Part shown: one piece after another, positions 1 to 31,242 of the stretch
Position numbering within the stretch: position 1 is the first letter of the stretch
Layout of the letters: each line of letters begins with the position of its first letter
Origin: a virus
Strand: one strand, 5' to 3'
DNA length: 31,242 nt
IMG/VR virus record: IMGVR_UViG_3300035698_015968
Translations under genes and position numbers: made by a program
The notes under the pieces: generated by a model
Told to the model about the DNA's origin: nothing
What the model saw: the letters and a program-made list of their open reading frames with translations, nothing else
Database searches by the model: none

Positions 1-124
1 CTGTTTCAATAGGAGCACCACAAGAAGCAGCTCCGTTTAATCAGCCGCAAGAGGCAGGCCCTATTGGTCAGCCGCAAGAGGCAGGTCCTATTGGTCAGCC
101 GCAAGAGGCAGGTCCTATTGGTCA
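1..124. repeat. Terminal overlap: 1-124 is identical to 31119-31242 (contig circularisation)
   Basis: Base-by-base comparison of both ends. The overlap includes 38 bp of unique sequence (ctgtttcaataggagcaccacaagaagcagctccgttt) before the tandem repeat, so it is not only repeat slippage. Confidence 0.95.
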
Positions 125-1118
125 GCCGCAAGAGGCAGGTCCTATTGGTCAGCCGCAAGAGGCAGGTCCTATTGGTCAACAACAAGACATTGAAAAGCCA
201 GGGGTTACTTTTAAAAAAGAAGGACTTGTTTTTAAATTGCCCAAGAGTTATTCTCCTGAGGAAATGGAAGATCGATTTAGAAAAGCTCCTGGATTAAAAT
301 CAAATTCTTTAGAAAAACAACTTGATTTAATATCGCAAAATACTCTTATTTCTCCAGAGCAAAAAAAAATAATTATAAAAAATGGAAGAGATAAGATAGC
401 TAGACTAGATGTTAAACAAGACAAAATAAATGCAAAAAACAAACCGTATATTGTTGGCATTAATGGTAAATATGACGCTACTAAAAGTTCTGGAATGCGA
501 CTTAATAGGTATCTTGAACTTTTAAAGAATGGAAACTTACAAAAGCCTGAAGAGGTAGCTCTGTATGATTTTCTTGCTAAGAAAATAGGTTATGACCTTA
601 GAGGGACTGTTCTAAACGCTGATAGTCAAGAAGCTCAAAAATTAACTAAAGATTTTTTAAAAGATTTACCAAAGCTATTTAGTGGAAAAATTACAGATAG
701 GCAGGCGTCAGATTATTTAAAAACTGTTCCATCTCTTATGCAATCACATAATGGAAAGATAAGAGTAGCAACAAACTTACTTTTAATGGACGAAATAACT
801 AAATTAAAATATTTTGAAAAAGAAAAAATTATGGCTGAGTATCAAGGTGTTGAGCCAGCAAATATAGAAACTTTAATAAATAGTAGAACAGATGAACGTG
901 TTGGGGCTATTGCTAAAGAATTTGTATCAGGCCATCGGAAGTCTATGCTTGAATTAAAACATGAAAAAAATTCTAAAAATTCTAAAACGGCTTTTGCTGA
1001 TTTAACAGAAGCAGAAAAAGATCAACTAAGTTCATCTGGTCCTGATTTAACAGAAAAAAAAGATAAGCAATTTAGAGGTCTTTTTGAAACGCTTTTAAGC
1101 AGAAAAGCCAAAAGCTAA
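3..1118 (+). CDS. 3' part of a ~500-aa ORF that begins at 30734 and crosses the contig junction. Repeat-containing hypothetical protein, possibly an internal virion/ejection protein by position.
   Basis: Frame 3 is open from base 3 to TAA at 1116-1118 and is in phase with the open frame 30734-31242 once the 31118-bp unit is applied. The track ORF 237-1118 is only its TTG-truncated tail. It lies just after the nozzle-like gene cluster. Confidence 0.6.
   Translation, partial: VSIGAPQEAAPFNQPQEAGPIGQPQEAGPIGQPQEAGPIGQPQEAGPIGQPQEAGPIGQQQDIEKPGVTFKKEGLVFKLPKSYSPEEMEDRFRKAPGLKSNSLEKQLDLISQNTLISPEQKKIIIKNGRDKIARLDVKQDKINAKNKPYIVGINGKYDATKSSGMRLNRYLELLKNGNLQKPEEVALYDFLAKKIGYDLRGTVLNADSQEAQKLTKDFLKDLPKLFSGKITDRQASDYLKTVPSLMQSHNGKIRVATNLLLMDEITKLKYFEKEKIMAEYQGVEPANIETLINSRTDERVGAIAKEFVSGHRKSMLELKHEKNSKNSKTAFADLTEAEKDQLSSSGPDLTEKKDKQFRGLFETLLSRKAKS
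39..173 (+). repeat. 5 x 27-bp in-frame tandem repeat encoding (N/G)QPQEAGPI
   Basis: ggtcagccgcaagaggcaggtcctatt occurs four times perfectly (66-173). It is preceded by a variant copy, aatcagccgcaagaggcaggccctatt (39-65). Confidence 0.95.
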
Positions 1119-1360
1119 GTATTCGGTCTCTGTAAAAGGTTCATAAAAAGATCAATCAAATATTTTATAAATCCTGCTAGTAAATCAATGGATTTTATAA
1201 ATCCCGCTAATAAATTAATGGATAGTGTTATTAATACTATTATCAACAACACTATCCAAACAAAAGGATGAAAAAGTAATAGCCATAAGTTTCCCCAGTC
1301 TAAAATCCTAAACATATATAGAAAATTTTTTAATATCATAATAATTCCACCTAACATCAT
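1115..1360 (-). CDS. Small (81 aa) membrane protein with two hydrophobic segments; holin-type or superinfection-exclusion-type candidate
   Basis: Reading from the double ATG at 1360/1357 gives MMLGGIIMILKNFLYMF...LWLLLFHPFVWIVLLIIVLITLSI. The TTG-start extension in the track (to 1438) runs through a GC-rich palindromic island and is probably non-coding. Confidence 0.5.
   Translation of the reverse strand: MMLGGIIMILKNFLYMFRILDWGNLWLLLFHPFVWIVLLIIVLITLSINLLAGFIKSIDLLAGFIKYLIDLFMNLLQRPNT
1162..1221. repeat. 2 x 30-bp tandem repeat (27/30 identical) inside the membrane-protein gene
   Basis: attttataaatcctgctagtaaatcaatgg / attttataaatcccgctaataaattaatgg. On the minus strand these encode INLLAGFIKS / IDLLAGFIKY. 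Confidence 0.85.
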
Positions 1361-1368
1361 AATAATTT

Positions 1369-1400
1369 CGTCGCTCTCTCGTCGCGGCGACGTCGCGTCT
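1369..1400. other. GC-rich palindromic island between the RHH gene and the membrane-protein gene
   Basis: cgtcgctctctcgtcgcggcgacgtcgcgtct. It contains the palindrome cgtcgc-g-gcgacg (1380-1392) and a perfect 10-bp palindrome gcgacgtcgc (1387-1396) in otherwise AT-rich DNA. Confidence 0.6.
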
Positions 1401-1525
1401 AAATAAATATCTAATTTCTTCCTACCCACCAAAACCAAAATAAATAAACTGAAAAAAGTAAAACTCTTACTATTGCTTCATTCTCTGGATCCAAGCACAT
1501 TCTCCTTTTTATATAACGTTGTTTA

Positions 1526-1684
1526 TTATTTTGAGTTGATAACTTTTTGTTCTTTTAAATCCGTATCATCTTTATACATTTTTTCTACAATCGCACACAT
1601 TACCCATCCTTGTACGGTAATTCCTCTTGAGAGTGCTAAAAATTTAACTTTTCTATGAAGAGATGCATCGATTCTTATCGTCAT
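1526..1684 (-). CDS. 52-aa ribbon-helix-helix (Arc/CopG/ParG-like) DNA-binding protein, not in the ORF track because it is under 60 aa
   Basis: Manual reverse-complement translation gives MTIRIDASLHRKVKFLALSRGITVQGWVMCAIVEKMYKDDTDLKEQKVINSK*. It shows an N-terminal beta-strand, helix, G-turn, helix pattern. It lies downstream of a TTGACA-17-TATACT promoter. The SD is weak. Confidence 0.55.
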   Translation of the reverse strand: MTIRIDASLHRKVKFLALSRGITVQGWVMCAIVEKMYKDDTDLKEQKVINSK

Positions 1685-1717
1685 TGTTTTTCTATTGGTG
1701 AACATCTTTGTATTTCC

Positions 1718-1747
1718 TTGATAAATAAACTATTGCTTATCTATAAT
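1718..1747 (+). promoter_or_regulatory. Candidate rightward promoter for the fibre operon, face-to-face with the leftward promoter
   Basis: TTGATA (1718-1723), 18-nt spacer, TATAAT (1742-1747). Chance matches are common in AT-rich DNA. Confidence 0.35.
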
Positions 1748-1748
1748 A

Positions 1749-1777
1749 AGTATATCACATTGCCATCAAGCTGTCAA
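1749..1777 (-). promoter_or_regulatory. Sigma70-type promoter reading leftward into the RHH/membrane-protein cassette
   Basis: Minus strand: TTGACA (1777-1772), 17-nt spacer, TATACT (1754-1749). Confidence 0.5.
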
Positions 1778-1790
1778 GATGACTTGAATG
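1766..1790. promoter_or_regulatory. Operator-like module TCAAG-N3-TCAAG-N4-CTTGA-ATG (copy 1)
   Basis: caTCAAGctgTCAAGatgaCTTGAatg. The same architecture recurs at 12638-12662. The second TCAAG overlaps the -35 of the leftward promoter. Confidence 0.45.
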
Positions 1791-1874
1791 CAATTAATAC
1801 TTCTAGGTTGTCGTTTTGTTTTTTTGATAGAGTAAATATATAAGATTTTTCACTCCTCTATAAAAAGGAAGTAG

Positions 1875-3491
1875 ATGGCAACAAAACAGATTACACCGCA
1901 ATTTGTCTATGGTATGGGTGATAACTTAATTCAAGTAGCTCCTCGTCCTATTATTGCTAACAGAGCACCAACTACAAGAGATCAGGCTGAGCTTGGAAGT
2001 ACTTGGGTTGATACTTCTGCGGGTGTATTTTATGGACTTGCGTCTATTACAGCAAATTCATCTAACTGGACAACGACTCCGGCAGCTGGTGCTACAGTTC
2101 TCGCATCACTTGATATTACTGGCGCTGGAACTTCACTAGATGTACAAAATGCTGCAGGAACTACTGTAATATCAAGTGGAACTATTAATTTTGATAATGC
2201 TGCAGGAACTACCACAATTAGTGGAGCTCTTACTGTGTCAGGCGTGACTACTCTTACAGGTGATTTAGATTTATCATCAGGGGCCTTAATTGATCTTACT
2301 TCTACTCTTGATGCGGCGCCTTCTATTTATTTGCATGCCAATGGCGGAACATCAGAACAAATTCGTATACGTTCAGACCAAGGTACTGGAGTTAGCTCTA
2401 TTCTTATTGATTCTGATGTCGGTGGGTTAACCTTACAGTCTGGTTTAGCGTCTGATGATGCTATTAATATTAATTCAACTGCTGGCGGTATAGATATTGA
2501 TGCTGCGCTACAAGTTAATCTTGCCTCATCAGAAGCAGCATCAGATGCAATATTAATTACAGCTTCTAATGCTGCTGGTGGTATAGATATGATTGCTGGA
2601 ACTGCTGGTTTAGATGTATTGGCTACCGGTGGTGATATAGTTATGGCATGTGATGGCTTTGACTTTGATTGCAGTGCTAATGGATTTGATGTTCTTGCAA
2701 CTGCTGGAGCGTTTTCTATTGATGGAGCATTAGCTTCTAATATTACGACTACTGGCGCAGGAATAGATTTAACTCTTTCATCTGTTCTTGGATCTGTATT
2801 AGTTAGCTCTACTGAAGATGCTGCTCTGGCTATTAAACTTCATGCTAATGGTGGAGTAAGTGAAACGATACAATTGCACAGTGACCAAGGAACTGGTGTT
2901 GATTCTATAAATCTTTTATCAGATGTTGGTGGAATAACACTTACAGCAACGGGAATGGCTTCTGAAGATGCAATTAATTTTGTTGCAACGGCAGGTGGTA
3001 TTGATATGGATGCTGCACTACAAGTTAATATTGCTTCATCTGAAGCTGCAGACGATGCAATTGTTATTAATGCAAGCAATGCGGCTGGTGGTATAGATAT
3101 TACGAGTGGTGGCGGAGATATTGATATTAGTGGTGGTGATATAACGATTAGTGGCCCTAATAATACCGCAGAAACAATTCTTATTACAACCAACAATGGG
3201 ACGTCTGAAACCATTGTAATCGAGGCAAATCAAGGTACAGGAAAAGATGCTATTGATATTTCATCTGCTGGTGGTGTAGAAGTAACTACAGGTGCATTAG
3301 CTGCAACTACTGGACTTCATCTTGTGCAAAGTGCACAAACTGCAGCTATACAAGTTGGTACTGGAGCTCCATCTCATAATGCACCAAAAGGGAGCCTATA
3401 TTTACGTACCGACGGCTCCAGTACGAGTACAAGGGGGTATATTGCCACAGATGCGGTGGGTACATGGACAGCAATCACAACCGCGGCGTGA
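1875..3491 (+). CDS. Tail fibre/spike-like structural protein (538 aa), Gly/Thr/Ala/Ser-rich with beta-helix-like repeats
   Basis: SD AAGGAAG upstream. There is an internal 169-aa duplication. The composition and repeat texture (GGIDIDAALQVN..., SDQGTGV...) are fibre-like. The N-terminal motif RAPTTRD...STWVDTS is shared with ORF 8549. Confidence 0.6.
   Translation: MATKQITPQFVYGMGDNLIQVAPRPIIANRAPTTRDQAELGSTWVDTSAGVFYGLASITANSSNWTTTPAAGATVLASLDITGAGTSLDVQNAAGTTVISSGTINFDNAAGTTTISGALTVSGVTTLTGDLDLSSGALIDLTSTLDAAPSIYLHANGGTSEQIRIRSDQGTGVSSILIDSDVGGLTLQSGLASDDAININSTAGGIDIDAALQVNLASSEAASDAILITASNAAGGIDMIAGTAGLDVLATGGDIVMACDGFDFDCSANGFDVLATAGAFSIDGALASNITTTGAGIDLTLSSVLGSVLVSSTEDAALAIKLHANGGVSETIQLHSDQGTGVDSINLLSDVGGITLTATGMASEDAINFVATAGGIDMDAALQVNIASSEAADDAIVINASNAAGGIDITSGGGDIDISGGDITISGPNNTAETILITTNNGTSETIVIEANQGTGKDAIDISSAGGVEVTTGALAATTGLHLVQSAQTAAIQVGTGAPSHNAPKGSLYLRTDGSSTSTRGYIATDAVGTWTAITTAA
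2331..3098 (+). repeat. Diverged intragenic duplication: 2331-2591 versus 2838-3098 (offset 507 bp = 169 aa)
   Basis: LHANGGTSEQIRIRSDQGTGVSSILIDSDVGGLTL...AGGIDM aligns with LHANGGVSETIQLHSDQGTGVDSINLLSDVGGITL...AGGIDI. Confidence 0.85.
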
Positions 3492-3555
3492 TCTGAGGTC
3501 TTTGACATATTAAGAAAGGTGAAGCATTCTATAGTTAAAATTAATTAATTATAGG

Positions 3556-4398
3556 ATGCTTATGCCATTTATAAAAAAATGTTGTCATTGTAAAGAGGAA
3601 TTTAGTAGCAAGTCTTCATTTGCAAAGCTCTGTTCACGAGAGTGCCATAATAAGCATATGTATATTGAACGCATTGAGAAAAAATGTAATCAGTGTAATA
3701 AGAAATACTTTGTAGAGGTTCGTCTAAAATCATCAAAATTTTGTTCTAACAAATGTAGTAGTGATTTTATAAAGCAACCAAAGTTAAAAAAAAAGTGCCT
3801 ATTATGCGGGACTATTTATTTAGTAGCTAAAAGGCATTATGAAAGTTCTAAGTTTTGCTCAAATTCATGTAAATGCTCTACAGCTGGTAAGAAATCATCT
3901 CAAAAGATACATAAAAAATGGGAGCAAGAAACCCATCAAGAGACAAAAGCTATAATGAAAGAAGCATTTGAAAAGTTCTTTGATAAAACGGATGGATGTT
4001 GGGAATGGAAAGGAGGTAAAAAAAATTATGGCAAGAAGTTGCCTTATGGGTCTTTCTCTTTTAGAGATAAAAGAACTAATATAGCCCATCGCATAAGTTA
4101 TGAATTATATCGAGGACTAATTCCAAAAGGATTAATAGTAATGCATATCTGTGATAACCCTCCATGTGTTAATCCTGATCATCTTAAGGTGGGTACTTAT
4201 CTTGACAATCAAAAAGATAAAGTGCGAAAGGGAAGGGGCAAAGTTGAAAAACTTTCTGAAGAAGAGGTTAAAGAGATACTATCTAGGTTTAAGATGGGAG
4301 TAAAGGGCTGTAGAATAGCTAAAGACTTTGGAATCAGTCAGAGTACTGCTTCATCAATAAAACATAGAAAATTATGGGCCTGGGTTAAAATAGATTAA
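3556..4398 (+). CDS. Free-standing HNH (HNH_3-type) homing endonuclease with three N-terminal Cys4 zinc modules and a C-terminal HTH
   Basis: HICDNPPCVNPDHLKVGT...N motif. There are three repeats of KKCxxC-x(12-15)-(F/L)CSxxC. The C-terminal GCRIAKDFGISQSTASSI is HTH-like. Confidence 0.75.
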   Translation: MLMPFIKKCCHCKEEFSSKSSFAKLCSRECHNKHMYIERIEKKCNQCNKKYFVEVRLKSSKFCSNKCSSDFIKQPKLKKKCLLCGTIYLVAKRHYESSKFCSNSCKCSTAGKKSSQKIHKKWEQETHQETKAIMKEAFEKFFDKTDGCWEWKGGKKNYGKKLPYGSFSFRDKRTNIAHRISYELYRGLIPKGLIVMHICDNPPCVNPDHLKVGTYLDNQKDKVRKGRGKVEKLSEEEVKEILSRFKMGVKGCRIAKDFGISQSTASSIKHRKLWAWVKID

Positions 4399-4492
4399 TT
4401 GAGGAAATTTATACATAGTTTTTGTATGCTTTCTATAGAAATAAAGAGAATATTTTAATGAATTCAGCTTTATAAAAAAAGAAAGAAGAGTA

Positions 4493-4828
4493 ATGCCAAC
4501 AACAAAAAGGATTATTCCGCTTGCGCTAAAATCATTTGATACAACTTCATTGTCAGCAAGCTTCCAGGTAGTAGATGCAGTAGGATTTATATACCCTGTT
4601 TCTATTTTAAAATTTATTAATGAATCTGATACCGATGGGACTGTTAGTTTTGATGGTATTACAAGTCATGACTTTGTCTTATCAGATAGTCAGACAGAGA
4701 TTAATTTTTCTGCTCTTCTTGGGTCTACTGCTCGTGGAGCTCAAATTGCTAAAAAAACAAAGATATATATTAAAGGCTCTATGGGTACAGGACTCTTTTA
4801 TGTAGTAGCATATACCCAATTACCATAG
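4493..4828 (+). CDS. Hypothetical structural-module protein (111 aa), paralogue of 4839-5177
   Basis: Shared pattern ...SFDG..(S/D)H..L......(T)(K/R)IY(I/V)K......G.FYV.A with the next ORF. It lies within the fibre cluster. Confidence 0.6.
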   Translation: MPTTKRIIPLALKSFDTTSLSASFQVVDAVGFIYPVSILKFINESDTDGTVSFDGITSHDFVLSDSQTEINFSALLGSTARGAQIAKKTKIYIKGSMGTGLFYVVAYTQLP

Positions 4829-4838
4829 GAGAGTAGAA

Positions 4839-5177
4839 ATGAGTTTATCAATTCGTCTCGTCCCAGAGACAGTTAAAGAGTTAGCTTTTGGGTCTATTGG
4901 TGCTGGTTATGCGGGAGTAGGGACTGCATTTGATAAACCTATTCGCCTCATTATTTTTCAGAACTTAACAGATGTTTCCGTTATGATTTCGTTTGACGGA
5001 GTTGATGATCATATACCTTTAGTTACGAGTGGCTACCTAGTTCTTGATATAACGGCTAATAAGACGATAGCTAATGGTTTCTATATTGCTGAAGGAACAC
5101 GTATATATGTAAAACAACTTGCTGGGGCTGCAGGCTCTGGTAGTTTTTATGTATCAGCATTCGGAGGTGCATCATGA
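4839..5177 (+). CDS. Hypothetical structural-module protein (112 aa), paralogue of 4493-4828
   Basis: SD GGAGAG upstream. ATGA overlap with the following fibre gene suggests translational coupling. Confidence 0.6.
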   Translation: MSLSIRLVPETVKELAFGSIGAGYAGVGTAFDKPIRLIIFQNLTDVSVMISFDGVDDHIPLVTSGYLVLDITANKTIANGFYIAEGTRIYVKQLAGAAGSGSFYVSAFGGAS

Positions 5178-6904
5178 GCCAAATAGGAAGTACTGCAGCT
5201 GGTGGCGGAGGTGGCGCTGTAAATAGTGTTACGGGTGGAACTGGTATCAATACGAGTGGAACTGCAGCTGATCCAGTTGTTAATCTTGATGTTCCTATCA
5301 TCATTTCTCATGGTGGAACTAATGCTATTACAATGGCAACAACATATGGTGTTAACTATTTTGATGGAACTAGTATAGTTACGACGGCTGTTGGTAATGC
5401 CGGTGAGGTACTAACATCCGGAGGAATTGGTGTCGCTCCTACGTTTCAAGCTGGTGGATCCACAATAGATATTACTGGTGATAGTGGTGGTGCCCTAACG
5501 GGAACATCATTTACCTTTACTGGTGGAACTACAGGTATTACTTTTGCTGGAGCAGGAACAACTGAAACACTTACAGGTACTCTTGTAGTTGCTAATGGCG
5601 GAACCGGAGCTACTGCGTTAACACAATACAATGTATTGATAGGTAACAATGTTTCTGCTATTACAACAGTAGCTCCTTCTGCAACCAGTGGTGTTCCTTT
5701 GATTTCACAAGGCGCAGCAGCTGATCCAGCATTTGGAACAGCAGTAGTTGCGGGTGGTGGATCTGGACGAACCACAGCAACAGCATATGCAGTAATTTGT
5801 GGTGGAACTACAACAACAGCAGCACATCAGTCAATAGCATCTGTAGGTACATCTGGTCAGCTATTAACCTCTAATGGTGCTGGTGCTCTTCCAACATTTC
5901 AGACTGCTGGGTCAGCTTCTATTTCTATAACGGGTGATAGTGGTGGGGCTTTAGTTGCCTCTGCATTTACCTTTACTGGTGGAACTACGGGACTTACTTT
6001 TGCTGGTGCCGGAACAACTGAAACGATTACAGGAACTCTTGTAGTTGCTAATGGTGGTACTGGTCTTACTTCATTCACGCAGGGTGATATAATTTATTCT
6101 TCAGCAGCAAACACATTGAGTGCACTTGCTAAGAATGCTTCTTCGACTCGTTATCTTTCTAATACCGGAGCATCTAATAATCCTGCATGGGCTCAGATTG
6201 CACTAGCAACAGGTGTTAGTGGAACTCTTCCAGTTGCCAATGGTGGTACGAGCTCTACTTCGTTAACACAATATAATGTATTAATTGGTAATAATACTTC
6301 TGCTATTGCAACAGTAGCTCCTTCTGCAACAAGTGGTGTTCCTTTGATTTCACAAGGCGCAGCAGTCAATCCAGCATTTGGCACCGCTGTAGTTGCAGGT
6401 GGTGGATCTGGACGAACTACAGCAACAGCATATGCAGTAATTTGTGGTGGAACTACAACAACGGCAGCGCATCAATCAATTGCATCTGTTGGTACGAGCG
6501 GACAAATATTAACCTCTAATGGAGCTGGCGCTCTTCCAACGTTTCAAGCAGCTGGTGGTGGTGGTGGTGGACTTACCTGGGCAGTTACAACGGTTAATGC
6601 GACATTGGTTGTTGCAAATGGCTATATAGCTAATAAAGCAGGTCTTTTGACAATGACATTGCCATCTACAGCTGCTATTGGAGATATAATTGAGTTAACT
6701 AATATCAATACTGCTGTGGGGTGGAGAATTGCACAGAATGCTCTACAAGCAATACGATTTGGTAGTTCACTTACAACAATAGGAGTTGGTGGGTACCTAG
6801 AAGCTACTGCACTGGGCGACTCAGTAAGAATGGTCTGCACAGTCTCTGGAACATCTACTCGGTGGCTTATATTGTCTAGTTTAGGAAACATAACCATCGT
6901 ATAA
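5174..6904 (+). CDS. Tail fibre protein (576 aa) with large internal repeats and a distinct C-terminal domain
   Basis: SD GGAGGTG upstream. Repeated modules ITGDSGGAL..FTFTGGTTG.TFAGAGTTE..TGTLVVANGGTG and VG(T)SGQ.LTSNGAGALPTFQ. The N-proximal VNSVTGGTGINTSGTAADPVVNLD module is shared with ORF 8549. Confidence 0.75.
   Translation: MSQIGSTAAGGGGGAVNSVTGGTGINTSGTAADPVVNLDVPIIISHGGTNAITMATTYGVNYFDGTSIVTTAVGNAGEVLTSGGIGVAPTFQAGGSTIDITGDSGGALTGTSFTFTGGTTGITFAGAGTTETLTGTLVVANGGTGATALTQYNVLIGNNVSAITTVAPSATSGVPLISQGAAADPAFGTAVVAGGGSGRTTATAYAVICGGTTTTAAHQSIASVGTSGQLLTSNGAGALPTFQTAGSASISITGDSGGALVASAFTFTGGTTGLTFAGAGTTETITGTLVVANGGTGLTSFTQGDIIYSSAANTLSALAKNASSTRYLSNTGASNNPAWAQIALATGVSGTLPVANGGTSSTSLTQYNVLIGNNTSAIATVAPSATSGVPLISQGAAVNPAFGTAVVAGGGSGRTTATAYAVICGGTTTTAAHQSIASVGTSGQILTSNGAGALPTFQAAGGGGGGLTWAVTTVNATLVVANGYIANKAGLLTMTLPSTAAIGDIIELTNINTAVGWRIAQNALQAIRFGSSLTTIGVGGYLEATALGDSVRMVCTVSGTSTRWLILSSLGNITIV
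5621..6547 (+). repeat. Near-identical ~280-bp intragenic direct repeats (5621-5902 and 6266-6547); a second pair at 5471-5608 / 5927-6073
   Basis: By eye roughly 85-90% identical, with perfect runs of over 30-40 bp (for example acagcaacagcatatgcagtaatttgtggtggaactacaacaac). Confidence 0.9.
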
Positions 6905-6913
6905 GGAGTAATA

Positions 6914-7573
6914 ATGGCTACAAAAAACAGTATAGATAACACTTCTAATCCACTAGCTTCAACAGCTGTTACGATCGATCCTGGAGCTTCTGGTGATAGC
7001 TTTGTTCAGTTTGATATCAATGCTACTGGAGAGTTTCGCATTGGAGTTGATGATGATGCTAGTGATGCATTTAAGATCTCTCAAGGGTCAGCATTGGGAA
7101 CTAATGATACTTATTCTATTAGCTCTGATGGAAATGTTATTAAGCCTCAAAATAGTTGTTTTGGTGCTTATGCTGCTGATCAAGCTAATATAACTGGGTC
7201 AGGAACCGTCTATTCAGTAACATTCACAGGAGGAGAATTTTTTGATCAAGGAGGTGATTTTGCATCGTCTACGTTTACAGCGCCAGTAACTGGTATTTAT
7301 TTATTAACTACTTCTATTAGAGCAACAGGTTTTACCACATCCCATAACACATATCAACTAAGAATAACAACAACGGCGACCAACTTTATTGCTAATTTTA
7401 TTGATCCTGGTAATGTATTTGATGTTAATACAGACTATGGATCACAATTAGCTATAATTACTGATATGACTGCTGCTGATGTTGCAAACGTGTATCTATA
7501 TACAGCAAATGGAACCAAGGTTGTTGATATTACTGGAGCTAATTCTTATTTTAGTGGATGTTTAATTAGTTAG
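6914..7573 (+). CDS. Fibre-tip protein with a C-terminal C1q/TNF-like globular domain (about 7154-7570)
   Basis: SD AAGGAG upstream. The motifs CFGAYAA..., FDQGGDF..STFTAPVTGIYLLT... and the terminal SYFSGCLIS* match gC1q hallmarks (AFSA..., G.FT.P.PG.YYF, S.FSGFLL). Confidence 0.7.
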   Translation: MATKNSIDNTSNPLASTAVTIDPGASGDSFVQFDINATGEFRIGVDDDASDAFKISQGSALGTNDTYSISSDGNVIKPQNSCFGAYAADQANITGSGTVYSVTFTGGEFFDQGGDFASSTFTAPVTGIYLLTTSIRATGFTTSHNTYQLRITTTATNFIANFIDPGNVFDVNTDYGSQLAIITDMTAADVANVYLYTANGTKVVDITGANSYFSGCLIS

Positions 7574-7580
7574 GATTATT

Positions 7581-8222
7581 ATGGCCACTAAAAATTCTAT
7601 AAACAATATAAGTAATCCTTTATCCTCTTCTGCTATTACCGTTGATCCAGGTGCATCAGGAGATTCTTATATTGATTTTGATATTAATACTACACAAGAG
7701 TTTAGAATGGGCGTTGATGACACTGATAGTGACTCATTCAAACTTGCACCTTCCGCTTTAGGAACCGGAGATTTATGGAAAATAACATCTGGTGGTAATG
7801 TTACTCATCCTCTTTCTTCTGCAGTCCTGGCGCAAAATTCTTCTCAGAATAATGTAACGGGGGATGGAACAGACTATACTATGCCATTTGTGACAGAATT
7901 AATAGATCAAAATGGAAATTTTTCTTCTCCAACATTTACTGCGCCTATTACAGGAATATATTATTTTTGTGGGTATTTAAATACAAGGTATTCTAATTCT
8001 ACCTCTACTATAGTAGACCTCGTAACAACTGCACGTACTTATTCATGCGCTTATCAAAGTCCATTAAAAGCAAGAGATGTATCTCTTGCTGTAGCGGGAA
8101 GGTTTAATTTTTTAGCCGATATGACTGCAAGTGATACAGCAACTTTTCATATTACTAATAGTGGAGGAACTAAAATTACTGATGTGACTAGTGGTACTAT
8201 TTCTGTAGCGCTTTTATCTTAA
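7581..8222 (+). CDS. Second, diverged C1q/TNF-like fibre-tip paralogue (C1q-like part about 7815-8219)
   Basis: The N-terminal ~75 aa are close to those of 6914 (MATKNSI(D/N)N.SNPL.S.A(V/I)T(I/V)DPGASGDS..(F)DIN...EFR(I/M)GVDD). The C-terminus carries IDQNGNFSSPTFTAPITGIYYFCGY. Confidence 0.65.
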   Translation: MATKNSINNISNPLSSSAITVDPGASGDSYIDFDINTTQEFRMGVDDTDSDSFKLAPSALGTGDLWKITSGGNVTHPLSSAVLAQNSSQNNVTGDGTDYTMPFVTELIDQNGNFSSPTFTAPITGIYYFCGYLNTRYSNSTSTIVDLVTTARTYSCAYQSPLKARDVSLAVAGRFNFLADMTASDTATFHITNSGGTKITDVTSGTISVALLS

Positions 8223-8236
8223 CAAAAAGGAAAAAA

Positions 8237-8530
8237 ATGAAAATTTCTGTTAATAATATTAAACTTTTTACTCTTTCTGAAATACAAAAGAAGGTTATGG
8301 CCAATGAAATTAGATCAGAGATATTTGATGCAGATCTCAAACGTCGATTGAAATGGGTATTAATGCATAAATACGAACAATGCTTTGATAAACTAAAGAA
8401 AGAGTGGATGCCAAAGCTTGAAGTGAATGGTGTTAAATCTATTCCTCTTGATAAAGATGCTTTAGCTGAGCTTATTTTTGCACAGCCAAACTATAAGAAC
8501 AGATCAAAACGTGAATTAGAAGTAAAATAA
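8237..8530 (+). CDS. Hypothetical protein (97 aa) inside the fibre cluster; a fibre chaperone/assembly role is possible by position only
   Basis: SD AAGGAA upstream. Compact ORF between fibre genes. No motif recognised. Confidence 0.5.
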   Translation: MKISVNNIKLFTLSEIQKKVMANEIRSEIFDADLKRRLKWVLMHKYEQCFDKLKKEWMPKLEVNGVKSIPLDKDALAELIFAQPNYKNRSKRELEVK

Positions 8531-8548
8531 GAAATTGAGGAGTTTAGT

Positions 8549-9874
8549 ATGGCATTATACAGAGATGGACGGAATGCATCAGCATATCTTGGGGTAAGAG
8601 CTGCTACTCCTCCTCAATTTGAGAAGCATCCTCGAGCACCAACTGCTAATGATTATAGAAACTTTAATGTAAGTACTATCTGGCTAGATACAAGCAACTT
8701 AGACTTAATTCCTTCTGTTGCACCAACTTCAGATGATATTTATATACTTGTATCTAAAAGTAATAATGTTGCTTCATGGATTAATTTTGGTGATGGTAAT
8801 GTAAATAGTGTAAGTGGCGGAACAAATATCAATATCACTGGTACAGCAACTGATCCTATAGTTAATCTTGATGGTGGTACACCAAATACTGTTGCTGTTT
8901 ATAGTGGAACAGGATCACTTTCCGAGGTAAGTTCTGTTGGGACCAATGGTCAAGTTCTTACTGCGAATACTGGGGCCGCTCCAACATGGCAAGCTGCTAC
9001 AGTAGGGGTTGTTACGAGTATTACTGGAGGAACAAACATAAATGTAACTGGTACTGCTGCTATTCCTATTGTTAATCTCGATGCTGCAATTTCATTAGCA
9101 ACTTCAGTGACGAGTCCTCTATATACTGTAGCAAGCGGTGATCTAGTACTTAACATGGCAGATGATGCGGGAACTGATTCAGTATCATTCACAAATGATT
9201 CAGATGCTGAAGTAGCGTCAATAAACAGTCTTGGTGCAGCGACATTCACCAATCTTGATGTAGACAACATAAACATCAATGGTAACACTATTATATCTAC
9301 CGATACTAATGGAGATATAACATTAACACCCGATGGTACTGGTAGTGTTAATATTGATTATGCCACACCAAATACCGTTGCTGTTTACGGAACCTCAGGA
9401 GCTCTTTCTGAAGTAAGTTCGGTTGGAACAAATGGCCAGGTGCTAACCGCGAATACTGGTGCTGCGCCTACGTGGCAGGCTGCGTCAAGTGGTGGAGGTT
9501 CTAGCATTATGGGGAAGGCATTTGAAACTCTAAATACTGTTGGCTCTATTAGATATGCTACTGTATTTGAACCTTCACCATCAGGCTCAAACGAAGGTGC
9601 TCATCAAATCCCTATGTCTCAAAGTGGTACTCTAGATAATTTCTATGTTCAGCTTGGTAATAATTCTTCAACAAATGATGTTGATTATACGGTTAGACTT
9701 GATGGAGTTAACACAACTTTGATTGTAACAACAACTGCTTTAACCTTTGGTCAATTCTCTAATACAGTAGATTCTGTAGCTGTTACAGAAGGTGAACTTT
9801 TGTCTATTTCTATAGAAGCTGGTGTCACAGGATTTCAAGAAGGTGCATTTTCTATGAGATTTACAGCAAGTTAG
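8549..9874 (+). CDS. Tail fibre protein (441 aa)
   Basis: SD GAGGAG upstream. Internal duplication TPNTVAVY...LSEVSSVGTNGQVLTANTGAAPTWQAA (about 8879-9000 versus about 9365-9485). GGTNIN(I/V)TGTA..PIVNLD occurs twice. The N-terminal RAPTAND...STIWLDTS motif is shared with ORF 1875. Confidence 0.7.
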   Translation: MALYRDGRNASAYLGVRAATPPQFEKHPRAPTANDYRNFNVSTIWLDTSNLDLIPSVAPTSDDIYILVSKSNNVASWINFGDGNVNSVSGGTNINITGTATDPIVNLDGGTPNTVAVYSGTGSLSEVSSVGTNGQVLTANTGAAPTWQAATVGVVTSITGGTNINVTGTAAIPIVNLDAAISLATSVTSPLYTVASGDLVLNMADDAGTDSVSFTNDSDAEVASINSLGAATFTNLDVDNININGNTIISTDTNGDITLTPDGTGSVNIDYATPNTVAVYGTSGALSEVSSVGTNGQVLTANTGAAPTWQAASSGGGSSIMGKAFETLNTVGSIRYATVFEPSPSGSNEGAHQIPMSQSGTLDNFYVQLGNNSSTNDVDYTVRLDGVNTTLIVTTTALTFGQFSNTVDSVAVTEGELLSISIEAGVTGFQEGAFSMRFTAS

Positions 9875-9875
9875 C

Positions 9876-9910
9876 CAGAAGGGCGCTTTGAATTCTCAGA
9901 AGGGCGCTTT
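9876..9910. repeat. Two perfect 15-bp direct repeats cagaagggcgctttg (9876-9890, 9896-9910), 20-bp period, GC-rich
   Basis: Read directly. They lie in the 101-bp gap between the convergent fibre gene and integrase gene. Confidence 0.9.
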
Positions 9911-9975
9911 GTGATAGTGCCTATTCAAATTTACTTGAATAAGAGTGTATTTTTATAGTAGTTATTACGTTTAAC

Positions 9976-10986
9976 TTAAATAAAGTTTATCTTTTTAGAT
10001 ATATTCTCTTCGTCACTAGTCTTATCATATGCCATAACCATTGTGTTGTTTCTGTGACCAGTTACTTGCATGATTTGTGAGTCGCTTGCTCCTTGATTGC
10101 GAACAAGTGTTACCCAGGTGGCACGTAGAACATGAGGAGTTACTTTAATTTTAATGTTAGCTCTCTCTCCTGCTTTTTTAAATGCATAATTAAGCTGGAA
10201 TCGTGTTACCATTTTTCCGGTTCTTGTAATAAAAACAAAAGGTGAGTCTTTTCGTATATCAATTGTTTCTGTTATATACATTTTAAGTTCTTCCATAAAA
10301 GACAATGGAAATGTAATGGGTATTTCACGAAATGTTCCGCATGACTTTGACTGTCTATAGCGAATAATATTTTTTCCCCAATCTATTTGAGAAAGTTTAA
10401 TGCTAATGACTTCTGTTATTCTTTTGGCCCCATGAAATGCTGATCGAGCTATCAATGAGTCTCTTGTATTAATATCTGACAACTCAGAAATGAACTTATA
10501 CCATTCTGCTAAGGTTAAAGCATTGGTTGCACATTTTTCTCGTACTTTATAAAACGTTGGATTTGACCTGAGCCTTGATGGTTCTACTTTTCTGACCCAT
10601 CCTTGGCTTATTCGGGATAAGTAGGATGTGAGTGATATATATACTGCTGCATGCAATTGTCGAGTACCTTCTGACCATTCTTTAATGCTTTTTATGTAAT
10701 CAAGAACTAGCTCATGAGGGATAAGTCTAAAGTGTCCCACTGTAAAAGGATTTCCTAAAGCATCTTTCTCAGGGATGATATTACGTCGTATCATATCGGT
10801 TACATAATAAGAATAGTTTCGTCTCGTTTCAGGAGAAAGATTCTTTAGCCAATTATGCAGTACTGATTTAATAGAAGAGTTCTCAAGCTTTTCGATAAAG
10901 GCATAAGAATTGTGCTTAAACAAATCTTGTGATGCTAAGGAATGTTCTGATGGATTATATTTATTTAAAATGGGAATATCCTGCAT
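9976..10986 (-). CDS. int: Tyrosine recombinase / phage integrase
   Basis: Catalytic-domain pattern: GAKRITEV (Arg), HVLRAT (H-x-x-R), GH, and the MAYDK tyrosine near the C-terminus. The N-terminal SAM-like region contains RRNYSYYV. Confidence 0.85.
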   Translation of the reverse strand: MQDIPILNKYNPSEHSLASQDLFKHNSYAFIEKLENSSIKSVLHNWLKNLSPETRRNYSYYVTDMIRRNIIPEKDALGNPFTVGHFRLIPHELVLDYIKSIKEWSEGTRQLHAAVYISLTSYLSRISQGWVRKVEPSRLRSNPTFYKVREKCATNALTLAEWYKFISELSDINTRDSLIARSAFHGAKRITEVISIKLSQIDWGKNIIRYRQSKSCGTFREIPITFPLSFMEELKMYITETIDIRKDSPFVFITRTGKMVTRFQLNYAFKKAGERANIKIKVTPHVLRATWVTLVRNQGASDSQIMQVTGHRNNTMVMAYDKTSDEENISKKINFI

Positions 10987-11129
10987 TGATATAAGTTTTT
11001 TAGTTACTATACTTTAGTCTTTATAATCATTTTTAATTGTAGGACTTCTTATGTTAGACCGACTTCTTAAACTTATGCCGTTGCTTTCTTTAGTTTTAAT
11101 TGGATGGCCACCAGCTGCATAAAAATTTG

Positions 11130-11153
11130 CCCTCTTTTTTAGAGGGTTTTATT
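11130..11153 (+). terminator. Small intrinsic-terminator-like hairpin in the int-proximal intergenic region
   Basis: ccctct-ttttt-agaggg followed by ttttatt. Confidence 0.4.
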
Positions 11154-11362
11154 ATAGCAAAGTTTATACACAATAGACAGTTATTGTTTATATATCCCTA
11201 AAACAAAGCATTGTTTAAATGTAATCAATTATTCAAACTTCTTTTGGTATTAAATCTGTTCTATTTAGACGGTTTTATTTTATTGACTTACTTAATAAAA
11301 TCTAGAAACTACACTTTTATAATTGTTTAATATTTATTAATACTTAAGGGAAAAAAGAAGAA

Positions 11363-11677
11363 ATGAAATATATATTAAAAGCTTTGTTTGTATTGGCATC
11401 GTCTTCATCGCTATTTATTTGTTCAATACCACCAATATCAATGTTCACTCCTTATTATGATCCGGAAGAGAACTCTTTGCCGATAGATGAAAGAAAAGTA
11501 AATTATAATTCTTTAACGCAATACTATACTCATCCCACTGTAGAGGATATTAAAGATCTTAAGAAAAAGCATGAAGATAACAAAAAGAATTTGGCTGATG
11601 ACATAAGTTCTATTCTTAATATAGTTAAAATAAAAGATGTAAATATAGCTGATAAAAAAAAAGAGAAAAAAAAATAA
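11363..11677 (+). CDS. Small secreted or membrane-anchored protein (104 aa) with an N-terminal signal peptide; moron-like
   Basis: MKYILKALFVLASSSSLFICSIPP has a hydrophobic leader with a Cys. The C-terminus is Lys-rich. It is an isolated + strand gene between two - strand genes and is followed by a strong terminator. Confidence 0.6.
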   Translation: MKYILKALFVLASSSSLFICSIPPISMFTPYYDPEENSLPIDERKVNYNSLTQYYTHPTVEDIKDLKKKHEDNKKNLADDISSILNIVKIKDVNIADKKKEKKK

Positions 11678-11694
11678 AGATATAGTTATATTAA

Positions 11695-11727
11695 AAAAAG
11701 GCGATGGAATAAAACCATCGCCTTTTT
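11695..11727. terminator. Bidirectional rho-independent terminator
   Basis: aaaaaggcgatgg-aataaaa-ccatcgccttttt forms a 13-bp stem with A/T tracts on both sides. It lies between the convergent genes 11363-11677 (+) and 11774-12577 (-). Confidence 0.75.
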
Positions 11728-11773
11728 CGTATCAGTACTCATGTAGGGGGTTAACCATATGAAACTAATATCT

Positions 11774-12577
11774 CTAACGACCTTCTCTGAGTTTTTTTAT
11801 CTCACGTATTCTTCTTACAGAAACCATATATTTATCTTTTGGCATATCAGCAAGAGATTGAATTTTTAGTCCTTCTAGTACCATTTCACAAATGTCAGTA
11901 TAATCACCGAGCTCATATTCTAACTCTTCTAACTGTTCTTTGGTAATAGTTTCTGAACTTTGTTTTCTTGGATTATATTTTGTGTTAAGTGCTACCCCTT
12001 TTGACACTGTCTTTCTCATGTCATGTACTGCTAGTTCACCATCATCATCTTCATTAGCTGATACAACACCAATAATTGAAGCATATGAATATCTTCTAAG
12101 GTAAGTGATGTAAGAGCCAAGAGATTGTATGTCAGGCTTATGTGGTACAATTCTCATGCGACTTTCTATCCACTGACCTGATGCATGACCCAAGATAGTA
12201 TGAAGAAAGTTTTGTCCTTCTTTGTTTGGCATAATCTGTTGTATAACACTCAGCTCATTCTTTGTTAAAGCACTGCGAGAAGCTTTAACAACTTCAGCAA
12301 GACCAGCATATTTGCTTTTAAAGTAAGGATTCTCTGAGTTTAATCCTGCTGATCTCATTTCTGATTGAGCTTTAGCTAATGCACTAAATAAATCTTTTAA
12401 ATCATCAGATCTTGTTTTTTGAATGTCTTTTGGTGATTCAAGCTTTTGAGAAAGAGAACGAATTTCATTTAATATATAACTTAGCTTTTCAGATATTTTT
12501 TTATCATTACTCTCTTGTAGTGCTTCACTCATATGGCGATCATGACGATCTTGAATAGTTTTTTTCATACTTTCCAT
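11774..12577 (-). CDS. erf: ERF-family single-strand annealing recombinase
   Basis: NPYFKSKYAGLAEVVKASRSALTKNELSVIQ resembles the conserved ERF core (N-P-[FY]-F-K-S-K-Y-A-x-L). The size is typical for the family. Confidence 0.7.
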   Translation of the reverse strand: MESMKKTIQDRHDRHMSEALQESNDKKISEKLSYILNEIRSLSQKLESPKDIQKTRSDDLKDLFSALAKAQSEMRSAGLNSENPYFKSKYAGLAEVVKASRSALTKNELSVIQQIMPNKEGQNFLHTILGHASGQWIESRMRIVPHKPDIQSLGSYITYLRRYSYASIIGVVSANEDDDGELAVHDMRKTVSKGVALNTKYNPRKQSSETITKEQLEELEYELGDYTDICEMVLEGLKIQSLADMPKDKYMVSVRRIREIKKLREGR

Positions 12578-12620
12578 GATGACTTCTTTCTTTTAATAAT
12601 GCTGTATTTCTTTCTCTATA

Positions 12621-12649
12621 AATATAGCATATTGAAGTCAAGAAGTCAA
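12621..12649 (-). promoter_or_regulatory. Sigma70-type promoter for the ERF gene
   Basis: Minus strand: TTGACT (12649-12644), 17-nt spacer, TATATT (12626-12621). It is about 45 nt upstream of the ERF ATG. Confidence 0.5.
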
Positions 12650-12662
12650 GCTGTCTTGAATG
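12638..12662. promoter_or_regulatory. Operator-like module TCAAG-N3-TCAAG-N4-CTTGA-ATG (copy 2)
   Basis: agTCAAGaagTCAAGctgtCTTGAatg has the same spacing and polarity as 1766-1790. The second TCAAG again overlaps the -35. Confidence 0.45.
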
Positions 12663-12843
12663 TTGTATGTACGCACAAAAACACTATATAAAAGAAAAAA
12701 GTCATTACAAAAACGACAATTAATGATTTTTATTGAAATTTATTTTGACGGAATCGCCAGAGAAAGGTAGTTTTTATCTTATATTAATTTTTTAGCTTGC
12801 AGGCGAGAGAATTTTATATAAAAGGTAAAAACTTTAAACAAAT

Positions 12844-12949
12844 AACCAAAGGAGGCTATATATAAAAAAACCAAAGGAGGCTTTTTAGAAAAAACAACAT
12901 AACCAAGGAGGCTATATTTAGAAACTCACACAAAACCCAAGAAGGATCT
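12844..12949. repeat. Iteron-like direct repeats AACCAAAGGAGGCT (12844-12857, 12869-12882), AACCAAGGAGGCT (12901-12913) and a degenerate AACCCAAGAAGGATCT (12934-12949); candidate origin or operator array
   Basis: Read directly. Each unit embeds a strong SD-like AAGGAGG but has no start codon at a usable distance. The array lies upstream of the replication-type genes and is flanked by very AT-rich DNA. Confidence 0.6.
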
Positions 12950-12987
12950 TTATAACAATGTACCCCGAAAGGAAACAGTTCTGAACC

Positions 12988-13299
12988 ATGAAAAGTAAAC
13001 AAAAAACAATTACTAAAAAACCATGCAACCCACTAAGGAAACAAATGCTCTTAAATAAACGCCCTCTTTTGCCTATCATAGACAACCGGCTCCCTATGTT
13101 TGCTCATAGGAAGGAAGGTACAATGCAGATGAACAAGTTCATCTCTGGGGCGAACAAACCCCATTCTTATATACAAACGAAAATTTCAAAGTTAAGTAAA
13201 ACTGGTACAATGAATACGAAAGAACATCAAAAAATTGCTATACGAAACATAGGACCAGTTATTACAAAGAAAACTAATACAATTACTAGTTATCATTAA
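12988..13299 (+). CDS. Doubtful ORF: basic, low-complexity 103-aa product (an internal start with SD AGGAAGG near 13123 is possible)
   Basis: Open frame only. The + strand is extremely A-rich and there are no recognisable motifs. Confidence 0.25.
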   Translation: MKSKQKTITKKPCNPLRKQMLLNKRPLLPIIDNRLPMFAHRKEGTMQMNKFISGANKPHSYIQTKISKLSKTGTMNTKEHQKIAIRNIGPVITKKTNTITSYH

Positions 13300-13320
13300 C
13301 TGTTAAGGAAAACTAATACA

Positions 13321-14463
13321 ATGAGAAACAGATTACTAGTTATCATTAACAAAAACAAGAATAAATCAAATTTTACTAAAATACAAGTAAATAAAAAAAC
13401 TTCTTTTCAATTAGGTATAAAAGGTAGTTTGCATTTATTAACTATTATAGATGGTTTAACTCGAACTCAACTCAGACTTCTTAACTATCTTATAGGTCTA
13501 AGCAATACATACAAGCATATTTATCCATCACAATCAAAAGCTATAGCTAATTATGTTGGATGTACAAGAGAGACTGTAAATCGTTACATAAAAGTACTAA
13601 AAGGTCTCGGCCTTATTGCAAGCAAGCGGCGTTGGAAGGCGAGCAATCTTTATGCAGTAGATCCTATATTTTTTGATACCAAGATACGATCTCTTCTTTC
13701 AGGAGTACTTCCATCACTACGTTTTCTTCCACTTGTCTTTCTCAGCCTGGTTAATTGCATGATTCCTATTCAGTCTGAATATATGCCTAATGCCCCTATA
13801 TTAAATCCTGTGCAGTATGAATATAGCACAAGAAATAGTATTACAAGTAAGTCTATATATCCCTGTAATAATGCTTTCGCTACCGGGGATGCTAAAAAGA
13901 AGAGAAAATCGCACCAGAAAACGAAGAAACGCAAGAAATTGCCTTCTAATTATTCGAAGTGGGCTAAAATGAAGCACTTTAAACAGGAGTCGGCTACACC
14001 TCCTCAATATATTGTAGATTTGTCTACATTACATTTGACAATTGATGGTCAAACCAAGCTGAGTGTATTCCCCTCGGATGCTATAGCTCATGCAAAAGAG
14101 AAGATGAAGCACTTTAGAAATATAAAAGATCCGTTTAATTGGTTCTTTATGGTGTGTAAGAAGTGGTGTGATGCTAATGAGATTGTACCAGACTGGCAAA
14201 AGGCACAGTCCGTTGGTAGATCTGCCATCATGAGTAAAAAGATTGCAGATCGTCCATATATGGTACGTAATCATTCTCCGCAAATAGTAGAAAAAGAGTT
14301 ATCTAAACAAGAGAAGATAAAAAAGGCTAAAAAAGATATTATTAAATACCAAGAGATGCTGATTGAGCCACCATCAGGTAGTAGGTTCTTCTTGAAAGAG
14401 CTGACTAAAATATGGTATAACAGCATTCAATCGTTAACGAAAGAAATTAAAGAGTTGCAATAG
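13321..14463 (+). CDS. Winged-HTH DNA-binding protein, putative replication initiator or replisome organiser
   Basis: TQLRLLNYLIGLSNTYKHIYPSQSKAIANYVGCTRETVNRYIKVLKGLGLIASKRR is a typical wHTH. It lies downstream of the iterons and upstream of the RusA-like gene. Confidence 0.45.
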   Translation: MRNRLLVIINKNKNKSNFTKIQVNKKTSFQLGIKGSLHLLTIIDGLTRTQLRLLNYLIGLSNTYKHIYPSQSKAIANYVGCTRETVNRYIKVLKGLGLIASKRRWKASNLYAVDPIFFDTKIRSLLSGVLPSLRFLPLVFLSLVNCMIPIQSEYMPNAPILNPVQYEYSTRNSITSKSIYPCNNAFATGDAKKKRKSHQKTKKRKKLPSNYSKWAKMKHFKQESATPPQYIVDLSTLHLTIDGQTKLSVFPSDAIAHAKEKMKHFRNIKDPFNWFFMVCKKWCDANEIVPDWQKAQSVGRSAIMSKKIADRPYMVRNHSPQIVEKELSKQEKIKKAKKDIIKYQEMLIEPPSGSRFFLKELTKIWYNSIQSLTKEIKELQ

Positions 14464-14471
14464 GAGTTGTA

Positions 14472-14876
14472 ATGAGTAGAAGCAAGACGTATGTGTTAGA
14501 TTATGACCCATTTTTATTAGCTCGTATATGCTTTGCTAATGTTAAGAGAATGTGGGATGCGCAACGAGAATTAAAAATAAGAACGCTCCTTTCTCTTAAG
14601 GGTCAGCATGGAGAAGCACGATTATTTTCTGGACCTTTATGTCTTGAAGCTGTTTTTTACATACGACCAAAGTGTGCACTAGTAGATCAAAGTAATAAAA
14701 GTGTTTATAGAAAGTCCTGTATAGTTCGTCCTTCTATAAGAGACTGTTTAAAGTTTGTTTTTAACACTTCCAATAAAATTATTTATAAAAGCACTGATCA
14801 AATAGCTGAGATACGTACAAAAAAGATTTACGATAAGCACCCACGAGTAGAATTTACTATAAGTGAGATAGCATAA
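14472..14876 (+). CDS. RusA-like Holliday-junction resolvase (divergent)
   Basis: SD AGGAG upstream. The layout GPLCLEAVFYIRPK...RPSIRDCLKFVFN...IIYKSTDQIAEIRTKKIY..PRVEFTISEI parallels RusA (...DLDNL.K...DAL......DD.QV........GRLELTITE), but several acidic positions are substituted. Confidence 0.4.
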   Translation: MSRSKTYVLDYDPFLLARICFANVKRMWDAQRELKIRTLLSLKGQHGEARLFSGPLCLEAVFYIRPKCALVDQSNKSVYRKSCIVRPSIRDCLKFVFNTSNKIIYKSTDQIAEIRTKKIYDKHPRVEFTISEIA

Positions 14877-14900
14877 GATATAATAAAGGAGATCTTATAT

Positions 14901-15428
14901 ATGTCAGTAAAGAAGAGAACCTTAAACAATAGCAATAAAAGAGTAAAGTCAGCAAAAAAGGTTACAAAACGTGACTCTGACACGCCTTATAGCGCATGGT
15001 TAGAAGATTACCGAGATACTTTTAGCATGCGTGTAAAACCAATCTCATCATCATTTATAACACGACTTTCAAAAGAGCTTGTAAAGTGGTCTGTCTCTAG
15101 TGATTCAGCGCTTACACTTGGTAAGTTCTATATCATGAAAGGTATATTAAAAAAAACATTTTATAAATGGGTAAAGAAATATCCTGAAATGACAGACGCT
15201 CATTCTGTTGCTATGCAGATTATAGGCATACGAAGAGAAGAGGGAGCATTAACGCGTAAGCTTGAGCCTTCTACGGTGAAACATACAATGCCACTCTATT
15301 GTGAAGATATAAGAGAGCTTGAAGTGTGGAGATCTAAGCTCAAAGAGAATGAGAATTCTCATGTAGCGCCAAGTGTTATTGTTCTTGATAGCATTCCAAA
15401 CTCACCACTCGTTCCCAAAAAGAAGTAA
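14901..15428 (+). CDS. Terminase small subunit (putative)
   Basis: SD AAGGAG upstream. It lies immediately upstream of terL and has a basic N-terminus. The segment FYKWVKKYPEMTDAHSVAMQIIGIRREEGAL resembles the HTH-plus-helix layout of small terminases. Confidence 0.55.
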   Translation: MSVKKRTLNNSNKRVKSAKKVTKRDSDTPYSAWLEDYRDTFSMRVKPISSSFITRLSKELVKWSVSSDSALTLGKFYIMKGILKKTFYKWVKKYPEMTDAHSVAMQIIGIRREEGALTRKLEPSTVKHTMPLYCEDIRELEVWRSKLKENENSHVAPSVIVLDSIPNSPLVPKKK

Positions 15429-15435
15429 AGAGTAC

Positions 15436-16806
15436 ATGAAATTAAAAATAGAGACACGATTAAAGCTTAATAGATTTAAGCCTCGCTCTTATCAGATACC
15501 TATCATGGATGCTTTATTCAACAAGGGCTACAAACGTATTCTTGCTGTATGGGCACGCCGTAGTGGAAAGGATGTTTTAGGATGGAATTGTATGATCCGA
15601 GCTGCATTGCTAAAGCCTGGTGTTTATTTTTATTGTGCGCCTACGTATTCACACGGGAGAAAGATAATATGGGACTCAATGACAAATGATGGTTTTAAGT
15701 TTTTAGACTATATACCATCAGAACTTATAGAGCGAAAGAATGACCAACAGATGAAACTTCATCTTGTTAATGGGTCATTGATCCAGGTGATTGGTTCAGA
15801 CTCTTACGATAGAAGTTTAGTAGGTTCTAACCCGCTTGGTATCGTGTTTACTGAGTGGGCCTTAGCAGATCCAAGAGCGTTCCAGTATGCTCGTCCTATT
15901 TTGGCAGCAAATGATGGTTGGGCCATGTTTTTGAGTACACCACGAGCAAAGAATCATTTTTATGAGTTATATCAGATAGCATCAAATCATCCTGATTGGT
16001 ATTCGAGTTTTCTTACGGTAATGGATACTGGCCATATATCTCTCGAGACAATACAGAAAGAGAGATATTCTGGTTTAATAAGTGAAGATCTTATACAACA
16101 AGAGTATTTCTGTAGCTTTACGCTCGGAGTTGAAGGATCATATTATTCTAAATACATTGATCGCATGAAACTTAAGGGTCAAATAGGTAGTGTTCCATGG
16201 GAAAGTGCATTCTCTGTTCATACAGCATGGGATTTAGGGGTTCGTGACTCAACTTGCATTATCTTCTTTCAGACTATTGGTCAGACGGTACGTATCATTG
16301 ATTGTTATGAGAATAGCAAAGAAGGTCTTGAGCATTATGTGAATGTTATCAAGAACAAACCGTATACGTATGGTAGACATATAGCCCCTCATGACATTGC
16401 TGTAAAAGAATGGGGTTCAGGATTAACGCGTATTGAGAAGGCAAAGCAGTTAGGAGTAAAGTTTATGACTGCTGCCAACATTAGTATTATTGATGGTATA
16501 GAGGTTGTGCGTTCCTCTTTAGGTAAGATTTGGATTGATAATACTCAATGCGTTAGTTTAATAAAATCTATTGAGGGATATAGACAAGAGTATGATCATA
16601 AGCGAAAGGTATATAAAGCACATCCATTGCATGATAGTAATTCTCATTTTGCTGATGCTATGAGATACCTTTGTATTTCTTTACCTAAGGTTAAAAACAC
16701 AACTACACCAGAAGAATTAGATAGACGATACGCTGAAACACTCTATGGTCGTAATAATAACAGTAATATGCCATCGATATTTAGAGACGATCTACCACAC
16801 TATTGA
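15436..16806 (+). CDS. terL: Terminase large subunit
   Basis: Walker-A-like VWARRSGKD near the N-terminus and a C-terminal nuclease-like region (HTAWDLGVRDSTCIIFFQ...). The start is moved to the ATG at 15436, directly after the TerS stop at 15426-15428; the track start 15373 overlaps TerS. Confidence 0.85.
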   Translation: MKLKIETRLKLNRFKPRSYQIPIMDALFNKGYKRILAVWARRSGKDVLGWNCMIRAALLKPGVYFYCAPTYSHGRKIIWDSMTNDGFKFLDYIPSELIERKNDQQMKLHLVNGSLIQVIGSDSYDRSLVGSNPLGIVFTEWALADPRAFQYARPILAANDGWAMFLSTPRAKNHFYELYQIASNHPDWYSSFLTVMDTGHISLETIQKERYSGLISEDLIQQEYFCSFTLGVEGSYYSKYIDRMKLKGQIGSVPWESAFSVHTAWDLGVRDSTCIIFFQTIGQTVRIIDCYENSKEGLEHYVNVIKNKPYTYGRHIAPHDIAVKEWGSGLTRIEKAKQLGVKFMTAANISIIDGIEVVRSSLGKIWIDNTQCVSLIKSIEGYRQEYDHKRKVYKAHPLHDSNSHFADAMRYLCISLPKVKNTTTPEELDRRYAETLYGRNNNSNMPSIFRDDLPHY

Positions 16807-16823
16807 AGTACCTTATAAGTTAT

Positions 16824-16838
16824 GGCCCCACGTGGGCC
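16824..16838. other. GC-rich palindromic hairpin between convergent terL and the acidic-protein gene
   Basis: ggccc-cacgt-gggcc contains the 10-bp palindrome cccacgtggg. There is no clear U-tract. Confidence 0.35.
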
Positions 16839-16847
16839 CGTAACTAC

Positions 16848-17216
16848 TTAATTTTTGGCAACGAATTCCTCTTCTTCTTTTATTTCAAAGTAGGCTTTTG
16901 TGATAGCTCTTTTTTGTATATCTTTGAGACTATCTAATACTTCTTCCAGCTCAAATTCATTGATATTCTTAGCAAATATTTTTAGTGCTCTTGGGGTTAA
17001 AGAATCTTTTGAAGTAATGTCATTGTTTAGGATGAATAGTCTTAATTCATAAAGAACATCATATTTATCTCCACCAACTCTGCATAAAATTTCATCGTTA
17101 TTTCCAGCATCTCTTTCTTCTTCGATTAATTCGCAATATTCTTCTACTCCTCGTTCGATGATATAATTGATCATTTCTTCATTTGTCTTGGTCAATTCTT
17201 TGTTTATATTTTTCAT
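16848..17216 (-). CDS. Acidic hypothetical protein (122 aa; 29 D+E versus 18 K+R)
   Basis: SD AGAAGGA upstream. It is driven by a perfect consensus promoter and is oriented opposite to the packaging genes. Confidence 0.65.
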   Translation of the reverse strand: MKNINKELTKTNEEMINYIIERGVEEYCELIEEERDAGNNDEILCRVGGDKYDVLYELRLFILNNDITSKDSLTPRALKIFAKNINEFELEEVLDSLKDIQKRAITKAYFEIKEEEEFVAKN

Positions 17217-17261
17217 TTTTATCCTTCTGATTGTTTATCTGTTTCCTTACCTTCTACTATA

Positions 17262-17290
17262 ATTATAGCATAGTTTGGTAAGGTTGTCAA
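17262..17290 (-). promoter_or_regulatory. Perfect consensus sigma70 promoter (TTGACA-17-TATAAT) reading leftward
   Basis: The reverse complement of 17262-17290 is TTGACAaccttaccaaactatgcTATAAT. Confidence 0.65.
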
Positions 17291-17312
17291 GGTTGGTAGT
17301 CTATGTTATACT
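17284..17312 (+). promoter_or_regulatory. Rightward promoter TTGTCA-17-TATACT whose -35 overlaps the -35 of the leftward promoter
   Basis: TTGTCA 17284-17289, TATACT 17307-17312. The direct repeat AAGGTTG (17280-17286 and 17289-17295) spans the shared -35 region. Confidence 0.5.
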
Positions 17313-17405
17313 TATAATAGGTGAAAGAGATACTTATTAATTACATACGGGGATAAAAATAATGGAATCATCAAAAAAACAGCTTATTGCTATGAGTAGT
17401 AAAGA

Positions 17406-17591
17406 ATGATGAATTTTAAAGACTTCTTAATGATAACAGAAGCAGCTGAGTTTCTGGGAGTTCATAAAAATACACTTCGTAATTGGGAAAAAGCTAAAAG
17501 AATAAAGGTGTATTATCATCCTATTTCAAAGTATAGATTCTATAAGAAAGAAGATTTAGAGGCTATTTTAAATAGTTTTAAGGTCGATTAA
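17406..17591 (+). CDS. MerR/excisionase-family HTH protein (61 aa); Xis-like or Cro-like regulator
   Basis: LMITEAAEFLGVHKNTLRNWEKAKRIKVYYHPISKYRFYKKEDLEAIL matches the excisionase/MerR-type HTH pattern. A 15-codon upstream ORF (17362-17409) overlaps its start. Confidence 0.65.
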   Translation: MMNFKDFLMITEAAEFLGVHKNTLRNWEKAKRIKVYYHPISKYRFYKKEDLEAILNSFKVD

Positions 17592-17784
17592 AAAGTTGGG
17601 TTCAAGATTGTATCTTCTCAAAAGTGAGTACTACAGATTGTTTTGGTGAAATCATATCCAAATCAGTGGGGTGAGATTTCTCGTAGTATGTTAAGGGGTT
17701 ACTTACCATTTGAGGAAAAGTGGAAACGGCCTGAATAAAAATAAGTTTATTAAAGGGCGAGTATGAATGTAAAGGATGTAAAAA

Positions 17785-18000
17785 ATGAAAATAAAAGGTC
17801 TTGAAGAGTTTTTAGAAAAGAGTGGCTTGTTTGATCCTAAATATAATCAGGATTACCTTAAGTCAGGAGCCGTAAGAAACTTGTATAAACTGTTGAGAAA
17901 TAGTGGTATGTCTGACGAATTAATAGAAGAGCGTATTAAGATATTTCTTTGTCGGTTAGATTGTTCTGGCAATAAGCCTAGAAGTGATGGCAAAATGTAG
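17785..18000 (+). CDS. Hypothetical protein (71 aa)
   Basis: SD AAAGGA upstream. No motif recognised. Confidence 0.45.
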   Translation: MKIKGLEEFLEKSGLFDPKYNQDYLKSGAVRNLYKLLRNSGMSDELIEERIKIFLCRLDCSGNKPRSDGKM

Positions 18001-18382
18001 TATTATAAGGCGGTTAATAAAAACTCATCAAATAAAAGGATTGTCAGTGAACAAGGATAAAGCATTAGAGCACGCAATGGCATGGGCTATACAGCATATT
18101 TATAAGATAAATAAAGAGGCTCAAGATTTACTTAAAAATAAAGAGATGGATGAGGCGACAAAGATGGAAAGGGTTCATGGTCCTCATGGAACTGACTATC
18201 AATTATTAAATCTCATTTTACTCTTAAAGCCTATGGTAGAGTTTGCAAAAGAATCTTATCTAGATAGAAAAGAATTCTTCCTCTGGTTTGATGAAAAATG
18301 GTCAGTTATACAAGAGAAGAAAATGATTGAAGGTGATTGTGGTTGTAAGGGATGTAGAAAAGAGGATGCACCCAAGGTTTAA
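17984..18382 (+). CDS. Hypothetical protein (132 aa), C-terminal CGCKGC motif
   Basis: Open frame overlapping the previous ORF by 17 nt. No motif recognised. Confidence 0.45.
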   Translation: MMAKCSIIRRLIKTHQIKGLSVNKDKALEHAMAWAIQHIYKINKEAQDLLKNKEMDEATKMERVHGPHGTDYQLLNLILLLKPMVEFAKESYLDRKEFFLWFDEKWSVIQEKKMIEGDCGCKGCRKEDAPKV

Positions 18383-18425
18383 TGTGCTATCTTTTTCCTA
18401 GAAACTTTTTAAAAAAGGAATTAGT

Positions 18426-20423
18426 GTGCCTTTATTCCCTCAATTAGGACCTCAGTACTATAATGAGAAAAACCGCGGTGTCTTGAGCCGTATGGAAGCA
18501 TTCTATGCTGAGGCTATTACTATTAACCAGTCCTTCTGGAGTGAAGCAGATACCGACACTCGCTTTGAAGCAGGTGATCAGACTTTGTGGAACGATATTT
18601 ACGGATCTATCCCCATAAATCGTAGAAAACAGTTTAACTTCAATAGAATTCGTCGTGTTGTAAACATGATATCTGGTAATCAGAGACGGAATAGAAAGTC
18701 TATAATCGCAGTTCCTACAGAGAATGGTGATGCAGATACTGCTGATCAGTTTTCAAAGATACTTATGTGGCTTTCACAGCAAGAAGGTGTGTTAGAAACG
18801 ATCTCTGATTCGTTTCATGGATCATTAGTAACGGGTATGAACCTCTTACAGGTATGGATGGATTATCGTCGTGATCCTATTTCTGGTGATATACGTGTAG
18901 ATAACTGTGCTTATAATAGTTTTCTTATTGACCCCTTCTTTAAGAAAGCTGATTTATCTGATTGTAATGGATTATGGAAGCGTTCATTTGTTTCTAAAAA
19001 AGAAGCTCTTTCTCTTCTCCCTGATCAAGCAGATGAAATAATGGGAATGCAGGGTCAAGCTGGCGGAGGAAAAGATGGGAAGTTTGAATTTATGCCTGAA
19101 TCATTAAACTCAGGCAATCAAGGTCTTCTTGCGTATGATGAGTACTATTATCGTGATTACAGAACACAGCGCATGCTTGTTGATACGCAAACTGGTGAAA
19201 CGATGGAGTGGAAGTCTTCTAAAGAAGAATCGCTTGAAGAGTTTCTTGCTACCTATCCTCAAGTTACTGTTATTAACCAAGAGGTCCCAACAGTTAAGTT
19301 GGCTATTGTTCTTGAAGGTCGTGTTATGTACGACGGTCCTAATCCTCTTGGGATAGATATTTATCCATTCGTTCCCGTATTTGCTTACTATAATCCTCAA
19401 ATACCTTACTTTCCTTGGAGAATACAGGGTGTTGTTCGTGGACTACGAGATGCGCAATATTTGTATAATAGAAGAAGACAAATAGAATTAGATATTCTTG
19501 AATCGCAACTGAATTCAGGTTGGGTTTATAAGGAAAATGCTTTAGTTAATCCAAAAGATGTCTTTCTTTCAGCTCAAGGTCGTGGTTTAGCGTTAAAAGA
19601 AGAAGCTAATATGACCGATGTACAACGTATAAATGCTCCTCAAATACCACCTTCTATGATTCAGTTAAGTGAACTATTAGCACGTGAAGTTATGGAGATC
19701 TCTGGTGTTAATGAAGAACTTCTTGGATCTGCTACTGATGATAAGGCTGGTATTCTTTCTATGCTCAGACAAGGAGCAGGACTTACTACGCTTCAAGGAT
19801 TGTTTGATAATCTTGATAATGCACAAAAGCTATTGGGTAAAATTCTTATAGAATTGATTCAGGTTAACTTTACACCAGGAAAAGTTAAAAGAATTATAGA
19901 GGAAGAACCTACTGCTCAGTTTTATAATAAAGCTTTTGGTCGTTATGATGCAGCAGTTGAAGATGGATTAAATACTACCACTCAACGACAAATGCAGTTT
20001 GCCCAGTTATTACATTTACGTGAGGTCGGAGTTCAAGTTCCTGATAGTGTTCTGCTAGAAGCTTCTACATTACAGAACAAGAAACAGCTGACTGAAACTA
20101 TTGCTAAACAAGCTGAACAGCAAGCTCAACAAACAAATGTTCAGATGCAAGCTTCGATGGCAGAATTAGAAGCTCGTATAGAATCTGAGAAAGCACGAGC
20201 GGTAGCTAATAGAGGGCTTGGAATTGAACGAATAAGTCGAGTAGAGGAAAATAAAGCTCTTGCTATTGAAAGAAAAGCAGAGGCTCAAAAAGATAGATTT
20301 AGTGGGATCTTGGATCTTGCTAAGGCTATGAAAGAAATGGAAGATATTGACTTGCGACAGATTGAAAAACTGATCACACTTAGTCAGATGGTTAAGAAGC
20401 AAGAGAGCAATCTTGAGCTTTAA
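18426..20423 (+). CDS. Portal protein
   Basis: GTG start with SD AAGGAA upstream. 665 aa. It sits between the terminase and scaffold/capsid genes. It has a long C-terminal coiled-coil (QAEQQAQQTNVQMQASMAELEARIESEKARAV...), as in barrel-bearing podoviral portals. Confidence 0.75.
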   Translation: MPLFPQLGPQYYNEKNRGVLSRMEAFYAEAITINQSFWSEADTDTRFEAGDQTLWNDIYGSIPINRRKQFNFNRIRRVVNMISGNQRRNRKSIIAVPTENGDADTADQFSKILMWLSQQEGVLETISDSFHGSLVTGMNLLQVWMDYRRDPISGDIRVDNCAYNSFLIDPFFKKADLSDCNGLWKRSFVSKKEALSLLPDQADEIMGMQGQAGGGKDGKFEFMPESLNSGNQGLLAYDEYYYRDYRTQRMLVDTQTGETMEWKSSKEESLEEFLATYPQVTVINQEVPTVKLAIVLEGRVMYDGPNPLGIDIYPFVPVFAYYNPQIPYFPWRIQGVVRGLRDAQYLYNRRRQIELDILESQLNSGWVYKENALVNPKDVFLSAQGRGLALKEEANMTDVQRINAPQIPPSMIQLSELLAREVMEISGVNEELLGSATDDKAGILSMLRQGAGLTTLQGLFDNLDNAQKLLGKILIELIQVNFTPGKVKRIIEEEPTAQFYNKAFGRYDAAVEDGLNTTTQRQMQFAQLLHLREVGVQVPDSVLLEASTLQNKKQLTETIAKQAEQQAQQTNVQMQASMAELEARIESEKARAVANRGLGIERISRVEENKALAIERKAEAQKDRFSGILDLAKAMKEMEDIDLRQIEKLITLSQMVKKQESNLEL

Positions 20424-20479
20424 GTAGTTAGAGGATTTTAACCTTGTCTTGATGACATTTTCTACAAAAAGGACTAATA

Positions 20480-20749
20480 ATGGCAAAAATGATGGCAAAG
20501 AAACGTTACTATGGCTCTGACAATATGGCTGAACGAAAACGTATGGAAGCAGAAGGAGCAGCAATGATCAAAGAAGATCGTAACGCTATCGCTAATCTTC
20601 CTACTGAGGTTATGTTTAAGGCTTATCCACAAGAATCATATAGTTATTATAACCTTAATGATGACATTAAAGGTGTTGATACACAGGTTCGTGATGATGT
20701 AAATAAAGAGCGACGCAAAAGTGGTATGTCGTATCCTGAAAAGTACTAG
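20480..20749 (+). CDS. Small conserved hypothetical protein (89 aa), paralogue of 20952-21287
   Basis: SD AAGGA upstream. Shared motif (M/R)(E/K).EA.GA.(M)IKEDRNAIANLP versus RKREMADAGIVKEDRNAMSNLS. Confidence 0.6.
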   Translation: MAKMMAKKRYYGSDNMAERKRMEAEGAAMIKEDRNAIANLPTEVMFKAYPQESYSYYNLNDDIKGVDTQVRDDVNKERRKSGMSYPEKY

Positions 20750-20904
20750 GATACTTATGCCTGCTATGCCTCGAGCAAAGTGTAAAGCAACTAAGATTGC
20801 GTATGAGATCTTAGGCTTACCGATGAATATTGATTATAAAAAAAATAAGTCCTCCCATAGAAGTCGGCGTCTTATTTATGAAGAAACTCGGTACGTAAAA
20901 TAAT

Positions 20905-20935
20905 AATAGGGGGAAGGCGCAAGTTTTCCCCTATT
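20905..20935. other. Strong stem-loop between the two paralogues
   Basis: aataggggga a-ggcgcaagt-tttcccctatt forms an 11-bp stem including one G-U pair. There is no clean downstream U-tract on the + strand. Confidence 0.5.
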
Positions 20936-20951
20936 ATAAAAAGGAGTCTTT

Positions 20952-21287
20952 ATGGTACAAAAGAAGCTAAAACCACTTAAGGGATCTGCTGCTAAAGTTA
21001 AATCTCGTGAACAAGTGATTCAGTCGTATGAAAATTATAACATCAAGCAAGACATTAAGAATCAGTATGATTATGAGCGCGTACAATCAGCTTATAGTTC
21101 TTTTTATGCTGGTGTAGATCCTCGAAGAAAAAGAGAAATGGCTGATGCTGGAATAGTCAAAGAAGATCGTAATGCAATGTCTAATCTTTCAGGTGTAGGC
21201 TATCAGAAGCAGTTTCCACGGGCTGGTTATTATGCTAATCCATACATTCAAGATAGTGTTAAAAAAATAAACTTTGATGTTGAATAG
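20952..21287 (+). CDS. Small conserved hypothetical protein (111 aa), paralogue of 20480-20749
   Basis: SD AAGGAG upstream. KEDRNAMSNL motif. Confidence 0.6.
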   Translation: MVQKKLKPLKGSAAKVKSREQVIQSYENYNIKQDIKNQYDYERVQSAYSSFYAGVDPRRKREMADAGIVKEDRNAMSNLSGVGYQKQFPRAGYYANPYIQDSVKKINFDVE

Positions 21288-21383
21288 CAACACGTATAGC
21301 GTATAAATAGCTTCATTGCTGCTTCTTTATGATATATAGTGTTTCGTATTCATTTAATTAAAGCAGTAGTGGAGAATAAATAT

Positions 21384-21863
21384 ATGTCACACGAAACGAT
21401 TGGTAAGCAATCATCTAATTTGCTCTTAAAAACACCTGAGACGCGTGATCCTATTGAACTCCAACGTGAAATGCAAAAAGATTATACAAATAGTATTCTT
21501 GAGTGCGTTAAGCGCGGAAAGAAAGATATAGACTCTGAAAGTTTCTATGTAATGGTAGAAACAAAAAAAGAACGTCTTATGCAGAATGTTATAAGAAACT
21601 ACTTCTTCTTTAGACGCACATGCCCAACCCCAACATACGATCAGACAGTTTATTTTTATGATAGACCATCTGATCGTATTGAATTTCTATGGGTAGTACC
21701 ATCTAAACATACGTGTATTTTGTTAAAAACTAACGCACTAAGTGTTGCTGAGGAAGAACGAGAACTTTTAAAGCACGTCTTAGACTTTGAGGACAATACT
21801 TTATTACAATTAGCAAAGAAGCGTAATGGAGAGCAGTTAAATACAATACTTTTACAATCATAA
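21384..21863 (+). CDS. Hypothetical protein (159 aa)
   Basis: The start is moved to the ATG at 21384, which has SD GGAGA; the track start 21339 is a GTG with no SD. No function recognised. Confidence 0.55.
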   Translation: MSHETIGKQSSNLLLKTPETRDPIELQREMQKDYTNSILECVKRGKKDIDSESFYVMVETKKERLMQNVIRNYFFFRRTCPTPTYDQTVYFYDRPSDRIEFLWVVPSKHTCILLKTNALSVAEEERELLKHVLDFEDNTLLQLAKKRNGEQLNTILLQS

Positions 21864-21884
21864 AAAGAACAAGAGAGGAATACT

Positions 21885-22715
21885 ATGTTTGATATGAAAT
21901 ACGATAAAGATGGCCGACCGGTTCCACAGAAAGAAACATTAGACAAGCTTCAAGAAGATCCAAATACTCCTATTGCAAATGATGTTGCGCAGGAAGAAGT
22001 TGTGCAACGTGTTGCACAGGAGGAAACTACTGATGAAGCAGGCATTAATGAAAATGAAATGCAAATAGATAGTGAAAAAAATACAATCAAAGACGATAAC
22101 TTCAAGCGTTTGAGGGAAAAAACTTCTCGTTTGGAGCAAGAGAGAAATGAAGCTATCCAATATGCTAAAGACTTAGAGAAGCGTTGGAATGCTAAGCAAG
22201 AGCCTGCAAAAGAAGTTGTTCCAGAACAAGATTTACATCTTAATCCTGATGATCTTGTAGAGGGCAAGCATTTAAGTAAGTATGATAAAAGAATGCTTAT
22301 GCTTGAGAAAAAGTTACAGAGTTATGAGCAAGTGTCTTCAGAGTCGCGCATAGAGGCGAAGTTAAATAATAATTTTCCGGACTTTGCTTCTGTTGTATCA
22401 AATGAAAATGTAAATGCATTGCGTGACATGGATCCTGACTTGGCTTTAGCGATTTCGCATACACCAGATCTTTATAAAAAAGCCGCTCTTGCCTATAAAA
22501 CAATAAAAAGGCTCGGTATTGGCCAGAAAGATGCGTTTGTTAAAGATAGGGAGATAGCAAAGCAGAATTCTTTAAAGCCTAAGACTCTACATGCTGTTTC
22601 GCCTCAGCGTGGAAGTTCTCCGATGTCTCATGCGAACGCCTTTGCTAATGGATTAACGCCTGAATTGCGCGATCAATTGAGAAGAGAAATGAATGCTGCA
22701 AGGAAGAATTCATAG
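21885..22715 (+). CDS. Scaffolding protein (putative)
   Basis: SD GAGGAA upstream. Highly charged with helical/coiled-coil character. It lies directly upstream of the major capsid gene. Confidence 0.5.
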   Translation: MFDMKYDKDGRPVPQKETLDKLQEDPNTPIANDVAQEEVVQRVAQEETTDEAGINENEMQIDSEKNTIKDDNFKRLREKTSRLEQERNEAIQYAKDLEKRWNAKQEPAKEVVPEQDLHLNPDDLVEGKHLSKYDKRMLMLEKKLQSYEQVSSESRIEAKLNNNFPDFASVVSNENVNALRDMDPDLALAISHTPDLYKKAALAYKTIKRLGIGQKDAFVKDREIAKQNSLKPKTLHAVSPQRGSSPMSHANAFANGLTPELRDQLRREMNAARKNS

Positions 22716-22890
22716 TATTTCGTTTCGGTTGTAACGGTTATATATAAAAAGTATATTTAAGATGAGTGTAATGAAGACTCACTCACTTCTATCGGCTGTA
22801 TGATCAATTCGCCACGATCATGACGTACTTTTTAAGCCTCGTCAGCTTAAGGTTTTTATGTGTTAGATGTATAAACTTTAAGGATTCTTT

Positions 22891-23838
22891 ATGCCTGTTA
22901 CGACTACGAGTTTGTTGCCGGCTCCAGTACAACAAAGTTTTAGTTATAAACTGTTGTCTGTTCCTGTACCAAACATGATCCATAAAATACCTGCGATGAA
23001 GAAAGCTATGCCAAGGAATGGCGGACGTACATTACGTATGCGTCGTTATAATCCTTTGCCGAGTGCTCTTGTTCCTCTTGGAAACACAGGAATTACACCT
23101 CCTTCAGTTGCTTTATCTGCAATAGATATTGATGCTCGCATTGATTTCTACGGGCAGTACATTCAATTGAATGAGCAAGTTACTTTGCAAAACCAAGATC
23201 CAGTTCTAAATGAAGCAGCGGCTCGTTTAGGTGTTTCTCTTCGTCAAACTGAAGATGAGCTTACACGTAATATGCTTGCTAGTACTGCAGCATTTATTAA
23301 CTGTGTTGGTGGAGTAAACGGAGATAACCCAACTGAAATTACTCGTTTTGATGTGAATGAAGTTGTGCGTACTCTTCTTGATAATGATGCTTACACCATC
23401 ATGGACAATATTGAGGGTGAAGATAAATTTGGAACAGCTCCAGTTCGTGATGCATATTTTGCATTAGGATCTACTCAGCTTACTGGTGATCTTGATAACG
23501 TTGCTGGTTTTATCCATAAAAATCAATATCCATCACCTATGGATGCTTTGCGTTCAGAGTGGGGAGCTATTGGTAACCTTCGTTTCCTTGTTTCTTCTAT
23601 TGGTTCTGTTTCTCCTAATGCTTCTGTGTTAGACAATAATGTATATAACGTTTTCTGTGTTGGTATGGAAGCGTATGCATGTATAGAACAAGATGGATAC
23701 AGCTCAACATTTATTTATAGACCACCTATATATGATGGACCGTTAGCACTTAATGCCTCTGTTGGTTATAAGTTTGCTGAAGTTCCTCGTATTACGAATG
23801 ATCTATGGGTAATTAATATGCGTTGCACAAGATCTTAA
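22891..23838 (+). CDS. Major capsid protein, HK97 fold, N4-gp56-like family
   Basis: SD AAGGA upstream. KKAMPRNGGRTLRMRRYNPLPSALVPLGNTGITPP...IDFYGQYIQLNEQV matches the typical lp.n.G.t..frRy..l....L.EG.tP....YG pattern of this capsid family. Confidence 0.8.
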   Translation: MPVTTTSLLPAPVQQSFSYKLLSVPVPNMIHKIPAMKKAMPRNGGRTLRMRRYNPLPSALVPLGNTGITPPSVALSAIDIDARIDFYGQYIQLNEQVTLQNQDPVLNEAAARLGVSLRQTEDELTRNMLASTAAFINCVGGVNGDNPTEITRFDVNEVVRTLLDNDAYTIMDNIEGEDKFGTAPVRDAYFALGSTQLTGDLDNVAGFIHKNQYPSPMDALRSEWGAIGNLRFLVSSIGSVSPNASVLDNNVYNVFCVGMEAYACIEQDGYSSTFIYRPPIYDGPLALNASVGYKFAEVPRITNDLWVINMRCTRS

Positions 23839-23848
23839 GGAGGTACTT

Positions 23849-24847
23849 ATGAACGGAACTATCGTTAATCAAGGCAGGTTTACTGCTGATGGAACTAATC
23901 AAGTTGTTGCTATTAGATCTGATATAGATTGGATGTGGGTTTACAACGAGACTATTCTTAATGACGCTGCATTAGGAACTGACAGTGGAGCACAGTTTTA
24001 CTGGCAGCGTGGTATGACTGATGGGCGTGGTGTTGAGTATAGAAAACTTGGTACAGTAGTAAATGATCCTATGACAACGGTTCAAATAGCTGCTGATGCT
24101 GGATTCTTTTTGCGAGATACTTCAGGTAATCCGCTTGGAGCTGCTGTTGCAGAAACTGGAATAACTAATATAACTCTACCGGTAGTTTCTACGGGTAATA
24201 CGGGTTCATTAACAACCGGATCTGTTGTTCGTCTTCAAGCTGATACAGGTGTACCTAACATTTGTGGGTTTGATTTTGAAGTTGATACAGTTGTAGCTAA
24301 TAATTCATTCAAGATGCGTTATACATTAGCAACAGCTCCAGGAGCTGTTGGTGCGGGTGATGGTACATATCGTCACGTAGCCTTTGATCCTATGTATTAT
24401 CCAACCAATCGATTTGTTGTGAACATTTCTCAAGCAGCTGCTGCGGTAGTTACGTGCTCTGTTACCCACCTATTTACGGTAGGTCAACAGGTAAGAATGT
24501 CTGTTCCTTCAGAGTTTGGAATGATTGAAATGGATGGTCTTCTTGGCACAATTACTGCAATAAGTACGGCGAATAATACTATTACTCTTAATATTGATTC
24601 GTCTGCATTTACTGCATTTGCTTTTCCTGGTGCTGCTGCAGTTCCATTCACCTGGTCTGTTGTTACTCCAGTTGGAGAAAGTACCGCTCAAGCTTTAGCG
24701 TCTGCTGTTAATATTCTTGGTGATGCTACGGTTAATAACGCAGCACTACAAATGATATTGACTGCTGGTGCCAATGGCCCTGCTGGTGTCAATACTAATG
24801 TAATTTACTGGGTAGCTGGTAAGTCTTTTAGTGTCGATAATCAATAG
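23849..24847 (+). CDS. Virion structural protein (332 aa), possible capsid decoration/head-fibre protein with two small beta-barrel repeats
   Basis: Strong SD AAGGAGG upstream. It lies next to the capsid gene and is followed by a strong terminator. Repeats GSVVRLQADTGVPNICGFDFEVDTVVANNSFKM and VGQQVRMSVPSEFGMIEMDGLLGTITAISTANNTITLNIDSSAF. Confidence 0.5.
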   Translation: MNGTIVNQGRFTADGTNQVVAIRSDIDWMWVYNETILNDAALGTDSGAQFYWQRGMTDGRGVEYRKLGTVVNDPMTTVQIAADAGFFLRDTSGNPLGAAVAETGITNITLPVVSTGNTGSLTTGSVVRLQADTGVPNICGFDFEVDTVVANNSFKMRYTLATAPGAVGAGDGTYRHVAFDPMYYPTNRFVVNISQAAAAVVTCSVTHLFTVGQQVRMSVPSEFGMIEMDGLLGTITAISTANNTITLNIDSSAFTAFAFPGAAAVPFTWSVVTPVGESTAQALASAVNILGDATVNNAALQMILTAGANGPAGVNTNVIYWVAGKSFSVDNQ

Positions 24848-24856
24848 GTAATTATT

Positions 24857-24906
24857 TGGGAGAGGAATTTCCTCTTTACGGACAGGAAATTCCTCTCCCA
24901 ACTTTT
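24857..24906 (+). terminator. Rho-independent terminator after the capsid gene pair
   Basis: Perfect 17-bp stem tgggagaggaatttcct / aggaaattcctctccca (24857-24873 and 24884-24900) followed by acTTTT. Confidence 0.7.
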
Positions 24907-24916
24907 AGGAGAAAAA

Positions 24917-25303
24917 ATGAGTCTTGAAAAAACAGAGAAAAAGAAAAAACCTAATTTAAAATATATGAGAGACAAAGACCGTGAGCCAGTACGTGGTAAG
25001 TTCATCTTTCATGAAGTAGCTGGTGGCACATTAAGTTTTGTTTTTAGACAATATAAAGAAGATCCCACTGAGCGATATGATTTACGGGATGGTGAAATTT
25101 ATACGTTACCTTTAGGTGTAGCAAAGCATCTTAATAAGAACTGTTGGTACCCAGTACATTCTTATCAGCAAGATGAAACAGGAAAACATACGCAAAAATT
25201 AGGTCAAAAAGTACGACGTTGCTCTTTCCAGAGTTTGGAGTTCGTTGATATTGATGATCTAAGGCCAGAAGGCGATCTTATTACCGTAGAAAATATAATC
25301 TAA
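24917..25303 (+). CDS. Hypothetical protein (128 aa)
   Basis: SD AGGAG upstream. Structural-module position. Confidence 0.55.
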   Translation: MSLEKTEKKKKPNLKYMRDKDREPVRGKFIFHEVAGGTLSFVFRQYKEDPTERYDLRDGEIYTLPLGVAKHLNKNCWYPVHSYQQDETGKHTQKLGQKVRRCSFQSLEFVDIDDLRPEGDLITVENII

Positions 25304-25389
25304 AAAGGTATAGCTACTCTAGCGTTAGCTTAGCCTTATCCAACTAATGCTTAGGGTAGCTTGTTTATGAGTGCTAAAGGAGATGTTTT

Positions 25390-26352
25390 ATGGCCAATTC
25401 AACACTAAATGCTATACGAATAAAGATAAGAAGATTAACGCGTAGCCCATCTTCTTCTCAAATATCTGATACCACTATAGATGAGTACGTGAATACCTTT
25501 ATTCAATATGATTTTCCTGAGCATCTTAGGCTTTTTAATTTGAGGCAAACGTTAACGTGGTATACGCAGCCTAACATAGATGAATATAATTCTTCTTCGG
25601 TAAGTGCTGGTCTTTCTGGATTTATTCAATCTAATCTTACTGTACACCCTCCTGTTTTTATTGCCGGACAAGAGGTTGTTTATAGTCAATCTCGATCTCA
25701 ATTTGCTGCAATGTTCCCTTTAACAAATACTATTTTGAGTATTGGAACAACTGGTGATGGGATAACGACGGCCTTTGCTGGTACATTGTCTTCGATTCCT
25801 GTATTGAGAAACAATGTTAATTTTGTTAGTAAAGATGCTGCAGGAAATGGATTAAGGTTAAGTGATGACGGTTCTGGAGTTTTATCAGGTGATGGTACTG
25901 GTACTATTAATTATCTTAATGGTGCGTTCACTTTAGCATATTCAGCTGCTCCAGGAGCATCAGAAGTTATATATAGCGAGACGATACCTTACGCTGCAGG
26001 AAAACCAACTGCTGTTCTATTTTTTAATGATACATTTACCATACGTCCAGTTCCTGACAAGGTTTATCCCGTAAATATCGAAGTGAATGTGCGCCCATCA
26101 GAACTTCTTGCTGCAGGGCAGAGTCCACAGCTAGAAGAGTGGTGGCAATATATAGCATTTTCTAGTGCAAAAAAGATACTTGAAGATCGAATGGATATGG
26201 AAAGCATTCAAATGATAATGCCTTCTTTGAAAGAGCAAGAGCGTCTTATTTTGCGGCGAACGTTACAACAATTGTCAAATCAACGTGTGGCTACTATATA
26301 TTCAGAAAATGGTAATGGATCAGGATGGTCACCAGGAAGTAGTAATTTTTAA
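25390..26352 (+). CDS. Putative head-tail adaptor / tail tubular protein A-like protein
   Basis: SD AAGGAG upstream. It lies upstream of the nozzle-like gene. The C-terminal EEWWQYIAFSSAKKILEDRMD... is reminiscent of the T7 gp11 C-terminal helix region. The assignment is weak. Confidence 0.35.
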   Translation: MANSTLNAIRIKIRRLTRSPSSSQISDTTIDEYVNTFIQYDFPEHLRLFNLRQTLTWYTQPNIDEYNSSSVSAGLSGFIQSNLTVHPPVFIAGQEVVYSQSRSQFAAMFPLTNTILSIGTTGDGITTAFAGTLSSIPVLRNNVNFVSKDAAGNGLRLSDDGSGVLSGDGTGTINYLNGAFTLAYSAAPGASEVIYSETIPYAAGKPTAVLFFNDTFTIRPVPDKVYPVNIEVNVRPSELLAAGQSPQLEEWWQYIAFSSAKKILEDRMDMESIQMIMPSLKEQERLILRRTLQQLSNQRVATIYSENGNGSGWSPGSSNF

Positions 26353-26355
26353 AAG

Positions 26356-26388
26356 GGTGGTCGGGCCGAGTCGGGCCGAGTGGTCGGA
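26356..26388. repeat. GC-rich island: tandem 10-mer tcgggccgag x2 (26361-26380) flanked by gtggtcgg copies (26357-26364, 26380-26387)
   Basis: Read directly. It can fold as a short GC hairpin and lies immediately after the stop of 25390-26352. Confidence 0.8.
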
Positions 26389-26418
26389 CTTTAGTGTAAT
26401 TTTTAAAAAGGATAGAGC

Positions 26419-27039
26419 ATGGCATATCAAGAAAATATACCTCAGTCGAGTGATGCATTAAGCTCATCACAGCCAGACTTATTGGGAAACTTTCAGGCTT
26501 TAAAAGTGTTAATTGATATTAATCATGGAACATTTGGTTCATCCGACGAGGGAAAGCATAAGTTTGTTACTTTTCCAGTGCAATCAAGTGCTCCTGCATT
26601 TTTAGCAACAGAAAATGGACTGTATAATCTCGTTCCTACTGCATCTCCTCAAACAGCAATACAAGAACTTTTTATTCATAAGCAAAGTAATGCTGGTGTA
26701 AAAGAAATTCCATTTACTGCTTCTATATTGAGTACTTCTACACCAGCAGCACTTTCAAGTGGATGGACATATCTTCCTTCAGGTTTAATTCTTAAGTGGG
26801 GTGCTAATGTTAATGCCACTGGGCAAACAACTATTACTTTTCCTGCATCAGCTAATATTCCTGTGTTTTCTGTATGTTTAAATGTTCAAGCAACTATTGC
26901 TGATAGTGGCGTTGGTGATCAAGACTCATCGATACGGGTAACAGCTGTAGGGCCAACTACATTTAATGTATTTGGATCTCCAAGAACTACAACGGGAAAT
27001 AAGCTTGTTGTCTTTGGTTATATAGCTATAGGATACTAA
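26419..27039 (+). CDS. Tail fibre-like/receptor-binding-like protein (206 aa)
   Basis: SD AAGGA upstream. N-terminal NFQALKVLIDINHGTF....GKHKFVTF and C-terminal SGWTYLPSGLILKWG...TITFP..ANIPVFSV resemble the short-fibre 'gp53-like' C-terminal beta-sandwich pattern. Confidence 0.45.
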   Translation: MAYQENIPQSSDALSSSQPDLLGNFQALKVLIDINHGTFGSSDEGKHKFVTFPVQSSAPAFLATENGLYNLVPTASPQTAIQELFIHKQSNAGVKEIPFTASILSTSTPAALSSGWTYLPSGLILKWGANVNATGQTTITFPASANIPVFSVCLNVQATIADSGVGDQDSSIRVTAVGPTTFNVFGSPRTTTGNKLVVFGYIAIGY

Positions 27040-27040
27040 G

Positions 27041-29215
27041 ATGTCAAAAGATCGTTTTCTTATTGCTCCTCTAAATGCAGGCCAACAAACAAATCTAAAA
27101 CCATGGCTTCTCCCTAATAATGCATTTGAAGAGCTAACAAATGCGTATGTATATGAAGGAAGAGTGATAAAGAGATTCGGGTCTTTTCTTTTAAATACTA
27201 CTGTAGGTACTGACACCGCTCCTTTATATAGTAGGCTTGGTATTAAGCTTCCAATACAAACTCCAGGGCCAGCAAATGTTACTGATACAACAGCGGCATT
27301 GCCATTAAAAATAGGAAGCATGTTTGCCGTTGGCGATTACATGTTTACTGTTTTTCAGGTAGGAGCTGGAGTGCTAACTCTTTCTACCAATGGTGCAGCA
27401 ACTGGTACTATTAATACAACGGTTACACCTAATATAGTAACCTTTACAGGGCTCGCTCCTGCTACTGATATCTACTATTATCCTGGCCACCCTGTTATGG
27501 GTTTAATTACCTATGAGCGCGAATTAATAAATAGTGAACCTACCTATGCCTTTGATACGCAATATGCATATGAATTTACAGGAGGTCGTTGGGAGCGATT
27601 AGGAACTGCTGTATGGACAGGTGGAGACGCTGACTTTTTTTGGGGAGATACCTGGCGTGGTGCTAATGCGAATGCAGATATATTATTTGTTACAAACTTT
27701 GTAGCTGCTGATGGGATAAAGTATTGGGATAACAGTGTATGGGCAACTCTTAATCCGCTTTATAACGCTACACAAAAAGTTACTACAGCTCGTATCGTTC
27801 TTCCCTTTAAGGATAGACTTGTCCTGCTTAACGTAGTTGAAGAAGTGGGTGGCGTTGATAATACATTTCAGAATCGTTGTAGGTTTTCACAGAATGGTAG
27901 CCCTTTAGCTGTTGACTCATGGAGAGATGATATTGCAGGTAAAGGTGGTTTTGTTGATTGTCCAATACAAGAAGCAATTGTAAGTGCGCAATTTATACGT
28001 GATCGCTTAATTGTTTTCTTTGAGAGAAGCACATGGGAGCTGGTATATACAGGTAATCAAATACTGCCATTTATATGGCAACAAATAAATACTGAACTTG
28101 GCGTAGAGTCTACTTTTTCAGTTATTCCTTTTGACAAAGGACTTCTTGGGGTGGGAAATGTCGGAGTACACGTATGTACAGGCACCGAAGTTAGTCGTAT
28201 AGATCAGAAGATACCGCGTGTTATCTTTCAGATTCATAATGAAAATAATGGCTTAGAACGCGTATATGGAATACGTGACTATGATGATTATTTGGTGTAT
28301 TGGAGTTATCCTGACTCTGATACCAATAAAACGTTTCCAACTAAGATCCTTGTGTATAATTATGAAAGTAGTTCTTGGTCTATCAATAAAGATTCTATTA
28401 CCTGTTTTGGTTATTTTCAAAATGTAGCAGACATTCGATGGACAACCACTTCTGTTTCATGGGAAGAAACAGATCTTGTATGGAATGACGGGTCTTTGCA
28501 GTCGGGATATAGGCAAATTATTGGTGGGAACCAACAAGGCTTTACTTTTATAGTTAAAACAGGGATTAACCGAAACTCTCCATCGCTTCAGATTACAAAT
28601 TTAATTACGGCAAGTGGAATGTCTACCCTTACTGTAATAGACCATAATCTTGATATCGGTAATTATGTAATCATAGAGAGTGCTAATGGCTCTACGGGCA
28701 TAAATGATACCGTTTTCCAGGTATTCTCTACACCTAGTGATGATTCAATTGTTATTACAACACCTTCTGCTGGAGGAACATATACGGGTGGTGGAACATT
28801 AGCTCGTATAAGTAATATTGAAATACTCACTAAGCAATATAATTTTTATGATAAATCAGCGAGAAATGCATCTATTTCTAAGGTAGATTTTTTAGTCGAA
28901 AGAACAACTAATGGTCAAATTACTATTGATAGTTCTCCTTCTACTTCTAGTATTTCATTAGTAAACGATGGTATAGCATCGGGCGCACTCTTAGGAGATT
29001 CTATTTTAGATACAGCTCCGTATGCAATATATCCTTTAGAGGCTACTCAAGATAGGTTATGGCACTCGGTTCATTTGCAGTCAGAAGGTGAGGTAGTTCA
29101 GCTAAAATTATATATGTCTGATGCGCAGATGAAAAATACGGATATATCGTGGTCAGGCTTTGAATTAAATGCAATGTTGTTTTATGCATCACCTACTTCT
29201 TACGGATTTAGATAG
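27041..29215 (+). CDS. Tail tubular protein B / nozzle-like protein (724 aa)
   Basis: The N-terminus LIAPLNAGQQTNLKPWLLPNNAFEELTNAYVYEGRVIKRFG parallels T7 gp12 (NLKGGISQQPDILRYPDQ....N......GLQKRPP). It carries repeated ..DRL(V/I)....-type blades and is the largest ORF in the structural module. Confidence 0.5.
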   Translation: MSKDRFLIAPLNAGQQTNLKPWLLPNNAFEELTNAYVYEGRVIKRFGSFLLNTTVGTDTAPLYSRLGIKLPIQTPGPANVTDTTAALPLKIGSMFAVGDYMFTVFQVGAGVLTLSTNGAATGTINTTVTPNIVTFTGLAPATDIYYYPGHPVMGLITYERELINSEPTYAFDTQYAYEFTGGRWERLGTAVWTGGDADFFWGDTWRGANANADILFVTNFVAADGIKYWDNSVWATLNPLYNATQKVTTARIVLPFKDRLVLLNVVEEVGGVDNTFQNRCRFSQNGSPLAVDSWRDDIAGKGGFVDCPIQEAIVSAQFIRDRLIVFFERSTWELVYTGNQILPFIWQQINTELGVESTFSVIPFDKGLLGVGNVGVHVCTGTEVSRIDQKIPRVIFQIHNENNGLERVYGIRDYDDYLVYWSYPDSDTNKTFPTKILVYNYESSSWSINKDSITCFGYFQNVADIRWTTTSVSWEETDLVWNDGSLQSGYRQIIGGNQQGFTFIVKTGINRNSPSLQITNLITASGMSTLTVIDHNLDIGNYVIIESANGSTGINDTVFQVFSTPSDDSIVITTPSAGGTYTGGGTLARISNIEILTKQYNFYDKSARNASISKVDFLVERTTNGQITIDSSPSTSSISLVNDGIASGALLGDSILDTAPYAIYPLEATQDRLWHSVHLQSEGEVVQLKLYMSDAQMKNTDISWSGFELNAMLFYASPTSYGFR

Positions 29216-29310
29216 CCTATACGTACGCACAGGCTGTGGATTTTATTATAGGTATCTCTCGGTCGTTTTTGTTGTATAATATTAACTCTCTTTCTCCTTT
29301 TTCTTTTGAT

Positions 29311-29353
29311 TTTTCTGGCAATGCTCGACGCTAATACAAGCATTGCCAGAAAA
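29311..29353. terminator. Perfect 14-bp stem-loop between convergent genes (non-canonical: U-run lies 5' and A-run 3' in both directions)
   Basis: ttttctggcaatgc-(15 nt)-gcattgccagaaaa. Confidence 0.45.
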
Positions 29354-29357
29354 ATGG

Positions 29358-29867
29358 CTATTGCTTTAAATACTCAAGAATCACATAGGTAGTATCAAAG
29401 GCTGTTCTGTCTATTCCTGTTGTTATGATTACATTTGTTACATCAACACTTAGTTCTATATTATTTGCCGCTGTAGATGAAGCATAGGGTAGTGGTAGAT
29501 AGACAAGGCCTGTCGTATCACTTGTTGTTCCGTAGATTCTTGTAAAGGTAAATGTAGAATCTGGTGCAATTCCATGTGCTATTGAGGTAGTTCCTGTATT
29601 AGGAAGTGATCCAAAATTAATAACTTTTCTAAACACTTGTCGTTGTGTTGGAGTTTGGGGAGTTAATGAGGTTAATGATGGATTGCTAAAAAATACTTGC
29701 CCATTAATAAACTCAGTAAGCTCATACATTCCTGTATCTTTAGCATTTAATGCCAAGATTATACTATTAACATTTCTATAAAGATTTCTCGTTAGCTCTC
29801 GTTGAGATTCGTTGCCAAATAAGTATGTTGTTGGTAAAAAGAAGCCATAATCTGATTGATTTGCCAT
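29358..29867 (-). CDS. Structural/fibre-like hypothetical protein (169 aa) encoded antisense to the structural operon
   Basis: SD AAAGGTG upstream. Beta-rich sequence with the patterns FGSLPNTGTTSIAHGI..., LPLPY..., and IELSVD..VIITTG.DRT.....YVILEYLKQ. Confidence 0.55.
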   Translation of the reverse strand: MANQSDYGFFLPTTYLFGNESQRELTRNLYRNVNSIILALNAKDTGMYELTEFINGQVFFSNPSLTSLTPQTPTQRQVFRKVINFGSLPNTGTTSIAHGIAPDSTFTFTRIYGTTSDTTGLVYLPLPYASSTAANNIELSVDVTNVIITTGIDRTAFDTTYVILEYLKQ

Positions 29868-29954
29868 GCTAACACCTTTCGTTTTTTAAGTGGTATGATA
29901 TATCCTAATACTAGTAGTGAACTCTATTATCGAAATAAAAAGAAGGATAATGAC

Positions 29955-30695
29955 ATGGCAATGACAAAAAACAATATTTTAGCATATCTAAAGCAAGTAT
30001 TGACTCCTCAATATCTAAATAAGATATTAAATCCCATAGGAGCAGGCGTTATCCAAGCTGGTCAGAATATTCGTACTGGTAATACAGCTCCTGCTACAGA
30101 TATTCCATCAACCATAGGTGGAGCTATCTCAGGAACTGCTCAAGGAGCTGGTAATATTGCCCAGAATGTTGCACAAGGAGCTGGAAACATTGCACAACAA
30201 GCTTATCAGGGAGCTGGCAATCTTGCACAACAAGCTTATCAAGGAGCTGGCAATCTTTATCAAGGAGCTAAGGAATCACTGAGTGGTACTCCAGGACAAC
30301 AACTAACTTTTGATAGGTTTGATCCTGATCAGTCTGCTGCACTATATCAACTATTACAATCTGGCCTTCAAGGATTAGATTTTGGTGCGTTGGAAGGCCA
30401 AGCTCGTAAGGGTTTTTATGAAAATACTGTACCAACATTAGCTGAACGATTTACATCCCTTGGGCAAGGCTCGCAACAATCTAGTGGTTTTAGACAATCA
30501 TTAGGGAGAGAGGGTGTTAACCTTGAATCGCAACTTGCTGCTTTAAAATCTCAACGTGGACTTCAAATGCTTGGTCTAGGGCTTACACCTAAGGTTGACT
30601 CTATATATAGTCAACGGCAACCAGGTTTTGCAGAGCAATTATTATTAGGTCTTTCAGGTGGAGCAGGAATGAATCTAGCTTCGCGATTTATGTAA
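29955..30695 (+). CDS. Gln/Gly/Ala-rich repeat protein (246 aa), possible internal virion protein
   Basis: The start is moved to the ATG at 29955, which has SD AAGGA; the track start 29856 overlaps the divergent gene. It contains the QGAGN(I/L)AQ(N/Q)(V/A)(A/Y) repeats. Confidence 0.55.
   Translation: MAMTKNNILAYLKQVLTPQYLNKILNPIGAGVIQAGQNIRTGNTAPATDIPSTIGGAISGTAQGAGNIAQNVAQGAGNIAQQAYQGAGNLAQQAYQGAGNLYQGAKESLSGTPGQQLTFDRFDPDQSAALYQLLQSGLQGLDFGALEGQARKGFYENTVPTLAERFTSLGQGSQQSSGFRQSLGREGVNLESQLAALKSQRGLQMLGLGLTPKVDSIYSQRQPGFAEQLLLGLSGGAGMNLASRFM
30141..30269 (+). repeat. About 4 x 33-bp in-frame tandem repeat
   Basis: Three 33-bp units caaggagctgg(t/a/c)aa(t/c)(a/c)ttgc(c/a)ca(g/a)(a/c)a(t/a)g(t/c)t(g/t)(c/a)(a/t) at 30141, 30174 and 30207, plus a truncated 21-bp unit at 30240 and a 9-bp start of a further unit at 30261-30269. 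Confidence 0.85.
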
Positions 30696-30733
30696 TAGTT
30701 GGTCATAATACTATTTAGATACAAGGATATACT

Positions 30734-31242
30734 ATGGCTATACCAGTCATTCAAGAATCATCTTTCGGTGGAAATATTGGGTCTGCACTTGGCGGTGGAC
30801 TTGGTCAAGCATTACAATATTTGGCACAGGATCGTATTAGAGAAAAAATGGAGCAAAAACAAATAGGGAAACGAGGTCAAGCGCTTCAAGCACTTAAGCT
30901 TCTCAGTCCTCAATCATTTGGCAATCTTAATGAAGAACAAATGGGACAGTTTGCTCAACTTCCTGAACAATCTTTTAATATTGCTTTAAAGCAGTTGTTA
31001 CAACAGCCATTATTTAATGCAGGAGGAATATCTCCTGAAGATGCCCAAATGCAAAAATTAGCTGAGCAGAAAATTATAAATGATATTCTCTATCCCAATA
31101 ATTCTGTGCCACAAGAACCTGTTTCAATAGGAGCACCACAAGAAGCAGCTCCGTTTAATCAGCCGCAAGAGGCAGGCCCTATTGGTCAGCCGCAAGAGGC
31201 AGGTCCTATTGGTCAGCCGCAAGAGGCAGGTCCTATTGGTCA
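30734..31242 (+). CDS. 5' part of the junction-spanning ORF (continues at base 3)
   Basis: ATG at 30734 with SD AAGGA upstream. The frame is open to the window end and the N-terminus is MAIPVIQESSFGGNIGSALGGGLGQ... It is not in the track because it has no in-window stop. Confidence 0.6.
   Translation, partial: MAIPVIQESSFGGNIGSALGGGLGQALQYLAQDRIREKMEQKQIGKRGQALQALKLLSPQSFGNLNEEQMGQFAQLPEQSFNIALKQLLQQPLFNAGGISPEDAQMQKLAEQKIINDILYPNNSVPQEPVSIGAPQEAAPFNQPQEAGPIGQPQEAGPIGQPQEAGPIG

Follow-up and report, generated by a model that had tools for sequence, protein, structure and literature searches.

The stretch of virus DNA analysed here (the window; 31,242 nucleotides in all) is the complete circular genome of a podovirus. 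A match to the P22_portal family (PF16510, E 5.7e-75) and one to an integrase mark it as a temperate, P22-type phage. Near its left end, the gene for a ribbon-helix-helix (RHH) repressor and one or two tiny membrane-protein genes form a cassette on the minus strand with a strong promoter of its own. The order across the region is a large virion protein gene (+), a membrane ORF (-), a mini-ORF (-), the RHH gene (-), a pair of opposed promoters and a fibre gene (+). The cassette features described in the original prediction are all present where they had been placed, apart from corrections that concern the start of the RHH gene and an overlooked mini-ORF.

The left-hand neighbour is a plus-strand virion-module gene of 500 aa, which on the circular genome runs from 30734..31118 into 1..1118; the beginning of the window holds its 3' part, positions 1..1118. 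It is convergent with the cassette, and the stop codons overlap. The protein has no family match, and its homologues (467-1230 aa) occupy the same position in related loci. The earlier label of "internal-protein gene" fits by position but has no family match behind it; the gene may be a positional counterpart, as yet unproven, of the P22 ejection-protein genes. On the right, the first tail-fibre/spike-like gene (1875..3491, plus strand, 538 aa) lies downstream of the cassette in the position of the P22 tailspike gene. Its product has no strong family match in Pfam or PHROG, and related loci keep its N-terminus (..PIIANRAPT..) in their own first fibre gene. Compared with shuffled sequences, the fibre leader has a better predicted fold (z -2.55), in which 1760-1767 pairs with the fibre start codon. 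Two plus-strand ORFs in between, 1473-1658 and 1655-1843, give no significant family match in Pfam or PHROG (only E 0.15-0.27). They had been suspected of being artefacts and indeed appear to be so, since the gene to which they lie antisense has 65 homologues, and the related locus L001 carries one of the two in truncated form; both should be left unannotated.

The RHH gene was originally read as a 52-aa ORF on the minus strand. A minus-strand RHH gene does exist, but it encodes 59 aa from the ATG at 1705 (1526..1705; MFTNRKTMTIRIDASLHRKVKFLALSRGITVQGWVMCAIVEKMYKDDTDLKEQKVINSK). A Shine-Dalgarno sequence, AAGGA (1719-1715), stands 9 nt upstream of this ATG, and the three closest homologue clusters (P0002-4), of 60 aa, retain the N-terminus MF(T/A)NR(K/Q)T, so that the ATG at 1684, which gives the 52-aa form, is the less likely start. 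The basic N-terminal residues gained in this way align with a conserved KKRKQ arm of the wider family.

The proposal of an RHH fold is upheld by structure prediction, structure comparison and profile searches alike. An AlphaFold2 monomer computed from a 65-sequence alignment (a 4-sequence alignment gave an uninformative model) has a pLDDT of 89.8 and consists of an extended segment (residues 7-13) followed by helices at 14-27 and 31-58. When this model was compared with the PDB by Foldseek, the top ~42 matches were almost all RHH proteins or RHH domains, including CopA_SO, Arc, PutA-RHH, CopG, FitA, NikA and AmrZ, and the best of these had target TM-scores up to 0.92 and an rmsd of ~1 A. Profile matches from Pfam, PHROG and the PDB are weak but uniformly of RHH type (HicB, CopG, Arc-like, ParG, omega), with E values of 0.01-0.5 for CopG-family regulators, ORF56, Arc, ParG and omega. 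No Pfam RHH family attains its gathering score with the 59-aa protein (HicB 20.8 versus 21); among 12 family members searched against Pfam, HicB was matched by 7 and CopG_antitoxin by 6. The sequence also carries the elements of the RHH signature, namely a basic arm, then an N-terminal strand in which hydrophobic residues alternate with polar ones, and a G/N-x-S/T turn linking the two helices (KKRKQ-MAFDV...LAa.RNIS in the family, NRKT-MTIRID...LSRGIT in the window). On its predicted topology and this signature, the 59-aa protein is a predicted member of the RHH (MetJ/Arc) superfamily, whose obligate dimers insert a two-stranded sheet into the major groove of DNA.

Kinship with the P22 repressors can be stated less closely. 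Alignment of the RHH family to Mnt by hhalign gave P=3.3e-4 and a probability of 38%, in register over residues 8-46, and alignment to Arc gave P=3.1e-3 and a probability of 10%. The PHROG "Arc-like repressor" match reaches only E 1.2e-3, and the Pfam Arc and Mnt models do not match the family. The missing Pfam match and the weak hhalign results leave the protein outside the P22 Mnt and Arc families at the sequence level, and because the similarity is only of superfamily grade it does not establish common descent with mnt. The family itself comprises 65 small proteins, many of them on phage-sized contigs of 27-40 kb, and has no member in deposited phage genomes. Some members are labelled "HicB family" by JGI, and "HicB family nuclease" labels on these proteins are misleading.

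The 81-aa membrane ORF had been described as following the RHH gene, but an overlooked mini-ORF sits between the two. It occupies 1411..1494 on the minus strand and encodes 27 aa from a conserved TTG, (M)DPENEAIVRVLLFSVYLFWFWWVGRN; an alternative start at ATG 1500 would give 29 aa. Seven nucleotides upstream of the TTG is the strongest Shine-Dalgarno sequence of the region, AAGGAG (1507-1502). The peptide has an acidic N-terminus and one hydrophobic helix rich in Trp and Phe. Its frame is conserved in L001-4 and L006/7, where it has undergone an in-frame 3-nt indel and conservative replacements and is the sole open frame at its position.

The 81-aa hydrophobic ORF (1115..1360, minus strand), a lineage-specific piece of cargo, lies in a frame that is open as far as TTG 1438, which would give 107 aa. 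It was first described as a protein with two transmembrane segments. The ORF exists and is hydrophobic, but only one segment is strong in Kyte-Doolittle plots (~2.9, about LWLLLFHPFVWIVLLIIVLITLSINLL) and the other, which comes first, is weak (~2.0, IIMMLGGIIMILKNFLYMF); nor is the ORF a constant partner of the RHH gene, being absent from the close relatives L005-L007. The C-terminus is amphipathic and carries the repeat LLAGFIKSID twice. There is no good Shine-Dalgarno sequence and no match in Pfam, PHROG or PADLOC, and searches of 5.8e9 and 1.8e9 proteins gave no relative outside the cluster of the ORF itself (P0066). BLASTP against P22 SieA gave E 0.11 over a hydrophobic stretch only, and the SieA cytoplasmic motif FnRYPnEAnnFNK is absent from the sequence, which together leave the protein outside the SieA family. 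Within the ORF is a 40-nt quasi-palindrome (1219..1258) that would fold, in the leftward transcript, into an 18-bp RNA hairpin (-25.3 kcal/mol, z -5.7) followed by the U-rich tail UUAAUUUAUU; in L001 and L002 the element is exactly reverse-complemented. It is possibly a partial terminator or a stabiliser of the leftward transcript, for which no clear terminator was found; as a terminator it could end that transcript within the 81-aa ORF. Between the two membrane ORFs lies an island of ~72% GC in a region of 31% GC (1369..1400, read on the minus strand), with GCGACG three times at 11-bp spacing, an arrangement expected 0.02 times by chance. The island is found only in L001-4 and L006/7, marks the end of homology with L006/7, and shows no RNA structure (z +0.8). 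The 107-aa frame has rare codons and a GC3 of 0.50.

The opposed promoters described earlier were both found, face to face, each matching the sigma-70 consensus at 11 of 12 positions. The leftward one, TTGACA-17-TATACT (1749..1777, minus strand), has an extended -10 TG at 1757-1756 and a predicted start near 1742, leaving a 37-nt leader to the RHH ATG; the RHH and membrane ORFs all lie on the minus strand behind it, in keeping with the leftward operon that had been predicted. The rightward one, TTGATA-18-TATAAT (1718..1747, plus strand), is predicted to start transcription near 1754, at a distance of 121 nt from the fibre ATG, and its function would be to drive the fibre gene. The two promoters are convergent and abut, with their -10 hexamers 1 bp apart. 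Sites of at least 11/12 occur only three times on both strands of the whole 31-kb window, and for a 169-bp region of this composition the chance that each strand holds one is ~2e-4. The leftward promoter is kept in all six related loci (as TTGACT in L006/7), and leftward promoters of a similar kind lie directly beside the RHH gene in L031, L012, L027, L024 and L034. The whole promoter region is nearly invariant in the six relatives, as against differences of 7-19% in the RHH coding sequence. The rightward -35 is weakened to TTAATA in L006/7, and in the majority of distant relatives no equivalent of at least 9/12 was found, so that this promoter is conserved only among close relatives. Because it is missing from the majority of distant relatives, control of the fibre gene by the rightward promoter may be lineage-specific, or the match may be non-functional.

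A candidate operator can be read from the sequence of this region, tentatively, in the quasi-palindrome CTTAT-CTATA-ATAAG (1736..1750), which takes in both the leftward start site and the -10 of the rightward promoter. It shares its centre with an outer inverted repeat, CTTGAT (1717-1722) and ATCAAG (1765-1770). The region is invariant in the relatives, and the pattern has one chance copy elsewhere, at 10607. Even this best palindrome of the window has arms of just 5 bp and lies in AT-rich DNA. Other lineages carry a palindrome or repeat inside the spacer of the leftward promoter: TTGTGTACACAA in L012, TTCGTACGAA in L034, AAGATCTT in L024 and AATGATCA, twice, in L031. The palindromes of L012 and L034 are single-copy in their loci; the motifs of L024 and L031 recur elsewhere. 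Furthermore, lineages with an RHH beta-strand in common have a motif in common, as seen for L012 with L030 and for the TGTTA/TAACA motifs of L027, L040, L043 and L045. By analogy with the spacer palindromes of L012, L034, L024 and L031, the site at 1736..1750 is put forward tentatively as the operator, and the position of such palindromes within leftward promoters that abut RHH genes points to autoregulation.

An antisense RHH gene between a large virion protein gene and the first fibre gene is present in ~15 related uncultured lineages, across which a 724-aa structural protein is just 38-52% identical. The group is at least partly aquatic, and its portal is just ~25% identical to that of any deposited phage. 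Wherever the junction of large-protein and fibre genes exists the RHH gene is constant, and the gene that follows it varies by lineage: it may encode a membrane peptide, a soluble product or an HNH endonuclease, or be missing altogether. A hydrophobic ORF comes immediately after the RHH gene in 7 of the ~15 lineages, and three lineages (L012, L030, L022) have the RHH gene without any cargo. The RHH gene is thus the conserved element of the slot, and the later genes are exchangeable cargo. A moron has a promoter of its own and comes and goes among related phages; here such a promoter is predicted, the cargo varies or is absent among relatives, and the RHH gene stays.

The closest known arrangement is that of phage P22 (NC_002371.2), in which genes 7/20/16 (+) are followed by sieA (-), orf59a (-), mnt (-), Pmnt/Pant, arc-ant (+) and the tailspike gene 9 (+). 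The original prediction had likened the locus to the P22 immI region. The layout is in fact closer to P22 than was first stated, but it is not a strict immI, having no ant, arc or sar. Compared with NC_002371.2 and X01916, the window has the mnt-type layout of a leftward RHH gene with overlapping opposed promoters, only one of which could be occupied at once. Both phages have a P22-type portal, and in both the slot separates the last large gene of virion or ejection type from the first gene for a fibre or spike; on the strand of the leftward RHH gene, a short ORF and a gene for a membrane protein come next. The differences are equally clear. No ant-like ORF lies between 1705 and 1875, and the first gene rightward of the promoters is the fibre gene; no second RHH ORF appears among those listed for the region, and an RHH profile run against the window found no other match below E 7.9; and Rfam gave no sar RNA match in 900-2100 at E up to 1, its one hit being a chance snoRNA match. 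The 59-aa protein is without the C-terminal tetramerisation domain of Mnt. The P22 promoters are superimposed and divergent, whereas those of the window are convergent with adjacent -10 hexamers, and neither a separate sieA-type promoter nor an mnt terminator is evident. SieA has 164 aa, and the membrane proteins of the window, of 27 and 81 aa, are unrelated to it.

The P22 slot is known as the "ant moron", a highly variable and separately expressed moron (PMC2629481, PMC8022706), which in phages L and ST64T holds only mnt and one short unknown gene (PMC8022706, PMC2629481). Such reduced ant morons (L, ST64T, ST104) resemble the window in having an RHH repressor with one or two short unknown ORFs and no ant; they differ in belonging to close enterobacterial relatives of P22 with a recognisable mnt homologue. 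The predicted protein also resembles the autorepressors Arc, CopG and omega in its strand-helix-helix order, basic N-terminal arm and R-(G/N)-I-(T/S) turn, and differs from them in a second helix predicted to be ~12 residues longer. As with O_arc inside P_ant, the candidate operators are short palindromes or repeats in the protein's own promoter. By these analogies, the cassette is best seen not as a new kind of system but as a reduced, distant counterpart to one side of the P22 ant moron, that of mnt/orf59a/sieA.

Parallels for the cargo come from superinfection exclusion. P22 SieA and HK97 gp15 are small inner-membrane proteins encoded beside virion or tail genes and expressed apart from the late operon, and SieA acts on ejection proteins encoded next to it (PMC10461980). 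The membrane ORFs of the window have no sequence similarity to SieA, HK97 gp15 or T4 Imm. The T4 Imm protein, of ~83 aa with two transmembrane segments, is another small inner-membrane protein, similar in size to the 81-aa product, and we know of no characterised exclusion protein as small as 27 aa. The membrane ORFs possibly have an exclusion role, to judge by size, hydrophobicity and position. Exclusion cannot be the conserved role of the slot, because several lineages have soluble cargo, an HNH gene or nothing in its place.

What the analysis shows is a set of ORFs, a predicted fold, promoter matches and a gene order conserved across lineages; from these we infer the identity of the operator, the repression, the timing of expression and the function of the cargo along the following lines. 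The extended -10 sigma-70 promoter at 1777-1749 would drive a leftward operon, antisense to the virion genes, for a 59-aa repressor of the Arc/Mnt/CopG type, a 27-aa hydrophobic peptide and, in this lineage, an 81-aa membrane protein as well. A dimer of the RHH protein, or a dimer of dimers, would most likely bind a symmetric site in the promoter region (1715-1775), repress its own promoter and also block the opposed rightward one. Since the -10 hexamers are 1 bp apart, open complexes should not form on both promoters simultaneously. Expression of the operon would be expected in the lysogen, and in lytic growth late transcription from the left would run over it. Its small membrane proteins would most plausibly shield the lysogen by keeping out the DNA of related phages, as SieA does in P22 and Imm in T4. 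We give a probability of roughly 55% to this reading as a whole, that of an RHH repressor which is expressed from the prophage, regulates itself and is accompanied by variable membrane cargo, the counterpart of the mnt side in a distant podovirus with a P22-type portal.

The cargo-free lineages L012, L030 and L022 imply that the RHH protein has a target other than cargo, and its conserved job might then be to gate tail-fibre expression by promoter competition and a roadblock, with the cargo incidental. In the lysogen, the protein would keep a constitutive fibre promoter silent; it would also determine the amount of late read-through into the fibre genes, and the membrane ORFs would be passengers on a prophage-active promoter. 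The 11/12 rightward promoter next to the leftward one and the folded fibre leader with its paired start codon fit such a role, as does the remark of Villafane et al. that the P22 ant moron, possibly via Mnt and Arc, affects PLate read-through into the tailspike gene (PMC2629481). However, the rightward promoter is confined to close relatives, the operator is a candidate, and the palindromes of the relatives sit in the RHH gene's own promoter, where they speak for autoregulation. We regard fibre gating as the main conserved function as unlikely, although it overlaps the autoregulated-repressor reading more than it excludes it. Doubt of another kind attaches to the 81-aa ORF, which could be a chance frame on a T-rich strand that translates into Phe/Leu/Ile-rich sequence, leaving only the RHH gene and perhaps the mini-ORF as real and the very stable hairpin at 1219-1258 as their terminator. 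The lack of a convincing Shine-Dalgarno sequence, of homologues outside its lineage and of any counterpart in L005-7 would be explained in this way. Against it, composition-matched simulations of the 407-bp gap yield an ORF of at least 81 aa in only 1.1% of cases and of at least 104 aa in 0.16%, both tandem duplications in the ORF (21 and 30 bp) are in frame, a 40-bp inversion and a different 3' end in L001/2 leave the frame open, and the ORF is called as a gene on four separate contigs. The 81-aa ORF is therefore probably a real gene, and the chance-ORF account is quite improbable.

The order of regulator first and small hydrophobic ORF second also recalls antitoxin-toxin operons. In a toxin-antitoxin or abortive-infection system the RHH protein would act as an antitoxin of the CopG/HicB type and repress its own gene, and the hydrophobic peptides would be membrane-depolarising toxins freed as the labile antitoxin decays. 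The best Pfam matches (HicB, CopG_antitoxin) and the JGI names accord with this, and peptides of 27-48 aa with a single transmembrane helix resemble type I toxins in size. Those Pfam matches, however, fall short of the threshold and extend only over the generic RHH part; the 59-aa protein is predicted to have no toxin-binding domain beyond its lengthened second helix; the downstream gene is soluble, HNH or absent in half of the lineages; and the position mirrors a known repressor slot. No HicA, RelE, ParE, PIN or other toxin family adjoins the gene and the downstream ORFs give no significant match in Pfam, PHROG or PADLOC, so that the conserved cognate toxin of known family that marks a type II system is missing, and a toxin-antitoxin function is very unlikely. 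A role in lysis, with the RHH protein timing the action of a holin or other lysis component, is the hardest to credit of these accounts. It draws on the fact that no holin or endolysin is recognised anywhere in the genome, and products of 27 and 81 aa with one to two transmembrane segments have the format of holins or antiholins. But the ORFs are antisense to the late operon, with no muralytic gene adjoining, unlike the usual lysis cassette of a membrane gene beside an endolysin in the late operon; their extended -10 sigma-70 promoter suggests expression without phage factors; and relatives both close and distant that retain the RHH gene lack them or have something else in their place, a dispensability not expected of an essential lysis gene.

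Beyond the autoregulated-repressor reading lies a wider and more speculative one, to which we attach a low probability. The RHH protein could be an ancient core regulator of temperate podoviruses with P22-type portals rather than a passenger, holding down or metering fibre transcription by occlusion or roadblock and offering a prophage-active promoter to successive cargo such as exclusion peptides or HNH genes; the Mnt-Ant circuit would then be a later addition, and the 27-aa Trp-rich peptide a very small entry-blocking factor.

Genes of this kind are easily overlooked, as standard ORF tracks miss or mis-start RHH genes of 50-60 aa and ORFs of 27 aa. The ~65 natural RHH variants, with candidate operator palindromes of their own, provide a useful set for the study of RHH-DNA specificity, and the very small membrane peptides of the slot are a collection of candidate superinfection-exclusion factors. 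Descriptions of the ant moron slot have so far come mainly from enterobacterial relatives of P22, and an RHH repressor at this position is now also found in deeply diverged uncultured podoviruses without an antirepressor. This bears on an acknowledged puzzle, the role of the orphan mnt-like gene in phages like L and ST64T. That the RHH gene is conserved in ~15 uncultured lineages of deep divergence speaks against a remnant in decay, and suggests that the orphan mnt-like gene has been kept for a function of its own.

Between 1115 and 1790 the minus strand carries three open reading frames, rather than the two of the original prediction: the ribbon-helix-helix (RHH) gene and the 81-aa hydrophobic ORF are both present, and a third, a mini-ORF of 27 aa, had been missed. 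The RHH gene occupies 1526-1705 (minus strand) and its start codon is likely ATG 1705, which has an AAGGA 9 nt upstream. The 52-aa product proposed earlier would lack a basic arm that the family conserves; the nearest three homologue clusters, each 60 aa long, have their N-terminus in common, and together with the AAGGA they favour ATG 1705. Counts by codon position in close relatives lend the RHH frame only weak support; the real evidence for the frame is the family alignment.

Family searches with the RHH protein as a single sequence gave only sub-threshold matches, yet these were consistently of the RHH type. A family alignment was then built from the syntenic relatives and used for a profile search, which collected 65 proteins (44-74 aa), many encoded on phage-sized contigs of 27-40 kb. 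The AlphaFold2 model from this 65-sequence alignment (pLDDT 89.8) has an extended N-terminal segment followed by two helices, and the top 42 or so Foldseek matches in the PDB are almost all RHH proteins or domains, the best at about 1 A rmsd. PDB profile matches of the family include CopG-family regulators, ORF56, Arc, ParG and omega, and in hhalign it aligns in register with the RHH domain of Mnt (P 3.3e-4) and with that of Arc. The RHH fold predicted for the 59-aa product is thus well supported, as had been proposed; membership in the Arc or Mnt sequence families is not. An AlphaFold2 model from four sequences was a single long helix (pLDDT 62) and was dropped in favour of the 65-sequence model, a zinc-finger match from a PDB profile search with a shallow alignment was spurious, and a search for related loci with the four-sequence alignment confirmed none. 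Many members of the family (protein clusters P0005-P0065) carry the JGI label "predicted HicB family RNase H-like nuclease". This name is misleading, because the match is restricted to the RHH part of PF05534 and these 50-60-aa proteins have no nuclease-like domain.

The mini-ORF (1411-1494, minus strand) begins with a conserved TTG, 7 nt after the best Shine-Dalgarno sequence of the region (AAGGAG), and is the only open frame at its position. It is kept in three sub-lineages, with a 3-nt indel that stays in frame, conservative changes in an acidic N-terminus, and a nearly invariant core, LFSV(Y/S)LFWFWW(V/I)GR. No homology was detectable to the 79-aa cargo found after the RHH gene in loci L036 and L040. 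Beyond it lies a GC island (1369-1400, minus strand) of about 72% GC within a region of 31% GC, containing three copies of GCGACG at exactly 11-bp spacing, a pattern unique in the genome (0.02 expected) and without a match in viral or metagenome collections. The island is conserved in L001-4 and partly in L006/7, where homology stops at the island edge. It has no significant RNA fold (z +0.8), on which ground a terminator or RNA element was rejected; it may be an array of protein-binding sites or a junction left by recombination.

The 81-aa hydrophobic ORF (1115-1360, minus strand) sits in a frame that is open to 1438. A 107-aa version with a 5' extension would cross the GC island, where codons are rare and GC3 is 0.50, as against 0.17-0.27 in real genes; ATG 1360 is thus the better start, and the island is disfavoured as a coding N-terminus. 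The two transmembrane segments claimed for this product are present, one strong and the other weaker. Within the ORF, a 40-nt quasi-palindrome (1219-1258, minus strand) is predicted to form a very stable RNA hairpin (-25 kcal/mol, z -5.7) followed by a U-rich tail. The element is exactly reverse-complemented in L001 (about 1540-1580) and L002 relative to the window, L003 and L004, which converts the peptide WIVLLIIVLITLSI to WIVLLILLSTTLSI and leaves the frame open. This looks like a template-switch inversion.

The wider setting emerged when a 724-aa structural protein was used as bait and 30 viral contigs were recovered, with 38-52% identity. Wherever these contigs have the virion/fibre junction, a profile search of their ORFs found the slot occupied by an antisense RHH gene, placed after a large virion protein and ahead of the first fibre gene, whose N-terminus is conserved; three loci with a different gene order have no RHH gene, and further contexts from RHH family members have the same arrangement. 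What follows the RHH gene is variable: hydrophobic ORFs of 27-81 aa with one or two helices (the window group, L006/7, L031, L027, L036/37/40-42, L024/29), small soluble ORFs (L034, L043/44), an HNH endonuclease (L045) or nothing (L012, L030, L022). Members of the window's own group differ too: the RHH gene, mini-ORF and GC island are all retained in L006/7, which lack the 81-aa gene, and L005 diverges directly past the RHH stop codon, where a different hydrophobic ORF begins. Two very large protein searches found no homologues of the 81-aa protein beyond its own cluster. We infer from this variability that what stays constant is the RHH gene, with the membrane proteins as interchangeable cargo.

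Homing endonuclease genes seem to settle at the same sites, those that tolerate insertion. In the window, an HNH endonuclease gene with a C-terminal HTH (3556-4398, plus strand) is inserted between fibre genes, and its relative in L045 (2652-3239) occupies the cargo position just past the RHH gene. In L009, a related phage, a second RHH gene elsewhere in the genome (3228-3434, minus strand) is followed by a 40-aa lipoprotein-like ORF (3096-3218, minus strand; beginning MKKLLMIALLLSIAGINSC), so the combination of an RHH gene and a small envelope protein recurs outside the fibre junction.

Both promoter matches are exactly as originally described: leftward TTGACA-17-TATACT (1777-1749, minus strand) and rightward TTGATA-18-TATAAT (1718-1747, plus strand). 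The whole genome has only three sites of at least 11/12 on either strand, two of them at the cassette, and the simulated chance of one site per strand within 169 bp is about 2e-4. The -10 hexamers (1742-1747 and 1749-1754) are 1 bp apart, so each predicted start site (near 1742 and near 1754) falls inside the opposite promoter's -10; given the known footprint sizes of RNA polymerase, two open complexes should be unable to coexist here. Across six related contigs the whole intergenic promoter region hardly changes, compared with differences of 7-19% in the RHH coding sequence; the invariant stretch, scanned as an exact pattern, matched nothing in viral, metagenome or genome collections. A sigma-70-like leftward promoter also abuts the RHH gene in L031, L012, L027, L024 and L034, and in L012, L034, L024 and L031 its spacer contains a locus-specific palindrome or direct repeat, single-copy in the first two loci and recurring elsewhere in the last two. 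Across lineages the same RHH beta-strand goes with the same motif, TTGTGTACACAA being common to L012 and L030, and TGTTA/TAACA-based palindromes to L027, L040, L043 and L045. This pattern is as expected if the motifs are operators. Candidates in the window are CTTAT-N5-ATAAG (1736-1750), an outer CTTGAT/ATCAAG pair and GAT(A/G)GCAAT repeats. A role of the RHH protein as a genome-wide regulator was rejected, as the early region has no second copy of a candidate operator nearby.

The last 124 nt of the window (31119-31242) are identical to the first (1-124), so the genome is circular, with a true length of 31,118 bp. The contig is broken within a tandem repeat of 27 bp (PQEAGPIGQ, at least 5 copies; 45-180 and 31163-31242) of a 500-aa virion protein; L001, where the protein is 482 aa, has a shorter and more degenerate version of this repeat region. 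The minus strand encodes a tyrosine integrase (PF00589) and an Erf recombinase, and the plus strand a replication protein, large terminase, major capsid protein, several fibre-like genes and a P22-family portal (PF16510, E 5.7e-75) with only about 25% identity to that of any deposited phage. Neither window 1-6000 (megablast) nor a consensus RHH family member (tblastn) matched a deposited phage; no cultured relative carries the RHH gene. The assemblies that yielded close relatives are environmental metagenomes, among them TARA ocean and JGI samples. In the genome collection, matches were limited to three contigs (L046-L048; 8 to 35 kb) in MAGs filed under Saccharibacteria, Thermoplasmatales and Promethearchaeota; because these labels are mutually inconsistent, they are probably mis-binned phage contigs. 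A tRNA search of the window found none.

Several other loci deserve mention. Just one sigma-70 promoter in the genome is a perfect 12/12 match (TTGACA-17-TATAAT with an extended-10 TG; 17262-17290, minus strand), and it would drive a very acidic 122-aa ORF (16848-17216, minus strand). This ORF is antisense and sits between the genes for terminase and portal; Pfam, PHROG and PADLOC give no match to it, and it is a candidate second moron. Within the virion gene block, a 169-aa ORF (29358-29867, minus strand), also called in L004, has no family match; its apparent homologues occur on either strand (183 aa, minus, in L031; 175 aa, plus, in L027), an arrangement suggestive of a structural gene that can invert or has been reshuffled. 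A 104-aa ORF (11363-11677, plus strand) with a signal-peptide or lipoprotein-like N-terminus (MKYILKALFVLASSSSLFIC) adjoins the integrase gene, a typical site for a lysogenic-conversion or exclusion lipoprotein. The early control region is likely the 410-bp AT-rich gap between erf and the rightward early genes (12577-12988).

We propose that the leftward promoter would be active in the prophage and drive the RHH gene and its membrane cargo, with the RHH protein binding the promoter region to repress its own promoter and, in the window's lineage, the abutting rightward promoter ahead of the fibre gene. During lytic growth, the cassette would be overrun by late transcription from upstream, and the cargo would most plausibly protect the lysogen at the membrane. 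We put this whole picture at slightly better than even (about 0.55). The RHH-repressor part is more secure, and an exclusion function for the cargo is a tentative suggestion that we consider somewhat improbable.

Four other readings are less likely. The RHH protein could be primarily a fibre-gating regulator. The facing promoters of the window would suit this role; against it, the motifs of relatives lie in the RHH gene's own leftward promoter. The predicted fibre mRNA leader (1754-1885, plus strand) folds better than shuffled sequences (z -2.55), pairing UUGCCAUC (1760-1767) with GAUGGCAA (1873-1880), which includes the fibre start codon; relatives have UUGCUAUC and keep the pairing by a G-U pair. 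Such pairing could mask translation of transcripts begun at the rightward promoter. A toxin-antitoxin module would likewise join a small DNA-binding protein to a small partner; against this, the partner here varies or is missing, and the membrane ORFs have no similarity to any defence-system model. It is improbable that the membrane ORFs are holins; their hydrophobic segments would allow it, and Pfam and PHROG revealed no holin, endolysin or CI/Cro-type repressor in any part of the genome, which does carry an integrase gene. Finally, the 81-aa ORF may be non-coding, and its ribosome-binding site is poor; against this, an ORF of this length has a chance probability of about 0.01, and its two tandem duplications are both in frame.

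The analogy with P22 drawn in the original prediction is apt. The P22 record reads 7/20/16 (plus), sieA, orf59a and mnt (minus), overlapping Pmnt/Pant, arc-ant (plus) and gene 9 (plus), and the window matches the left half and junction of this slot but lacks arc, ant and sar. Candidate operators inside the RHH-gene promoters of relatives mirror the location of O_arc inside P_ant. The slot has been named the "ant moron" and is highly variable, some versions having mnt and one unknown gene only (Villafane et al., PMC2629481); the same is true of phage L, for which the authors asked whether its mnt-like gene survives as a remnant or serves some other purpose (PMC8022706). P22 SieA blocks DNA injection by interfering with the adjacently encoded ejection proteins (Leavitt et al.), and the window's membrane ORFs have no similarity to SieA. 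The cassette is a known arrangement in a reduced and diverged form; it does not amount to a new type of system. The new information lies in how widely and consistently the RHH slot is found across an uncultured phage clade, and in the tiny membrane peptides carried along with it.

Follow-up and report, generated by a model that had tools for sequence, protein, structure and literature searches.

The analysed window, a stretch of viral DNA of 31,242 nucleotides, carries two adjacent genes, here named ORF A and ORF B, that most likely encode two paralogous short trimeric tail-fibre proteins ('mini-fibres') with different host-binding specificities. Both reading frames were confirmed in the ORF listing at positions 6914-8222, where the original prediction had placed them, and belong to a complete ~31.1-kb temperate uncultured phage that is probably podovirus-like (Table 1). 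Alignment with BLASTP yields 46% identity over 207 aa (E 9e-57), which identifies the two proteins as paralogues well beyond chance. The similarity is unevenly distributed: identity amounts to 65.4% for residues 1-78, 34.0% for residues 79-219 and 26% for the last 87 aa, in agreement with the predicted combination of a conserved N-terminal module and a far more diverged C1q-like part. Tandem copies from 16 genomes show the same asymmetry (median identity 72.5% for the N-terminal module vs 42.9% for the head), and column conservation within the family, expressed as majority fraction, is 0.83 for aa 20-79 vs 0.28-0.6 for most of the head.

Table 1. Features of the fibre gene cluster and of the phage genome (positions refer to the window)
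Feature	Position	Strand	Evidence
F1, 576-aa Gly/Thr-rich repetitive fibre protein, directly upstream of ORF A	5174..6904	+	sequence, internal repeat
F1 C-terminal 118 aa, separate conserved domain	6548-6901	+	
ORF A, 219 aa, short fibre protein (one shaft/neck repeat and C1q-like head)	6914..7573	+	ORF listing
ORF A aa 1-78, N-terminal module (~65-aa beta-rich shaft repeat after short conserved N-terminus)	6914..7147	+	
ORF A aa 79-219, gC1q-type 10-strand jelly-roll head (predicted fold)	7148..7570	+	AF2, Foldseek, family Pfam C1q, phrog_15750
ORF B, 213 aa, paralogue with ORF A architecture	7581..8222	+	BLASTP
ORF B aa 1-77, shaft/neck repeat as in ORF A	7581..7811	+	N-module HMM E 8e-29
ORF B aa 78-213, gC1q-type head (predicted fold) diverged from ORF A head (34% identity)	7812..8219	+	Pfam, AF2, Foldseek
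97-aa Lys-rich ORF between ORF B and F2	8237..8530	+	no Pfam, PHROG or NCBIfam match
F2, 441-aa second fibre protein	8549..9874	+	phmmer vs related loci
Integrase gene, ~1.8 kb from ORF A/B	9976-10986	-	
Capsid gene, ~8-10 kb from ORF A/B around circular map	22891-23838		

The C-terminal parts of both proteins had been proposed to be C1q/TNF-type jelly-rolls, and this assignment holds at the levels of motifs, family profiles and predicted structures. All of the motifs on which it was based (CFGAYAA, FDQGGDF..STFTAPVTGIYLLT, IDQNGNFSSPTFTAPITGIYYF and the terminal SYFSGCLIS*) are present, and profile alignments place them on the corresponding gC1q strands; the family motif 'stftAPvtGrY' aligns to 'STFIAPRKGIYSF' of cerebellin-1 and 'GVFTAPLAGRYLLS' of EMILIN-1, whose gC1q domain is matched by the family profile with an E-value of 0.0037. 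Neither ORF itself reaches the curated gathering score of PF00386 (23.7 bits): ORF A has no Pfam C1q match at E<=1, and ORF B matches over its residues 90-165 with 17.3 bits (E 0.0056), under the curated cutoff. Among family members, 32 of 61 match PF00386 at E<=0.01 (best 3.5e-12), and a precomputed match exists for 22 of the 120 best homologues. The closest representative, P0023, is ~47% identical to ORF A over the full length and 80% in the N-terminal module; with 25.9 bits it scores above the gathering threshold, covering model positions 1-126 of 127 with its residues 82-220. Since the two ORFs stay below the cutoff on their own, their C1q family membership rests on transitive homology combined with predicted structure. 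In the AlphaFold2 monomer models, the head of ORF A presents a pLDDT of 82-98 (>90 for most of aa 80-219) and ten strands within aa 82-217, while the head of ORF B presents a pLDDT of 79-95; both heads are modelled as a ten-strand jelly-roll beta-sandwich. Foldseek searches with these monomer models return gC1q domains as the top PDB matches for both ORFs (E 4e-7 to 1e-5, probability 1.00 for the predicted structures). For ORF A, nearly all of the top 50 PDB matches are gC1q domains, the best being C1QL1, Cbln1, Caprin-2 C1q and collagen X NC1 (E ~5e-7, TMt 0.64-0.77; C1QL1 4d7y with E 5e-7 and TMt 0.75, collagen X NC1 1gr3 with TMt 0.77). For ORF B, the best matches are C1QL3 and C1QL1 (E 4e-7, TMt 0.70-0.74; C1QL3 4qqo with TMt 0.74). 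Variability is also patterned within the head. In the alignment, the short loops B-C, F-G and D-E, predicted to lie at the base, are conserved, and variability is found in strands C-F and in the long loops, with indels mostly in the G-H and B'-B loops; apex and base loops were assigned from the canonical gC1q topology rather than from model coordinates.

The N-terminal module is a neck/shaft unit. In the original prediction it had been viewed as a common attachment domain, which is not borne out by its distribution: the module corresponds to a ~65-aa shaft repeat that occurs in 2-8 copies in fibre proteins of 400-5013 aa. Because a word-index search with the module alone retrieved only four fragments, an exhaustive phmmer search was used instead, which detected 801 representative proteins, many of them with 3-8 tandem copies. 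Fibre proteins containing this repeat often lack any C1q head, and the repeat itself has no Pfam or NCBIfam match. As a monomer, the N-terminal module of ORF A is modelled with a pLDDT of only 54-69. At the extreme N-terminus of the family, M1, N5 and N9 are at least 90% conserved, and the conserved start MATxNSINN overlaps the beginning of the shaft repeat as seen inside long proteins. A Gly-X-Y run is absent before the head, which instead follows the ~65-aa beta-rich repeat. A collagen-like stalk is not required for the C1q domain family itself.

The interpretation of the heads as fibre tips is supported by their position in the chain, by their fusion to long fibre proteins and by the location of the genes in a tail-fibre cluster. 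The head domain ends <=15 aa from the ORF end in 132 of 134 matches (median distance 0), and the ORFs ending in a C1q-like head range from ~160 to 1000 aa. P0121, P0127 and P0139 are long fibre or tailspike proteins that terminate in the unit of neck and head, an arrangement that also fits the predicted divergence of binding specificities. P0127 combines six shaft repeats with a C1q-like head, and P0121 carries neck and head behind a long N-terminal beta-helix-like tailspike body. Further proteins point in the same direction: P0126 contains eight shaft repeats and a Peptidase_S74 chaperone and matches PHROG tail-fibre families, and P0132 and P0142 match 'central tail fiber J' and tail-spike PHROGs. 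NCBIfam gave no informative match for the fibre-cluster proteins, the only hit being a spurious sub-threshold match in P0126.

In the phage genome, F1, ORF A, ORF B, the 97-aa ORF and F2 follow each other in the same orientation with gaps of 8-19 nt where the structural module ends, and related phages keep this gene order; both flanking fibre genes, F1 and F2, are repetitive. The ATG of ORF A is preceded at a distance of 5 nt by an AAGGAG ribosome-binding site (6903-6908), and that of ORF B, also at 5 nt, by an AGGA motif; the Shine-Dalgarno-like motif of each ORF overlaps the stop codon of the preceding gene. F1 and ORF A share a reading frame and are separated by a single TAA, and a read-through fusion of the two was considered. 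Against it, ORF A possesses a strong Shine-Dalgarno motif and a conserved Met start of its own, and the idea was rejected also because the in-frame single-stop layout occurs in only ~5 of ~20 related loci, at or below the chance expectation of 1/3. The C-terminal domain of F1 was also evaluated as a further C1q head and rejected, as hhalign against the family returned a probability of 0.15%. The N-terminal ~180 aa of F2 recur in one to three tandem fibres of related phages, in which the heads are swapped and in some cases C1q-like (matches of the C-domain HMM in L016, L030, L007 and L012).

In the preferred reading, each chain would comprise a short conserved N-terminus, one ~65-aa beta-rich repeat acting as neck and a C-terminal gC1q-type head. 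Phage fibres and all gC1q/TNF domains characterised so far suggest, by analogy, that three chains should assemble round a three-fold axis. In such a trimer, the head would rest on the neck with its conserved base and point its variable outer strands and long distal loops towards the host, where they would contact a ligand on the cell surface, probably a glycan or an envelope protein. As the heads have diverged to 34% identity and the necks have kept 65%, the phage probably displays two binding specificities on one scaffold. These might act as alternatives or additively, alongside the larger fibres F1 and F2 on either side. Such trimers would be incorporated into the virion at a putative anchoring site; neither an anchor domain nor a T4 gp10-like branching partner was found for ORF A and ORF B. 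Candidates for the adaptor or nozzle of the phage are the 724-aa, 538-aa and 206-aa Gp53-like proteins.

How the mini-fibres would be anchored is the point at which a branched arrangement becomes possible, and this alternative deserves some, albeit limited, credence. Here, ORF A and ORF B would be secondary receptor-binding proteins that dock via their conserved N-terminus onto F1 or F2, modelled on the KP32 gp38 peptide on the branching domain of gp37 or on the CBA120 TSPs on TSP4. The strong conservation of M1, N5 and N9 together with the lack of a recognisable anchor domain is compatible with docking, although these N-terminal residues lie largely within the shaft repeat, whose matches begin at positions 3-15. 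Of the 25 loci with the F1 C-terminal domain, 23 carry a C1q-head gene immediately behind it, and the overlap of the ORF A Shine-Dalgarno motif with the F1 stop codon indicates that translation may be coupled; however, this synteny may reflect mere shared ancestry, and ~40 loci with upstream sequence contain C1q-head genes in the absence of an F1-type domain. The principle of docking peptide and branching domain has been demonstrated experimentally in podoviruses (PMC13352976), but searches of Pfam, NCBIfam and the PDB revealed no T4 gp10-like XD2/XD3 in F1, F2 or the other scanned proteins of the window. The C-terminal domain of F1 yields only a marginal match (E 0.013), which lies at the beginning of XD1 in CBA120 TSP4; descriptions of XD1 present it as a spacer or a fold for glycan binding and not as a docking surface.

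A broader departure from two independent mini-fibres is doubtful: the paralogues might form mixed A/B heads, or the one-repeat mini-fibres might be plugged onto the upstream fibre tip without a gp10-like domain. If true, mixed heads would be the phage equivalent of the complement C1q head, a heterotrimer whose chains likewise come from tandem genes, and plugged mini-fibres would form a branched, swappable receptor-binding complex. The first of these options, co-assembly of the paralogues into a mixed gC1q head with a single asymmetric surface, as in the A, B and C chains of C1q, appears unlikely when taken by itself. The heads of complement C1q and of collagen VIII are heterotrimers of paralogous chains, and related genomes carry two to three tandem copies whose necks are more similar within a genome (median 72.5%) than between genomes (58%). 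The heads are likewise more similar within than between genomes, which is explained by recent duplication. Moreover, copy number varies from one to three among close relatives (single in L010 and L013), so that no fixed stoichiometry is conserved, and neck and head also occur as a single-gene fusion on long fibres, which must be homotrimers. Higher within-genome identity fits gene conversion, co-assembly or recent duplication alike.

A position outside the tail is improbable. Short trimeric fibres can decorate the capsids of other phages, and nothing links ORF A and ORF B physically to the tail, so that the same parts could be envisaged in capsid-decorating head fibres or in some other adhesin of the virion surface. 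However, the genes lie between two fibre genes in the distal structural module, ~8-10 kb from the capsid gene, and homologous units are fused to proteins that match tail-fibre and tailspike PHROGs and the S74 chaperone. A role as tail-fibre assembly chaperone or lysogenic-conversion ('moron') protein, suggested by the small size of the two genes, their location immediately 3' of a fibre gene and the presence of the integrase gene at a distance of ~1.8 kb, is very improbable, given that no chaperone or adhesin family (Tfa / gp38-like) was matched in Pfam, PHROGs or NCBIfam, that shaft repeat plus terminal jelly-roll is the architecture of structural fibres, that both genes are tightly spaced with the fibre genes on the same strand, that a promoter and terminator scan of positions 4300-10100 gave no more sites than shuffled sequence and that the N-terminal MATKNSIDNTSNPL shows no evident signal peptide.

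The family to which the mini-fibres belong is widespread in viral sequence collections. C1q-type heads had been regarded as uncommon among phage receptor-binding proteins, a view contradicted by at least 387 confirmed C1q-head loci in IMG/VR, by the many BFVD viral proteins already named "C1q domain containing protein" (UniProt/BFVD entries of 'uncultured Caudovirales phage') and by receptor-binding proposals published in 2014 (PMC3909814) and 2020 (PMC7468147). The best BFVD match, A0A1B1IWU6, spans neck and head (E 1e-20, 34% identity). For ORF A, 551 homologues were collected, its head corresponds to phrog_15750, and the exact protein is present on 23 read contigs, in 33 blocks of the collection; six other contigs carrying it are 99.9-100% identical across the region and thus uninformative on hypervariable sites. 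Relatives among cultured phages are scarce: a tblastn search of GenBank phages with ORF A gave no match, the same search with P0023 matched Synechococcus phage S-SRM01 (E 2e-5) and, marginally, a Limnohabitans phage but no others, and the portal and capsid proteins show <=26% identity to any cultured phage. Host inference failed: no relative of ORF A was detected in 185,579 species-representative genomes, the phage sequence contains no tRNA genes, and a search with the portal protein recovered only three MAG contigs of 6-39 kb, which carry incompatible labels (Babeliales, Gemmatimonadales and Nitrosopumilaceae) and are mis-binned phage contigs.

Receptor-binding candidates with C1q domains have been part of the phage literature since 2014, and the present genes open no new category. 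They offer a well-delimited case of host-recognition proteins that small uncultured phages put together from a ~65-aa shaft repeat and a C1q-type head, both of them reusable, and allow PHROG 15750 ('unknown function') to be annotated as a C1q-like fibre tip. Short and probably self-assembling heads are also attractive probes, since recombinant ORF A or ORF B, once labelled, could serve to capture the host from environmental samples and to test glycan binding. In view of the abundance of sequence-detectable C1q heads, a more speculative and doubtful idea is that phages might be a reservoir, or even the source, of the C1q/TNF head.

Several known systems can be compared with this gene pair. C1q-domain genes adjoining tail fibres were proposed to encode receptor-binding proteins with a conserved N-terminus and a hypervariable C1q part (Mizuno et al., 2014; PMC3909814), and phage C1q-domain proteins were again interpreted in this way by Bellas et al. 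(2020; PMC7468147). These marine and cryoconite proteins share with ORF A and ORF B the C-terminal C1q-like head, the tail-fibre neighbour and the combination of a conserved N-terminal part with a highly variable C1q part, and host recognition is in both cases a proposed role. The published examples stem from other lineages (HTVC010P-like pelagiphage contigs and a Mu-like phage), whereas ORF A and ORF B are minimal, with one shaft repeat, and tandemly duplicated. Metazoan gC1q proteins (C1QL1-3, cerebellin-1, Caprin-2, adiponectin, collagen X/VIII NC1 and complement C1q) have the C-terminal ten-strand jelly-roll, the F-x-A-P-x-x-G-x-Y motif and the C-terminal F-x-G-x-L in common with the phage heads as modelled. 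Foldseek probability is 1.00 and TM values are 0.64-0.77. Sequence identity is only 13-23%, and in the phage proteins the domain follows a beta-rich shaft repeat in place of a collagen Gly-X-Y stalk. Among bacterial proteins, the trimeric C1q/TNF-like heads of the Bacillus exosporium proteins BclA, BxpB and ExsF are related in fold: Pfam BclA_C is matched by 3 of 61 family members, and BxpB and ExsF are found among the fold matches. These are spore-surface proteins, in the case of BclA on a collagen-like stalk, and rank below the metazoan gC1q matches.

With respect to gene organization, several receptor-binding protein genes in a row are also known from KP32 (gp37/gp38), G7C (gp66/gp63.1) and CBA120 (TSP1-4), where the secondary proteins have short N-terminal parts and rely on a conserved peptide at this end. 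Those systems carry enzymatic beta-helices, in contrast to the C1q-like, lectin-type folds predicted here, and have a gp10-like branching domain, which was not found in this genome. The extracellular contractile injection system tail fibres of the eBAP2 group end in a target-binding C1q domain and include short 'mini-fibres' (PMC12923769). They resemble ORF A and ORF B in being phage-tail-derived with the C1q domain at the end. The eBAP2 fibres are anchored by eBAP baseplate-attachment domains and belong to contractile particles aimed at eukaryotic or other cells. Finally, the Bdellovibrio MAT fibre tips Bd2439 and Bd2734 are trimeric fibres ending in TNF/C1q-like domains, one of which was shown to bind GlcNAc between protomers (PMC10769870). 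These proteins of ~1000 aa come from a bacterial predator, and their comparison with ORF A and ORF B is one of fold; the GlcNAc-binding tip provides a working model for ligand binding by the phage heads.

The two short fibre proteins, ORF A and ORF B, are encoded exactly where the original prediction had placed them and, judged by their sequences, are paralogues with 46% identity over 207 aa (BLASTP E 9e-57). The expected excess of conservation in the N-terminal part over the head was also recovered: identity between the two reaches 65% over residues 1-78, 34% over residues 79-219 and 26% over the last 87 residues. Each ATG is preceded at 5 nt by a Shine-Dalgarno-like element (AAGGAG for ORF A, AGGA for ORF B) that overlaps the preceding stop codon. 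The upstream fibre gene F1 and ORF A share a frame and are separated by one TAA and 9 nt (6902-6916); read-through was judged unlikely, as this in-frame single-stop layout occurs in only ~5 of ~20 related loci, about the chance expectation.

Features of the fibre cluster in the window
Feature	Coordinates	Strand	Description	Source
F1	5174-6904		576-aa Gly/Thr-rich repetitive fibre, upstream of ORF A	
F1 C-terminal domain	6548-6901		118 aa, conserved	
ORF A	6914-7573	+	219 aa	ORF listing
ORF B	7581-8222	+	213 aa	ORF listing
97-aa ORF	8237-8530		Lys-rich, probably helical; between ORF B and F2	
F2	8549-9874		441-aa fibre, downstream of the 97-aa ORF	

Profile comparisons and predicted structures confirm that the head is a gC1q-type domain. 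In Pfam, ORF A alone has no C1q match and ORF B scores 17.3 bits (E 0.0056), under the 23.7-bit cutoff; both proteins match PHROG 15750, annotated as 'unknown function'. The homologues number 551, nearly all measuring 210-230 aa, and a precomputed PF00386 match exists for 22 of the best 120. Of 61 aligned family members, 32 match Pfam C1q at E<=0.01 (best 3.5e-12) and three match BclA_C. The closest 50%-cluster representative (P0023) exceeds the gathering score with 25.9 bits, the match covering model positions 1-126 of 127 and residues 82-220, which correspond to ORF A aa 79-219. The family profile additionally matches the gC1q domain of EMILIN-1 (E 0.0037) and cerebellin-1. For ORF A, AlphaFold2 predicts ten strands, with pLDDT 82-98 across aa 80-219. 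Of the 50 best PDB fold matches to this model, almost every one is a gC1q domain (E 5e-7 to 9e-6, TMt 0.64-0.77), including C1QL1-3, Cbln1/4, Caprin-2, CTRP5, C1q A/B/C, adiponectin and collagen X NC1; lower in the list come TNF ligands and the spike knob of phage phi812. The ORF B model yields the same picture, its fold matches also including a chain of the cyanophage A4 portal-tail complex. The proposed C1q fold is thus borne out by PF00386 matches within the family and by gC1q fold matches for both models, and the sequence motifs that had suggested it are all found in the two ORFs, where they align with homologous gC1q strands in the family profile.

Separate HMMs for the N-terminal module and the head were run on the six-frame ORFs of 80 IMG/VR loci. 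Here, the head ends its ORF in 132 of 134 matches (median distance 0 from the ORF end), in ORFs of ~160 to ~1000 aa, and the module usually stands immediately N-terminal to it. Two or three module copies are present in long ORFs of loci L028, L032 and L077, and headless module proteins also occur (L028 5551-6687, L035 12556-14370). An exhaustive phmmer search of 1.84 billion representatives with ORF A aa 1-80 returned 801 proteins. A set of 148 proteins, made up of the newly listed matches and a small number of earlier fragments, was classified by architecture: a single module with a head is the layout of 72 short proteins, 23 long ones join 1 to 4 or more modules to a head, and another 46 long ones have 2-8 modules but lack a head. 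The longest classified protein reaches 5013 aa. The ~65-aa module (6914-7147 and 7581-7811 in the window; also in the homologues P0126, P0127 and P0225) is present in up to 8 copies per protein, either alongside S74 chaperones or C1q heads or in the absence of both; it matched no Pfam or NCBIfam model and, by sequence, no solved structure. Three fusions provide the best evidence that the neck and head form a distal fibre end: in P0126 (1331 aa), which matches PHROG tail-fibre families, eight modules are joined to a Peptidase_S74 intramolecular chaperone; P0127 carries the head behind six modules; and in P0121 (840 aa) module and head come after a long N-terminal body whose sequence resembles a beta-helix tailspike. 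Such fusions to long fibres indicate that a structural neck makes up the conserved part of the two ORFs. On this distribution of sequences, the module is a widespread fibre shaft repeat and not the dedicated, common attachment domain originally envisaged, since it is repeated in long fibres with or without a head.

In the best-supported reading, the two ORFs encode short, presumably trimeric mini-fibres that present two diverged heads on one neck scaffold, and these gC1q-like heads would bind host-surface ligands. Across the family, the neck and the short loops predicted at the jelly-roll base (B-C 'APVT', F-G, D-E) are conserved, whereas strands C-F and the long loops vary, with insertions concentrated in the G-H and B'-B loops; the base and apex placement of the loops presumes canonical gC1q topology. 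In the E-x-F-D-Q motif of the B'-B region, the Asp is invariant and the Gln nearly so, and one may speculate that they form a putative metal or axis contact.

The pair lies at the end of the structural module, in the order F1, ORF A, ORF B, 97-aa ORF and F2, followed by an integrase gene on the opposite strand. Intergenic gaps in the cluster measure 8-19 nt, and no promoter- or terminator-like signals above shuffled expectation were found there. The 97-aa ORF has no match in Pfam, PHROGs or NCBIfam and could encode a fibre assembly factor. F1 contains an internal direct repeat (5576-5901 / 6221-6546; 87% nucleotide identity, 645 bp apart) that represents a duplicated ~215-aa shaft segment. Its C-terminal domain recurs as the terminal part of 44 ORFs from 25 related loci, and in 23 of these 25 it ends the gene immediately 5' of a C1q-head gene; in ~40 further loci for which upstream sequence is available, C1q-head genes occur but the domain does not, which makes this linkage specific to the lineage. 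A relationship of this domain to C1q was ruled out (hhalign probability 0.15%), and its sole PDB match, with a marginal E of 0.013, involves the beginning of the XD1 module of CBA120 TSP4 (TSP4-N), a module described as a spacer or glycan-binding fold and not as a docking surface. The domain could be a receptor-binding head of its own or a partner of the mini-fibres. Docking of ORF A and ORF B onto a primary fibre, by analogy with KP32-type branched systems, is rather unlikely, as no gp10-like branching domain was found in the window proteins scanned. A 206-aa protein (26419-27039) in which Pfam recognises the Gp53-like_C domain ('putative tail fiber protein', E 5.5e-11) is a further fibre-like protein and a candidate anchoring partner. 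Also within the tail gene module lies an HNH homing-endonuclease gene (3556-4398; Pfam HNH_3 E 8e-11, C-terminal HTH), between a 538-aa protein with a weak DUF2345 match and the fibre genes.

The closest relatives (33-42 kb contigs) carry 1-3 tandem short C1q-head genes at the same position. For the 16 genomes that have two or more copies, the median paralogue identity is 72.5% for the neck and 42.9% for the head. Mixed trimers of the two paralogues are improbable, given this variable copy number and the existence of single-gene fusions of neck and head. A role in capsid decoration is still less probable, and a chaperone or moron protein very improbable. Besides the mini-fibres, F2-type fibres occur as 1-3 tandem genes in related phages (L016 12781-16884, L030 7977-12101); they share the N-terminal ~180 aa, and their heads are swapped among relatives, some being C1q-like, while the F2 head of the window has no match with the C1q-head HMM. 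This group of phages therefore carries a set of fibre proteins with interchangeable heads.

The window ends (1-124 and 31119-31242) are identical over 124 bp, so it represents the circular assembly of a complete ~31.1-kb genome, which recurs at 99.9-100% identity in at least six other ENA metagenome assemblies. It codes for a large terminase, a portal protein, a major head protein and virion structural proteins, and its integrase and ERF recombinase genes mark the phage as temperate. No GenBank phage exceeds 26% identity in the portal or capsid protein; among the nearest portal matches are KPP25- and Bcep22-type phages, which are podoviruses, and a record annotated 'P22 like portal protein'. 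Since the ORF listing contains no tape-measure-sized ORF, the gene content points to a likely podovirus-like virion. In close relatives (L087, L088, L089; contigs of 6-39 kb, two of them phage-genome-sized) the portal is 56-67% identical; these derive from MAGs labelled Babeliales, Gemmatimonadales and Nitrosopumilaceae, mutually incompatible labels that indicate binning artefacts and not hosts.

The original view that C1q heads are uncommon in phages is not supported: at least 599 pattern matches were obtained in IMG/VR, at least 387 of them confirmed relatives, and the BFVD fold search retrieved dozens of viral entries whose name is already 'C1q domain containing protein'; they come from uncultured Caudovirales, Synechococcus phages S-SRM01 and ACG-2014j and cyanophage SS120-1. 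It is only in the cultured phages of GenBank that such heads are rare. Further BFVD matches include a Xanthomonas phage L-shaped tail fibre and a haloarchaeal virus virion component, and the best spans neck and head (E 1e-20, 34% identity). The main interest lies in the minimal architecture, in a shaft repeat outside Pfam and NCBIfam, and in heads usable as probes for unknown hosts. The putative fibre-tip function is plausible and agrees with published interpretations: C1q-domain genes beside tail fibres in pelagiphage-like contigs were proposed as likely receptor-binding proteins (Mizuno et al., 2014; PMC3909814), as was the case for a Mu-like phage (Bellas et al., 2020; PMC7468147). In addition, eCIS fibres are also capped by C1q domains (PMC12923769), and TNF/C1q-like fibre tips of Bdellovibrio bind GlcNAc (PMC10769870).

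Follow-up and report, generated by a model that had tools for sequence, protein, structure and literature searches.

A variable gene slot between terL and portal in an uncultured phage family, with a predicted promoter-HTH cassette found in several settings

Introduction

The DNA between the terminase large subunit gene and the portal gene of IMG/VR virus record IMGVR_UViG_3300035698_015968 (31,242 nucleotides, referred to here as the window) raises the question of whether the ~1.6 kb found there, positions 16824-18425, is one accessory unit governed by a promoter switch or an assembly of parts. The initial annotation described an accessory island splitting terL from portal, and all of the sequence features that it listed for the interval are present at the coordinates it gave. 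Comparison with relatives shows that the island is not a single unit; rather it consists of three parts with separate histories. The first is a portable cassette, i.e. a compact, predicted two-way sigma-70 promoter region together with a 61-aa MerR-N/HTH_17 protein (HTH61); the second a leftward orphan cargo gene, acid122, under a predicted consensus extended -10 promoter; and the third the genes of two small helical rightward proteins, orf71 and orf111. The explanation that is favored, and that appears likely, is a mosaic filling of the slot by these portable, leftward and rightward components, held under HTH61 repression.

The terL-portal slot

The slot is bordered on the left by terL (15436..16806, + strand; PHROG 2472/2, terminase large subunit), which gene callers start at ATG 15436 to yield 456 aa, the longest ORF starting at GTG 15373. 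On the right it is bordered by the portal gene (18426..20423, + strand; phrog_156, E 1.8e-74; PF16510 P22_portal). There are 225 terL relatives in IMG/VR; in 42 IMG/VR relatives the width of the terL-portal gap varies from 101 to 4824 bp, and the 136 ORFs within these gaps fall into 104 BLAST clusters without mutual relation. The gap in MAG contigs ranges from 18 bp to 3.6 kb. Synteny thus bears out the initial claim of an accessory island, since relatives have either near-empty gaps of 18-111 bp (L097, L007, L018 and L096) or up to 4.8 kb of unrelated genes, and none of the island genes qualifies as a core morphogenesis gene. Gap cargo in the relatives includes HNH endonucleases, an RNA ligase, a clostripain-type peptidase, GroES, an endolysin and an outer-membrane beta-barrel protein. 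The terL-portal interval is a hypervariable accessory-gene slot. Island genes compared to L081 have a dN/dS of 0.25-0.42 (vs 0.05-0.10 for core genes) and are for this reason taken to be real.

The phage family that shares this slot has genomes of ~35-40 kb and P22-type portals, and is known from metagenomes only. No match to the terL-to-portal DNA was found among 50,697 phage records, and a single-sequence terL scan of genome contigs likewise gave no match. A terL profile scan of genome contigs gave 53 loci, mostly on ~35-kb contigs, in MAGs of many phyla, a spread that looks like binning noise. Within the window no tRNA genes were found, and Rfam searches gave nothing meaningful (whole window at gathering thresholds; island at E <= 1).

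The moron concept is reportedly due to Hendrix. As in morons and in the accessory-gene hotspots described for phages (P2/P4, PMC9122126; a hotspot survey, bioRxiv 10.1101/2024.10.15.618418; accessory regions, bioRxiv 10.1101/2023.04.06.535777), unrelated and quickly replaced small genes occupy a fixed site between conserved core genes, the site is empty in some relatives, and at least one island gene has its own predicted promoter and runs against the late operon. Unlike these systems, the cargo of the terL-portal slot was found to contain no known defence system, the terminator of the leftward gene is unconvincing, and the filling includes a regulator cassette for which other slots serve as well. 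The slot by itself is sound but ordinary phage mosaicism.

Distribution and class of the HTH protein

HTH61 (17406..17591, + strand) is a 61-aa MerR-N/HTH_17 winged-helix protein and the candidate repressor of both island promoters. Its relatives occur at 24 viral loci in varied positions, and the orthologs, 47-65% identical, occupy at least five positions in the genome. In L148, L150 and L157 they lie between ERF and the replication genes and have a promoter to themselves; in L146, L153 and L154 they are part of early operons; in L155 the position is between orf175 and terL; in the window, L081, L001, L151, L145 and L152 it is the terL-portal gap, with either strand used; and in L149 and L161-163 it is between the portal and capsid genes. 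The distribution is patchy: the HTH gene lies within 8 kb of terL in only 1 of the best 80 terL loci and is missing from 5 near-complete relatives, and its status as a core gene of the family was rejected on these grounds.

In the comparison of the window with L081, the promoter-HTH block is 94-100% identical vs 85-90% for the backbone, and its dS is 0.10 vs 0.54-0.71 in terL and portal. The block has its own history and moves between slots within the phage family. The promoter-regulator cassette is the useful part of the locus, being traceable by sequence at the identity given above with neighbors that are all different. Because it is conserved among differing neighbors and can be so traced, it marks where this uncultured phage family keeps fast-changing, probably host-directed genes. 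As regards the high identity of the block to that of L081, constraint could account for it instead of recent exchange.

The HTH domain spans residues 10-57 of HTH61, orthologs of which are 59-67 aa long, and matches above the Pfam cut-offs (in parentheses) were obtained to HTH_17 at 38.9 bits (27), 1e-9, to MerR at 31.8 bits (28.2), 1.2e-7, and to MerR_1 at 22.5 bits (21.6). The protein has neither a coiled-coil dimerization helix nor an effector-binding domain and is therefore not a canonical MerR-family regulator. Its gene follows directly upon a leader ORF (17362..17409, + strand) of 15 codons, MESSKKQLIAMSSKE*, the TGA of which overlaps the HTH61 ATG (ATGA); the leader is found in L081 with one amino-acid change and is absent from L147.

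The initial annotation called the HTH gene MerR/Xis-like, and of this designation the MerR/HTH_17 class stands. As an excisionase, HTH61 would serve as recombination directionality factor for the tyrosine integrase that the window itself encodes (9976-10986), the rest of the island being moron cargo. This integrase has no Xis gene beside it, and no excisionase-type fold other than that of HTH61 was found in the window. The protein matches PHROG 66, "excisionase and transcriptional regulator" (3.9e-8), as well as the TIGR01764 "excise" domain (E 5.4e-6), the latter at 26.7 bits, below the 28.8 cut-off. However, the HTH61 gene is located 6.4 kb from int, and at a promoter that carries a repeat array, an arrangement to be expected of an autoregulator. 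Moreover, none of the five complete relatives that carry close HTH orthologs (0/5) has a tyrosine (PF00589) or serine (PF00239) recombinase. Since it is present in complete genomes without integrase, the HTH protein is considered to act as a regulator rather than as an excisionase; the latter reading is for the most part rejected and must be judged very unlikely, and in relatives the Xis half of the designation fails.

Divergent promoters with overlapping -35 boxes

The predicted leftward promoter (17290..17262, - strand), TTGACA-17-TGnTATAAT, is a 12/12 match with a TG extension, and would start acid122 transcripts near 17255; an AAGGA ribosome-binding site lies 5-6 nt before the acid122 ATG. 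It is the sole 12/12 match in the window to the sigma-70 consensus, the use of which by the host is assumed. In 300 first-order Markov simulations a 12/12 promoter arose in 3% and a 12/12 promoter with TG in 0/300. In L081 the promoter retains its 12/12 match, the three substitutions being confined to the spacer. The predicted rightward promoter (17284..17312, + strand), TTGTCA-17-TGnTATACT, is a 10/12 match, also with a TG extension, and precedes the leader, HTH61, orf71 and orf111, with possible read-on into portal. The same TATACT -10 box with a TTGNNA -35 box 17 nt upstream is found before the HTH orthologs of L148, L150 and L157, TACACT replacing it in L147, and divergent promoter pairs are also found upstream of the HTH gene in L147, L148 and L150.

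The leftward and rightward -35 hexamers of the window overlap by 5 bp, in a region with two copies of AAGGTTG (17280-17286 and 17289-17295), and it is from this shared -35 that mutually exclusive, switch-like expression had been proposed. The overlap itself is present, but it is lost in relatives: a 19-bp insertion in L081 shifts the rightward -35 box 12 bp away, the -35 boxes of L147 and L001 are 23 bp apart, and in L148 the overlap is of the -10 boxes instead. Since L150, a distant relative, is alone in repeating the shared-hexamer design and the two closest relatives lack it, the design of a toggle switch is not conserved, and joint repression of both promoters by the HTH protein fits better.

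A related proposal makes the divergent pair a lysis-lysogeny switch, in which the common -35 renders the promoters mutually exclusive and one gene is lysogenic, the other lytic. The -35 hexamers that overlap in the window coincide in L150, no CI/Cro-type HTH was found by Pfam elsewhere in the window, and in L148, L150 and L157 the HTH gene has a Cro-like place between ERF and replication genes. That the closest relatives, L081 and L001/L147, do not retain the overlap nevertheless argues against it, as do the absence of a DNA-binding signature in acid122 and the replacement of this gene by unrelated ones in relatives. In addition, the relatives checked have neither kind of recombinase and are therefore probably not temperate, and at 1526-1705 the window encodes another candidate repressor, of the ribbon-helix-helix type, which has an 11/12 promoter. 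Such a switch is accordingly given hardly any credence.

A candidate operator array

A candidate operator array for the HTH protein is located at 17272..17298 (+ strand). It consists of three tandem 9-bp units, AGTTTGGTA, AGGTTGTCA and AGGTTGGTA, which carry TTGNNA hexamers ~9.5 bp apart and overlap both -35 boxes. The units were read by eye from the sequence and tested across loci only, repeat-finding programs having given none, and in the window alone the three units are within chance (13/18 matches; by our own estimate ~3 such arrays are expected in 31 kb). Across loci the spacing is regular: same-strand TTGNNA pairs upstream of HTH genes are spaced by 9, 10, 18, 19, 28-30 and 39 bp only. 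A pair at 9-10 bp occurs upstream of the HTH gene at 5/11 loci vs 2.7% of random segments (P 6e-6), or at 4/10 loci (P about 1e-4) when the window is left out, for a motif that was chosen after viewing the window and that, resembling a -35 box, is expected in promoter regions anyway. The 19-bp insertion of L081 contributes two further units, so that its array has five vs three in the window. Several HTH orthologs have neither promoter nor repeats in front because they are located inside operons.

Taken together the TTGNNA repeats suggest direct-repeat binding as in BldC and D29 Gp36, with repression of both promoters. BldC of Streptomyces binds head-to-tail to 9-bp direct repeats, the number of which varies between arrays (PMC5859096). 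HTH61 resembles it in belonging to the class of ~60-70-aa proteins with a MerR-type winged helix only, and in having 9-10-bp direct repeats of variable unit number as candidate sites. It differs from BldC in that its candidate repeats are TTGNNA-based rather than AATT-N4-C and in that its gene is phage-borne and mobile; a phmmer search of HTH61 against PDB chains, BldC included, gave no match. D29 Gp36, a phage repressor of the MerR type, likewise has direct repeats as its binding sites (PMC12266134) and, likened here by description, is also a small phage MerR-family protein that was earlier read as Xis-like. Unlike the HTH61 repeats, the D29 sites are GC-rich, and gp36 is fixed beside the integration region.

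On this basis HTH61 would bind head-to-tail on the TTGNNA repeats, covering both -35 boxes, and would thereby silence both the operon that encodes it and the promoter of the leftward cargo gene. Activity of the strong promoters would be confined to a short burst, or to a set level, and curbed thereafter, a circuit of negative autoregulation of the BldC, D29-gp36 or Aca type. The cassette also offers a simple test case for short MerR-type proteins that regulate via direct repeats.

In classical MerR systems the divergent merR and merT promoters overlap and a palindrome lies within a long, 19-20-bp spacer. HTH61 is similarly encoded at a compact divergent promoter region; unlike MerR, this short protein has no dimerization helix or effector domain, its candidate sites are direct repeats and not a palindrome, and the promoter spacers are 17 bp.

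The leftward cargo gene acid122

The variable leftward cargo gene acid122 (16848..17216, - strand) encodes an acidic 122-aa protein that is predicted to be all-helical. Its composition, 29 D+E and 18 K+R, confirms the count on which it had been called strongly acidic, an adjective that overstates a net charge of -11 (pI 4.57). A search of 1.84 billion cluster representatives matched acid122 only to itself. Its one homolog is 65% identical, and the gene is limited to the phage of the window and L081, a different gene being found at that place in L001. Compared with L081 it is 56-82% identical with a dN/dS of 0.42, and it is a fast-evolving orphan. No family match was obtained in PHROGs, Pfam, NCBIfam or PADLOC and no sequence match in the PDB; the AF2 model is poor (pLDDT 49.7), so that an empty Foldseek search says little. 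Like a moron, acid122 lies between conserved genes at a site where close relatives lack it. Of the promoter and terminator that a moron is expected to have of its own, the promoter is a 12/12 match and the terminator candidate is unconvincing. The latter is a GC-rich hairpin (16818..16845) at the point where terL and acid122 converge; as a two-way terminator it is a weak candidate, with a dG of -15.1 kcal/mol on the + strand and -13.6 on the - strand (z about -1.5). It was not flagged by a terminator scan, has no U-run on the minus strand, and is not kept in L081, where a 255-bp spacer is found instead.

The most likely targets of the cargo proteins are the host or competing elements. A more specific form of the favored explanation is that the locus serves counter-defence, acid122 and perhaps orf71 and orf111 being immunity inhibitors, i.e. 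anti-restriction, anti-CRISPR or DNA-mimic proteins, that are made from very strong promoters and checked by an Aca-like HTH repressor. A conserved small HTH gene beside small, unrelated, quickly replaced orphans is the typical signature of such loci, and the consensus-match promoter of acid122, the acidity of its product and its raised dN/dS in comparison with core genes are in agreement. Ocr and ArdA, which are DNA mimics, nevertheless have a higher negative charge, and that of acid122 is modest for a DNA mimic; the DNA-mimic idea put forward in the initial annotation thus finds no support in the searches made. Nor was any match found to anti-defence or defence families in the databases searched, and the PDB and Foldseek searches with acid122 came back empty as noted.

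In acr-aca operons strong anti-CRISPR promoters are repressed by Aca proteins (PMC6765145, PMC9410906, PMC12282945), of which Aca11/13 are described, in a part of this literature, as regulating two ways. The island is similar in that a conserved small HTH gene adjoins variable small orphans at a very strong predicted promoter, with repeats over the promoter boxes, in an accessory slot within the phage structural region. It is dissimilar in that acid122 is divergent from the HTH gene and not upstream in the same operon, that no Acr homology was found, and that the MerR/HTH_17 class is not named among the Aca families of a 2026 survey, which mentions neither MerR nor excisionase (PMC13551039). 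In sum, counter-defence is a rather unlikely, though not negligible, refinement of mosaic filling under HTH61 repression. A broader proposal would make the HTH_17 cassette a new Aca-like marker, in which a BldC/Xis-type repressor and a strong two-way promoter nucleate new counter-defence gene clusters; the counter-defence genes would then include acid122 as well as the unrelated genes that run leftward in L001, L148, L150 and L157. This proposal is unlikely, but if it were true, following the HTH gene through metagenomes would lead to many new inhibitors of bacterial immunity.

The rightward genes and the spacer

The third part of the island comprises orf71 (17785..18000, + strand), which encodes a small basic helical protein, and orf111 (18047..18382, + strand), which encodes a helical-bundle protein with a C-terminal CxCKGC tail. 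The single homolog of orf71 is the C-terminal part of L081 g97, 59% identical with a dN/dS of 0.40, and no family match was found in PHROGs, Pfam or NCBIfam. The longest frame of the last ORF is 17984-18382, and the orthologs point to a GVG-type start at GTG 18047, giving 111 aa. The orf111 family forms 13 clusters among 5.8 billion proteins; the AF2 model of orf111 has a pLDDT of 85.6 and no fold match at E <= 0.001 in the PDB or BFVD. Because acid122 and the orf111 family are orphans without known fold or family, any function found for either would be new.

The placement of orf111 bears on whether it, and orf71, might be optional helpers in packaging or head assembly and not cargo directed at the host. 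At 6/6 inspected loci (L001, L081, L092, L169, L170, L171) the family occupies the terL-portal gap, and its finding only between terL and portal so far would be explained by such a role. It is the sole gap gene in L171, it is co-directional with the structural genes, and its dN/dS is 0.25. However, relatives with gaps of 18-111 bp lack the family, as do most of the others, and orf111 has no structural or sequence likeness to any virion protein in PHROG, PDB or BFVD, so that a helper role appears distinctly improbable.

Between HTH61 and orf71 lies a 193-bp spacer (17592..17784, + strand) that holds a 31-codon ORF (17643-17738) in the HTH frame, probably not a gene. Stop-codon read-through of the HTH frame was rejected, as all orthologs share one end point and conservation of the downstream frame with L081 extends over only ~15 codons. 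The spacer shows no significant fold (z -0.3) and no Rfam match, and neither 17589-17700 nor the leader region folded better than shuffled controls. The ~190 bp that had been described as apparently non-coding are thus present, but they are not featureless: the first 82 bp (17592-17673) are 89% identical to L081.

The terL-portal junction

The window is the near-complete genome of an uncultured tailed phage, in which an integrase (9976-10986) and an ERF recombinase (11774-12577), both on the minus strand, are followed by a replication initiator (13321-14463), RusA (14472-14876), a conserved 175-aa protein in the small-terminase position (14901-15428), TerL (15436-16806), the island (16824-18425), portal (18426-20423) and the capsid protein (22891-23838), with tail genes after. 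No DNA similar to the stretch from terL to portal was found among 50,697 phage records. Ten complete or near-complete relatives (G001-G010) were checked for a tyrosine integrase and none has one, so the window's phage is unusual in carrying it; the gene looks to have been gained in this lineage, within a family that mostly does not integrate.

A TerL protein search of IMG/VR yielded 225 relatives, and in the 42 that also have portal downstream the two genes lie 101 bp to 4.8 kb apart, and the 136 ORFs between them were grouped by BLAST into 104 clusters; the corresponding distance in MAG contigs is 18 bp to 3.6 kb. Because gap size and gap ORFs vary so widely across relatives, direct adjacency of terL and portal is the basal state and the junction a hypervariable cargo site. 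The cargo of relatives includes several HNH endonuclease families, RNA ligase, a clostripain-type peptidase, GroES, endolysin, a restriction-endonuclease-like protein, an outer-membrane beta-barrel protein and HTH regulators; no known defence system was found among it. The initial annotation had described accessory DNA separating terL from portal, and this holds as a genuine hotspot, with every listed element of the island found in the sequence. Among these is a real, modest hairpin (16818-16845; dG -15.1, z -1.5), not a textbook terminator. Morons and accessory hotspots are of a well-known kind, as are small MerR-type repressors binding direct repeats.

The TerL genes of several relatives are broken by large in-frame inserts (L001, 2505-4889; also L152, L046, L037, L029 and L107). 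The 794-aa TerL of L001 has an insert resembling an intein behind its Walker region, TerL matches in the other loci are split over 2-3 kb, and an intein-splicing domain was also detected by a scan of gap proteins.

A mosaic around a promoter-regulator cassette

The closest relative, L081 (amino-acid identity of TerL 89%, portal 95%), has in its gap a 126-residue protein 65% identical to the acidic leftward gene product acid122 (16848-17216, minus strand), an HTH protein (HTH62) 95% identical to the 61-aa MerR/Xis-type HTH61 (17406-17591), homologs of orf71 (17785-18000) and of orf111 (18047-18382; 84% identical), a distant orf111 paralog and an additional 277-aa gene. The more distant L001 (TerL 81%) retains the HTH and orf111 homologs, and acid122 is replaced there by an unrelated 111-aa leftward gene. 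This replacement (4939-5274, minus strand) weakly matches the C-terminal region of orf111-family proteins (E 0.006-0.02), a CxCxGC motif included, and may be a diverged orf111 paralog lying on the opposite side of the promoter.

In the alignment of the window with L081, DNA identity is 94-100% over ~17248-17560, which spans promoters, leader and HTH gene, and lower in terL and portal (85-90%) and in acid122 (56-82%). Synonymous divergence is 0.10 for the HTH gene and 0.54-0.71 for terL, portal and acid122. This combination of high block identity and low synonymous divergence points to recent exchange, or to unusual constraint, of the promoter-HTH block. The dN/dS ratios of acid122 (0.42), orf71 (0.40), orf111 (0.25) and HTH (0.27), as compared with 0.05-0.10 for core genes, are those of real, fast-evolving genes. 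The island is a mosaic around a mobile promoter-regulator cassette.

L081 also has two extra inserts of ~150-185 bp relative to the window (5021-5196 and 6048-6250 in locus coordinates, minus strand), one between terL and the acidic gene and the other after the HTH gene. Direct repeats of 17-22 bp flank each of them, and a perfect stem-loop of 13 bp lies within one; they are possibly duplicated or small mobile elements.

The 190 bp after the HTH gene had been taken as non-coding, and no convincing gene, Rfam family or fold was found there, the first 82 bp folding no better than shuffled sequence; however, this part shares 89% identity with L081. A 31-codon ORF in the HTH frame matches the beginning of the L081 orf71 homolog as delimited by its longest ORF. 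Read-through of the HTH gene into this ORF was considered and dropped, as only ~15 codons are conserved with L081 and the HTH orthologs all terminate where HTH61 does.

Divergent promoters and candidate operators

The leftward promoter, a perfect TTGACA-17-TATAAT with a TG extension, is the sole 12/12 match in the window; such a match arose in 3% of 300 Markov simulations, and with TG in none. Between it and the acid122 ATG, 46 bp downstream, is a good ribosome-binding site. The rightward promoter (TTGTCA-17-TATACT, 10/12, with TG) has 5 bp of its -35 box in common with the leftward one, and precedes a 15-codon leader ORF whose stop overlaps the HTH start. HTH genes with an intergenic region in front retain a promoter that has a TTGNNA -35 box 17 nt from a -10 box, which is TATACT in L148, L150 and L157 and TACACT in L147. 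L147, L148 and L150 have an additional leftward promoter serving an unrelated gene; none was found by a scan of L157.

The shared -35 box had been proposed as a mutually exclusive switch. The overlap is present in the window and in L150, where a palindromic TTGCAA serves as -35 box for both promoters in the same design, but not at the other loci compared: in L081 the leftward promoter is still 12/12 and a 19-bp insertion immediately after TTGTCAAG moves the rightward -35 to TTTATA, 12 bp off; in L147/L001 23 bp separate the -35 boxes; and in L148 the -10 boxes overlap. Since the geometry varies by locus, the switch reading is weakened, and the recurrent feature is a compact divergent promoter region rather than a common -35 box.

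Three tandem 9-bp units (AGTTTGGTA, AGGTTGTCA and AGGTTGGTA), each with a TTGNNA hexamer, occupy 17272-17298; the L081 insertion brings two further units, and L147 has an array of like kind on the opposite strand. In 11 independent regions upstream of HTH genes, two TTGNNA hexamers on one strand and within 40 bp of each other are always spaced 9, 10, 18, 19, 28-30 or 39 bp. Pairs at 9-10 bp are found in 5 of the 11, a count reached in 0/2000 shuffles, and in 2.7% of 150-bp segments drawn at random from these loci (P = 6e-6). With the window excluded as the source of the motif the count is 4/10 (P about 1e-4 by our own calculation); the window's array by itself is not significant. MerR-type proteins that are short and lack a dimerisation domain are known to bind direct repeats head-to-tail, and the BldC repeat unit is 9 bp in arrays of variable length (PMC5859096), comparable to the candidate units here; Gp36 of mycobacteriophage D29 is likewise a repressor binding direct repeats (PMC12266134). 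Given the repeat spacing and the BldC and Gp36 precedents, HTH61 would be expected to coat the repeats across both -35 boxes and so repress both promoters.

Distribution of the HTH cassette

A search with a profile of three HTH proteins gave 24 viral loci; homologs of terL, portal, capsid, ERF or RusA place ~17 of them in the window's phage family. The gene heads the rightward genes, between ERF and the replication genes, in L148, L150 and L157; is part of early operons in L146, L153 and L154; sits between the 175-aa gene and terL in L155; occupies either strand of the terL-portal gap in the window, L081, L001/L147, L151, L145 and L152; and stands between the portal and capsid genes in L149 and L161-163. 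It is not a core gene, as only one of the best 80 terL loci has the HTH gene within 8 kb of terL and five near-complete relatives lack it. Nor does the Xis-like label survive in relatives: because all five complete HTH-bearing genomes are without a tyrosine or serine recombinase, the protein is no excisionase in those phages. Direct terminal repeats are present in 3/5 HTH-bearing relatives.

More distant HTH_17 homologs occur outside the family. In L158-L160 (60-90-kb contigs) the homolog is followed by a 534-aa protein and three more genes, and in L166 the domain is an N-terminal fusion to a cytosine-5 DNA methyltransferase with visible PCQ and ENV motifs.

Cargo proteins

acid122 has 29 D+E and 18 K+R residues (net -11, pI 4.57), and the exact protein is present in many metagenome assemblies, on contigs as long as 31.8 kb. 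Its sole relative among 5.8 billion clustered proteins and 1.84 billion cluster representatives is the L081 homolog, and no protein-family or PDB sequence match was found. The AF2 model is all-helical and unreliable (pLDDT 49.7), and the empty Foldseek search made with it consequently speaks neither for nor against the DNA-mimic fold that had been suggested. The orf111 family comprises 13 clusters and occupies the terL-portal gap at all six loci inspected (L001, L081, L092, L169, L170 and L171), being the sole gene there in L171; its model is good (pLDDT 85.6), showing a helical bundle that ends in a flexible CxCKGC tail, and has no match in PDB or BFVD. For orf71 only the L081 homolog was found.

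A second pair of opposed promoters

A 59-aa ribbon-helix-helix repressor-like ORF (1526-1705, minus strand; weak Pfam HicB match, 20.8 bits where the cut-off is 21) is preceded at 37 nt by a TTGACA-17-TATACT promoter (1777..1749; 11/12, with TG) that faces a rightward 11/12 promoter (1718..1747), and is followed on the same strand by a hydrophobic 107-aa ORF (1115-1438). The group at 1526-1777 lies directly upstream of a tail-fibre-like gene, a position that recalls the immI region of P22, and the true control of lysogeny or immunity in this phage may lie here.
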